From assembly GCA_051952715.1 (NCBI GenBank), contig JBQCJM010000228.1:1-49029 (forward strand): a DNA stretch of 49,029 nt, written 5' to 3'. Origin of the DNA: Flavisolibacter sp. (GTDB lineage Bacteria > Bacteroidota > Bacteroidia > Chitinophagales > Chitinophagaceae). The position numbers and the translations under genes were made by a program. Shown here in pieces: positions 1-49,029 of the stretch (the stretch's first letter is position 1; each line of letters starts with the position of its first letter). The notes under the pieces were generated by a model. That model saw nothing but the letters and a program-made list of their open reading frames with translations. It made no database searches and was not told the origin of the DNA.

Positions 1-217
1 TGAGAGGAGGAAGTAAAAACTTTTGCAGCGAGTGTTGTTCTATTACGCAGGAGTTTTTAAATAACTCTTTGGTGGCAGGCCGCGAATAAAAGCAAAACTC
101 TTTATCTGTATTGGTCAGTTCTAAATATTTGGCAAGATAGAGGCAATAATAATACAGCCCGGTAAATGGGTATTTCATTCTTTCACAATCAACTAATATT
201 CTTTTGGGCTGCTCCAA
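1..217 (-). CDS. Glycosyltransferase family 4 protein, N-terminal part (runs off the window)
   Basis: Not in the ORF track. The frame is open from TTG at 217 to the edge: LEQPKRILVDCERMKYPFTGLYYYCLYLAK..., a typical Bacteroidota GT4 N-terminus. It lies directly downstream of the FkbM gene. Confidence 0.65.
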   Translation of the reverse strand, partial: MEQPKRILVDCERMKYPFTGLYYYCLYLAKYLELTNTDKEFCFYSRPATKELFKNSCVIEQHSLQKFLLPPL

Positions 218-221
218 TTTC

Positions 222-1016
222 TTATTTTTTTGTGGACTGCATATAAAAACTTCCTTCCTGCACGGGAAGAATTTTGTTTTTATAACCAATAGAAGTTAAA
301 TAGCGATCAAGAGCATCCAGGTTATGCCGGTCGCTATCAATTTGGTGCACTTCTATCACCATCATCTTTGCTTTTATTAACACCGAAGGTTCTGTATTGT
401 AAATGATATCGTATTCGCTTCCCTCGCAGTCTAACTTCAACAAGTCAACCTGGTGTAATCCATGTTCTTGTATTATGGAAGTTAAAGACCGGGCTTCAAC
501 TCTTACTTTTTTATTATTGAGCTGATTGAAGTTTGAAAACACAGATGAGACTACGGTATTTCCTTCTGTATCCTCAGTAAACAGCTCTATATATTCTTTA
601 GGCTCTCCGGTAACAGCTGCCTGGTATAATTTGATGGATTGAAGTATTGGGTTTCTATCAATGGCTTCTTTAAAAAAATGAATGTTGGATGGCATAGGTT
701 CGTAAGCCAGCACCCGTGCTTTATGAATTTTGGAAAATAACAAAATATTAAAGAAGCCTGCATTGGCGCCTACATCAATGATCGCAGGATTGGAAGGAAG
801 CTTTTTTACAAGGTTGTCAATCTCGTAAAAATCTTCCATAAAAATCTCTTTGAAAACCTGGTATAAACTATGCGGTACTTTAAAGTGAATCGGATAAGGT
901 TTTGTGGTAAACTGCAGCGAACGCTTTTTTCTTTCGCCTTTACGAAAAGCATACTCCTGCCAATTGGTAATGTTTTGCAGCAGCCGCTGATATCTTGTTA
1001 TTCCCTTTACAGACAT
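222..1016 (-). CDS. FkbM family SAM-dependent methyltransferase
   Basis: IIDVGANAGFF, AYEP and LLKLDCEGSEY motifs. Confidence 0.9.
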   Translation of the reverse strand: MSVKGITRYQRLLQNITNWQEYAFRKGERKKRSLQFTTKPYPIHFKVPHSLYQVFKEIFMEDFYEIDNLVKKLPSNPAIIDVGANAGFFNILLFSKIHKARVLAYEPMPSNIHFFKEAIDRNPILQSIKLYQAAVTGEPKEYIELFTEDTEGNTVVSSVFSNFNQLNNKKVRVEARSLTSIIQEHGLHQVDLLKLDCEGSEYDIIYNTEPSVLIKAKMMVIEVHQIDSDRHNLDALDRYLTSIGYKNKILPVQEGSFYMQSTKK

Positions 1017-1069
1017 GAATTGTAAATAAAATAGTGGGCCGCAATGTACAAATTAATCAATGCACAAGG

Positions 1070-1981
1070 TTATTGACAAGCGGCAAATTGTTGAATGAAA
1101 TGATACAAATTAAAACCACCTTCCTCCACTCGTTCTTCAATCATGTTTTTAAGTTCACTCTTGTTTACAGTCTTCATTCTTTGCTGTTGAATCAAGTAAT
1201 AAGCTCTTTCGGCCAGCAGCCAAAAATGTTTTTCGTTTATGCTATTTAATTGCAAATGTTTTTCAATTTTTTGAAACAATTCTGCAACGCCGGTTCCTTG
1301 TGCTGCTACTGTTTTCACAATAGGAATTTCTGCGGCATGCGAACGAAAGGCAGGCGCCAGCATCAGTCGCAAATTTTTTACAAAAGAATCAGCATCGGGC
1401 CTGTCGCTTTTGTTCACTACAAAAATGTCTGCAATCTCCATCAGGCCGGCTTTCATGGTTTGCACTTCATCTCCGGCCTCGGGCACTAACACTACCACCG
1501 TTACATCGGCCAGTCCTGCAATTTCAATTTCGCTTTGGCCTACGCCTACTGTTTCTATAATAATGTAATCGAATGAAGCGGCTTTTACCAATTCTGTTAT
1601 TTCTATGGTTTTGGGATGAAGTCCGCCCATGGCGCCACGTGTAGCCAACGAACGAATGAATACATCAGGATGCGTGTACCATTCGCTCATCCTGATCCTA
1701 TCGCCTAATACAGCACCAAGATTAAATGGAGACGAAGGATCTACACAAAGCACCGCTATTTTTTTATTTTTATTGACAATCTGCTGAATCAACACATTTA
1801 CTAAAGTGCTTTTCCCTGCACCCGGCGGCCCTGTTATGCCAATCAGTTTTGTTGCTTTATTTTCAGGAAGCGTAGCTAATAATTGTTCATAACCTTCCTG
1901 CTCATTTTCAACAAAAGAAATGCCTCTTGCCAATGCCTTTGTATCGCCTTTTTGTATTTGATCAAGCAACCGTTGCCACAT
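1070..1981 (-). CDS. meaB: Methylmalonyl-CoA mutase-associated GTPase MeaB
   Basis: GITGPPGAGKST, VDPSSPF..GAVLGDRIRM, ETVGVGQSE, NKSD. Confidence 0.93.
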   Translation of the reverse strand: MWQRLLDQIQKGDTKALARGISFVENEQEGYEQLLATLPENKATKLIGITGPPGAGKSTLVNVLIQQIVNKNKKIAVLCVDPSSPFNLGAVLGDRIRMSEWYTHPDVFIRSLATRGAMGGLHPKTIEITELVKAASFDYIIIETVGVGQSEIEIAGLADVTVVVLVPEAGDEVQTMKAGLMEIADIFVVNKSDRPDADSFVKNLRLMLAPAFRSHAAEIPIVKTVAAQGTGVAELFQKIEKHLQLNSINEKHFWLLAERAYYLIQQQRMKTVNKSELKNMIEERVEEGGFNLYHFIQQFAACQ

Positions 1982-2001
1982 GAAGGATTATTGTATGTTT
2001 A

Positions 2002-2009
2002 CAAATGTA
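2002..2009 (-). promoter_or_regulatory. Bacteroidota housekeeping -7 promoter element for meaB
   Basis: TACATTTG on the minus strand, matching TAnnTTTG, 20 nt upstream of the ATG. Confidence 0.55.
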
Positions 2010-3244
2010 TGAGTATTAGTATAGACAAAAACTTTCGTCAATCACTCATTTTCTTCTCTTTAGTGGCTATGCTCATTGGCTTGTTCGCTTCACGGGTTTT
2101 ACTTTCTGCAAGCATGTTATTCTTTCTGGCATTTTGCATTGTACATAAGGCATTTTGGCAACATTTAAAATGTTTTTTCAACGACCGGCTTTTGGTGGGT
2201 ATTACGTTATTGTTTTTCATTCCATTTATTTCGGGCTTATGGAGCGATAATAAAAATGAATGGCTTGATTTGGTTCGCATAAAATTGCCATTGCTTTTCT
2301 TTCCTGTTGCTTTTGCAGGCAGCTGGCAACTTTCGAAAAAGCAATGGCTGCAACTTGCACTTGTTTTTTTGCTTTTGGTGCTTTTGGGAGCGGTGTGGAG
2401 TTTATGGCAATATCTACAAAATACACAGGCCATACAGGAAGCATATCTCAAAGCCAAAACACTGCCTACGCCGTTAGAAAACGATCATGTTCGTTTTAGC
2501 TGGCTGGTATGCATAGCGGCCATTGTTTGTGTCTATTTGATAGAAAAAATAAAATTAAAAACGATAAGGCTTCTGCTTGCCTGCCTGTCTTTTTTCTTTG
2601 CCGCTTATTTGCATATTCTTTCTGCACGAACGGGTCTGTTTAGCTTATACATTTTTGGAGGACTATTTGTGTTGCGATGGCTGCTCTCTAAAAAAAATCA
2701 GCAACCTGCTTTTGTTGTGTTGTTTCTGATTTTATTAATGCCACTCATAGCCTGGTTTTTCTTTCCTACTTTTCAAAACCGTATCCGGTACATCGTTTAC
2801 GATTTTTCTTACATAAAAAAGGATGCTTATTTACAAGGCGCCAACGATGGTAACAGAATACTTTCTTTAAAAGCAGGCTGTAATATTTTACAAAAACATC
2901 CTTTTGGTGTAGGTGTCGGTGATGTTTTTACCGAAACGAAAAAGTGGTATGAAATTCATGTTCCGCAAATGATTGAAACGGACAAAATTTACCCTGCAAG
3001 CGAATGGTTGATCTATGGTGATGCTGCAGGATGGACAGGCTTTTTTTTATTTACGCTGGTGATGCTCTTACCCGTGTTTGAAAGAAAAAAGAAAAATGCT
3101 TTTTATTGGCTATCTGTAAATGCTGTTGCTGCTTTTAGCTTTTTGTTTGATATAGGGCTGGAGGTGCAGTTTGGTGTTTTCATTTATCTTTTTGTCATTC
3201 TTTGTTGGTGGAAGCAGGCACAAAAGGAAGCCAACGTTGTCTAA
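2009..3244 (+). CDS. O-antigen ligase (WaaL/Wzy_C) family membrane protein
   Basis: Many TM helices, LHILSARTG, R..SLKAG...I.KHPFGVGVGD. Start uncertain (ATG 2009 or 2069). Confidence 0.75.
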   Translation: MSISIDKNFRQSLIFFSLVAMLIGLFASRVLLSASMLFFLAFCIVHKAFWQHLKCFFNDRLLVGITLLFFIPFISGLWSDNKNEWLDLVRIKLPLLFFPVAFAGSWQLSKKQWLQLALVFLLLVLLGAVWSLWQYLQNTQAIQEAYLKAKTLPTPLENDHVRFSWLVCIAAIVCVYLIEKIKLKTIRLLLACLSFFFAAYLHILSARTGLFSLYIFGGLFVLRWLLSKKNQQPAFVVLFLILLMPLIAWFFFPTFQNRIRYIVYDFSYIKKDAYLQGANDGNRILSLKAGCNILQKHPFGVGVGDVFTETKKWYEIHVPQMIETDKIYPASEWLIYGDAAGWTGFFLFTLVMLLPVFERKKKNAFYWLSVNAVAAFSFLFDIGLEVQFGVFIYLFVILCWWKQAQKEANVV

Positions 3245-3296
3245 AATAACTTGCACTAAGTAAAAAGAATGTGCACCATCTTTGCAGGAATTTTGC

Positions 3297-3938
3297 ATGA
3301 CAAATTTTATTCCCATATTTCCTTTAGGCATTGTAGTGTATCCTGGCGAAAGCCTGAACCTGCACATATTTGAGCCGCGTTATAAGCAATTGATCAGCGA
3401 ATGTTATACTGAAAAAAAATTTTTTGGCATTCCTGCAGTTATTGATAACCGCATCCAGGACTATGGCACAACGGTTCGCATTACAGAAATAACAACCGTA
3501 CACGACAATGGCGGAATGGATATAAAAACCGAAGGCGAAAAAGTTTTTCGTGTACTGGAAGTGATCAAAGAAATTCCTGAAAAACTTTATAGTGGTGCTA
3601 TTGTAAATTATCCCCCTAATCATGAACACGGCAGCGCAGAAGTGATGCGTCGTGTGGTTAACAGCATTCGTGAATTATACAAACTGCTGAAAGTGGAAAA
3701 GGATTTTAAGAAAAATGACGAAGAATTGAATACTTACGATATTGCCCATCACGTGGGCATGTCACTTCAGGAAGAATACGAATTGCTTGGGCTTATGCAT
3801 GAAAGACAACGCCAGGAATATTTGAAAAGACATTTAACCAAAGTAATTCCTCTGGTTGCAGAGATGGAATCGTTAAAAGAAAAAGTAAAACTGAACGGGC
3901 ATTTTAAAAATTTGTCTTCATTTAATTTTGAGAAGTGA
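3297..3938 (+). CDS. LON peptidase substrate-binding domain protein
   Basis: IPIFPLGIVVYPGESLNLHIFEPRYKQLI; ATG at 3297. Confidence 0.88.
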   Translation: MTNFIPIFPLGIVVYPGESLNLHIFEPRYKQLISECYTEKKFFGIPAVIDNRIQDYGTTVRITEITTVHDNGGMDIKTEGEKVFRVLEVIKEIPEKLYSGAIVNYPPNHEHGSAEVMRRVVNSIRELYKLLKVEKDFKKNDEELNTYDIAHHVGMSLQEEYELLGLMHERQRQEYLKRHLTKVIPLVAEMESLKEKVKLNGHFKNLSSFNFEK

Positions 3939-4352
3939 ATAGTCAATAGTGAATAACTTACCTGAAAATAGTTTATGTTTCTGCAATTAAACCACCAAAG
4001 ACTTGAAGTATTTAAAACTTCCCGGAAGTTTGTTTTAGAATGTTACAAGTGTAGAAAAGAGTTTCCTTCAGACGGAAAATTCGCAATGATATCACAGGTT
4101 AGGAGAGCCGCATTATCTGTTCATTTAAATATTGCTGAGGGTTGTTCAAGAAAATCATTGGCAGAAAGAAAAAGATATTTTGAAATTTCAAGGGGCTCAC
4201 TAATTGAAATTGATGCTGCCTTAGAAATTGCAGTTGATTTAAAGTATGTAAGCCAGCAAAAATTAAATGATCTTGGAGAATATATGGTAGGCCGCTTTAA
4301 AATGCTGTCGTCGTTGATATTAGAAAAAGGCACTTCTTAATTCACTATTCAC
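3935..4352. repeat. Inverted heptamer arrays flanking the four-helix-bundle gene
   Basis: Left arm GTGAATA GTCAATA GTGAATA (3935-3955); right arm AATTCAC TATTCAC (4339-4352), the reverse complement of the left units. Confidence 0.75.
3975..4340 (+). CDS. Four helix bundle protein (23S rRNA IVP / bAvd-like family)
   Basis: L.VF..S, FP, SQVRRAALSVHLNIAEG.SR, FEISRGSL.E signature. Confidence 0.9.
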   Translation: MFLQLNHQRLEVFKTSRKFVLECYKCRKEFPSDGKFAMISQVRRAALSVHLNIAEGCSRKSLAERKRYFEISRGSLIEIDAALEIAVDLKYVSQQKLNDLGEYMVGRFKMLSSLILEKGTS

Positions 4353-4353
4353 C

Positions 4354-5079
4354 ATGACTTCCCTCTGCTTAGACTTTGGCAATACACGATTGAAAGCAGC
4401 TTTGTTTGAAGAAGCGCAATTAAAACAAATAATTGTATTAGATAAAGATCCGTTTGAACATCTACAGCAAATTATAAGTGAACATTGCCCTGAACAATCG
4501 ATTCTGTCTTCTGTAATAGATCATGAAACGACAATTGAAGAATTGCTTTCTTCTAAAACAAAATTTCATAGGCTTAGTAATGCATCAAAGCTGCCTTTTA
4601 CCATTCCTGTTGGCAAGCCTGAAACAGTTGGTGCTGACCGTTTAGCAATTGCAGCAGCTTCGGTATTTTTATTTCCGCATCAAAATAATTTAGCTATTGG
4701 CCTCGGTTCCTGCGTTACATTCAACTTTATCAACCAGTTTCACAAACTGTTGGGCGGCTCTATCTCGCCAGGCATGAAAATGCGTTTCAAATCCATGCAT
4801 CATTTTACAGCCAAGCTTCCGTTGGTGAATGCAGATTGGAATGTGCCACTCATTGGATATGATACCAAAACCAATTTGCAGGCCGGCGTAGTATTGGGTA
4901 TGGCAAAAGAAATTGATGGTATCATTGATTTGTATGCAGAAAAGTTCAGCAACTTTAACGTGCTTTTAACCGGGGGGGATATTGGAATATTTCAGCCCCA
5001 TTTGAAAAATAAGATATTTGCAGACCCTGATTTAATTTTTAAAGGTCTGTATGCAATTAGCCAAATCAATAATGCTTAA
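4354..5079 (+). CDS. coaX: Type III pantothenate kinase
   Basis: LDFGNTRLK, GADR, GGSISPG, LTGGD. Confidence 0.93.
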   Translation: MTSLCLDFGNTRLKAALFEEAQLKQIIVLDKDPFEHLQQIISEHCPEQSILSSVIDHETTIEELLSSKTKFHRLSNASKLPFTIPVGKPETVGADRLAIAAASVFLFPHQNNLAIGLGSCVTFNFINQFHKLLGGSISPGMKMRFKSMHHFTAKLPLVNADWNVPLIGYDTKTNLQAGVVLGMAKEIDGIIDLYAEKFSNFNVLLTGGDIGIFQPHLKNKIFADPDLIFKGLYAISQINNA

Positions 5080-6430
5080 GAGTTCGGCAATGGGTTTGAA
5101 AGCATTTTTTTCTATCAGTTTTCTTTCCGTAGTAACCCTTGCATCGGCGCAGGGCAACTCTCCTTATTCACGTTATGGATTGGGCGATGCTTTTCCTTCA
5201 ACCAACATTACTACCCGCAGCATGGGCGGCATTTCTGCAGGCTATGCAGATATTCTTTCTGTGAATTTTGATAATCCTGCTTCTTATGCCTCTTTTTATG
5301 CAGCACAGGAGCAAAAATCAAAAAAGCTGGCAGCTGGTCGTGTGGTTTTTGATGCCGGTATCAGTTTCAATAACCGTACGCTCATTGCACCCAATACTAC
5401 CGAACGTTTTACTTCTTCTGACCTTTATTTTTCTTACCTGCAGGTGGGCATTCCGTTAAGAAAAAACTGGGGGCTTAGCTTCGGCCTTCGGCCACTCAGC
5501 AGAATTGGTTATAAGATCAATCGTTTCGAAAGACTCAAAGATCCCATCAGCGGGATGGATATTGATAGCACCACAACGCAGTTCAGCGGTGATGGCGGTA
5601 GTTACCTGCCTTCTGTAGGTACTGGTTTTGGCTTTGGAAATTTTAGTGCAGGCATTAATGCCGGTTATATGTTTGGCAACAAAGACCTTAGCACAAAAAG
5701 AGTGTTTATCAACGATTCGGTTGCCTATCATTCGTCAGAACATGCTACCACTTACTCTTTCGGAAGCTTATTTTATAATGTAGGCATTCAATACCGTATT
5801 GACCTGAAGCATGGCAAAAACCTTAGACTGGGCGTAGCAGGCAATTGGAAACAAACGATCAAAGGCTCGCAGGATGTTTTACGGCAAACGTTTGCATTTG
5901 GATCGGCAGGAGAAACCTTGCAAATAGACAGCGTTTACCAACAGAACGATGTAAAAGGTGAAGTAATTTATCCTTCCACTTATACAGCCGGTTTTGTTTA
6001 CACTGCTTATAAAAATGACGGTCGTGGGTTTTTATTTGGTATTGATCTTACTAAGAGCAAATGGAGCGAGTACCGCTTTTTTGGTCAAAAAGATTCTGTG
6101 CAGGATAGCTGGAAAATAGCTGCAGGCGGGCAAATCAATCCAAAGCCCGGAACAAATTATTTTAGCAATGTAACCTACCGCTTTGGCTTTTCTGTAGGTG
6201 ACGATTATATAAAAGTTCAAAAGAACCTGCCAACCTTTGGCGCTTCCTTTGGCATGGCGCTGCCTATACGCAAAAGCGCCTTTGCACTGAATCAATACAA
6301 TGCCATTAATCTTTCTTTCGAATTCTTAAAAAGAGGAAATAGCGATAATGCCCTCAAAGAAAATATGTTTCGTTTTTCATTGGGTTTCAACTTAACCGAT
6401 CTTTGGTTTGTGAAAAAGAAATATGAATAA
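5072..6430 (+). CDS. Outer-membrane beta-barrel protein (FadL/PorV-like), conserved downstream of coaX
   Basis: Signal peptide, NSPYSRYGLGD, NPASY, alternating beta strands, C-terminal W-F-x-K-K-K-Y-E. Start 5072 or 5090. Confidence 0.7.
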   Translation: MLKSSAMGLKAFFSISFLSVVTLASAQGNSPYSRYGLGDAFPSTNITTRSMGGISAGYADILSVNFDNPASYASFYAAQEQKSKKLAAGRVVFDAGISFNNRTLIAPNTTERFTSSDLYFSYLQVGIPLRKNWGLSFGLRPLSRIGYKINRFERLKDPISGMDIDSTTTQFSGDGGSYLPSVGTGFGFGNFSAGINAGYMFGNKDLSTKRVFINDSVAYHSSEHATTYSFGSLFYNVGIQYRIDLKHGKNLRLGVAGNWKQTIKGSQDVLRQTFAFGSAGETLQIDSVYQQNDVKGEVIYPSTYTAGFVYTAYKNDGRGFLFGIDLTKSKWSEYRFFGQKDSVQDSWKIAAGGQINPKPGTNYFSNVTYRFGFSVGDDYIKVQKNLPTFGASFGMALPIRKSAFALNQYNAINLSFEFLKRGNSDNALKENMFRFSLGFNLTDLWFVKKKYE

Positions 6431-6995
6431 GCATTTTGTTTATACATTTTTAAAACAGGCAGCTTTTCTATGGGGCTGCCTGTTTGCTTTTGGCTGCGAA
6501 AACTCGCAGCGTTCGCTAAACGAGTGGCGTGAAAAAAAAGCTATGGTGGAAGAAGCTACAAATGTCCAATCCATTTTTAGTCAGGGTGGAAAATTGAGGT
6601 CAAAGCTGACAGCGCCGCTAATGCTTCGTTACAGCAGCGATACGATTTATGTTGAATTCCCCAAATCGCTCCGGATGATTTTTTTTGACAGTGTGGGTAA
6701 AGAGCAAAGCCGTCTTGATGCCCGCTACGGAAAATATTTTGAATCGCTTAATAAGGCCTATCTCCGTGATAGTGTAGTGGTGGCCAATGTTTCCGGCGAT
6801 ACTTTATGGGCACCTGACCTGTGGTGGGATCAAAACGCTCAAAAATTTTATACGGATAAACCCGTACGCATTTACCGCCATGGCGACCGTATTTATGGCG
6901 GCAAAGGATTAGAAGCGCAACAGGATTTAACCAATACCATTATCAAAGAACCTACGGGCACTTTTATGGTGCCCGACAGTTTAGCTGTAGAATAA
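6423..6995 (+). CDS. lptC: LPS export ABC transporter periplasmic protein LptC
   Basis: Lipobox-like AFGC, EFPK, L.WDQ..QKFYTDKPV as in Bacteroidota LptC. Confidence 0.8.
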   Translation: MNKHFVYTFLKQAAFLWGCLFAFGCENSQRSLNEWREKKAMVEEATNVQSIFSQGGKLRSKLTAPLMLRYSSDTIYVEFPKSLRMIFFDSVGKEQSRLDARYGKYFESLNKAYLRDSVVVANVSGDTLWAPDLWWDQNAQKFYTDKPVRIYRHGDRIYGGKGLEAQQDLTNTIIKEPTGTFMVPDSLAVE

Positions 6996-7192
6996 TAATT
7001 TTTTACCGGCTTTGATATCACTATCATCTTTCGTTGTGTCACTCACTTCAGCGTTCGGTAATTCTTAGCAACATAGAGGGCAGCAATAGTAAAGCGATCG
7101 TCTGGTTTTCCTGGTTTTCAATTCTCAGCAGTTAGTGCACAAATTTTTCTCAATAACTTCATGCCTCATTTCTTAACCAATAAATTATAGCT

Positions 7193-8182
7193 ATGGAATA
7201 CAGGAGGATGGGTAAAACAGGTTTGCAGCTAAGCGTTTTATCGTATGGCAGTTGGGTTACTTTTCACAAACAAATTGACGACAGTATTGCCGATGAATTA
7301 ATGAGCATTGCTTATGACAATGGCGTTAATTTTTTTGACAATGCTGAAGTATATGCTCTGGGAGAAAGTGAAAGGCTGATGGGCCGTGTGCTAAAAAAGA
7401 AAAATTGGGACCGTACCTCTTACACGGTGAGCAGCAAAGCTTTTTTTGGATGGAGAGGAAAGGCAAATAAACCCAATCAAACGGGGTTAAGCCGTAAACA
7501 TTTGATGGAAGCCTGTCACGAAGCTTTACAACGCTTGCAGGTTGATTATCTTGATATTTATTTCTGTCATCGGCCTGATAAAACAGTGCCTATTGAAGAA
7601 GTTGTATGGACAATGAACATTTTAATGCAACAAGGAAAAATTTTGTACTGGGGAACCAGTGAATGGAGTGGTGTAGAAATTATGGAAGCCCATCATGTGG
7701 CAGCACAATACAAATTGATTGGCCCTTCTGTGGAACAGCCACAATACAATTTGCTGGAAAGAAATAAGATGGAAAACGAGTTTGTTTCCATTTTCAATAC
7801 AGTGGGTATGGGCACTACCCTCTGGAGTCCATTAGCAGCAGGCTTACTAACCGGAAAATATAATAATGGTATTCCTGAAAATAGCCGCTTTGCACTGGAA
7901 GGCTTTGACTGGCTGAAAGACCGCTGGATGGTTGAAGACAAGATCAGTAAGGTGCGCCAGTTGGGTGAAGTGGCGCAAGAATTAGGCACCTCTTTAGCCA
8001 CACTTGCTATTGCCTGGTGTATTGCTAATCCAAATGTAACCACGGCCATTTTAGGTGCTACCAAAAAAGAGCAATTGCTGGAAAATTTAAAAGCGTTGGA
8101 GGTGTTGCCAAAGTTGAATGCCGAAGTGCTGAAGCGTATTGACGATGTTATCCAAACAAAACCAAAACGAGCGGAATTTTAA
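7193..8182 (+). CDS. Aldo/keto reductase (Kv-beta subfamily)
   Basis: MEYRRMGKTGL, FFDNAEVY, YWGTSEW, WSPLAAGLLTGKY. Confidence 0.92.
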   Translation: MEYRRMGKTGLQLSVLSYGSWVTFHKQIDDSIADELMSIAYDNGVNFFDNAEVYALGESERLMGRVLKKKNWDRTSYTVSSKAFFGWRGKANKPNQTGLSRKHLMEACHEALQRLQVDYLDIYFCHRPDKTVPIEEVVWTMNILMQQGKILYWGTSEWSGVEIMEAHHVAAQYKLIGPSVEQPQYNLLERNKMENEFVSIFNTVGMGTTLWSPLAAGLLTGKYNNGIPENSRFALEGFDWLKDRWMVEDKISKVRQLGEVAQELGTSLATLAIAWCIANPNVTTAILGATKKEQLLENLKALEVLPKLNAEVLKRIDDVIQTKPKRAEF

Positions 8183-8244
8183 TAAACGGATTTTTGATAA
8201 TTGTTGTCGGTAACAATCATCAAATGGAAGTTGTAATTTGTTGC

Positions 8245-9075
8245 ATGAGCGATTCTATTTTAAAAGGCCGCAATGTTTTCATTACCGGTGGAAGCCGCGG
8301 CATTGGCAAGGCCATTGCGTTGCGCCTGGCTAAAGAAGGCGCCAACATTGCCATTGCCGCTAAAACTACAGAGCCGCACCCAAAGCTGGCGGGGACAATT
8401 TACAGTGCCGCGATAGAAATAGAGGCGGCTGGTGCAAAAGTGTTGCCCTTGCAATGCGATATCCGTTATGAAGAGCAAATAGAAGCGGCAGTTGAGAAAA
8501 CCGTAAAAGCTCTTGGAGGCATTGATATACTCATCAACAACGCCAGTGCCATTAACCTTACACCAACAGAACAAACAGAACCAAAGCGTTTTGATTTGAT
8601 GCACGACATACAGGTGCGGGGAACATTTTTTATGAGCAAAGCATGCATTCCCTATTTGAAAAATTCTACTAATGCACATATATTGAACCTTTCGCCGCCC
8701 TTGAATTTGAATCCTAAATGGCTGGCACAGCACTTAGCCTACACTATGAGTAAATATGGCATGAGCATGATTGTCTTAGGCTTGGCTGAAGAGTTAAAAA
8801 AACATAAAATTGCTGTCAATGCTTTGTGGCCGCAGACAACCATTGCCACAGCCGCCGTGCAAAATTTATTGGGTGGCGATACGCTGGTACGAATGAGCCG
8901 AAAGCCGGAGATTGTGGCCGATGCCGCATTTTACATTTTGTCTAAACCGTCGGCAACATGCACCGGCAATTTTTTTATTGATGAGGAGGTGCTAAAAAAA
9001 GAAGGCGTAACCGATTTTGAAAAATATGCCGTTGATCCTACACAAAAATTAATGAAGGATATTTTTTTGGATTAA
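8245..9075 (+). CDS. SDR family NAD(P)-dependent oxidoreductase (HSDL2-like)
   Basis: TGGSRGIG, NNAS, YTMSK; ATG at 8245. Confidence 0.9.
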   Translation: MSDSILKGRNVFITGGSRGIGKAIALRLAKEGANIAIAAKTTEPHPKLAGTIYSAAIEIEAAGAKVLPLQCDIRYEEQIEAAVEKTVKALGGIDILINNASAINLTPTEQTEPKRFDLMHDIQVRGTFFMSKACIPYLKNSTNAHILNLSPPLNLNPKWLAQHLAYTMSKYGMSMIVLGLAEELKKHKIAVNALWPQTTIATAAVQNLLGGDTLVRMSRKPEIVADAAFYILSKPSATCTGNFFIDEEVLKKEGVTDFEKYAVDPTQKLMKDIFLD

Positions 9076-9079
9076 TTGT

Positions 9080-9117
9080 TTACAGACTTCGGGCTTTAAA
9101 ATTTTTGAAGTCTGTAA
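9080..9117. terminator. Palindrome between convergent genes (bidirectional terminator or REP-like)
   Basis: TTACAGACTTC (9080-9090) / GAAGTCTGTAA (9107-9117), 11-bp perfect stem. Confidence 0.6.
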
Positions 9118-9120
9118 TGG

Positions 9121-9990
9121 TTAAATGAGCGTATAATTATTGTGGTCGAAAGGCCGCTTGCCTGTAATTTTTTCAATAAGGTTTTTAAATTTTTCCTTAG
9201 GCTTTAATTTGTTATAGGCAAGGTCGTGTTCAAATTTCCAGTTCATTTGCCGGATGCGTGAATACATGACTTGCGGATGCGTACCCTTGAATTTTTCCAG
9301 CGCATCTATTTTTGAATAATCAAACTTTCCAACATACAGTTTTTTTGAAAAGTCTATTTCGCCTTCATAATAATTTCCAAAGTTGTATTGTTTGGCATAC
9401 ATCACATCGGGTTCTCTTACCCATCCGTAATGGTGGATGAATGCGTTAATTGGTTTTACTTTTAGTTTTTCATTATTGCCTTTGCGAAAACCCTGTGCAT
9501 CTTTATAGGAGTAAATACTTTTATCGTTTTTGATAATGCGTATTTCGTTTTTATACCAACGCGACGCAATGCCTGTATAATCAAAAGAGCCATAGAAATG
9601 CCGGTACTTAAATAAAAGCCCATCCACTTCTTTATGGTCTTTCCATTGGCGCATGGCTTTTTCAATTTCTGCATAGCCATCCTCATGCACTACTTCATCG
9701 CCTTGTATGTAAAAGCACCAATCTGTATCGTTGCTTATCGCTTTAAACGCTTTGTTTGTTTCCTCGGCCAGCACTTTGCCACCTTCCTTTAAACTTTCAT
9801 CCCAAACCGTATCAATAATTTTTATTTTGTTGGGATGAACAGAAGCTACCAGTTCACGTGTGTCGTCATCCGATTTGCCGACGGCTACTATAATTTCATC
9901 GCAAAGCGGCAAAATAGATTGCAGTGCTTCTACAATGGGATATTGATATTTTATTGCGTTCTTAATAAGAGAAAATCCGGTTACTTTCAT
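9121..9990 (-). CDS. Glycosyltransferase family 2 protein
   Basis: SILPLCDEIIVAVG.SDD.T, YIQGDE, HYGWVR. Confidence 0.85.
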   Translation of the reverse strand: MKVTGFSLIKNAIKYQYPIVEALQSILPLCDEIIVAVGKSDDDTRELVASVHPNKIKIIDTVWDESLKEGGKVLAEETNKAFKAISNDTDWCFYIQGDEVVHEDGYAEIEKAMRQWKDHKEVDGLLFKYRHFYGSFDYTGIASRWYKNEIRIIKNDKSIYSYKDAQGFRKGNNEKLKVKPINAFIHHYGWVREPDVMYAKQYNFGNYYEGEIDFSKKLYVGKFDYSKIDALEKFKGTHPQVMYSRIRQMNWKFEHDLAYNKLKPKEKFKNLIEKITGKRPFDHNNYTLI

Positions 9991-10171
9991 GCGTTTCTGA
10001 TAAAGAGAGGAAGGACTATTGAAAATGATTTCTTGCTTTTATTGCTGAGCAAAAATTATTTAGGCTGGAAAGATAAGAAGAAGAAATTTCACGAATAATC
10101 ATCGTTATTGTTATACACGAGTCTGGTTCTACTGCCTGAAAAGGTGAGTAACTTTGAGTAAATTAAAGAAG

Positions 10172-10606
10172 ATGAGTCAGCATATTATTTCCCGCATTGC
10201 CATCTTCATTTTAGCCATTGCACTGATGGTTTTCGGGATCCAACATTTTCGCTATCCTTACGACTTACTGGTGAAGGTGCCTGATTTTATGCCCGGTGGA
10301 ATTATTTGGGTTTATGTTGTTGGTGTGGCATTTATTTTAGCTGCTATTTCATTTATGACCAACATGCTGGTAAAAACGGCAGCTTATCTTTTGGCTTTGT
10401 TGCTTTTTATTTTTGTATTTGCTATTCACTTACCCAATTTATTGAACACTGCAGATGCAGATTATCAGCGCCTGTCGTTTACTAATTTGTTGAAAGATGC
10501 TGCGCTGGCAGCTTTTGCCTTATATATTGCCAGCAACGCAAGGCATCAGCGCATACTGGAAGATGTAGATGTGAAAGAAGAGAAGAACGTGTTGGAAACC
10601 ACATAG
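10172..10606 (+). CDS. DoxX-like membrane protein
   Basis: Four TM segments, FGIQHF, VPDFMP, IHLP, LLKDAAL. Confidence 0.75.
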   Translation: MSQHIISRIAIFILAIALMVFGIQHFRYPYDLLVKVPDFMPGGIIWVYVVGVAFILAAISFMTNMLVKTAAYLLALLLFIFVFAIHLPNLLNTADADYQRLSFTNLLKDAALAAFALYIASNARHQRILEDVDVKEEKNVLETT

Positions 10607-10687
10607 CCGATTTTGCAATGCTTGTAAGTGATAAAATCTGTTGCCACTCCTTAATGAATTAAGAAGGCTGTGGTGAATTATTTTCTG

Positions 10688-10725
10688 CAAAAAAATGTGA
10701 GACTGCCTTAGCCTCACCTTTTTTT
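10688..10725 (-). terminator. Intrinsic terminator after lysS (possibly bidirectional)
   Basis: GTGAGGCT-AAGGC-AGTCTCAC stem on the minus strand, with T runs on both strands. Confidence 0.6.
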
Positions 10726-10740
10726 CAATATGGATTGAAC

Positions 10741-12312
10741 TTATTCTTTTACCAGCACTGTGTTGCCTGTTTCATTATCAGCACCGGGCGCATTCTCAAA
10801 TTTCTCCGGCCTCATTTGAGGAAACAATAAAACATCTTGTATAGAAGGCTGGTTCGTTAACAGCATGCACAGGCGATCAATACCAAAACCAATTCCGGAT
10901 GTAGGCGGCATGCCATACTCTAAAGCACGAAGGAAATCATAATCGATATACATAGCTTCCACATCGCCGCGTTCCATCAATTTCACCTGGTCTTCAAACC
11001 GTTCTCTTTGGTCGATGGGATCGTTCAACTCACTATAAGCGTTGGCAATTTCTTTGCCGTTTATGATCAATTCAAAACGTTCTACCAAGCCCTGCTTGCT
11101 GCGGTGCTTTTTGGTAAGCGGACTCATTTCCACCGGGTAGTCAATAATGAAAGTAGGCTGCACGTAATGGTGTTCGCATTTACCGCCGAAAATTTCATCA
11201 ACCAATTTCCCTTTTCCCATGCTTTCATCTACTTCAAGGTGAAGCTTTTTGCATACGTCACGCAGCCCGGTTTCATCCATTTCACTTACATCAAATCCCG
11301 TATGTTCCTTAATAGCATCGTAAATACTGATGCGTTTAAAAGGCGCCTGGAATGAAATGTTTTTGTCACCCACTTTCACATCAGTAGTGCCGCAAACATC
11401 TGTGGCGGCTTTTTCCAGCAGGCGTTCTGTTACATTCATCATCCACAAATAATCTTTGTAGGCTGTCTAAAATTCAAGGATGGTGAACTCCGGATTGTGC
11501 GTACGGTCCATGCCTTCGTTCCTGAAGTTGCGGCTGAACTCGTATACCCAGTCAAAACCGCCAACAATTAATCGCTTTAGGTATAGTTCGTTGGCAATAC
11601 GCAAGTAAAAAGGAACATCCAATGCATTGTGATGTGTAATGAACGGCCTTGCTGCTGCGCCACCGGGAATGCTTTGTAACACCGGCGTATCTACTTCTAA
11701 CGCTCCATGCTCATTTAAAAATTCACGGATAGAATTAATTAACCTGCTGCGTTTTAAAAAGGTTTCTTTAATGGCAGGATTGATCACCAGATCGGCATAA
11801 CGCTGGCGGTATTTGAATTCGGGATCGGTAACAGCGTCAAACGTATGTCCTTCAGCTTCCTTTACTATAGGCAAAGGACGCAATGATTTTGCAAGAAACG
11901 TCAGCTCTTTTACATGCACTGATATTTCTCCCATTTTGGTGCGGAATGCAAAGCCTTTTACACCAACAAAGTCGCCAATGTCCAATAACTTTTTCCAAAC
12001 GAGGTCGTATAAAGAAGTGTCGCCGTCTTTTGCCAGGTCGTCTTTACGAACATAAATTTGAATACGGCCATGAGAATCCTGCAATTCTGCAAAAGAGGCC
12101 TTGCCCATATCCCGTACACTCATAATGCGGCCAGCCAGGCACACGTCGGTAAAGTTGTCTTTTGTTTCATCTGTAAACGAACTTTTGATAAGGCTTGAGT
12201 AAGTGTTTACAGGATATAAAGCAGCGGGGTAGGGGTCAATACCGAGTTTTTGCAGCCCGGCTAATTTTTCCCGGCGAATGATTTCTTGTTCTGATAAATG
12301 TTGAGTTTGCAT
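10741..12312 (-). CDS. lysS: Lysine--tRNA ligase (class II), interrupted by one in-frame TAG at 11467-11469
   Basis: OB-fold (AGRIMSVR.MGKASF), motif 2 FRNEGMDRTHNPEFT, motif 3 GMPPTSGIGFGIDRL. The two track ORFs share a frame: ...GAA TTT TAG ACA GCC TAC AAA GAT TAT TTG TGG... Functional status (error, readthrough or pseudogene) unresolved. Confidence 0.9.
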
Positions 12313-12344
12313 TTGCACCACAATTTCGAAGTGGTGCAAATGTA
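12310..12344 (-). promoter_or_regulatory. lysS promoter -7 element overlapped by a 12-bp perfect palindrome that also covers the ATG
   Basis: TACATTTG (minus, 12337-12344); CATTTGCACCAC-N9-GTGGTGCAAATG (12310-12342). Confidence 0.6.
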
Positions 12345-12796
12345 CTGATAGAAGGGATATGCTGCTACTTGCCTAAAGGAACAGCAATACCAACCGATAT
12401 TAACTTTAGCCCTGATGACCCTGTTAATAGAATATTTTTGATTGCGTAGAAGTATTTTGGCCTAACCCTTGTTTTTGGCTGCGGAAATAAAAGGATGCTG
12501 CCGATGCTGGCAAAGCCAATATATAATAGAGCTTCCTCCGAACTGGATTCTTCAAAAGATAGCTTGTAATTTGATCGTCACCGTTAGTGCAGGAAAATTT
12601 TTTTCAAGTTTTGATTGGTATAGTTGATCTATGCTTGCCAAACGCCTGATCCAATTGAATTGTGCTATTGTATGCCGTAAACAAAATCTTTATACAACAA
12701 AATGCCGGCTTACAGGCTGAAGCAAGAACGTATATAATTAACGCTATACTTTGAATCTGGCCGTAAATTTGACAACAACGACATAAAATCAATTGG

Positions 12797-13498
12797 ATGA
12801 AAACCTATTTTATTGCTTTTGCTTTAACCATTGGGCTTGTATCATGCGATACACTTTCACAAATTTCGGTACCCACAACTATTACGCAAACTGAAGCTGC
12901 ACAAGGCATACGTGAAGCACTTGACCAGGGCGTTGGCCGGGGTATTGGTTTATTGAACAAAGAAGACGGATTTTTCGGCAGCCAGGCGTACAAATTATTT
13001 TTACCGCAGGAAGCTCAAAAAATTGAAAATACTTTACGCCAAATCGGGATGGGCTCTTTAGTTGACAAAGCTATTTTACAAATCAACCGTTCGGCAGAAG
13101 ATGCAGTCGGTTATGCACGTCCCATTTTTTTAGATGCAATTAAAGGAATGACCATTGCCGATGCTATTAATATCATAAAAGGGCCAAAGGATGCAGCTAC
13201 ACAATATTTCAGAAACAAGACAACTGAAAAATTGATTGCTGCCTTCACGCCGGTTATAAAAAGTTCGCTTGATAAATTCAGCGCTACAAAATACTATGGC
13301 GATATGATAAAAGCGTACAATGGTTTTCCAACAACCATCAATAAATTAAACCCCGATCTGCCTTCCTATGTAGTAGGTAAAGCAGTTGATGCCTTGTTCG
13401 ATCAAATAGCTTTGGAAGAAGCCAATATCAGGGAAAACCCTGTGGCGAGGACCACCGATATTTTGAAAAAAGTATTTGGATGGGCGGCAAAAAGTTAA
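12797..13498 (+). CDS. DUF4197 family lipoprotein
   Basis: Lipobox LVSC, GIREAL..G, INRSAEDA, E.NIRENPVARTTDILKKVF. Confidence 0.88.
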   Translation: MKTYFIAFALTIGLVSCDTLSQISVPTTITQTEAAQGIREALDQGVGRGIGLLNKEDGFFGSQAYKLFLPQEAQKIENTLRQIGMGSLVDKAILQINRSAEDAVGYARPIFLDAIKGMTIADAINIIKGPKDAATQYFRNKTTEKLIAAFTPVIKSSLDKFSATKYYGDMIKAYNGFPTTINKLNPDLPSYVVGKAVDALFDQIALEEANIRENPVARTTDILKKVFGWAAKS

Positions 13499-13503
13499 TG
13501 AGT

Positions 13504-13537
13504 AGAGCTAACAAGTTCCCGAAAACCTGTTAGCTCT
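13504..13537. terminator. Palindrome between convergent genes (bidirectional terminator or REP-like)
   Basis: AGAGCTAACA / TGTTAGCTCT, 10-bp perfect stem. Confidence 0.6.
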
Positions 13538-13545
13538 CACTATTT

Positions 13546-14436
13546 TTAAACCAGGTTCTCTACGGCCAATAATACCTGCCACGCATCATGTACTTTGCCT
13601 TCATTCAAAAGCCTTGCAGCATGCAAATGCACTTCTCTTTCCATTTCATCGGGATTGACCGAATAATACTGGAAAATGTTTTTTAGGTGTTCGTCGTCGA
13701 AGGAAGGTTCTACCACCGGCATTTCATGTACATTTCCCAACTGCCCCAAATGATTGCCTGTGAGTATTTTACTTAACCTGATACTTTGCGGCAAAGCATC
13801 AATGCCAATGCCCAATTTTACATTAGGCTTTGGAACCATAAATAGGTTCTCTTGCGAAACATGGCAATACCAATCACCGCCTAACCTTGCCACCAGTTCT
13901 AATTTTGTTTGATCAAATTTTTTATCTTCTGTAAGTAAACTATCATCTAAATGTAAACGCAGCACTTCGCAAATAACCAGGTTGCCGGCACCACCTTCTA
14001 CACCCAATGGCTTTATTTCAAGCACCTTGCATTCCAGTTTTGCTTTGCTCTCTTTTACCATTGGTGGTTTTACTAAAGTTGCAGGTTCTTTGGTAAATCC
14101 GGCTTTAGTAAATTCATCCACACCTTTTGCAAATTCGCAACTGGCCAGCGAAGTTTGCTGTACCATGTCGTAAGTAACAATATTGATGACTACTTCGGGC
14201 ACTTCCATTACATTTTGCAATGAGTGCTTGGTAGTATTATCTCTTACACGTCTTGATGGAGAAAAAATTACAATAGGCGGGTTAGATGAGAACATATTGA
14301 AAAAACTAAAGGGGCTCAGGTTTACGTTTCCTTCCTTATCTATGGTTGATGCAAAACAAATGGGTCTGGGGCCAATAACATGCTGCAGGTAATATTGTTT
14401 CTCGGCAGTTTTTAACTCTTTCAGGTCAAAAATCAT
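13546..14436 (-). CDS. Flavin reductase family protein (DIM6/NTAB-like)
   Basis: PRPI.FASTID..G.VNLSPFSFFN, ARLGGDWY; ATG at 14436. Confidence 0.88.
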   Translation of the reverse strand: MIFDLKELKTAEKQYYLQHVIGPRPICFASTIDKEGNVNLSPFSFFNMFSSNPPIVIFSPSRRVRDNTTKHSLQNVMEVPEVVINIVTYDMVQQTSLASCEFAKGVDEFTKAGFTKEPATLVKPPMVKESKAKLECKVLEIKPLGVEGGAGNLVICEVLRLHLDDSLLTEDKKFDQTKLELVARLGGDWYCHVSQENLFMVPKPNVKLGIGIDALPQSIRLSKILTGNHLGQLGNVHEMPVVEPSFDDEHLKNIFQYYSVNPDEMEREVHLHAARLLNEGKVHDAWQVLLAVENLV

Positions 14437-14524
14437 AGGCGGCAAATTTCATGAATTCGTTTCACAAGTACATTATTGGCTATTGATATAGAAGAGATGA
14501 AAGTTATAAAGGAAGGTTTGGACA

Positions 14525-14705
14525 CAAAAAATCCGCAAAATTTCACGTAAGCATCTATGAAACTTGCGGGTAAAGAAAGGGGCCCCGAACCAAGGCCCCT
14601 TTTACAAGCCACCATCCTCTTCCACCTAAGAGGTCGTTTATGAATAAGACGCAAGGCGTCTTTACAAGTCTGAAATAATGGTTAAGGGTGAATCAAATAA
14701 CTTCT
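14525..14705 (-). ncRNA. Candidate sigma54-dependent small RNA with four hairpins and a terminator
   Basis: Stems at 14646-14662, 14616-14633, 14576-14602 and 14533-14569, the last followed by a U run; -24/-12 motif just upstream. Confidence 0.45.
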
Positions 14706-14716
14706 AAATATTATGT

Positions 14717-14731
14717 ACAAACTTGGTACCA
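14717..14731 (-). promoter_or_regulatory. Sigma54-like (-24/-12) promoter
   Basis: TGGTACCAAGTTTGT versus consensus TGGCACG-N4-TTGC, correct spacing. Confidence 0.5.
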
Positions 14732-14978
14732 ATTCATTTTCCTGTTCAGACGGTGTCAAATTCCCCAAGTAGCGAAAAATTATTGTTGAATATCCACACC
14801 ACCTTCCCCATTTTTTTAGGAAAAGCTGGGCCATTTCCCCATTTTACCCAATGTAAAAGAACCGAATTAAAAGGTTAGCAACGACCACACTTATAGCGAT
14901 CTTATATATAAACAAATTATGGTGCCAAAAGTAGTTGTCAATTTGATGGACTAAAACGCCATTCCGGCTTGCACAAAT

Positions 14979-14986
14979 TATCTTTG
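14979..14986 (+). promoter_or_regulatory. Housekeeping -7 element, near-leaderless GT4 transcript
   Basis: TATCTTTG, 6 nt before ATG 14993. Confidence 0.55.
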
Positions 14987-14992
14987 CAGGTC

Positions 14993-16123
14993 ATGGTCAT
15001 TGCAGTGAATACAAGGCTATTGCTTAAAGGCAAGCTGGAAGGCGTTGGTTATTTTATAAAAGAAACTCTTAGCATCCTGCCCAAAAGCTATCCGCAGCAC
15101 CAGTTTTACTTTTTGTTCGATCAGCCTTACAGCCAGGAATTTGTTTTTGCAGATAATGTGCATCCATTGGTTGTTCCACTGCCTACCCGGCATCCTGTAT
15201 TGTGGAAATATTGGTATGATATAAAGATTCCGTTAGTACTTAAAAAAATAAAGGCTGATGTATTTGTTTCTACCGATGGCTTTTGTTCTTTGTCCACTTC
15301 AGTCCCCCAGTGCCTTGTAGTGCATGATCTTGGGTTTTTGCATCAGCCCCAGGCCTATAAAAAAAGCCATTACAAATTTTATAAGCACTTTACGCCTAAG
15401 TTTTTAAAAAAAGCAAAAACCATTGCAACGGTGTCCTGCTTTTCAAAAAACGATATTGTTAAACAGTATAAAATTGAACCGCAGAAAATTAATGTGGTAT
15501 ATAACGGGGTGAAAGAAATCTTTCAGCCAATTTCTTTTGATGAACAATTATCTATCAAAGAAAAATACACGTCGGGAAGAGAATTTTTTTTGCATGTAGG
15601 CGCCATTCAACCACGCAAAAACCTGGTGAATCTTTTAAAAGCATTTTCGGTTTTTAAAAAAAGGCAAAAAAGCGAAATGAAATTAGTTCTGGCCGGAAGG
15701 CTGTCGTGGAAGAACGAAATTTTTTTGCAATTGCTGAATACCTACAAGTACAAAGAGGAAATAATATTGACAAATTACGTAGAAGAAAAGGAATTGGCGC
15801 AGTTAGTTGGTGCTGCATATGCTTTGGTTTATCCTTCTTTGTTTGAAGGTTTTGGTGTGCCTGTTTTAGAAGCCATGAAATCGAAAGTGCCGGTGCTTAC
15901 ATCGGCCCACACGTCCATGCAGGAAATTGCAGAAGATGCAGCGCTTTATTTTGATCCGCATAACTATACCGATATCGCTGAAAAGTTAATGCTCATTTAT
16001 AAAGATGAAAATTTAAGAAGCCGGTTGATTGAAAAAGGAAATGCTGTTGTTGAAAAATACAGTTGGCAAAGAACAGCAGATTTGCTTTGGGAAAGCATTG
16101 TTGAAGCCACTAAAGAAGGTTGA
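14993..16123 (+). CDS. Glycosyltransferase family 4 protein
   Basis: VVHDL, VGAIQPRKN, YPSLFEGFGVPVLEAM. Confidence 0.92.
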   Translation: MVIAVNTRLLLKGKLEGVGYFIKETLSILPKSYPQHQFYFLFDQPYSQEFVFADNVHPLVVPLPTRHPVLWKYWYDIKIPLVLKKIKADVFVSTDGFCSLSTSVPQCLVVHDLGFLHQPQAYKKSHYKFYKHFTPKFLKKAKTIATVSCFSKNDIVKQYKIEPQKINVVYNGVKEIFQPISFDEQLSIKEKYTSGREFFLHVGAIQPRKNLVNLLKAFSVFKKRQKSEMKLVLAGRLSWKNEIFLQLLNTYKYKEEIILTNYVEEKELAQLVGAAYALVYPSLFEGFGVPVLEAMKSKVPVLTSAHTSMQEIAEDAALYFDPHNYTDIAEKLMLIYKDENLRSRLIEKGNAVVEKYSWQRTADLLWESIVEATKEG

Positions 16124-16173
16124 CGGCTCTTCACTATTGACCTTTTCTTACCTTCGTTCCTCAAAATTAAAAA

Positions 16174-16524
16174 ATGGCAAAATCAAGTATAGTAATTGAT
16201 GTGGAATTAGATGAAGGCCGTGTGCCCAGCAACATTGAATGGAAGGCAAGCGAAAGCACTATTGAAAGACCTCAGCAAGCCAAAGCCTTTATGCTTTCTT
16301 TGTGGGACGGCGCCGATAAAACTGCCTTGCGCATTGACCTGTGGACGCAAAAAATGATGGTAGATGAAATGGCCGATTTCTATTATCAAACATTAATGAC
16401 AATGGCTGATACATTTGAAAGGGCCACAAGAAACGCAGAATTAGTGAATGATATGAAGAATTTTGCCAGGCAGTTTTATGATAAATTCCAGCAACATAAT
16501 ATGAAGGAAAATAAAGCAGATTGA
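16174..16524 (+). CDS. gldC: Gliding motility protein GldC
   Basis: IDVELDE.RVP..IEW.A, LSLWD....ALRIDLWT..M.VDEM. Confidence 0.88.
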   Translation: MAKSSIVIDVELDEGRVPSNIEWKASESTIERPQQAKAFMLSLWDGADKTALRIDLWTQKMMVDEMADFYYQTLMTMADTFERATRNAELVNDMKNFARQFYDKFQQHNMKENKAD

Positions 16525-16577
16525 TATGAACTCAATGTTTCCAGACCATTTATAATTACAAACCTCAAACTCTCTAT

Positions 16578-17030
16578 ATGAATCTCGAACAAAAGATCAT
16601 GGCTGAAATGAAGGAAGCCATGAAGGCCAAAAACGAAGCTACACTCAGGGGATTAAGAGCTATAAAAGCAGAAATCATTAAAGCTAAAACCGAACCCGGT
16701 GCAGGCGGTGAAATTTCTGCAGAAAAAGAACTGGCTATGCTGCAAAAAATGATGAAGCAGCGAAAAGATTCTTTGGAAATTTACCAGCAGCAGAAACGCG
16801 AAGATCTTGCACAGAAAGAGCAAGAGGAAATAGCTGTGATTGAGAAATTTTTACCAAAGCAATTAAGCAGCGAAGAATTAAAAGCCGAACTGCAACAAAT
16901 TATTGCCGAAACGGGGGCCACTTCTCCTGCAGATATGGGGAAAGTAATGGGTGCTGCTACCAAAAAATTAGCAGGCCGTGCCGATGGTAAAGCAATTTCT
17001 GCAGCGGTAAAAGAGTTATTGGCAAAATAG
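16578..17030 (+). CDS. GatB/YqeY domain protein
   Basis: MKEAMKAK, KQRKDS, FLPKQLS, DMGKVMG, GRADGK. Confidence 0.92.
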   Translation: MNLEQKIMAEMKEAMKAKNEATLRGLRAIKAEIIKAKTEPGAGGEISAEKELAMLQKMMKQRKDSLEIYQQQKREDLAQKEQEEIAVIEKFLPKQLSSEELKAELQQIIAETGATSPADMGKVMGAATKKLAGRADGKAISAAVKELLAK

Positions 17031-17034
17031 TTCT

Positions 17035-17595
17035 ATGCTGATAGACATTGTTGCGCTGGTATTATTGCTGCTTTCCATTTATAAAGGTTTTCGTAAAGGG
17101 TTGATCATCGCTGTATTTTCTTTTGTGGCCTTTATTGTAGGCCTGGCAGCGGCATTGAAATTATCTGCAATGGTAGCGGCCTATATTGGCAACAGCATCA
17201 ATATATCGCAACGCTGGCTTCCTGTGCTGGCCTTTTTTGTTGTATTTCTTATTGTGGTGTTATTAATAAGGCTTGGTGCTAAAATGCTGGAAGGCGCCGT
17301 GCAACTGGCTATGCTGGGCTGGCTGAACAGGCTGGGGGGAATATTTTTCTACATTCTGATTTATTTTTTCATCTTCAGCATTCTTTTGTTTTATGCAAAC
17401 CAGCTTCATTTGATGAAAGCCGAAACTACAGAAGCATCTTTGGTTTATCCCTATATTCAACCAATGGCGCCAAAGATTATGAACATGATGGGGGCCGTTA
17501 TTCCGTTTTTTAAAGACATGTTTACGCAATTGCTGCAATTTTTTCAAAACGTTTCTGATAAAAATACTCCGGCACAATATTCCTTTTTGTATTAA
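17035..17595 (+). CDS. CvpA family (colicin V production) membrane protein
   Basis: IDIV....YKGFRKGLI, LGWLNRLGG. Confidence 0.85.
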   Translation: MLIDIVALVLLLLSIYKGFRKGLIIAVFSFVAFIVGLAAALKLSAMVAAYIGNSINISQRWLPVLAFFVVFLIVVLLIRLGAKMLEGAVQLAMLGWLNRLGGIFFYILIYFFIFSILLFYANQLHLMKAETTEASLVYPYIQPMAPKIMNMMGAVIPFFKDMFTQLLQFFQNVSDKNTPAQYSFLY

Positions 17596-17656
17596 GCTGA
17601 AGGTTTAGACGTTTGAGGTAAAACGTTTATTTTAGCAAAAATTAGAACTGTAGCTG

Positions 17657-18433
17657 ATGCAATATTCTATTAAAGAAGAAGGCAAGTTTAAATACATTGA
17701 AGAAGGAGAAGGCGAACCGCTGGTATTGCTGCACGGGTTGTTTGGCGCCCTAAGCAATTTTAAAGATCTCATTGAACACTTTCGCCATCAGTACAAAGTG
17801 GTAGTGCCTATGCTGCCTTTATTTGACCTGGATATTTTACACACAACCGTTGGCGGGCTTGCAAAGCATGTACATAAATTTCTTGAATTAAAAGATTATA
17901 AAAACATTCACCTCTTAGGAAACTCATTAGGCGGGCACGTAGGTTTGGTTCATGTACTTAAGCATCCCGAAAGGATTAAATCTTTAATACTTACAGGTAG
18001 CTCAGGTTTATTTGAGAATGGCATGGGTGATACTTATCCCCGCCGCGGCGATTATGAGTATATCAAAAAGAAAACAGAAGTTACTTTTTATGATCCTAAA
18101 ATGGCTACCAAAGAACTGGTAGATGAAGTATTTGAAATTACCCGCAATCGAATGAAGGTTATAAAAATTATTGCGCTTGCTAAAAGTGCCATTCGTAACA
18201 ACCTGGGTGAAGAGCTCAATAACATTAAACAGCCTACTTTATTAGTATGGGGCAATAACGACACTATTACACCGCCTTTTGTGGCACAGGAATTTAACAA
18301 GCTTATTCCAAACAGTGAACTTCACTTTATTGACCAGTGCGGGCATGCTCCTATGATGGAAAGGCCAGAGGAGTTCAATGTAATACTTGATAAATTTTTG
18401 AAAAAGCTGGGCGAACCTGCAACAGTTGCCTAA
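17657..18433 (+). CDS. Alpha/beta fold hydrolase
   Basis: LLHGLFG, GNSLGG nucleophile elbow, CGHAPMME. Confidence 0.9.
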   Translation: MQYSIKEEGKFKYIEEGEGEPLVLLHGLFGALSNFKDLIEHFRHQYKVVVPMLPLFDLDILHTTVGGLAKHVHKFLELKDYKNIHLLGNSLGGHVGLVHVLKHPERIKSLILTGSSGLFENGMGDTYPRRGDYEYIKKKTEVTFYDPKMATKELVDEVFEITRNRMKVIKIIALAKSAIRNNLGEELNNIKQPTLLVWGNNDTITPPFVAQEFNKLIPNSELHFIDQCGHAPMMERPEEFNVILDKFLKKLGEPATVA

Positions 18434-18465
18434 GGCGGGTTGTCTTTATAATGAAACCGTTAGCT

Positions 18466-19122
18466 ATGTTAACCCGTGAATTGATATCAAACTCGATACC
18501 TTATCTCCATAAAGAAGATAAAGTGTATCATGCGCTTCAGCTAATGAACGATTATCATGTGGCGCATTTGCCTGTGGTAGAAAATGACAGCTACCTTGGC
18601 ATTATCAGCGAAGAGCAATTGTTGCAAAGCGATGATGAGAATACTTTAAATGAATTGCAAATAACCGATGGCACTACTTCTGTCCAGGCCAACGATCATT
18701 TTTTAAAAGCTATTCAAACCGCTGTAACCAATAAATTAAGCGTAGTTCCGGTGGTGGAAGAAAAGCATTTATTGGGCATTGTTACTTATAATGATTTGCT
18801 GCGCAATGCATCCAACTTTATGAGCCTCAATGAACCCGGCGCATTGATTGTGTTGGAAATGGATACTAAGAATTATTCGTTCAACGAGATCAACCGCATT
18901 GTAGAATCGAACGATGCACAAATTACACAGCTCAATACGTTTACAGATCCTGAAACCGGCATTAGCCAAATAACTATAAGAGTTAGCAAACTCGAAGTTT
19001 CAGATATCATCAGCACCTTTCAACGCTACGAATACAACGTTAAATATTATTTTGGTGAAGAACTTTTCGAGAACGAACTACGCACCAATTACGATAACCT
19101 CATGAATTATCTGAAGATCTGA
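18466..19122 (+). CDS. CBS domain protein
   Basis: Tandem CBS repeats (HLPVVE..YLGIISE; VPVVE..LLGIVT) plus ACT-like tail. Start 18451 or 18466. Confidence 0.85.
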   Translation: MLTRELISNSIPYLHKEDKVYHALQLMNDYHVAHLPVVENDSYLGIISEEQLLQSDDENTLNELQITDGTTSVQANDHFLKAIQTAVTNKLSVVPVVEEKHLLGIVTYNDLLRNASNFMSLNEPGALIVLEMDTKNYSFNEINRIVESNDAQITQLNTFTDPETGISQITIRVSKLEVSDIISTFQRYEYNVKYYFGEELFENELRTNYDNLMNYLKI

Positions 19123-19123
19123 T

Positions 19124-19332
19124 GAATGTTGAACAAGCAATGTAGAATGTTGGAAGTTTATTATCACCTTTCTCTCTATTCTTATTGAATGCTCAATTTT
19201 CAATATTCAAGTAGAAAAGTCCAATAGGGTTGTTATCTTCTTCTTTGGGCGTTGAACATTGAGTATTTTAAATTAAAGTTTTCGGCTGTCCCACTCCACC
19301 ATGCTACATTCCTTGTTTTTTGTTCAATATTC
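19124..19332. repeat. Nested inverted heptamer-periodic repeats, no ORF
   Basis: Outer arms 19124-19157 / 19293-19332; inner arms 19188-19210 / 19252-19267. Confidence 0.7.
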
Positions 19333-19391
19333 CTTTTGGCAGAAACCAATTATATTTACAAGTACACAAAAGAAAGTCAAAACAATACATT

Positions 19392-20270
19392 TTGAAGGTA
19401 GCCATTTATAGCAGGGTGCTCGATTCTACGCAGCAACAATACATACAGCTGTTTTTTGATGAACTTAGTAAGGAAGGCATTATTCCGATCATTTTTCAAC
19501 CCTTCTTTAATGAGATCAAGCCCCATTTGTCGCTACCCGAAAACACAGAAACTTTTTCAAATCATGCTGATTTAACGGATGAAATTGATTTTTTGATCAG
19601 CCTTGGTGGCGATGGAACCTTGTTAGACACCGTTACGTTGGTACGGGATAAAAATATTCCTGTTGTCGGCATTAACTTTGGCCGCCTTGGTTTTTTAGCA
19701 AGCATTGGCCGAGAGGAGCTGGTAGATGCAGTAAAGGCTTTGGCCCGGCGTTCATACATCATTGACAGAAGGACGCTGATTCATTTAGATTCCAATGTTC
19801 CTTTATTTAATGATGTACCGTATGCTTTAAATGAATTTGCCATTCACAAGCGGGATACATCGCCCATGGTAAAAATTCATACTTACCTGAATGGTGAATT
19901 GCTGAATACGTATTGGGCCGATGGATTGATACTGGCAACGCCAACCGGTTCTACCGGTTATTCGCTCAGCTGCGCCGGGCCTGTGGTTTTTCCCGATGCT
20001 TGTAGTTTGGTATTAACGCCAATTGCGCCACACAATTTAAATGTGCGTCCTATTGTTATTCCTGACAATACTATTATTTCTTTCGAAGTGGAAAGTCGTG
20101 CCGATGATATCATCTGCGCCCTGGATTCAAGAAGAGAGATTGTTGATAAAAATGTGTTGCTGGCGGTACGCAAAGAAAATTTTATGCTCAACCTGGTGCG
20201 GCTGAATGAAAATAATTTTTTACAAACGCTGCGTAATAAGCTTTCGTGGGGATTGGATAAGAGAAATTAG
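19392..20270 (+). CDS. nadK: NAD kinase
   Basis: GGDGT, GINFGRLGFL, NE, ADGLILATPTGSTGYSLS; likely TTG start at 19392. Confidence 0.93.
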   Translation: MKVAIYSRVLDSTQQQYIQLFFDELSKEGIIPIIFQPFFNEIKPHLSLPENTETFSNHADLTDEIDFLISLGGDGTLLDTVTLVRDKNIPVVGINFGRLGFLASIGREELVDAVKALARRSYIIDRRTLIHLDSNVPLFNDVPYALNEFAIHKRDTSPMVKIHTYLNGELLNTYWADGLILATPTGSTGYSLSCAGPVVFPDACSLVLTPIAPHNLNVRPIVIPDNTIISFEVESRADDIICALDSRREIVDKNVLLAVRKENFMLNLVRLNENNFLQTLRNKLSWGLDKRN

Positions 20271-20455
20271 TTTAATTCCATAAGCGTTACTTTGCTACCG
20301 GGTTGTGCTTTTTGAAATTACAAAGCGTTGAAGAGTGTGTACATAGATATTAGCACGCCAGCACATTATTAAATTAGCGCATTAATATTCTTGTCCATCA
20401 TACCAAACCGTCCTAATTTGCGTTAAAAACCGGGGTTAAACCTTATTTTGCAATT

Positions 20456-21295
20456 ATGAGAAAACTACTGGCCGTTGTTCTTTTTTCCTTGCCCTTGTCG
20501 GTTTTTGCACAAAACTCGGTAGTACAAGAAGGCGAATTTGGAGTAGGCATTGGCGCCGCCCATTACTTTGGTGATCTAAACACCCGTGCTCACCTCAACC
20601 GTCCCAAACTGGCTGCAGGTATTTTCTTTAGAAAAAATTTCGGTAATTATATTGCCCTTCGCGTAGCGGGCACTTTTGCGCAACTGGGCTATTCTGATGT
20701 TTATAATACGCACAATGAATTTATGCGCCGGCGCAATCTCAGTTTCAATACCAATATCTGGGAACTTGGCTTGCAAGGCGATTTCAATTTTTACAGGTTT
20801 ATGCCTGGCGACCCCGATTTCAGATTTACACCTTACATCACTTTCGGTGTCAGTGCTTTTAATTACGATCCTTATGCTTACCTGGGCGGTCAAAAATACA
20901 ACCTCCGTCAAATGGGCACCGAAGGACAGTATGACACAACTTATCACAGCAAGCCTTATGGCTCTATGGCATTTGCTATTCCGTTTGGTGTTGGTGTAAA
21001 ATATGCCATTAACGACAGGATCAATATTGGAATAGAAGCCGTTTATCGTTTCACAAATACCGATTACCTCGATGATGTAAGCAAAACTTATGTGGATGTT
21101 TCTTCTTTTCCACCTAATCCTGATGGCACGCCTAATCCTGCTTACCTGCTTTCTGACAGGTCCTATGAAACAGGTGACCGCATTGGCATTAAAGGAAGGC
21201 AAAGAGGCAACAGTCAGAATAAAGACCAGTTTGTTACGGCTATGTTTTATGTAAGCTTTAACCTGCAGGGCTATAAATGTCCCTCAGCCAATTAA
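20456..21295 (+). CDS. porG: Outer-membrane beta-barrel, PorG/DUF6089-like
   Basis: Signal peptide, YFGDLN, RNLSF, YRFTNTDYLDDVS; conserved position before uppS-bamA. Confidence 0.65.
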   Translation: MRKLLAVVLFSLPLSVFAQNSVVQEGEFGVGIGAAHYFGDLNTRAHLNRPKLAAGIFFRKNFGNYIALRVAGTFAQLGYSDVYNTHNEFMRRRNLSFNTNIWELGLQGDFNFYRFMPGDPDFRFTPYITFGVSAFNYDPYAYLGGQKYNLRQMGTEGQYDTTYHSKPYGSMAFAIPFGVGVKYAINDRINIGIEAVYRFTNTDYLDDVSKTYVDVSSFPPNPDGTPNPAYLLSDRSYETGDRIGIKGRQRGNSQNKDQFVTAMFYVSFNLQGYKCPSAN

Positions 21296-21337
21296 GGCCA
21301 TAAATGACCGGCATTGCTTGCCCCGATGTAAAAAATT

Positions 21338-21366
21338 AGCACAGGTTCCTGTGCTTTTATTTTTTT
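21338..21366 (+). terminator. Intrinsic terminator
   Basis: AGCACAGG-TT-CCTGTGCT followed by a T-rich tail. Confidence 0.6.
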
Positions 21367-21387
21367 AGAGCTTCCATTTTCCGTAAT

Positions 21388-21395
21388 TACTTTTG
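21388..21395 (+). promoter_or_regulatory. Housekeeping -7 element for uppS
   Basis: TACTTTTG. Confidence 0.5.
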
Positions 21396-21449
21396 CAATC
21401 TGATATTGCGGTCTTGTGAACCTTGTAAACTCCTGAACCTATAACAAAC

Positions 21450-22202
21450 ATGTCAGAACTTTTAAAGCAAATAGATAAAACCCGTCTTCCCCGGCACATC
21501 GCCATTATTATGGATGGTAATGGCCGGTGGGCTAAAGAGCAGGGACAGGACCGTTTGTTTGGTCACTATCATGGTGTGGAAAGTGTTCGCAACATTGTTG
21601 AAGGTTGCGCCGAATTGGGAATTGAATACCTGACATTGTACGCTTTTTCTACTGAAAATTGGGATCGTCCGCAATACGAAGTGGTTGGCCTTATGGAACT
21701 TTTAGTTACTACCATTCGTAATGAAGTGGAAAGCCTGAACAAGAATAACATTCGGCTCCATGTAATTGGAGACATGAATATGCTGCCCGAATATGCACGT
21801 AAAGAGCTGAACGAAGCCCTCGACATTACAAAAAAGAATACGGGCCTGAACTTGGTTATGGCCCTCAGCTACAGCGGCAGATGGGAGTTGTTGAACGCCG
21901 TAAAAAATATTGCCTGGGAAGTTAAAAGCGGCAAACTGAGTGTAGAAGCAATAGACCAGGATACGCTGCAACAATACCTTTGTACCAGCGCCTTTCCTGA
22001 TCCTGAATTAATGATACGCACCAGTGGAGAGTATCGTATCAGTAATTTTCTTTTGTATCAATTGGCTTACGCCGAACTCTATTTTACCAACGTTCGCTGG
22101 CCCGATTTCAGAAAAGAAAACCTATACGAAGCCTTGCTTGATTATCAAAACAGGGAGCGCAGGTTTGGAAAGACGAGTGAGCAAGTGGTTCATGGCCAAT
22201 AA
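21450..22202 (+). CDS. uppS: Undecaprenyl diphosphate synthase (isoprenyl transferase)
   Basis: HIAIIMDGNGRWA, YAFSTENW.RP, IRTSGEYRISNFLL. Confidence 0.95.
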   Translation: MSELLKQIDKTRLPRHIAIIMDGNGRWAKEQGQDRLFGHYHGVESVRNIVEGCAELGIEYLTLYAFSTENWDRPQYEVVGLMELLVTTIRNEVESLNKNNIRLHVIGDMNMLPEYARKELNEALDITKKNTGLNLVMALSYSGRWELLNAVKNIAWEVKSGKLSVEAIDQDTLQQYLCTSAFPDPELMIRTSGEYRISNFLLYQLAYAELYFTNVRWPDFRKENLYEALLDYQNRERRFGKTSEQVVHGQ

Positions 22203-22313
22203 GTCATGGTTCATAGTAGTCGAAGTTTTTTCTGTTTCAAAACAATAACTACATAAAAAGTAAATAGTTATTCCAAAGCCCTTCCATAGGCTGTAAACTA
22301 TGAGCTATCAACC
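22187..22313. repeat. Inverted heptamer arrays between uppS and bamA
   Basis: Left TCATGGC CAATAAG TCATGGT TCATAGT (22190-22217); right CCATAGG CTGTAAA CTATGAG CTATCAA (22284-22311). Confidence 0.5.
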
Positions 22314-22402
22314 TTCTCTTTTAACAAAACCGATTGAAATTTACCGTTAATTTGCCAGCCAAACTGCGATTCGCTAATTGCATTACCGACTGAACTTTTT
22401 AT

Positions 22403-25132
22403 ATGCAACGATATTTATCCGGAATTTTCTCTTTGTGTTTTTGCGCTTTATTAGCCTCAACATCACATGCTCAGGACACATCAAAAATTACTTCAGTTGA
22501 TCCCGATCTTTTGGCTTTGCAAAATGCAAGGGTGCCTAAAGAATACATTGTAAATTCAGTTCAGGTAACAGGACTCACCACTCTCGATACGGCTATCGTT
22601 TTGTCTATTTCCGGCATACAAAAAGGCGATAAGGTAATGTTGCCAGGCGGCGACGTTTTTTCGAAAGCCATTGCCAACCTTTGGCGTCAGCGCTTTTTCA
22701 GCAATGTACAGATTTTCATTACAGCAGTTCACGATGACAAAATTGATCTGGAGATTAACGTACAGGAAAGACCGAAACTTGGTAATTTCAAATTCATCGG
22801 TATTAAAAAGTCGGAAGCAGAGGAATTACAGGGAAAAGCAGGATTAGTGAAACAAACTATCATTACAGAGAATACCAAACGCAATGCCATTGAAGTAATA
22901 AAAAAATATTACGCGGAAAAAGGGTTTATGAATGTGCAGGTGCGCATTGAGGAAAAACCTGATCCTGCATTTACCAATTCCAATTCACTCATTTTTTATG
23001 TTGATAAAAACAACAAGGTAAAAGTGAACGAGATCAATTTCTTTGGAAACGAAACGGTAAGCGATCTTCAATTAAAAAAACAATTGAAAGGCACCAAAGA
23101 AAGAACGAAGTTCACTTTAAATCCAACCAAAACACCAAGTCCTTTTGGTGAAAATAAATCACTAACCTTTGGCGAGTATGTAAAGGATTATGGTTTTCTT
23201 TCTTTGTCAAAAACAAAAGCTTTATTAGACCCTTACTTCCGGTTTAAATTATTTAGCAGTGCCAAATTTGACAGAAAGAAATTTGAAGAAGACCTTCAAA
23301 GCGTACTTGATTATTATAATTCTTTAGGTTACCGCGATGCACAAATTGTAGATACAGCTTTGTACTACAATAAAAGCGGCAACCTGCAGGTTGACATTAA
23401 AGTGAACGAAGGCGATAAATATTATTTTGGAGACATTGCCTGGAAGGGTAATACCAAATACTCCGATTCGTTACTGACAGCCTTCCTTGGCATTCATAAA
23501 GGCGATACGTACAATATTGACATTTTAAACAAGCGCCTCGGCAAACAATTAAGCGCTGAAGGCGGCGATATTGGAAGCCTGTACCAGGATGATGGTTATT
23601 TATTCTTCCGTGCCGATCCCGTTGAAACATCGGTGTATAACGATACGATTGACTACGAGATACGCATTGTGGAAGGCCCGCAGGCACGTTATAAAAACAT
23701 TACCATCAGTGGTAACGAAAAAACAAAGGACTATGTGATTCGCCGTGAGTTAACAACCTTGCCAGGCGAATTGTTTAGCCGCTCTGATTTGATCCGTTCC
23801 CAAAGACAACTGGTTAACCTTCAATATTTCAACCAGGAAAAGGTAAATCCCAACGTGGTGCCCAACCAGGATGATGGAACCGTTGATATTAACTGGGAGC
23901 TGGAAGAAAAATCTTCCGACCAGTTGGAGCTTTCTGCAGGTTGGGGCGGCGGCGTTGGACTAACAGGAACGCTTGGTGTAACGTTCAATAATTTTTCGAT
24001 CAAAAATATTTTTAAGAAAGAGGCATGGGATCCATTGCCGCAAGGTGACGGACAGAAATTGAGTTTGCGTTACCAGTCTAATGGTCGTGCTTACAATTCC
24101 TATAACTTTTCATTTACCGAACCATGGCTGGGTGGTAAGAAACCAAATTCGTTGACTTTTGCTTTATACAAGAGTAAGTTTTCCAACGCTTATGATTATC
24201 TAACCGGCCAGTTCGACAAAGCAAGATCAGATACCAATTATTTGAAAACATTTGGTGCTTCCGTTTCATTGGGTAAGCGATTGAAATGGCCCGATGACTT
24301 TTTTAGTCTTGTGTATTCGTTGAATTACACGAATTATAGTATGCGCAACTATCCTATCTTTTCAGGTTTTGATAATGGCACATCCAGCAACTTCAGCTTA
24401 AAAATTGCTTTACAGCGTTCCACTATATACGATCCTACTTTTCCACGCAGTGGTTCTAATTTCGTGGCCAGTGTACAGTTAACGCCACCTTATTCGTTAT
24501 TAAATCCTAACCTGATTAGTAAATCAAATCCTTACGAACATCCTGAGTATCATAAATGGCGTTTCACATCTGAGTGGTATGTGCCTATTGGTAAACCTAC
24601 AGGCGCCGATAAAACACGACAGTTTGTATTGAAGCTATCGGCCAAGTATGGATTTATTGGCCGCTACAACAACAAGCTTGAGGTGTCTCCATTTGAACGC
24701 TTTCAGTTGGGTGGAGATGGTTTAACCAACAGCTACGGGCTATTGGGTTACGATGTGATTTCTTTGCGGGGCTACCCGGTATTCGAAAGCTCTGATCCAT
24801 CTATCAACAACCCGGATCAAACCAGCACCAACAGGTTCTTTACTATTTTCAATAAATATTCATTGGAATTGCGCTATCCTTTAGTTACCAATCCCGGAAG
24901 TACCATCTATGGTTTAACCTTCTTTGATGCGGCTAACGGTTGGTATTCTTTTAAAGATTACAATCCGTTCCGCTTGCGTCGTAGCGTTGGTGTGGGTATG
25001 CGTTTCTTCCTGCCTATGTTTGGTCTGCTTGGGTTTGATTATGGTGTGGGTTTAGATCGTTTGCAACCCGGCCAGAACAGATTTAAGAATGCAACGAAGT
25101 TCACCTTCATGCTTGGATACGAACCGGAATAA
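22403..25132 (+). CDS. bamA: Outer membrane protein assembly factor BamA
   Basis: POTRA repeats (YNSLGYRDA, GNEKTKDYVIRREL), FTEPWLGG, LRGY, GVGMRFFLPMFGLLGFDYG. Confidence 0.95.
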   Translation: MQRYLSGIFSLCFCALLASTSHAQDTSKITSVDPDLLALQNARVPKEYIVNSVQVTGLTTLDTAIVLSISGIQKGDKVMLPGGDVFSKAIANLWRQRFFSNVQIFITAVHDDKIDLEINVQERPKLGNFKFIGIKKSEAEELQGKAGLVKQTIITENTKRNAIEVIKKYYAEKGFMNVQVRIEEKPDPAFTNSNSLIFYVDKNNKVKVNEINFFGNETVSDLQLKKQLKGTKERTKFTLNPTKTPSPFGENKSLTFGEYVKDYGFLSLSKTKALLDPYFRFKLFSSAKFDRKKFEEDLQSVLDYYNSLGYRDAQIVDTALYYNKSGNLQVDIKVNEGDKYYFGDIAWKGNTKYSDSLLTAFLGIHKGDTYNIDILNKRLGKQLSAEGGDIGSLYQDDGYLFFRADPVETSVYNDTIDYEIRIVEGPQARYKNITISGNEKTKDYVIRRELTTLPGELFSRSDLIRSQRQLVNLQYFNQEKVNPNVVPNQDDGTVDINWELEEKSSDQLELSAGWGGGVGLTGTLGVTFNNFSIKNIFKKEAWDPLPQGDGQKLSLRYQSNGRAYNSYNFSFTEPWLGGKKPNSLTFALYKSKFSNAYDYLTGQFDKARSDTNYLKTFGASVSLGKRLKWPDDFFSLVYSLNYTNYSMRNYPIFSGFDNGTSSNFSLKIALQRSTIYDPTFPRSGSNFVASVQLTPPYSLLNPNLISKSNPYEHPEYHKWRFTSEWYVPIGKPTGADKTRQFVLKLSAKYGFIGRYNNKLEVSPFERFQLGGDGLTNSYGLLGYDVISLRGYPVFESSDPSINNPDQTSTNRFFTIFNKYSLELRYPLVTNPGSTIYGLTFFDAANGWYSFKDYNPFRLRRSVGVGMRFFLPMFGLLGFDYGVGLDRLQPGQNRFKNATKFTFMLGYEPE

Positions 25133-25219
25133 AGTCACAGACAAAAGAATGACAGTATAGATTAACGAAATGATTTCATAGATTTTGCTATCTTGATTTC
25201 AGGGATAAAATCAAACAAC

Positions 25220-25732
25220 ATGAAAAAACTTTTTTTGCTTGTAGCATGTAGTTTTCTTTTTGTGGCTTTTTCACAGGCCCAACGCTATGCTGTTATAGAT
25301 ACCAAGTATATACTGGATAAAATGCCTGAATATAAAACTGCGCAAAAACAATTGGACGATGTGGCTGCTGGCTGGCAAAAAGAAATTGATGCCATGCAGC
25401 AGGAACTAGATAAAATGTATAAAGATTTTGATGCAGAACAGGTAATGCTAAGCGATGAGTTGAAAAAGAAAAGAGAAGACCAGCTTTTTGTAAAAGAAAA
25501 AACTTTGAGGGATTTGCAACATCAGCGTTTTGGCTTTGAAGGCGACTTGTTTAAGAAGAGGCAGGAACTGATAAAACCCGTACAGGACAAAGTTTATAAC
25601 GCTGTGCAAAAATTAGCGGTGCAAAGAGGTTACGATTTTATACTCGATAAAAGTGAAGGAATTACGGTTATATTTGCCGACCCCAAATTGGAAAAAAGCG
25701 ACGACGTTTTAAAAGAGTTGGGCGTGAAATAA
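25220..25732 (+). CDS. ompH: OmpH/Skp family periplasmic chaperone
   Basis: Signal peptide, IDTKYILDKMPEY, GYDFILDK. Confidence 0.9.
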   Translation: MKKLFLLVACSFLFVAFSQAQRYAVIDTKYILDKMPEYKTAQKQLDDVAAGWQKEIDAMQQELDKMYKDFDAEQVMLSDELKKKREDQLFVKEKTLRDLQHQRFGFEGDLFKKRQELIKPVQDKVYNAVQKLAVQRGYDFILDKSEGITVIFADPKLEKSDDVLKELGVK

Positions 25733-25812
25733 AAATATTTTGTAAAAACACCTTTCATATACAACCATAACAATTAAAAACGAATCATAACTAAACATCA
25801 CAAAACAATCTC

Positions 25813-26367
25813 ATGAACAAGATCAAATTTTTTTTAGTTGCAGCAGTTATTTTGGTAATGGCAGGTAGTGCTGCGGCGCAAAAAACAGGTTACATCAGGG
25901 TAGATGACGTAGTACGTTTAATGCCTGAAACAGCAAAGCTTCAAACCGTTATTGAGGCTTATCAAAAAGATTCTTTACAGCCTCGTTTCAATTATACATT
26001 ATCAGAATTTCAGCGCAAAGACAGCATTGTTAACGGTAAAGATTCTTTAAAAACACCAGCCGCAGCCCGTGCTAAAATGCGTGAAGAAATGCAACAGGAT
26101 ATGTATGAGTTGCAAAACTGGCAGCAAATTTCTCAGCAATTGACTCAAAACAAACAAGACCAATTGTTAGAGCCTATTTATTCAAAAGCCATTGAAGCCA
26201 TTCAAACGGTAGCTAAAGAAAACGGTTATGCTTATGTGTACACAAAAGATGCTTTATTAGTAGCGCCACCTGCAGACGATCTTTTACCTTTGGTTGCTAA
26301 AAAATTGAACCTGACCATTCCGGGAGCACCTAAATCAAGTGCATCAACGCCAGCCAAAAAGCAGTAA
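25813..26367 (+). CDS. ompH: OmpH/Skp family periplasmic chaperone (second paralog)
   Basis: QKTGYI, MPE, AIQTVAKENGY.YV. Confidence 0.85.
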   Translation: MNKIKFFLVAAVILVMAGSAAAQKTGYIRVDDVVRLMPETAKLQTVIEAYQKDSLQPRFNYTLSEFQRKDSIVNGKDSLKTPAAARAKMREEMQQDMYELQNWQQISQQLTQNKQDQLLEPIYSKAIEAIQTVAKENGYAYVYTKDALLVAPPADDLLPLVAKKLNLTIPGAPKSSASTPAKKQ

Positions 26368-26388
26368 TTTTTTGTTCTATAAATTTGT

Positions 26389-26418
26389 ATCCCGCTTTCA
26401 AAAGAAGCGGGATTTTTT
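26389..26418 (+). terminator. Intrinsic terminator
   Basis: ATCCCGCTT-N7-AAGCGGGAT followed by TTTTT. Confidence 0.75.
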
Positions 26419-26482
26419 ATTATGGATTTCGCAGGTTGAATTTCTTTCACTGTCTTTTCCTTTGCTTTGTCATTTCGTTCCT

Positions 26483-26517
26483 TCTGTTATCTGGCATCTA
26501 TCAGCCATCATCTATCT
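26483..26517. repeat. Degenerate heptamer tandem array
   Basis: TCTGTTA TCTGGCA TCTATCA GCCATCA TCTATCT. Confidence 0.55.
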
Positions 26518-26537
26518 TCGCACTCTAACATATCCTT

Positions 26538-27353
26538 ATGGGTCCAATAGGTGTTTTTGATTCGGGTTATGGCGGGCTAACGGTGTTGCGTGAGCTTGTA
26601 AAAGCTTTGCCCCAGTACGATTATTTGTATTTAGGCGACAATGCCCGTTCGCCTTACGGAACCAGAAGTTTCGAAACGGTATACCGCTATACTTTGCAGT
26701 GTGTGGAGTGGCTGCTCCACCAAAATTGCCCTTTGATCATTTTGGCTTGCAATACCGCTTCGGCCAAGGCCCTAAGAACCATTCAGCAGAAAGATCTGCA
26801 GCGGCTAAATCCTGAAGCAAGAATACTGGGTGTCATTCGTCCCACTACAGAAATTATCGGGCAACATACTAAAACCAACAGCATTGGTATCTTGGCTACT
26901 AACGGCACAGTGCAATCACGATCGTATTTAATAGAGATTGAAAAGTTTTTCCCCGGTGTAAAAGTTGAACAGGAAGCCTGCAATATGTGGGTGCCGCTGG
27001 TGGAGAATAACGAACACACCGGTGAAGGCGCTGATTATTTTGTTGAGAAGCATATCAATAATATTCTTTCGAAGAACAAAGACATTGATACTTTGCTTTT
27101 AGCTTGTACGCATTATCCTTTGTTGAGGAATAAAATTGAAAAGCATTTGCCACCGCATGTAAAACTGTTGTCGCAAGGCGAGATCGTCGCTGACAGCCTG
27201 AAAGATTATTTACACCGTCACCAGGAAATTGAAAAAAATATTTTAAGGCAAAGCAAAAGAAAATTTTATACTACTGATTCGCCGGAAGATTTTGACAATA
27301 AGGCTACCGTGTTTTTTGGAGAAAGGGTAGAAGCGAAGCATCTGGATTTGTAA
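26538..27353 (+). CDS. murI: Glutamate racemase
   Basis: FDSGYGG, PYG, ACNTAS, ACTHYP. Confidence 0.95.
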   Translation: MGPIGVFDSGYGGLTVLRELVKALPQYDYLYLGDNARSPYGTRSFETVYRYTLQCVEWLLHQNCPLIILACNTASAKALRTIQQKDLQRLNPEARILGVIRPTTEIIGQHTKTNSIGILATNGTVQSRSYLIEIEKFFPGVKVEQEACNMWVPLVENNEHTGEGADYFVEKHINNILSKNKDIDTLLLACTHYPLLRNKIEKHLPPHVKLLSQGEIVADSLKDYLHRHQEIEKNILRQSKRKFYTTDSPEDFDNKATVFFGERVEAKHLDL

Positions 27354-27546
27354 AGTGGCTGCAATCCGAGTTAATGCTGTTTATTTATCGACACGCAACT
27401 CTATGGCGCATGTTTAACTTTCTTAGTCGGATTGTGATAAGGCCTGTGTTCATAATATCTGATATCAAATCATCCACAACCGCTCATTTTAACAGCTTTC
27501 TCCCAAAAAAATTGCATCTTACTTCTAAAATCTCACCTCACATCCC

Positions 27547-27554
27547 TACCTTTG
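27547..27554 (+). promoter_or_regulatory. Housekeeping -7 element for rpmH
   Basis: TACCTTTG. Confidence 0.6.
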
Positions 27555-27670
27555 CCGTCCTTTCACAAAACCAACGGGTGTGGTGACCTGTGGGTATTCC
27601 GATAGTTATCGGTAGAAACCAGTTCCGTTCTCCCGGAACCATTTCGTAAACGTGAAAAAAACTGATTAAA

Positions 27671-27826
27671 ATGAAACGTACATTTCAACCGCATCGCCGC
27701 CGCCGTAAAACGGTTCATGGTTTTCGCAAACGTATGCAAACCGTTAATGGAAGAAAAGTGTTGGCAAGCCGCCGTGCTAAAGGCCGTCATAAACTGACCG
27801 TTAGCGACGAAAGAAAATTGAAATAA
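27671..27826 (+). CDS. rpmH: 50S ribosomal protein L34
   Basis: Below the ORF-track cutoff; 51 aa [51 protein letters not shown]. Confidence 0.97.
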
Positions 27827-27894
27827 GAACGGGCACCTAAATCCTCCTATGGAGGACTTTGCTGCAGCACCGGGTCCGCTTATTTGACGATACT

Positions 27895-27929
27895 AAAAAC
27901 TCTCAACCTTCTTACGTTGAGAGTTTTTT
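27895..27929 (+). terminator. Intrinsic terminator between rpmH and rnpA
   Basis: AAAAACTCTCAAC-N8-GTTGAGAGTTTTT. Confidence 0.75.
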
Positions 27930-27994
27930 ATTTTGCAATAAAGAATGGTCGAATTGCGGTGGAAACGCTTCTTTAGAGGATCAGGACAATAATT

Positions 27995-28405
27995 ATGACA
28001 AAGCCTTTTAGTTTAGGGAAAAAGGAAAAGCTGAAAAGCCGCAAGCAAATAGAGACCCTGTTTGCTAGTGGAAAGAGTTTTGCTGTGTTTCCTATACGGG
28101 TTACTTATATTTTTTCGGCGGCCGATGGCGGCCAGCCTTTGATGCAAGCAGGTGTAACAGCGAGTAAACGCTATTTCAAAAAAGCGGTAGACCGCAATCG
28201 CATCAAACGGCTGCTGCGGGAAGCTTATCGCCTTCAAAAAACAGAACTGGCAGAGGCTTTGAAGCAAACTAATACAAAGGCTTACCTGTTCTTTATGTAT
28301 ACAGATAAAACCATTGCTTCTTTTGACGTGGTAAAAATCGCCATGAATCATTGTTTAAAACGCTTGCAGCAAAAATTGCCTCCAGCAAATGAAATCCTTA
28401 CTTAA
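27995..28405 (+). CDS. rnpA: Ribonuclease P protein component
   Basis: [29 protein letters not shown] (RNR motif). Confidence 0.93.
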
Positions 28406-28619
28406 AATATTATCGCTTCCTTTTATTGCCCTCATAAAAATTTACCAGTGGGTGATTTCGCCCTGGTTGGGGCCGAAGTGCCGCTTTACACCAACCTGTT
28501 CGCATTATGCCATTGAAGCCTTTGAGAAGCACGGTGTGTTTAAAGGTTTTTGGCTTACCATCAGGCGCATCGGCCGCTGTCATCCCTGGGGCGGCAGCGG
28601 GTATGATCCGGTACCATGA
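28389..28619 (+). CDS. yidD: Membrane protein insertion efficiency factor YidD
   Basis: [29 protein letters not shown]. Confidence 0.95.
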
Positions 28620-28648
28620 AAAAACCTTAATCTTAAATTACAAGCACC

Positions 28649-28673
28649 AAAAAACCGCCTTTAAAGACGGTTT
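28649..28673 (-). terminator. Intrinsic terminator for sodA
   Basis: AAACCGTCT-TTAA-AGGCGGTTT-TTT on the minus strand. Confidence 0.65.
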
Positions 28674-28699
28674 ATAATTTAGCGATTCAGTTTTAGAAT

Positions 28700-29308
28700 T
28701 TATTTTATTGCATTCTCATAATGCTCACTTACCTTATTCCAGTTAATCACATTCCACACAGCTTTCAGGTAATCGGGGCGTTTGTTTTGATACTTCAAAT
28801 AGTACGCATGTTCCCACACATCAATTCCTAAAATTGGTGTTCCTTTTACTTCGGCCACGTCCATTAGCGGATTGTCCTGATTCGGGGTTGAAGTTACTTC
28901 CAACTTGCCGTCCTTTACAATGAGCCAGGCCCAGCCGCTTCCAAAGCGTGTAGCACCTGCAGTATTTAATTTTTCTTTTAAGGCGTCTAAAGAACCAAAG
29001 GTCTGGTTGATGGCATCGGCCAACTTTCCAGTAGGTTCTCCACCTGCGTTAGGTGTTAGGATTTCCCAGAAAAAGCTGTGGTTCCAATGCCCACCGCCGT
29101 TGTTGCGAACAGCAGGAGAAATACTGCCTGCGTTTCGCACCAGTTCATCCAGGTTTTTGTTTTCGTTGGGTGTACCGGTAATAGCCTTGTTTAAATTATC
29201 TACATAAGCCTGGTGATGCTTATCATGGTGAATTTGCATGGTTTGCGCATCAATATGAGGTTCTAATGCATCGAATGCATACGGTAAAGGGGGAAGTGTA
29301 AAAGCCAT
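28700..29308 (-). CDS. sodA: Superoxide dismutase, Mn/Fe family (Mn-type signature)
   Basis: [28 protein letters not shown]. Confidence 0.95.
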
Positions 29309-29365
29309 AACTTTTGATTTTAAATTTTTCGAATTTAGATTTTTCTATCGTTTCCTTAGAAGTCA

Positions 29366-29373
29366 CAAATTTA
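29366..29373 (-). promoter_or_regulatory. Housekeeping -7 element for sodA
   Basis: TAAATTTG on the minus strand. Confidence 0.5.
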
Positions 29374-29615
29374 TTAAGGATAAGTGGATTCAGATGCTTG
29401 TAAAATAATTCTTTCTTATTTCGAAAGCCTTTTAGGATATGCGTTTTTGCGGTGTTCTTTTCCGTTAGATAAATTATTTTTTCATAGTTTGCTCATAATT
29501 GCTGTTTTATGCGTAATTTTTTGCAAGATTCTGCGATTGTGTTCGTTCCCCCGAAAACCAAGTTTTTAAAACAAGCCCAGGAAACCAAACCATAACCAAT
29601 AAATATTTTTGCTGT

Positions 29616-29738
29616 ATGAAGAAATCAATGCTGCTGGCATGGTTGTCTGCCTTTATCATGCCTACCCTTCTATTTCCACGAAGCCATCAGGCTTCCGCTG
29701 TGTTTGATAAAACACGGCTGCACTTTTTATTTGTATAA
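29616..29738 (+). CDS. Putative 40-aa small ORF upstream of susC
   Basis: MKKSMLLAWLSAFIMPTLLFPRSHQASAVFDKTRLHFLFV; signal-peptide-like start; expression unproven. Confidence 0.3.
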   Translation: MKKSMLLAWLSAFIMPTLLFPRSHQASAVFDKTRLHFLFV

Positions 29739-29776
29739 ACCCATTGCTATTTTCCTTAATCAAAAAATAAATTGTT

Positions 29777-32700
29777 ATGAGAAGACCCATTCTGTTTCTC
29801 TGCAGTGTATTATGCTCGTTATTTGCTTTTGCACAATCCCAAAGCGTAACGGGAGTAGTCAAGGCATCTGACGGTGCACTTGTGGCTGCTAGTGTGCAAA
29901 TAAAAGGAACCACACGTGGCACCAGTACAGATGTACAAGGCAAATATTCTCTTCAAAATGTACCGCAAAATGCGATACTTATTTTTTCGTCAGTAGGATA
30001 TCAAACAACAGAAATTGCTGTAAATGGAAATACTGTTGTTGACGCCACGCTTCAGCCGGATGCACAAGCACTGGATGAAGTGATCGCCGTGGCCTACGGC
30101 ACCACCAGGAAAGGAACTTTTACCGGCTCCGCTTCTGTGATTAATGAGAAAGAGATCAAAGATCAACCTACTACTTCTTTTCAAAATGCCCTCATTGGAA
30201 AGGCACCGGGTGTGCAGGTCACATCTTCCTCTGGACAGGCAGGTTCTGTTGCCAGCATTCGTATCCGTGGTATTGGTTCTATGAATGCTTCCAACGAACC
30301 GCTCTACGTAATTGATGGAGTACCGGTAACTGCAGGTAACTCGGGGCAGATGAGTGATTATATCTATTCTACGAACAACGTAATGAATACCATTAATCCG
30401 GCCGATATTGCGTCTGTTACAATATTAAAAGATGCCGCTGCGGCTTCTTTATATGGCTCAAGAGCAGCCAATGGTGTAGTAGTGATTACTACCAAGCAGG
30501 GAAGAGCCGGTAAACCCAAAATCAATCTGCGTTCTTCCATTGGTTTTACACCGACGTGGGCTACCGACAATTATGAACCTGCCGGTGTGCAGGAGCAGGT
30601 TAATATGCTGTATCAAATTTTTCATGACTACCGTACTTCCAATGGGAGAACCGAAGAATTTGCCAACCAAGATGCATTGAGCCGCTTAAATGGCAAGTTT
30701 AATAAGCATGGCTATTACTTTGAAACTGCCGGCACCGGCCGTTATGAAAATGTGATCATTAAAGGAATGACCGATGGCATCGAAAACCGTGAAGGGAAAT
30801 ATTTTGATTGGGAAAATGCCTTGTTTAGAACCGGTGTTTATCAAACGAATGACCTTTCCGTAAGCGGCGGTGATCAAAACACAAAATATTATTCATCGCT
30901 TTCCTATACCAAAGACAACAGTCGCATTAAGGTGAATGACTTTGACCGGATTTCGGGGCGTATTAACCTTTCGCAGGGCATTGGTAAATATGTGGATGTT
31001 ACATCTAACATCAACGTTGCCAAAACCACCAAGTCGGGCTACAACGATACCAGGAATACCGGGGGTAATTATTTTATGCAAACCCGCAATTTATTGTGGC
31101 CGCTGTATTGGCCTACCGATTATAAAACCGGTGCCCCCTTCACTGCACGTTTAGGAAGCCTTGCTTATAATGGCTTGTACTACGATAACGAGTGGGAGAA
31201 CAAAACCTCAGATTTTCGAATGCTGGCTAATGAATCTATGGTAGTGCACATTCTTCCATCTCTTGATTTGAAAACAATATTCTCCTACGATAACGTGCAA
31301 ACGAAAGATCACATTTATTATAGTGCTAACCACTTCAATGGTTCTGCCAGCAATGGTAGCGTTTCTGAAATGAGCACCAACGCAACCAGGCTGGTGTCAT
31401 CCACCACATTAAACTATAAAAAGGATTTTGGTTTGCATGGCATAGATGTATTAGTAGGTTATGAGGCAGAAAAAAATAATACTGATTTTCAACGGGCCAC
31501 CGGCACTGACCTGCCCTCCAGTGCTTTGCATACTGTAGCCACCGCTGGTGAACTGGATGCCAACGCTTATTCCTGGGGCAATACGATGAACTCTATTTTA
31601 TCAAGACTGGAGTATAATTATAATCAAAAGTATTTTGCTTCGGCATCGTACCGTCGCGATGGTTCTTCAAAGTTAGGGCCCGAGACCCGCTGGGGTAATT
31701 TTTGGTCCATTGCTGGTTCATGGAGAGTCAACAGAGAAGACTTTATGAGCCAGGCAACATACATCAGCAACCTGCGTGTAAGGGGATCTTATGGCATTAA
31801 TGGTACGCTGCCTCCGGCAGATTATGGCTGGCGTCCGTTAGCTGGTTACAACAATCAGTATATGGAACAAGCGGGTGGTGGCATTAGCTCTATTGCCGAT
31901 AGAAATCTGAGATGGGAAACCAACTATGTTACCAACGTAGGTTTAGATTTCGGTCTATTTGCTCAAAGACTCTATGGTACTATCGAGTATTTCAACCGCA
32001 ACTCAAAAGACCTATTGCAATATGTGCCTATTTCCAGAGTAACCGGATTTACATCCACACTTAGAAATATTGGTGAAATGAATAACCACGGATTGGAACT
32101 TAGTTTAGGTGGCGACATTATCCGAACCAATAAACTAAGATGGAGTGTAAATGCAAATGCATCTTTCATTAAATCCAAAGTAACCAAGCTGTATAAAAGT
32201 GCAGATGAAGATAATGGCAATGACATCGTTTGGTACGACCCCACCGGTGGCGACGACAGGGCACAATACATTTATAGAGAAGGAGAATCCACCTATTCGT
32301 TCTATGGGTATGAATGGGCCGGTGTGGATCCTGCCAATGGTAAAAACCGCTGGTATGTAAATGATCCTAACGACAAAACTGCCGGAGACTTTTTGCTAAA
32401 TGGCAAAGGAGCTACTTACGATTGGAGTAATGCTAATTATGTGATATTGGGAAGTGCTTTGCCTAAAGTTTATGGCGGCCTTAGCACCGACCTTGAATAC
32501 GGCAATTTTAATGTGGGTGTCAATTTTATTTACAAAATTGGTGGCTATTTGTATGATGGTGCTTTTAAAGATATGGCAGACGATGGTTATTATTGGGAAC
32601 GCATCCGTTCAGAAATTTATTATGAAAACATGTGGACTGAAGCAAATCCCAATGGTACGCTGCCTAAGTTGGACGGTAATGATTTGACCGATCCAATGAA

Positions 32701-32950
32701 ATTTAGCACACGCCAAATGCATGATGCTACTTTCCTAAGATTAAAAACACTTTCGTTGGGTTACAGTTTACCACGCACACTGATTAACAGGATTGGCCTT
32801 GCCAGCGCCAGAGTATATGTAAGCGGCACTAATCTGTTAACCTTCTCGAAATACAAAATTGCCGATCCGGAAGTGAACAACTATGGCACAAGAGGATGGG
32901 AAACTCCTTATGGCAAAACATACACTTTTGGTATTGAATTAAGTTTCTAA
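29777..32950 (+). CDS. susC: SusC/RagA family TonB-dependent transporter
   Basis: CarboxypepD-like N-domain, IRIRG, PLYVIDGVP, LKDAAAASLYGSRAANGVVVITTK, SYRRDGSS, C-terminal Phe. Confidence 0.95.
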   Translation: MRRPILFLCSVLCSLFAFAQSQSVTGVVKASDGALVAASVQIKGTTRGTSTDVQGKYSLQNVPQNAILIFSSVGYQTTEIAVNGNTVVDATLQPDAQALDEVIAVAYGTTRKGTFTGSASVINEKEIKDQPTTSFQNALIGKAPGVQVTSSSGQAGSVASIRIRGIGSMNASNEPLYVIDGVPVTAGNSGQMSDYIYSTNNVMNTINPADIASVTILKDAAAASLYGSRAANGVVVITTKQGRAGKPKINLRSSIGFTPTWATDNYEPAGVQEQVNMLYQIFHDYRTSNGRTEEFANQDALSRLNGKFNKHGYYFETAGTGRYENVIIKGMTDGIENREGKYFDWENALFRTGVYQTNDLSVSGGDQNTKYYSSLSYTKDNSRIKVNDFDRISGRINLSQGIGKYVDVTSNINVAKTTKSGYNDTRNTGGNYFMQTRNLLWPLYWPTDYKTGAPFTARLGSLAYNGLYYDNEWENKTSDFRMLANESMVVHILPSLDLKTIFSYDNVQTKDHIYYSANHFNGSASNGSVSEMSTNATRLVSSTTLNYKKDFGLHGIDVLVGYEAEKNNTDFQRATGTDLPSSALHTVATAGELDANAYSWGNTMNSILSRLEYNYNQKYFASASYRRDGSSKLGPETRWGNFWSIAGSWRVNREDFMSQATYISNLRVRGSYGINGTLPPADYGWRPLAGYNNQYMEQAGGGISSIADRNLRWETNYVTNVGLDFGLFAQRLYGTIEYFNRNSKDLLQYVPISRVTGFTSTLRNIGEMNNHGLELSLGGDIIRTNKLRWSVNANASFIKSKVTKLYKSADEDNGNDIVWYDPTGGDDRAQYIYREGESTYSFYGYEWAGVDPANGKNRWYVNDPNDKTAGDFLLNGKGATYDWSNANYVILGSALPKVYGGLSTDLEYGNFNVGVNFIYKIGGYLYDGAFKDMADDGYYWERIRSEIYYENMWTEANPNGTLPKLDGNDLTDPMKFSTRQMHDATFLRLKTLSLGYSLPRTLINRIGLASARVYVSGTNLLTFSKYKIADPEVNNYGTRGWETPYGKTYTFGIELSF

Positions 32951-32969
32951 ACTGCTAAAGATTTTTAAA

Positions 32970-34427
32970 ATGAGAAAGTACAATATATTTTTTGCAACGC
33001 TTTTGCTTGTAGGGTTCGCCTCGTGTAAAAAAGATTTTCTGGATGTAAAACCCACCAACTCCGGAGAGGCGGAAACAGCTATACAAACAGCGGCTGACGC
33101 CAAAGTAATGATCAATGGCCTTATGAGTAAAATGACCAGCTCCGATTACTACGGAAGAAATTTTATTTTATATGGCGATACAAAGGGAGGCGACCTTACA
33201 ATTTTTTCTCAGGGAAGGGGGTTAGATGCACTATACACCTTCAATCATTCCAAATCATCTAACAACTATTCAGGTTTTTGGAACCAGATCTATCATTGCA
33301 TTTTACAGGCGAATAACATCGTTACAAGCATTGACCGATTGGAAGCAGCTGGAACAACTGAAGATTTTGACAATTACAAAGGGCAGGCACTGACCGCAAG
33401 AGCCCTTATGTACTTTGATTTGGTGCGTTTGTATGGCAAGCCTTATTCGCAGGATAAATCATCCTTTGGCGTACCTAACATCACAGAACCATTGGATGCA
33501 TCGGCTCAACCATTGCGTGCCACTGTCGAACAGAACTATACTCAAATTTTAAGTGATCTGAAGGAAGCAGAGCCACTGCTTTCAAAATCAAAATCGAACG
33601 GTTATCTAAATTATTATGGCAATAAGGCCATTCAGGCCAGGGTTTACCTGAATATGGAAAACTACGCCGACGCTTTGAGCGCAGCGCAGGAAATTATCAA
33701 CAGCAACGTATACAAGTTGTATAGCAATGCCGACTGGGTGAACTCCTGGAAAACACAGTTTGGTTCTGAGTCCATTTTTGAACTGGGCATTTTTCCAAGC
33801 GAAAGCGACTTAGGCAGCAGTTCTCTGGGATATTATTTGCGCCGTAAAGGGCACGGTGGGGGTTCTGCGTTAGGCTGGTTTATGGCCAGTGACTATTTTC
33901 TTGACAGGTTAAATCAGGATCCAAATGATGTAAGATGGGGTGTTATGAGCTACGACGAAAGCAGCCCTACGCACCTGGGCGCCAGTTACAAATACAGTGG
34001 CAGTACTATGTTAGAAGGCGATGGAAAAAGTACAGCCACTGCAGTAAATATAAAGGTGATCCGTCTTTCAGAGATTTATCTCATTGCAGCCGAAGCAGCC
34101 TATCACATTGATAAAGATCTTGCTGCCACTTATCTGAACGAAATTCGCAAACGTTCTCCCAACCTGGCGCCTGCTACAGGAGCTACCATTACCATGGAAA
34201 TGATTATGGACGAAAGAAGTAAAGAATTATTTACAGAAGGACAACGCTTTTTTGATATGTTGCGCCTGAACCTGCCCATTACTTTCAATGATGAATTTGG
34301 AGGAATAACGGTTTCCCATCGACCCAAAACTATTGACCGGACTTTCGAAAAAGTGATTCTCCCCATTCCGCAGGATGAGATTAATGCTAACCCCGGTTTA
34401 GAGGCGCAGCAAAATCCTGGCTACTAA
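32970..34427 (+). CDS. susD: RagB/SusD family nutrient-uptake lipoprotein
   Basis: Lipobox FASC, RALMYFDLVRLYG, IRLSEIYLIAAEA, ER.KELF.EGQRFFD, QNPGY. Confidence 0.95.
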   Translation: MRKYNIFFATLLLVGFASCKKDFLDVKPTNSGEAETAIQTAADAKVMINGLMSKMTSSDYYGRNFILYGDTKGGDLTIFSQGRGLDALYTFNHSKSSNNYSGFWNQIYHCILQANNIVTSIDRLEAAGTTEDFDNYKGQALTARALMYFDLVRLYGKPYSQDKSSFGVPNITEPLDASAQPLRATVEQNYTQILSDLKEAEPLLSKSKSNGYLNYYGNKAIQARVYLNMENYADALSAAQEIINSNVYKLYSNADWVNSWKTQFGSESIFELGIFPSESDLGSSSLGYYLRRKGHGGGSALGWFMASDYFLDRLNQDPNDVRWGVMSYDESSPTHLGASYKYSGSTMLEGDGKSTATAVNIKVIRLSEIYLIAAEAAYHIDKDLAATYLNEIRKRSPNLAPATGATITMEMIMDERSKELFTEGQRFFDMLRLNLPITFNDEFGGITVSHRPKTIDRTFEKVILPIPQDEINANPGLEAQQNPGY

Positions 34428-34436
34428 AAAGTAAAT

Positions 34437-34482
34437 AAAATAATAAAGCCTGGCCGTTTCTGCGGTCAGGCTTTATTATTTT
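34437..34482. terminator. Bidirectional intrinsic terminator
   Basis: 20-bp stem with one G-U: AAAATAATAAAGCCTGGCCG-N6-CGGTCAGGCTTTATTATTTT. Confidence 0.85.
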
Positions 34483-34529
34483 GACCATTACCACCTTTGC
34501 TTTTACAGAAAAAACCTTGTTACGATCCA

Positions 34530-34967
34530 TTATCTTTTTCGTCTAAAAAAATCTTTCATCAATGCTGCACATTCTTCTTTCAAAACACCTTTTATCAATT
34601 CTGTTTTCGGATGAAAAGGTGAGGTTTCTTTTGTAATGTGCAAATAACCATTTTTTTCATCGGAAGCGCCATATATCACACGGCCAATTTTACTCCAATA
34701 TAAAGCTCCGGCACACATAAGGCAGGGTTCAACGGTAACGTATAATGCTGCTTCAGGTAAATATTTACTTCCTAAGAAATTAAAGGCCGATGTCAGTGCA
34801 ATGACCTCTGCATGTGCTGTTGGGTCATTTAATTTTTCAACCTGGTTATAACCTCTGGCAATGATCTTATTATTTAAAACAACAACGGCGCCTACAGGCA
34901 CTTCATCTTCTTCAAATGCTCTTTGCGCCTGCATTAGGGCTTGTTTCATGTAGTATTCGCCATCCAT
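34530..34967 (-). CDS. tadA: tRNA-specific adenosine deaminase / nucleoside deaminase
   Basis: EVPVGAVVV, DPTAHAE, YVTVEPCLMCAGA; ATG at 34967. Confidence 0.88.
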   Translation of the reverse strand: MDGEYYMKQALMQAQRAFEEDEVPVGAVVVLNNKIIARGYNQVEKLNDPTAHAEVIALTSAFNFLGSKYLPEAALYVTVEPCLMCAGALYWSKIGRVIYGASDEKNGYLHITKETSPFHPKTELIKGVLKEECAALMKDFFRRKR

Positions 34968-35119
34968 TATAGCGAAGATAGACTTTATGCGCTGCCTTGT
35001 GTTGTCGCCATGATGTTTTGTAACGGTATTCGTTTTTCTCAAATAGTGAAATGCAGTGACATTATATTTTAATGCACTAAAAATTATTGTCGCAATGCAC
35101 AATAAGCGAGATTTACAGT

Positions 35120-35656
35120 ATGAATTTTTTGCTCCGCTATGCTACCAAACAAGCTGCTGAATTGGTTGCCGACATTAGCCGGCAAACTTTCTACGAAACA
35201 TTTGCGGCAGACAATACTAAGGAAGATATGGACAAATTTCTTAGAGAGCAGTTTACCAGGGGAAAGCTGATGATGGAAGTAGGCAGTCCTGAAAATACTT
35301 TTTTGTTGGCTTATTGTGACGATGAAGTGGCTGGTTATGTAAAAATCCGTGAATCGAAGGCACCAGCTTCTTTACGTAACAATAATGCGATGGAAATTGC
35401 ACGCATTTATACTACACAAAATATGATAGGTAAGGGTGTTGGTAAAGTTTTAATGCAGGCAAGCATTAATGTTGCTAGTGAAAAAAGCAAAGAAGTATTA
35501 TGGCTTGGTGTATGGGAAAAGAACCAGCGGGCTATTGATTTTTATACCAAATGGGGATTTGAAAAATTTGATGAAACGCATTTTTTATTGGGGGATGACG
35601 TACAAAGAGATTGGCTGATGCGAAAATATTTGAAGGCTAATAATGCTTTTGTATAA
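35120..35656 (+). CDS. GNAT acetyltransferase (PaiA/spermidine acetyltransferase-like)
   Basis: TFYETF, GKGVGK.LM, WLGVWEKNQRAIDFY.KWGF. Confidence 0.88.
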   Translation: MNFLLRYATKQAAELVADISRQTFYETFAADNTKEDMDKFLREQFTRGKLMMEVGSPENTFLLAYCDDEVAGYVKIRESKAPASLRNNNAMEIARIYTTQNMIGKGVGKVLMQASINVASEKSKEVLWLGVWEKNQRAIDFYTKWGFEKFDETHFLLGDDVQRDWLMRKYLKANNAFV

Positions 35657-35763
35657 AAAATGATTGCATGGTGAATGTTATTGTGGGTTGATTGTTATAC
35701 GGCTTTTTAGATCAATGTTTTGTATAAATCACAAGGCTTACTTTTTGCAGCTTACCAATTTTT

Positions 35764-37524
35764 ATGAAGATATTATGGAAGTATCTGCAGCCGCAGCGCT
35801 GGCTCATTTTTGTTTCTTTACTGCTTGCCGGTGCAAGCCAGTTACTAAGCCTTGTTGACCCTATTATTTTTGGTAAGATCATAGATGAATATGCCACCAA
35901 TCCGGGTACACGCACTGAAGACCAGTTGGTAAAAGGCGTGTTGTGGTGGTTAGGCGTTGCCATTGCAATAGCACTGCTGGCACGTATTGCTAAAGCTTTC
36001 CAGGATTATTTTACAAGGCTGGCTGTGCAAAAGTTCGGCATGCAAATTTTCAACGACGGATTAAAACAAACGCTTCGTTTGTCTTTCCAGGAATTTGAAG
36101 AGCAACGCAGTGGCGAAACGTTATCGGTGCTGCAAAAAGTACGAACCGATACACAGCAGTTTATCAATTCTTTCATCAATATTTTGTTTTCATCTATAGT
36201 AGGTATTGGTTTTCTGATCTGGTATTCGGTCACTAAAAACTTGATGCTCATTCCTGTTTTTGTAATCGGGATTTTGGTGTTGGGATCACTTACAGGATTA
36301 CTCAGCAAAAAAATAAAGACCACACAGCGATCAATCAATCGCGAAACCAATAGGATGTCTGGCGTCATTACAGAATCATTACGCAACATTGAATTAGTAA
36401 AAAGCTTAGGTCTTACATTCCCGGAGATCAGAAGGTTGAAAGAGCAAACGTTGAAAATATTTGAGCTGGAAATGGTGAAAGTAAAAAAGGTTCGTTCATT
36501 AACTTTTATGCAGGGCACCACGCTTAGCATACTTAAACAATCCATATTATTTATTTTGCTTTGGCTCATTTTCAGAAAAGTGCTGACAACCGGTGAACTT
36601 ATTACCATGCAGTTTATTTCTACTTCTATTTTTGGCCCTTTGCAGGATCTCGGCAACATCATTCTTAGTTATCGCGAAGTAGAAGCTTCTATCAATAGCT
36701 TCGACATATTAATGCACAAGCCTATTGAAAAAAGACCTGAAAACCCTATAGATATTGGCGAATTAAAAACCATTCGTTTTCAGGATGTAGTATTCAGGCA
36801 TAAAACAGCGGCACACAATGCGATGGACGGAATTTCTTTTCGTGTGCAAACAGGAGAGACCATTGCTTTTGTAGGACCGTCGGGTTCAGGAAAGTCTACA
36901 CTTGTAAAGCTATTGGTTGGATTGTATCTACCTGCCAGCGGTGAAATTTATTTTAATGAACAACCATCTTCTCAAATAAGATATAACGAACTGCGCAGGC
37001 AAATTGGTTTTGTAACGCAGGATACACAATTATTTGCCGGCACCATTAAAGAAAATTTATTGTTTGTAAAACCCGACGCCAATGATGAAGAAATTTTAGA
37101 AGCATTGCACAAAGCATCGTGTGAATATTTGTTGAGCCGTTCTTCCAAAGGCATCAATACCATTTTAGGTGAAGGCGGAATGAAGTTGTCGGGGGGTGAA
37201 AAACAACGTATTTCCATTGCAAGGGCTTTACTGCGCCATCCGCGACTACTGATCTTTGACGAAGCTACTTCGGCGCTTGATTCATTAACTGAAGAAGATA
37301 TTACCAATACCATCCGTGACATTTCCGAAGCAAGAGAGCAAATTACCATACTCATTGCCCACCGCTTATCTACCATTATGCATGCCGATGTGATTTATGT
37401 TTTGGAAAAAGGAAAAGTTGTAGAAGTAGGGGCACATAGCGAATTGTTACAGCAAAAAGGTTTGTATTATGCCATGTGGCGCCAGCAAATTGGCGAAAGA
37501 AGAGCAACGACGAATGAAGTTTAG
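35764..37524 (+). CDS. ABC exporter, fused permease and ATP-binding protein
   Basis: TM domain, GPSGSGKST, LSGGEKQRISIARA, LIFDEATSALD, IAHRLST. Confidence 0.93.
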   Translation: MKILWKYLQPQRWLIFVSLLLAGASQLLSLVDPIIFGKIIDEYATNPGTRTEDQLVKGVLWWLGVAIAIALLARIAKAFQDYFTRLAVQKFGMQIFNDGLKQTLRLSFQEFEEQRSGETLSVLQKVRTDTQQFINSFINILFSSIVGIGFLIWYSVTKNLMLIPVFVIGILVLGSLTGLLSKKIKTTQRSINRETNRMSGVITESLRNIELVKSLGLTFPEIRRLKEQTLKIFELEMVKVKKVRSLTFMQGTTLSILKQSILFILLWLIFRKVLTTGELITMQFISTSIFGPLQDLGNIILSYREVEASINSFDILMHKPIEKRPENPIDIGELKTIRFQDVVFRHKTAAHNAMDGISFRVQTGETIAFVGPSGSGKSTLVKLLVGLYLPASGEIYFNEQPSSQIRYNELRRQIGFVTQDTQLFAGTIKENLLFVKPDANDEEILEALHKASCEYLLSRSSKGINTILGEGGMKLSGGEKQRISIARALLRHPRLLIFDEATSALDSLTEEDITNTIRDISEAREQITILIAHRLSTIMHADVIYVLEKGKVVEVGAHSELLQQKGLYYAMWRQQIGERRATTNEV

Positions 37525-37630
37525 GTCTCCAATGGCATTGTAATAAAATAGGAAATTTCCGCAATTGAAATTGTGATAAGCGATTTCTATTTTTTATCGC
37601 ATCATTATTTTAGCATAATTTGTAATTACA

Positions 37631-37700
<70 letters not shown>

Positions 37701-37703
<3 letters not shown>

Positions 37704-39080
37704 CCTGATGAGTTTTTTAAAAAGATTTAGTTTGCCTTTGAATGGAGGGTATTTAATTTTTGGATCGAACCAGGAAGGTGATTTCATCACTGCTTTTTGA
37801 TGACTAAAAACGTCAAAAGAATACCTGCCGTGATAACTGCCAATTCCACTATTGCCTCTGCCACCAAATGGTAAATTGAAATTGGTTAAATGCCAGCTGG
37901 CATTATTTACACAGCCACCTCCAAACGGAATTTTTTCTATCCACTGCTTTTCTTTTTCATTGCTTTCGGTGAAAACATAAAAAGCTAAAGGGTTGGGATT
38001 TTTATTGATAATATTTTTGGCTTCTTCAAATGTCGTAAACGAAATAATAGGAAGAACAGGACCAAAAATTTCTTCACCCATTACAGCGGTATTCAAATCA
38101 ACATCTTCAAGTAAGGTGGGTTCAATATAACCAAGAGCAACATCATACCCACCGCCATAAATAACTTTTCCCTGTTGCAAATAATTGATCAAACGGTTGA
38201 ACTGTTTTTCATTAATGATCTTTCCATAATTGTAACTGGAAGAAGCGTCTTCGGAGAAAAACTGGATGATTGTTGTTTTCAGTTCATGTACAAATCTTTC
38301 TTTCACCGATTGATGCACTAACACATAATCAGGCGCCACACACATTTGCCCTGCGTTAGAAAATTTAGTCATGGCAATGCGGCGGGCTGCTATTTTTATA
38401 TTGGCATCGCTTTCTACCACACAGGGACTTTTGCCGCCAAGCTCCAGGGTTACAGGCACCAACTGCACTGCTGCCATTTCATAAATTAATTTGCCAACAG
38501 CAGTGCTGCCGGTATAAAATACATGATCGAATCTGAAATTGTTCATCATTTGCGGAACTACAACAGCGCCATCGCCTTCTACGAACAAAATGTATTCTTT
38601 GGAAAAATTTTCTTCGATTATTTTTTTCATTACTGCTGCTGTTGCAGGTGCAAATTCACTTGGCTTCAGCACTGCACAATTACCGGCAGCTATGGCGCCA
38701 ACTAATGGTGTAAGCAATAGTTGCAAGGGATAATTCCATGGGCCAATGATGAGAGCTGCACCCAGCGGTTCTTTATAAATAAAACTTTTGCCGGGAAAGT
38801 TTAAAAGATTGGTAGCAACCTTTTGTGGCTTCATCCATTTTTTTAAATGCTTTAGTGTATGATTGATCTCGGCAATTAAAAACCCTGTTTCGGTTACCCA
38901 GCTTTCTTCAGCGCTTTTTTTGAGATCGGTGTATAAAGCTTCCTGCAATTCTTTTTCGTGTAGAAGAACAACCGTTTTTAATTTTTGAAGTTGTTGCTTT
39001 CTGAACGGATAGCTTCGGGTGGCGCCGGTTTTAAAATAATGTACCAAAGCCTGGAGTGATGATAATAGCTGACCGTTCAT
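37701..39080 (-). CDS. Aldehyde dehydrogenase (ALDH3/coniferyl-type)
   Basis: PWNYP, FYTGST.VG, TLELGGKSP, NAGQMC, EEIFGP; ATG at 39080. Confidence 0.92.
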
Positions 39081-39399
39081 AAAACAAAGAAACGCATTGC
39101 AGTTGAAATTCAAACTAACTGCAAGCTCTTGCCATTGTACTGATTTTATGCTTTTCTTTTTTTCTCTTTGCTGCGTTGTGTCAACATCGTTTCTTTGCAA
39201 TGCGAAAGAGAAGTCCCAGGCAATCACAACAATTCAATTACTGCACACCTGCAGTTAGGAAATTGGAAGCCGGATTGCTGATTGAACCGCACAATTAATG
39301 CAGTGCTTTGAATATTTGCTTGCTTTATAAATTTGAGAACAAAAGAAAACAGCGTTGCCGGATAGAATTATTTGCCGGTTATAAAATAGTCAATCTTAA

Positions 39400-40707
<1,308 letters not shown>

Positions 40708-40714
40708 ATAAGAG

Positions 40715-40755
40715 GGAAGATGATAGGTTATTGATGTACTATCATCTTCCATTTT
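40715..40755 (+). terminator. Hairpin/terminator after eno
   Basis: GGAAGATGATAG-N12-CTATCATCTTCC followed by ATTTT. Confidence 0.6.
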
Positions 40756-40790
40756 CAATCGGTTCCCCAACCATCATCTACCATTCGCTC

Positions 40791-41390
40791 ATGCAAATTG
40801 ATGCAGCACTTTTAAAAGGCAGACACGTTTATCTTGAACCATTACAAATGGCACATGTGCCGTTCTTAAAAACTTTGGCCAAAAATGAACGCCTTTGGGA
40901 ATTTACCAAGACGCTTCTGATCAATAACAGCTTTGATGAGCAGTTTGACAAATACATACAGGCGGCTTTCGATTCCCGCAATACCGGCGGACAAGCCAGC
41001 TTTGTAATTCGCAAGTCAATTGACGATACGATCATCGGGATGACACGTTATTATGGTATAGAGCCATCGCATAAGCGTTTAAGCATTGGTTATACCTGGT
41101 ATGTGCCGCAAGTGTGGGGCGGTAAAGAAAATAAAGAGTGTAAACTTCTTTTATTGCAATACGCTTTCGAAACCCTGGGTTTTCAACGCGTACAGTTTGA
41201 CGTGGCGCATCAGAACATTCGTTCTCAAAAAGCAGTAGAAAAAATTGGTGGTGTAAAAGAAGCGGTTTTGCGCAAGCACGGACTTCACGCAGATGGAACG
41301 GTTAGAGATACAGTCGTTTTCAGCATTATTGACGATGAATGGCCGGACAAAAAAGAAGCTTTGCTCCAATTGATCGAATCTTCAAAATAA
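40791..41390 (+). CDS. GNAT acetyltransferase (RimJ/RimL family)
   Basis: IGMTRY, IGYTW, LLLQYAFE, N.RSQKAVEKIG..KE..LR; ATG at 40791. Confidence 0.88.
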   Translation: MQIDAALLKGRHVYLEPLQMAHVPFLKTLAKNERLWEFTKTLLINNSFDEQFDKYIQAAFDSRNTGGQASFVIRKSIDDTIIGMTRYYGIEPSHKRLSIGYTWYVPQVWGGKENKECKLLLLQYAFETLGFQRVQFDVAHQNIRSQKAVEKIGGVKEAVLRKHGLHADGTVRDTVVFSIIDDEWPDKKEALLQLIESSK

Positions 41391-41478
41391 AGATGGCAGA
41401 AGAGGGTTGACAGATGACAGTAATTGTCTATTTTAGCTCCGGTCACCAGCATCAACCTAACACCTACATCTGATATTT

Positions 41479-41784
41479 ATGCAAATCCTGTCACGCATTC
41501 CATCCTGGGCAAAAAATAAATACACTATTACTTTAATAGCTTTTGTAATATGGATGATCTTTTTTGATGCGAAGGATATTCTTACGCAACGTGAAAGAAG
41601 CAACGAACTGCATGAAATGAAGGAAAGCAAAGCTTATTATACTGCTGAGATTGCCAAAGAAAGAAAAGCTTTGGAAGAACTGAAATCCAACCCCGCAGCC
41701 ATTGAAAAATATGCCCGGGAAAAATATTTGATGAAAAGAGACAATGAAGATCTTTTTATCATACAAAAGCCTGGAAAAGAATAA
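41479..41784 (+). CDS. ftsB: Septum formation initiator FtsB/DivIC family
   Basis: NKY..TM..WMIFFD, coiled coil, EKYAREKYLMKRDNED. Confidence 0.85.
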   Translation: MQILSRIPSWAKNKYTITLIAFVIWMIFFDAKDILTQRERSNELHEMKESKAYYTAEIAKERKALEELKSNPAAIEKYAREKYLMKRDNEDLFIIQKPGKE

Positions 41785-41879
41785 TACCGCAGCAGCACAA
41801 TAACAGTTTCACTAAGTCGTTTATTATACCGGACGAACAAATTACTGGACCCTGTTTAATTTTTAAGACTTATTGGTTT

Positions 41880-42116
41880 ATGCACAATTACTCACCAGAG
41901 GACCTGCTTCTTTATTTGTATAAAGAAACAAGTCCGGAAGCCACTGCCGCTATTGAAGACGCTCTGAAAAATGATTGGTCTTTAAGAGAAAAATTAGCTG
42001 TATTGCAAACATCCATGAAACGCCTTGATTCCATCAAAGTTTCCCCGCGAACAGAAGTTATCCTGAACGTTTTAAAGTATGCCCAAAAAGAAGAAAAGTT
42101 TGTGAAGGCCAAATAA
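41880..42116 (+). CDS. Small conserved hypothetical protein, anti-sigma N-domain-like
   Basis: EDLLLYLYKE.S......IE.AL..D..LR pattern, resembling zinc-less anti-sigma domains. Confidence 0.6.
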   Translation: MHNYSPEDLLLYLYKETSPEATAAIEDALKNDWSLREKLAVLQTSMKRLDSIKVSPRTEVILNVLKYAQKEEKFVKAK

Positions 42117-42162
42117 TTTTTGACCTTTCAACTGTGCGCCTTCACCCTTAACTTAGCGGCCG

Positions 42163-42816
42163 ATGACCCGGCCTGAACGCTTTGCAGCAGTTATAGATTA
42201 TTTTCAAATTACACGCCCCGAGGCTGAAACAGAACTTGTTTTCGGCAACACTTACGAATTGTTGGTAGCAGTTATTTTGTCGGCGCAATGCACCGATAAA
42301 AGAGTGAACATGACCACGCCAGCGTTGTTTGCCATATATCCAACCGTGGCTAAACTGGCAAAAGCTAATTACGATGATGTATTCGCCATTATCAAAAGCA
42401 TTTCTTTTCCCGGAAATAAAAGTCGCCACCTCATAGGCATGGCGCAGATGGTAATGGAAAAATTTCACGGCGAAATTCCTATGACCGTTGAAGAATTGGT
42501 GCAACTACCCGGCGTGGGCAGAAAAACGGCTAACGTAATAACATCGGTTATTGACAAACAGCCCAATATGGCTGTAGACACGCATGTGTTTCGTGTGTCG
42601 GCACGTATTGGCTTAACCGTGAACGCCAAAAATCCTTTGCAAACCGAGATGCAACTAGTAAAATATATTCCAACAGAACTGGTGCATAAATTTCATCATT
42701 GGTTAATACTGCACGGCCGCTATACATGCGTGGCACGCAATCCAAAATGTTTTGAGTGCGGACTTAAGCCTGTGTGTAAATATTACCACACCGTTGTAAA
42801 AAAGCAAAGGGCTTAG
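42163..42816 (+). CDS. nth: Endonuclease III
   Basis: LSAQCTD, LPGVGRKTANV, VDTHVFRV, C-X6-C-X2-C-X5-C cluster. Confidence 0.96.
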   Translation: MTRPERFAAVIDYFQITRPEAETELVFGNTYELLVAVILSAQCTDKRVNMTTPALFAIYPTVAKLAKANYDDVFAIIKSISFPGNKSRHLIGMAQMVMEKFHGEIPMTVEELVQLPGVGRKTANVITSVIDKQPNMAVDTHVFRVSARIGLTVNAKNPLQTEMQLVKYIPTELVHKFHHWLILHGRYTCVARNPKCFECGLKPVCKYYHTVVKKQRA

Positions 42817-42949
42817 AATTGATTAACAGACTTTCCTGGGAAATATTACTTCCACTTTACGTTCTGTTTCTATATTTAAAACCTTAGAGGATGCCTTGTT
42901 CGCACAAATTATATGGTATTTGGTAGTGAGGCTTTTTGTTGACCATTTT

Positions 42950-42964
42950 TGGCGCAGAGCTTGT
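42950..42964 (+). promoter_or_regulatory. Sigma54-like (-24/-12) promoter for the GAF protein gene
   Basis: TGGCGCAGAGCTTGT, 60 nt upstream of ATG 43025. Confidence 0.55.
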
Positions 42965-43024
42965 TTTATATAGCGGCAGGAAATTAGTATTCATACCATT
43001 TGCCACTAAACCGCATCTAATTCA

Positions 43025-45403
43025 ATGACAACCGTTTCAAACTTATATGATGGTTTTAACAGCCTACTATCGCTACAGCCTTTGGTAATGGTATTAAAAA
43101 AAATGATTGCGGAAGGCAGAACCGGCGCTAAACGCTTGTATCAGGGGTTGATAAATGAAATAGAAGCTAATCCTGAATTGATGCAGCCAATGGAGAGTGC
43201 CACCACATTGCTAAAACATGAATTACTGGTTGAAACTTTATTTTCCACTATTTTTCCTCCGTCCACGGGCACTAACCAAGGCATTAATGCTATTGCTTTT
43301 CCTTTCACTGCCGAAACAGTATATGCTTCACCGCTTTTTAGAGAACTATTTTTAAAAGAAGGCAACGTTATCAACATTCCGGATTATAAAACAAATATTG
43401 GTATCGCAAAAGCAAATCTGTCGCTGGCATACAATCTTATTCTTCAAAAATTTTATTCGCTTTCGGTGCCTGCTACCGCCACATCGGTGCATGCTTTTGC
43501 CGATGCAGAAAATGGACTCACAAAATATTATGAGTTGAAGCTGAATACGCAATTTGTAGAAGTAAAATGCATTAATAAAGATTTTGCTTTGCCCACCAGT
43601 TTTTCTCCACATAGAGCCATAGAAATGGAAGAGTTGAAAGAGCTGTTTCCGTTAGATAATTTCCAGTTCGAGGGTTTGGTGGTCATTGATGTGGCCGATG
43701 TTACAGAAGAACAGGTAATCAATGAAATTAAAAACGCTTTAATCAACATCAACGCTTTTACCGATGTAGAAGTGTATAATGAATTGCAACAGCATGTACA
43801 AAGTTTGATTGGCTTAAAAAGAGTACGCATAGGCATTACGCCTTTTTTTAAAAAGAATGATTATTACCTGTATACTGAGGCGCATTACAAGAACAGCATT
43901 TTGTTTGCCAACGAAGAAGTTATTAATAACAAGGATAAAATCAGCGAACAATGCCGCGATGTATTTCGTCACTCCAGCCAGCCCATTCTTTACGAGATAT
44001 TAAATGAAAGCAGCAGCCGTTTCAATGAATTGCTGCGATACTACTACGACCAGGGAATTAAAAGCCTGATACTTTGCCCGCTGAAAAGAGAAGACGGAGA
44101 GTTGATTGGTTTATTGGAAATAGCCTGCGAAATTAAAGGAAGGTTGCAGTTCAGCCACCTGGCAAAAATTCAGCCGGTGATACAATTGTTTGCCCTGGCG
44201 CTGGAAAAAACCAATGAAAGCCTTGAAATGCAAATTGATAAAACCATTAAGGATCATTTCACTGCCATCCAACCCGCTGTAGAATGGAAATTTACAGAAG
44301 CGGCATTTCATTATTTACAGCATCAGCAAATAAATGAACTGACAAGAATGCCTGCTATTTCCTTCGAAGATGTTTATCCTTTGTACGGTTCTATCGATGT
44401 AAGAAATTCTTCTACTGAAAGAAGCGCTTCTATTCAACAGGATATGCTGGAGCAACTGGAAATGGCTAAAGCAGTGCTGGCCAAAGCCGATAAAATAATG
44501 GAGTTTCCATTGTTGAAGGAAATACAATTTCGCATAGATAAATATATCGCTTCTGTATCTGAGGCGCTTATATCTGATGATGAAATGCTGATCTATGATT
44601 TTTTGCAAAACGATCTTGATGCATTGTTTAAAAACTTGCGTAGTACAAAACCTGAATTAAAAAAAACCATCAGCAATTATTTTGCGGCCCTCGATCCTCA
44701 ACGAAAAGTTGTTTACAACAAACGAAAGGCTTACGAGGAAAGCATTACCCGCATTAATGATGTGCTGGATCGTTTTATGGACAGCGAGCAGCAGGCAGCG
44801 CAGGAAGTATATCCGCATTATTTTGAACGCTATGTTACAGACGGTATAGAGTTCAATATTTATGTAGGACAGTCCATTTCACCACATACGCCTTTTAATG
44901 AGATGTATGTAAGTAATTTAAAATTGTGGCAGCTTTCGCTATTGGCCAAGGCGGCACGGCTAACCAATTCTTTAGAAAAACGCCTGAGCCTTCCTTTAAA
45001 AACTACACAATTAATATTGGCGCATTCCATTCCTTTAACCATTAGCTTTAGAAGGAAGGAACGAAAGTTTGATGTGGACGGTGCGTATAATATTCGCTAC
45101 GAAATTGTAAAAAAACGTATTGACAAAGTGCACCTTAAAGACAGCGAGGAACGATTGACGCAGCCAGGAAAAATAGGTATTGTTTATTCGCAGCAAAAAG
45201 AATTTGCAGAATATTTGGAATATATAGAGTTTTTGCAAAAAGAAGGTTTGCTGGCAGATAACGTTGAACATTTAGAGTTGGAAGACACGCAAGGCATTAG
45301 CGGGCTAAAAGCTATACGGGTAGAAGTGAACTATGATATGGAAACATCTGAAGCATCTAAAAAGGAAGATGTCAACACAGAGAAAGAAGTGATGAGGAAA
45401 TGA
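43025..45403 (+). CDS. GAF domain-containing protein with a putative diverged class III cyclase-like C-terminal domain
   Basis: GAF motif GIKSLILCPL....ELIGLLEI; C-terminal motifs are described under findings. Confidence 0.75.
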   Translation: MTTVSNLYDGFNSLLSLQPLVMVLKKMIAEGRTGAKRLYQGLINEIEANPELMQPMESATTLLKHELLVETLFSTIFPPSTGTNQGINAIAFPFTAETVYASPLFRELFLKEGNVINIPDYKTNIGIAKANLSLAYNLILQKFYSLSVPATATSVHAFADAENGLTKYYELKLNTQFVEVKCINKDFALPTSFSPHRAIEMEELKELFPLDNFQFEGLVVIDVADVTEEQVINEIKNALININAFTDVEVYNELQQHVQSLIGLKRVRIGITPFFKKNDYYLYTEAHYKNSILFANEEVINNKDKISEQCRDVFRHSSQPILYEILNESSSRFNELLRYYYDQGIKSLILCPLKREDGELIGLLEIACEIKGRLQFSHLAKIQPVIQLFALALEKTNESLEMQIDKTIKDHFTAIQPAVEWKFTEAAFHYLQHQQINELTRMPAISFEDVYPLYGSIDVRNSSTERSASIQQDMLEQLEMAKAVLAKADKIMEFPLLKEIQFRIDKYIASVSEALISDDEMLIYDFLQNDLDALFKNLRSTKPELKKTISNYFAALDPQRKVVYNKRKAYEESITRINDVLDRFMDSEQQAAQEVYPHYFERYVTDGIEFNIYVGQSISPHTPFNEMYVSNLKLWQLSLLAKAARLTNSLEKRLSLPLKTTQLILAHSIPLTISFRRKERKFDVDGAYNIRYEIVKKRIDKVHLKDSEERLTQPGKIGIVYSQQKEFAEYLEYIEFLQKEGLLADNVEHLELEDTQGISGLKAIRVEVNYDMETSEASKKEDVNTEKEVMRK

Positions 45404-45454
45404 TTTGGACTGTCCGTACATGGTTACGCTTCCTGCGAAAGTCAAAGCCTTATC

Positions 45455-48043
45455 TCAAAAGCTCAATCCTATTGAAACATAAGGTTGAGTGCCTTCTACA
45501 GATCTTGCAACGGCAGCTTGTATCAATATTAAATCAGCCGGTATAATAAAAATGCCACCACCATAACCATGATGCCATGTTGTAGAAGACTCATGCGGTA
45601 CCCAAACTCGCCCAACGTCGTTAAAACCAATAACACCTACTGTTCCCGGAAAAAGATAAGAAGTAAAGTCAAACAATTTGGCCCTCAGTTCTATTGAGTG
45701 ATAAAACATGCTTTTACCTGTAAAACGGCTGTTGTAGAATCCTCTCAAATTTTGTAATCCGCCTAATTGCAATTGCTGAAAAAATGCAGGATGGCCAATG
45801 CTTGTGCCACCACCAACGCGGTTGGCAATAACAATATTGCTATCGCTAAAAAAAGGCAGGTAAAAAACCAGGTCTGTTTTTACCTGGCTATAAGACTTAC
45901 TTTCATCGCCTATCTGCCACATACCCGTAAACAACGTGTTCCAGTAAACACCTTTTGCCGGTAACATGGTTTCGTCTTTTGTGTTTAATTCCATGCCTGC
46001 CACGAAACCAGAATATAATTTGCTGCCGAAAACTTTTTCATTGGGATGCACCATATCATATTGCCCCAAAAAAAGGTTTCTGTTTTTAGATGAAGGACTG
46101 CTATAATATTGCAAACCTGCGCCAGCATTAATTCGAAAGTGATTGCCAAGGTTTCTGTACAAACGTACATCGCCGGTGAGATGATTATAAAAGTTTTGAT
46201 AATAGTCAATTTGATGACCATCGCTTTTAGCAAATGGTGATTCGTTCCCTACTCCAAAAAAATTGTCAATATTATTAGGCCCTTTTGCTACAAAATTTAC
46301 AACAAGGTCGTTCTTCTTCGTTCTTTTTTTCAAATCAAGCGTGTAGGTAAATAAAAAAGAGTTGTTTAAGCTGCCATAAGTAACATCGAATAAATGTTGC
46401 TTTCCATAAGGTTCCTTACGGAACGACTGTGTTTCGTATACAAAGCCCAAGTGCAGCAGTGCACCTTTGTCTTTGTTATAAAAAACGGAGACCACCGGCT
46501 TAATTTTTTCATATTTAAAGTTGTGCCAGTTGTATTCATTAACAGTGCTGTCTGTTGACAGTCGCATTTTGGCTGTGTGCTTTGGCGGGAAAATATTTTT
46601 TTCATCGCTTCTGTCGTAAATAAAAATTTTGCTCCTGTTATGTAGTTGCGGATCAATGTAAAAGCTGTCTATATCATCACCACCAATCAAATGTAATTTT
46701 ATGGATGAAGGATGATTTCCCTCCAAAGAAAATACATCACTGTTGCCCAAACCAAATAATCTTACTTCTTTAGTAATTGCAGGATCAAAATTGCGATGAT
46801 AAATTATTTGCTCTGGCTTGCCTTCTTTATTGATCTTTCGAACGGTAAGATCAATATGCTCATCCTCTAAGTATTTAGCTTCAAACAGTTCATGTTTGTC
46901 GGTGCCCGCTACGTCAACATATTTTGCAAGATATTTATAGTAGTCTAAGCCTATTTTCTGTAAATTATTTCTTCTTGCCAATAATATCTGATAGATCTTT
47001 TCTGCAGAAAGCTTATAAATATTCGTTGGCATCAAAAGCAAAGCTTTGGCAATAAGGCTATCGGTAAGTTTGCTTTGTACAAAAGCAATTTGTTCTTTCC
47101 AATCATTTTCGTCAAGCCCTGTTAAAAAATAGCGGTCAAAAAAACGGTTATTGTAGTTATAACCATTAATGTTTCTTATGGTTCCTTTGAACGGTTGCAG
47201 GTTGGCCTTCCCCGATTGATGTGAAAGAATGGACGGAAACAAACCTGAAGTAGTATAATATGCTTTGTCCCTGTCTCTGGGAAAAGGCGTGTAAACAGTT
47301 TGTCCATTCACTTTATTTTCTTCCCAGCGCCATTGATCCTCGTGCCGGTCCCAGTCGCCCATAAAATGATCCAACAACCTGGCTCTTAACAGCAATGTAT
47401 CATTGATGCGTACATCATTATCACTTCTAAGTTTGGCTTGTGTTTTTTCTGTATTGTCTGTGTCGATAGAATCATTAGGTTGCCTTTCTTCAAACAACAA
47501 AACCGAATTGCCAAACTCCTGTCGGTATTCGCCCAGGGCCGGGTCGTCGGGAACATAGACAATTTGAGGATGTGTATGCGGAATGCCTAAAGCTTCGGCA
47601 AGCGGGGGCACGGTTAAAGCAGCATAAGGATGGCTTGTTACTACCTGGTCCTGCAAAATATCTTTTGCAATGGTAGCTCTCAACTTTGGGGGCAAGGCAC
47701 GTGCAGGATATTTTTGTACGCTTCGCAAAACCCATTCTTTTCCGGTAGCATCCTGCAGGCGCAAAGATTTTGTTTGCAGCCCGCCACCTTTTTGCAAAAC
47801 AGTTAAGCCACCTTTTTCTTTATTTAAATAAAAAGTTTTCAGCTTTACTGGCGCGGCCCAAAGCTTGCGATAGCTTTCTCCAAACAAAAAACGATGAATG
47901 CCCGAAACCGCATTGTACTCCGGTGCAATGGCTACAGTAACACTGTCGGAATTTTTTTGGGCCAAACCATTTTTTGCAAAAAATAACTGAATGCACAAAG
48001 TGTATAGCAACACAATCTGTATGAACATCCATTTACTTTGCAT
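45455..48043 (-). CDS. Omp85 (BamA/TamA-family) beta-barrel with an N-terminal kinase-like domain
   Basis: Signal peptide; GDWDRHEDQW; C-terminal LGG..NLRGF..RF.G, DVGRVW, GYGGG, terminal Phe. Confidence 0.8.
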   Translation of the reverse strand: MQSKWMFIQIVLLYTLCIQLFFAKNGLAQKNSDSVTVAIAPEYNAVSGIHRFLFGESYRKLWAAPVKLKTFYLNKEKGGLTVLQKGGGLQTKSLRLQDATGKEWVLRSVQKYPARALPPKLRATIAKDILQDQVVTSHPYAALTVPPLAEALGIPHTHPQIVYVPDDPALGEYRQEFGNSVLLFEERQPNDSIDTDNTEKTQAKLRSDNDVRINDTLLLRARLLDHFMGDWDRHEDQWRWEENKVNGQTVYTPFPRDRDKAYYTTSGLFPSILSHQSGKANLQPFKGTIRNINGYNYNNRFFDRYFLTGLDENDWKEQIAFVQSKLTDSLIAKALLLMPTNIYKLSAEKIYQILLARRNNLQKIGLDYYKYLAKYVDVAGTDKHELFEAKYLEDEHIDLTVRKINKEGKPEQIIYHRNFDPAITKEVRLFGLGNSDVFSLEGNHPSSIKLHLIGGDDIDSFYIDPQLHNRSKIFIYDRSDEKNIFPPKHTAKMRLSTDSTVNEYNWHNFKYEKIKPVVSVFYNKDKGALLHLGFVYETQSFRKEPYGKQHLFDVTYGSLNNSFLFTYTLDLKKRTKKNDLVVNFVAKGPNNIDNFFGVGNESPFAKSDGHQIDYYQNFYNHLTGDVRLYRNLGNHFRINAGAGLQYYSSPSSKNRNLFLGQYDMVHPNEKVFGSKLYSGFVAGMELNTKDETMLPAKGVYWNTLFTGMWQIGDESKSYSQVKTDLVFYLPFFSDSNIVIANRVGGGTSIGHPAFFQQLQLGGLQNLRGFYNSRFTGKSMFYHSIELRAKLFDFTSYLFPGTVGVIGFNDVGRVWVPHESSTTWHHGYGGGIFIIPADLILIQAAVARSVEGTQPYVSIGLSF

Positions 48044-48164
48044 GGTTCAGCTTTATTGAATAAGTATATTAAAATTTCAAGCCAGCCATTGTGCGAACGA
48101 TAAAGCATGACGGCCACACGCAAGTGTCGTTTTTATGATTTAATCAGCATTGCAGATGTATTCA

Positions 48165-49029
48165 TTAAAACTGGAAACCAAATGTCACATAAGGTAAAAG
48201 CTTTTCTTCGTTTGAATGGGCAATAGAAGCTGTAACTACAAAGCGTTGAATAGGCGAGATCCAAATGCCGCCGCCATAACCGTCGTGCCATTTGTTTGAA
48301 CTTTCACCATCTGTCCAAACTCTTCCTATATCGTTAAAAAGAAGTATGCCGTACGAGCCGGGGAAAAGATATGTATTGAATTTTCCAAGGTTCAGGCGAA
48401 GCTCTGTATTGTTAAAAGCCATGCTTCTTCCGGCAAAACGGTTTCTTCTAAAACCACGCAGGTTTTCGGTACCACTCAAATAATTGGCTTGCTGAAATTC
48501 AAATTTTCCAAAGTTGCGATAGTAGCCAAAGCGGGTAGCAAACACATATGCTGATTGCGGAACAAATGAAGCAAACACGCTCATATCCCAGTGAAACTGC
48601 GTTAACGTATGGCTTTGATCATTTAATCCGAACAATTGGCGTACACCTGCATCCAAGACAAAACCACGTGTAGGAATTACCTGGTTATTTTTTGAATTGA
48701 TATCCAGTAAAGCTTCGGCACCTAAATAAGTTTTTGGCAGGTATAAAGTGGCGGGATCGAGGCCATTGACATTTGTGTTGTTTATAAACTTTCCGCTATT
48801 CTCTGCCTGCGGCAATTTAAAATGCTGGAAAATAGGGCCACCATAAATGCGTAACCACGATTGCAATTGCCTACGCACCAATGCTGATAAAGTAGTGATG
48901 TTGTAACGGGTTCTGAAATATACCACTTCGTCTGTATTCAAAACTGTATTATTGCCCAGCCCAAAAAAGTTGGTGACATTAATGGGTGCCCGCACATCGG
49001 CACGAAGTAAAAGATCGCTGCTGCCAAAA
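48165..49029 (-). CDS. Omp85-family barrel, C-terminal part of a paralog of 45455-48043 (5' end outside the window)
   Basis: Frame open to the edge; NFFGLGN, NLRGFRRNRFAG, NDIGRVW, WHDGYGGG, terminal GFQF. Confidence 0.8.
   Translation of the reverse strand, partial: FGSSDLLLRADVRAPINVTNFFGLGNNTVLNTDEVVYFRTRYNITTLSALVRRQLQSWLRIYGGPIFQHFKLPQAENSGKFINNTNVNGLDPATLYLPKTYLGAEALLDINSKNNQVIPTRGFVLDAGVRQLFGLNDQSHTLTQFHWDMSVFASFVPQSAYVFATRFGYYRNFGKFEFQQANYLSGTENLRGFRRNRFAGRSMAFNNTELRLNLGKFNTYLFPGSYGILLFNDIGRVWTDGESSNKWHDGYGGGIWISPIQRFVVTASIAHSNEEKLLPYVTFGFQF

What the first reader, a model, noticed from the sequence alone, without database searches (positions are those of the whole stretch)
42950..45403. 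GAF protein with a cryptic, highly diverged class III nucleotide-cyclase-like domain
Seen, in order after the GAF domain: YGSIDVRNSS (D458), ERYVTDGIEF (D606), TTQLILAHSIPLTISF, RKFDVDGAYN (D683) and ERLTQPGKIGIVYS (P714). Known: class III cyclases show F.DI.GFT, K.IGD.Y, RIGIH.GPV, YDVWGDTVN and R.ES...PG.I.VS in that order. Inference: this is a cyclase or palm-fold nucleotidyltransferase that keeps both metal-binding Asp residues. It has roughly 100 extra helical residues between them and altered specificity residues, so the product may be non-canonical. With the GAF sensor and sigma54-like promoter, this is a candidate undescribed second-messenger system.
Basis: partly seen in the sequence, partly recalled or inferred. 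Interest (0 to 1): 0.75.

Follow-up and report, generated by a model that had tools for sequence, protein, structure and literature searches.

The report
Hidden nucleotide cyclase in Bacteroidota protein
A common Bacteroidota protein labelled only 'GAF domain-containing' is predicted to hide an adenylyl-cyclase-type enzyme domain, and its gene often sits beside a membrane effector gene in a slot that an ordinary cyclase fills in other lineages, so it likely makes a cyclic-nucleotide signal in a pathway that our literature searches did not find described.

Summary
Confirmed. The ORF at 43025-45403 (792 aa) has all five motifs. It has no Pfam, NCBIfam or PADLOC hit. AlphaFold (pLDDT 95) with two structure searches gives a class III cyclase fold (Z 12.3; the top 16 rows are cyclases) behind a GAF domain. 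D458 and D606 are invariant (150/150) and lie 148 residues apart versus 44 in canonical cyclases. A homodimer model scores 0.66 versus 0.00 for controls, with cyclase-like head-to-tail contacts. By my inferred register the transition-state Arg and an adenine-type Lys/Arg+Asp pair are kept, while the catalytic Asn and two phosphate-binding basic residues are lost. The family is in 47 of 301 Bacteroidota genomes; 31 of 47 have an HD-PycTM gene within 15 kb, usually with a phosphoesterase-Omp85 gene. In this genome the cluster continues on another contig. In 13 of 13 genomes of a lineage lacking this gene, a canonical cyclase sits tail-to-tail with HD-PycTM. Best reading: an active, probably cAMP-making, housekeeping cyclase feeding HD-PycTM; activity, product and input are untested. 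The sigma54-like site is genus-limited. This scan noted the same family and operon before on other DNA (e1-5133565, e1-5208328).

The parts
42950..42964 (+). sigma54 (-24/-12)-like motif TGGCGC-N5-TTGT, genus-limited
   Evidence: same motif upstream of 5 of 7 close relatives at variable spacing, partial in the other 2, 1 of 39 other loci; background 0.024 per 250 bp; RpoN present in the genome. The pattern was written after seeing the window motif.
43025..45403 (+). 792-aa soluble GAF + class III cyclase-like protein
   Evidence: no transmembrane segment by hydropathy
43025..43696 (+). N-terminal alpha/beta domain (residues 1-224), unassigned; possibly a second PAS/GAF-like sensor
   Evidence: well folded in the model; full-length Foldseek hits are PAS-GAF-PHY modules; barely tested by VIA; poorly conserved
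43697..44224 (+). GAF domain (residues ~225-400)
44225..44359 (+). helical dimerisation linker (residues 401-445) with T-A-I-x-P motif (T413, W421, F423 invariant; P417 in 124 of 150), like the cyclase helical domain
   Evidence: (T413-T413 and 404-431 cross contacts); analogy to PMC5699072 is inference
44360..45334 (+). class III cyclase-fold catalytic domain (residues 446-770)
44396..44398 (+). D458, first predicted metal ligand (end of beta1)
   Evidence: 150 of 150; secondary structure
44432..44743 (+). ~104-residue helical bundle inserted between alpha1 and alpha2 (approximate limits 470-573); conserved D519/E520 and R567 touch the partner subunit
44828..44842 (+). R602 (predicted base-selecting Lys position, K/R in 135 of 150) to D606 (second predicted metal ligand, beta2-beta3 turn, 150 of 150)
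45071..45127 (+). D683 (predicted base-selecting Asp), G686, I694 (in place of the transition-state Asn), K696, K697, R698 (predicted transition-state Arg), K701
   Evidence: register inferred
45455..48043 (-). 862-aa Omp85-barrel protein with a kinase-like DWDRH middle domain; member of the conserved cluster family
48165..49029 (-). 3' end of a calcineurin-like phosphoesterase/kinase-like/Omp85 gene; its 5' part, the SdiA-regulated gene and the HD-PycTM gene lie at the end of contig C291 (17786-22735)
   Evidence: C291 matches residues 1-909 and the window end residues 914-1201 of the same reference protein; no exact overlap; same gene order in complete genome G063

Best explanation
The protein is predicted to be a GAF-regulated, homodimeric class III nucleotidyl cyclase that likely makes a 3',5'-cyclic nucleotide, most likely cAMP, for the membrane protein HD-PycTM, whose gene lies within 15 kb in 31 of 47 genomes. 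Shown: the conserved residues, the insert length and the gene linkage. Predicted by modelling: the fold and the head-to-tail dimer. Inferred steps: (1) a cytoplasmic small molecule binds the N-terminal and GAF domains and the 376-435 helices set the dimer; (2) D458 and D606 hold two Mg/Mn ions, the partner subunit gives K/R602 and D683 for the base and R698 for the transition state, and invariant K696, K701, R466 and R710 would replace the lost phosphate-binding residues; (3) the inserted helical bundle acts as a built-in regulator across the dimer; (4) the cyclic nucleotide opens the 3-TM PycTM part and the fused HD domain degrades it, giving a reversible housekeeping switch tied to the envelope phosphoesterase-kinase-Omp85 and SdiA-regulated proteins, probably in phosphate or envelope physiology rather than cell suicide.
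For: Fold: pLDDT 95.4; Foldseek's 2 hits at E<=0.001 are cyclases; VIA ranks 1-16 are all titled cyclases, best Z 12.3, rmsd 3.3, 185 of 201 residues. Dimer: score 0.66, best control 0.00, runs agree in >=95% of contacts, pLDDT 86; the mark was reached by 20 of 30 solved homodimers and 1 of 23 monomers; alpha1 (S463, R466) touches the partner's I694 and Q756-G757, and 602-605 and 675-687 are in the interface. Selection on the active site: 24 of 52 positions in 671-722 are >=90% conserved versus 3 of 170 in the GAF; 128 of 150 keep D458, D606, R698, K/R602 and D683 together. Asn loss is tolerated in an active cyclase, Rv1900c (PMC4886424). Linkage: HD-PycTM within 2.5 kb in 24 of 47 genomes and within 15 kb in 31 of 47, over 5 families; the Omp85 family in 29 of 44 loci, with gene order changing between lineages. 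Displacement: family f21 has 0 of 63 genomes with this gene, and 13 of its 13 genomes with HD-PycTM have a canonical PF00211 cyclase tail-to-tail within 500 bp; the same cyclase type lies within 5 kb of HD-PycTM in 5 more genomes of 4 other families. The same HD family is fused to canonical cyclases in 9 of 31 cyclase loci and sits between a cyclase and a cNMP-binding gene in this genome; its metal-binding H28, H32, H64, D65, H75 and D123 are 24 of 24.
Against: No activity data. Residue equivalences rest on topology and dimer contacts: hhalign against two cyclase sets was not significant (probability <1%), and one alignment offered another register placing the non-conserved Q616 at the second Asp; the model's strand order argues against that register. 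Three catalytic positions are lost (Asn 0 of 150, Lys 1 of 150, beta4 Arg 0 of 150). The canonical cyclases that share the slot have Gln and Val/Ala/Ile, not Lys and Asp, at the base-selecting positions (17 of 17), which sits badly with a common cAMP signal. 16 of 47 genomes show no linkage within 15 kb (10 on different contigs, this genome among them; 6 at 45 kb or more). HD-PycTM-like hits also occur in 94 of 254 genomes without this gene, many of them partial. G043, G059, G215 and G257 carry both cyclase types, so replacement is not strict. The 13 f21 genomes are two genera, i.e. about one event. The dimer pass may reflect likeness to solved cyclase dimers. ppk1 is near only 2 of 40 loci, so the phosphate link is weak.
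Confidence: 0.5

Rival explanations
1. It is an active nucleotidyl-transfer enzyme, but its product is not cAMP: a cyclic pyrimidine or cGMP, as in PycTM-linked systems, or a linear or polyphosphate-linked nucleotide made with the unusually basic alpha4 helix.
For: All characterised PycTM partners seen in the papers read make cCMP, cUMP or cGMP. The slot-sharing canonical cyclases lack the Lys/Asp pair. Family-specific invariant K696, K701, R710 and acidic 609 (150 of 150 D/E) have no canonical counterpart; position D+3 lines the base pocket in AnPycC (F109 vs D106). Uridylate and cytidylate cyclases score within about 1-2 Z of the best hit.
Against: K/R at D-4 and Asp at G-3 match the adenylyl pattern seen in 20 of 20 canonical Bacteroidota cyclases and the K497/D566 pair cited. 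No PADLOC PycC model hits any of 5 family members scanned. No GGDEF entry is among the 50 VIA rows shown (inconclusive).
Confidence: 0.22
2. It is a catalytically dead cyclase fold that binds ATP, PPi or another phosphate ligand and signals by conformational change through the inserted helical bundle.
For: Three catalytic positions are lost family-wide. A 'class III adenylyl cyclase-like ATP-binding protein' exists in the PDB (6yii, title only). The insert reaches across the dimer.
Against: Both metal aspartates and the transition-state Arg are invariant in 150 of 150, and the catalytic segment is the best-conserved part. There is no output domain and no longer fused form was found (weak evidence). 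An intact cyclase occupies the same gene slot elsewhere.
Confidence: 0.13
3. It is the cyclase of a Pycsar-like anti-phage system, with HD-PycTM as an abortive-infection effector.
For: The partner's C-terminal domain is PycTM (Pfam E 6.5e-36, PADLOC E 3.5e-16). Defence cyclases are fast-evolving and divergent, and clades outside defence islands exist.
Against: Single copy in 46 of 47 genomes and present in 21 of 22 genomes of family f5. Neighbours are housekeeping genes (enolase, endonuclease III, respiratory genes) with no recurring defence family seen among clusters in 3 or more loci. The tree mostly follows host families. The genes are often convergent rather than co-transcribed. No homologue in viral contigs.
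Confidence: 0.1
4. The gene linkage is inherited synteny with no functional meaning, and the cyclase serves other receptors such as Crp-like proteins.
For: Most tight links are in one family (19 of the 24 within 2.5 kb are f5). Two plasmid copies, one in Fusobacteriota, lack the cluster.
Against: Linkage survives rearrangement in 5 families; all 47 genomes hold a PycTM-family hit versus 94 of 254 others (kin are not independent); an unrelated cyclase is linked to the same gene.
Confidence: 0.05

Closest known systems
Class III adenylyl/guanylyl cyclases (Synechocystis Cya2 2w01, P. aeruginosa CyaB 3r5g, Spirulina CyaC 1wc1, mycobacterial Rv1900c and Cya)
   Same: Predicted fold over ~180-185 residues (Z 11-12), strand order, two aspartates, helical linker with proline, head-to-tail dimer, sensor-helix-cyclase layout.
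   Different: About 10% identity and no PF00211 hit; ~104-residue helical insert between the aspartates; TDG instead of xGD; Asn, beta4 Arg and C-terminal hairpin Lys lost; a basic KKRxDK helix added.
Pycsar and Pucsar (PycC/PucC cyclase plus PycTM 3-TM effector)
   Same: A class III-fold protein is linked to a PF18967 PycTM domain; PycC structures are among the fold hits.
   Different: No PycC model hit; GAF sensor; effector fused to an intact HD domain; core-genome, near-vertical distribution; linked to Omp85 and SdiA genes.
DUF2652 cyclase-like proteins (PMC4886424)
   Same: Cryptic class III relatives in Bacteroidetes with Ile in place of the transition-state Asn.
   Different: Single-domain ~250-aa proteins; this family gave no Pfam hit in that region.
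Omp85 'Metallo' subfamily (PMC4104836)
   Same: The neighbouring PF00149+Omp85 protein matches this described subfamily.
   Different: In the passages seen it is treated as a metalloprotease, with no mention of a kinase-like domain, cyclase or HD-PycTM neighbour; here its best PDB sequence hits for that domain are purple acid phosphatases.

Membership tests
Class III nucleotidyl cyclase | [quoted passage not shown] | tested here: met
   (predicted model)
Class III nucleotidyl cyclase | Two metal-binding Asp at the end of beta1 and in the beta2-beta3 turn | tested here: met
   D458 and D606 150 of 150 at those elements; distance not measurable, coordinates not returned
Class III nucleotidyl cyclase | Head-to-tail dimer with shared active sites | tested here: met
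   0.66 vs 0.00; a model, and it may echo solved cyclase dimers
Class III nucleotidyl cyclase | Transition-state Arg | tested here: met
   R698 150 of 150; register inferred from motif and from I694 contacting partner alpha1
Class III nucleotidyl cyclase | Transition-state Asn (usual but dispensable in some members) | tested here: not met
   I/V at 694, 0 of 150 Asn; absent in active Rv1900c
Class III nucleotidyl cyclase | Phosphate-binding beta4 Arg and C-terminal hairpin Lys (positions recalled) | tested here: not met
   L663 and Q756; possible substitutes R466, K696, K697, K701
Class III nucleotidyl cyclase | Sequence match to PF00211 | tested here: not met
   hhalign not significant
Class III nucleotidyl cyclase | NTP to 3',5'-cNMP activity | not testable with these tools
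   needs an assay
Adenylyl-specific subtype | Lys four before the second Asp and Asp three before the conserved Gly | tested here: inconclusive
   K/R602 135 of 150 and D683 141 of 150, both in the dimer interface, but a 4-residue longer alpha4 makes the register uncertain
Pycsar | PycC-family cyclase | tested here: not met
   no PADLOC hit for 5 of 5 members scanned
Pycsar | Linked PycTM or PycTIR effector | tested here: met
   31 of 47 within 15 kb
Pycsar | Anti-phage activity through cCMP/cUMP | not testable with these tools
   distribution argues against it
GGDEF or Cas10-type palm synthases | Best structural match and GGDEF/GGDD motif | tested here: inconclusive
   the motif is absent (TDG); Cmr2 scores Z 7.6 versus 12.3 for cyclases; GGDEF not among the rows shown

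The most novel reading that the evidence does not exclude
Free-living Bacteroidota carry a core-genome, non-immune counterpart of Pycsar: an unrecognised cyclase subfamily with a rebuilt active site makes a non-canonical nucleotide that reversibly gates a PycTM channel carrying its own phosphodiesterase, coupled to an outer-membrane phosphatase-kinase-Omp85 enzyme. It would be the physiological system from which, or into which, the anti-phage PycTM effector was recruited.
Probability: 0.22. Interest if true: 0.85.

Novelty: new variant of a known kind. Interest (0 to 1): 0.64.

Why it matters
Thousands of proteins (5792 clusters at 90% identity among the candidates scored; 1156 at 50%) are annotated only as GAF or hypothetical proteins. 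If active, they add a missed cyclase to nearly every member of some large Bacteroidota families, including genomes where the PF00211 search found none (G022). It would also explain the orphan 'Pycsar system effector family protein' annotated in these genomes, give a testable non-immune role for PycTM, and show that a class III active site can work with a 100-residue insert and without three usual catalytic residues.

Tried and rejected
Pfam, NCBIfam, PADLOC and PDB sequence searches of the protein found nothing for the C-terminal half. Profile-profile alignment to canonical and cluster-type cyclases was not significant; the alternative register GIEFNIYVGQS = GEIYQYVGDE was rejected because the model has a loop, not a strand, after G615 and Q616 is not conserved. 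PF27174 ('YeeD', on 23-33% of Atlas cluster members) could not be examined, as it is not in the local Pfam, and is left as a lead. No fused form of 1387-3960 aa was found (weak). No viral homologue; the viral fold search gave nothing at E<=0.001. DNA-polymerase palms match only weakly. The sigma70 and terminator scan was at chance level. Sigma54 control as a family trait was rejected. 'Usually includes ppk1' was not reproduced: 2 of 40 GAF-cyclase loci (about +/-8.5 kb) and 4 of 20 HD-PycTM loci; in this genome ppk1 is on another contig. The kinase-like reading of the Omp85 protein's middle domain rests on the DWDRH motif (24 of 27; motif meaning recalled) and low Atlas scores to CotH/HipA (0.78): a lead only. 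Eight literature searches listed no paper on this family or cluster. The N-terminal 224 residues were not folded alone.
Full report
Observation. The ORF runs 43025-45403 on the + strand and encodes 792 aa. The nearest named relatives are Flavisolibacter proteins. The protein has no Pfam, NCBIfam or PADLOC hit and no PDB sequence hit of note. Public names for relatives are 'GAF domain-containing protein' or 'hypothetical protein'.

Family. 47 of 301 Bacteroidota genomes have a full-length match, 46 of them one copy; 21 of 22 genomes of family f5 have it and several large families have none. There are 1156 representatives at 50% identity, and the 150 listed are mostly 760-830 aa. One plasmid copy is from Fusobacteriota; none was found in viral contigs. 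A midpoint-rooted FastTree of 41 loci mostly follows host families: f7, f25 and f29 are monophyletic, f1 and f6 intermix, and f5 contains f7 and one f12 row.

Fold. An alignment of 150 homologues (26 from genome loci including the query, 124 of the 150 listed representatives; fragments and a few others left out) gave models with pLDDT 95.4 for residues 400-780 and 93.8 for the whole chain. Foldseek's two hits at E<=0.001 are cyclases. VIA-align against 48,161 chains ranks 16 titled cyclases first, best Cya2 Z 12.3, rmsd 3.3, 185 aligned; the first clearly unrelated rows are helical bundles matching only the insert. The GAF spans about 225-401. Residues 1-224 are folded but unassigned. The order of elements is that of class III cyclases: helical linker, beta1 ending at D458, helices, beta2-turn-beta3 with D606 in the turn, alpha3, beta4, a hairpin, alpha4, beta5 and a final hairpin. 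The aspartates are 148 residues apart versus 44, so about 104 residues, all helical, are inserted between alpha1 and alpha2.

Active site. Mammalian cyclase residue roles are recalled, and the equivalences are inferred, because hhalign was not significant and coordinates are not returned. Kept: D458 and D606 (150 of 150), S/T463 (148), K/R602 (135), D683 (141), R698 (150). Lost: the Asn (I694; 0 of 150), the hairpin Lys (Q756; 1 of 150) and the beta4 Arg (L663; 0 of 150). Added: K696, K701, R710 and D/E609 (150 each), K697 (148), R466 (149). Position D-4 selects the base in PucC (E118 vs D122) and a Lys/Asp pair selects adenine in an engineered cyclase; 20 of 20 canonical Bacteroidota cyclases here have that pair. 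A two-copy model of 398-772 with ATP and Mg scored 0.66 versus 0.00 for the best of three controls, with >=95% contact agreement and pLDDT 86 (calibration: 20 of 30 solved homodimers and 1 of 23 monomers reach the mark). S463 and R466 contact the partner's I694 and Q756-G757, which supports the register; the insert's 514-521 and R567 also cross the interface. The pass may echo solved cyclase dimers, and ligand contacts were not reported. The T-A-I-x-P417 linker resembles the cyclase helical domain, whose hinge proline is needed for activity in Cya; that match is my inference.

Neighbourhood. In 44 loci (40 from G handles, about +/-8.5 kb, taken from 40 of the 48 matches; the window; 3 close relatives) the Omp85 family occurs in 29, HD-PycTM in 24 and SdiA-regulated proteins in 13; the next most common cluster is a generic ABC ATPase in 11. 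By coordinates, HD-PycTM lies within 2.5 kb in 24 of 47 genomes and within 15 kb in 31 of 47, over five families; 10 are on different contigs and 6 are 45 kb or more away. All 47 have a hit to the HD-PycTM query, 45 with both parts in one frame, versus 94 of 254 other genomes, many partial. In this genome contig C291 ends with HD-PycTM, an SdiA-regulated gene and the 5' part of the phosphoesterase-Omp85 gene, whose 3' part is at the window's end (residues 1-909 and 914-1201 of one reference; no exact overlap). The complete same-genus genome G063 has the same order, so the window's gene very likely belongs to the cluster.

Two independent pointers to a cyclic-nucleotide role. First, family f21 lacks this gene in 63 of 63 genomes searched, and the 13 with HD-PycTM all have a PF00211 cyclase with intact D, D, N, R motifs tail-to-tail within 500 bp, the geometry common in f5. 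The same cyclase type is within 5 kb of HD-PycTM in G097, G215, G257, G043 and G059; four of these also carry the GAF protein. The 13 are two genera and count as about one event, and these cyclases lack the Lys/Asp pair. Second, the HD domain keeps its metal ligands, its family is fused to canonical cyclases in 9 of 31 cyclase loci, and in this genome a stand-alone copy lies between a cyclase and a cNMP-binding gene. A phosphodiesterase role is inferred from this.

Mechanism. Ligand at the GAF or N-terminal domain sets the dimer through the helical linker; the shared sites turn an NTP, most likely ATP, into a cyclic nucleotide; HD-PycTM receives and destroys it. PycTM has three hydrophobic segments and is described as pore-forming in Pycsar; a related idea, nucleotide-gated channels among immune TM effectors, was shown for Cap14 and only proposed for others. 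A fused degrading domain, core-genome presence and housekeeping neighbours favour a reversible physiological switch over abortive infection. The phosphate link is modest: a purple-acid-phosphatase-like domain, a phytase-like SdiA propeller, ppk1 in 2 of 40 and 4 of 20 loci and SixA-like genes.

Promoter. The sigma54-like motif at 42950-42964 recurs in 5 of 7 close relatives and 1 of 39 other loci, with 0.024 expected per 250 bp; RpoN is present. It is likely real in this genus but is not a family trait.

Literature. Eight searches listed nothing on this family; the library lacks most subscription papers. Seen: PMC4886424, part 1 of 6; PMC11224242, PMC12419801, PMC4104836, PMC13069673 and 10.1101/2023.07.24.550367, passages; 10.64898/2026.08.12.744502, passages and sections 5 and 7, supplements not seen, and its Table S1 could list this family; PMC5699072, abstract and passages. 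The original Pycsar paper was not read. This scan reported the same family (e1-5133565) and operon (e1-5208328) in other genomes; these are unchecked AI notes, found after I had the neighbourhood, and are not counted as support.

Verdict. A real, widespread, highly diverged class III cyclase-fold subfamily with a credible effector; a new variant of a known kind, enzyme activity untested. Interest 0.64.

Noticed in passing
window 45455-48043 (-) and 48165-49029 (-); L051:4853-8455: Omp85-barrel proteins carry a large middle domain with a Gly-rich GGGxQT loop and a DWDRH motif (24 of 27), suggesting a HipA/CotH/PI3K-like kinase next to a purple-acid-phosphatase-like domain; this genome has at least three paralogues (C228, C291, C325).
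   Followed up: partly
G000:C365:6135-12193 (L078, L161): A TPR-cyclase gene, a stand-alone HD gene, a 918-aa membrane HEAT-repeat gene and a cNMP-binding gene form an apparent complete cAMP module.
   Followed up: partly
L113:3572-4636, L117:6452-7588, L129-L158: A membrane class III cyclase subfamily (FMFLDLxSST ... YQYVGDE ... HGDVxNT) with Gln and Val at the base-selecting positions, in 55 of 301 genomes; its product is not predictable from the usual rules.
   Followed up: partly
L120-L122 (family f28): Stand-alone ~190-aa PycTM genes without HD occur in most of the 38 of 49 genomes of this family with a hit; one (L121) follows Omp85 genes and a canonical cyclase-TPR gene.
   Followed up: no
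L159:8887-11208: A homologue on a Haliovirga abyssi (Fusobacteriota) plasmid keeps DIRGSS, TDG and LQGISG; my pattern for the FDVDG segment did not match it, and it lacks the cluster.
   Followed up: partly
L076: A long-branch copy in G227 sits inside a split phosphoesterase / Omp85 gene pair.
   Followed up: no
window 41880-42115 (+): A short ORF (under the 80-aa listing limit) between divIC and endonuclease III reads like an anti-sigma-type peptide after an ECF-like gene end; read by eye only.
   Followed up: no
family-wide: Pfam 38.1 family PF27174 'YeeD' is precomputed on a minority of homologues; the matched region is unknown.
   Followed up: partly
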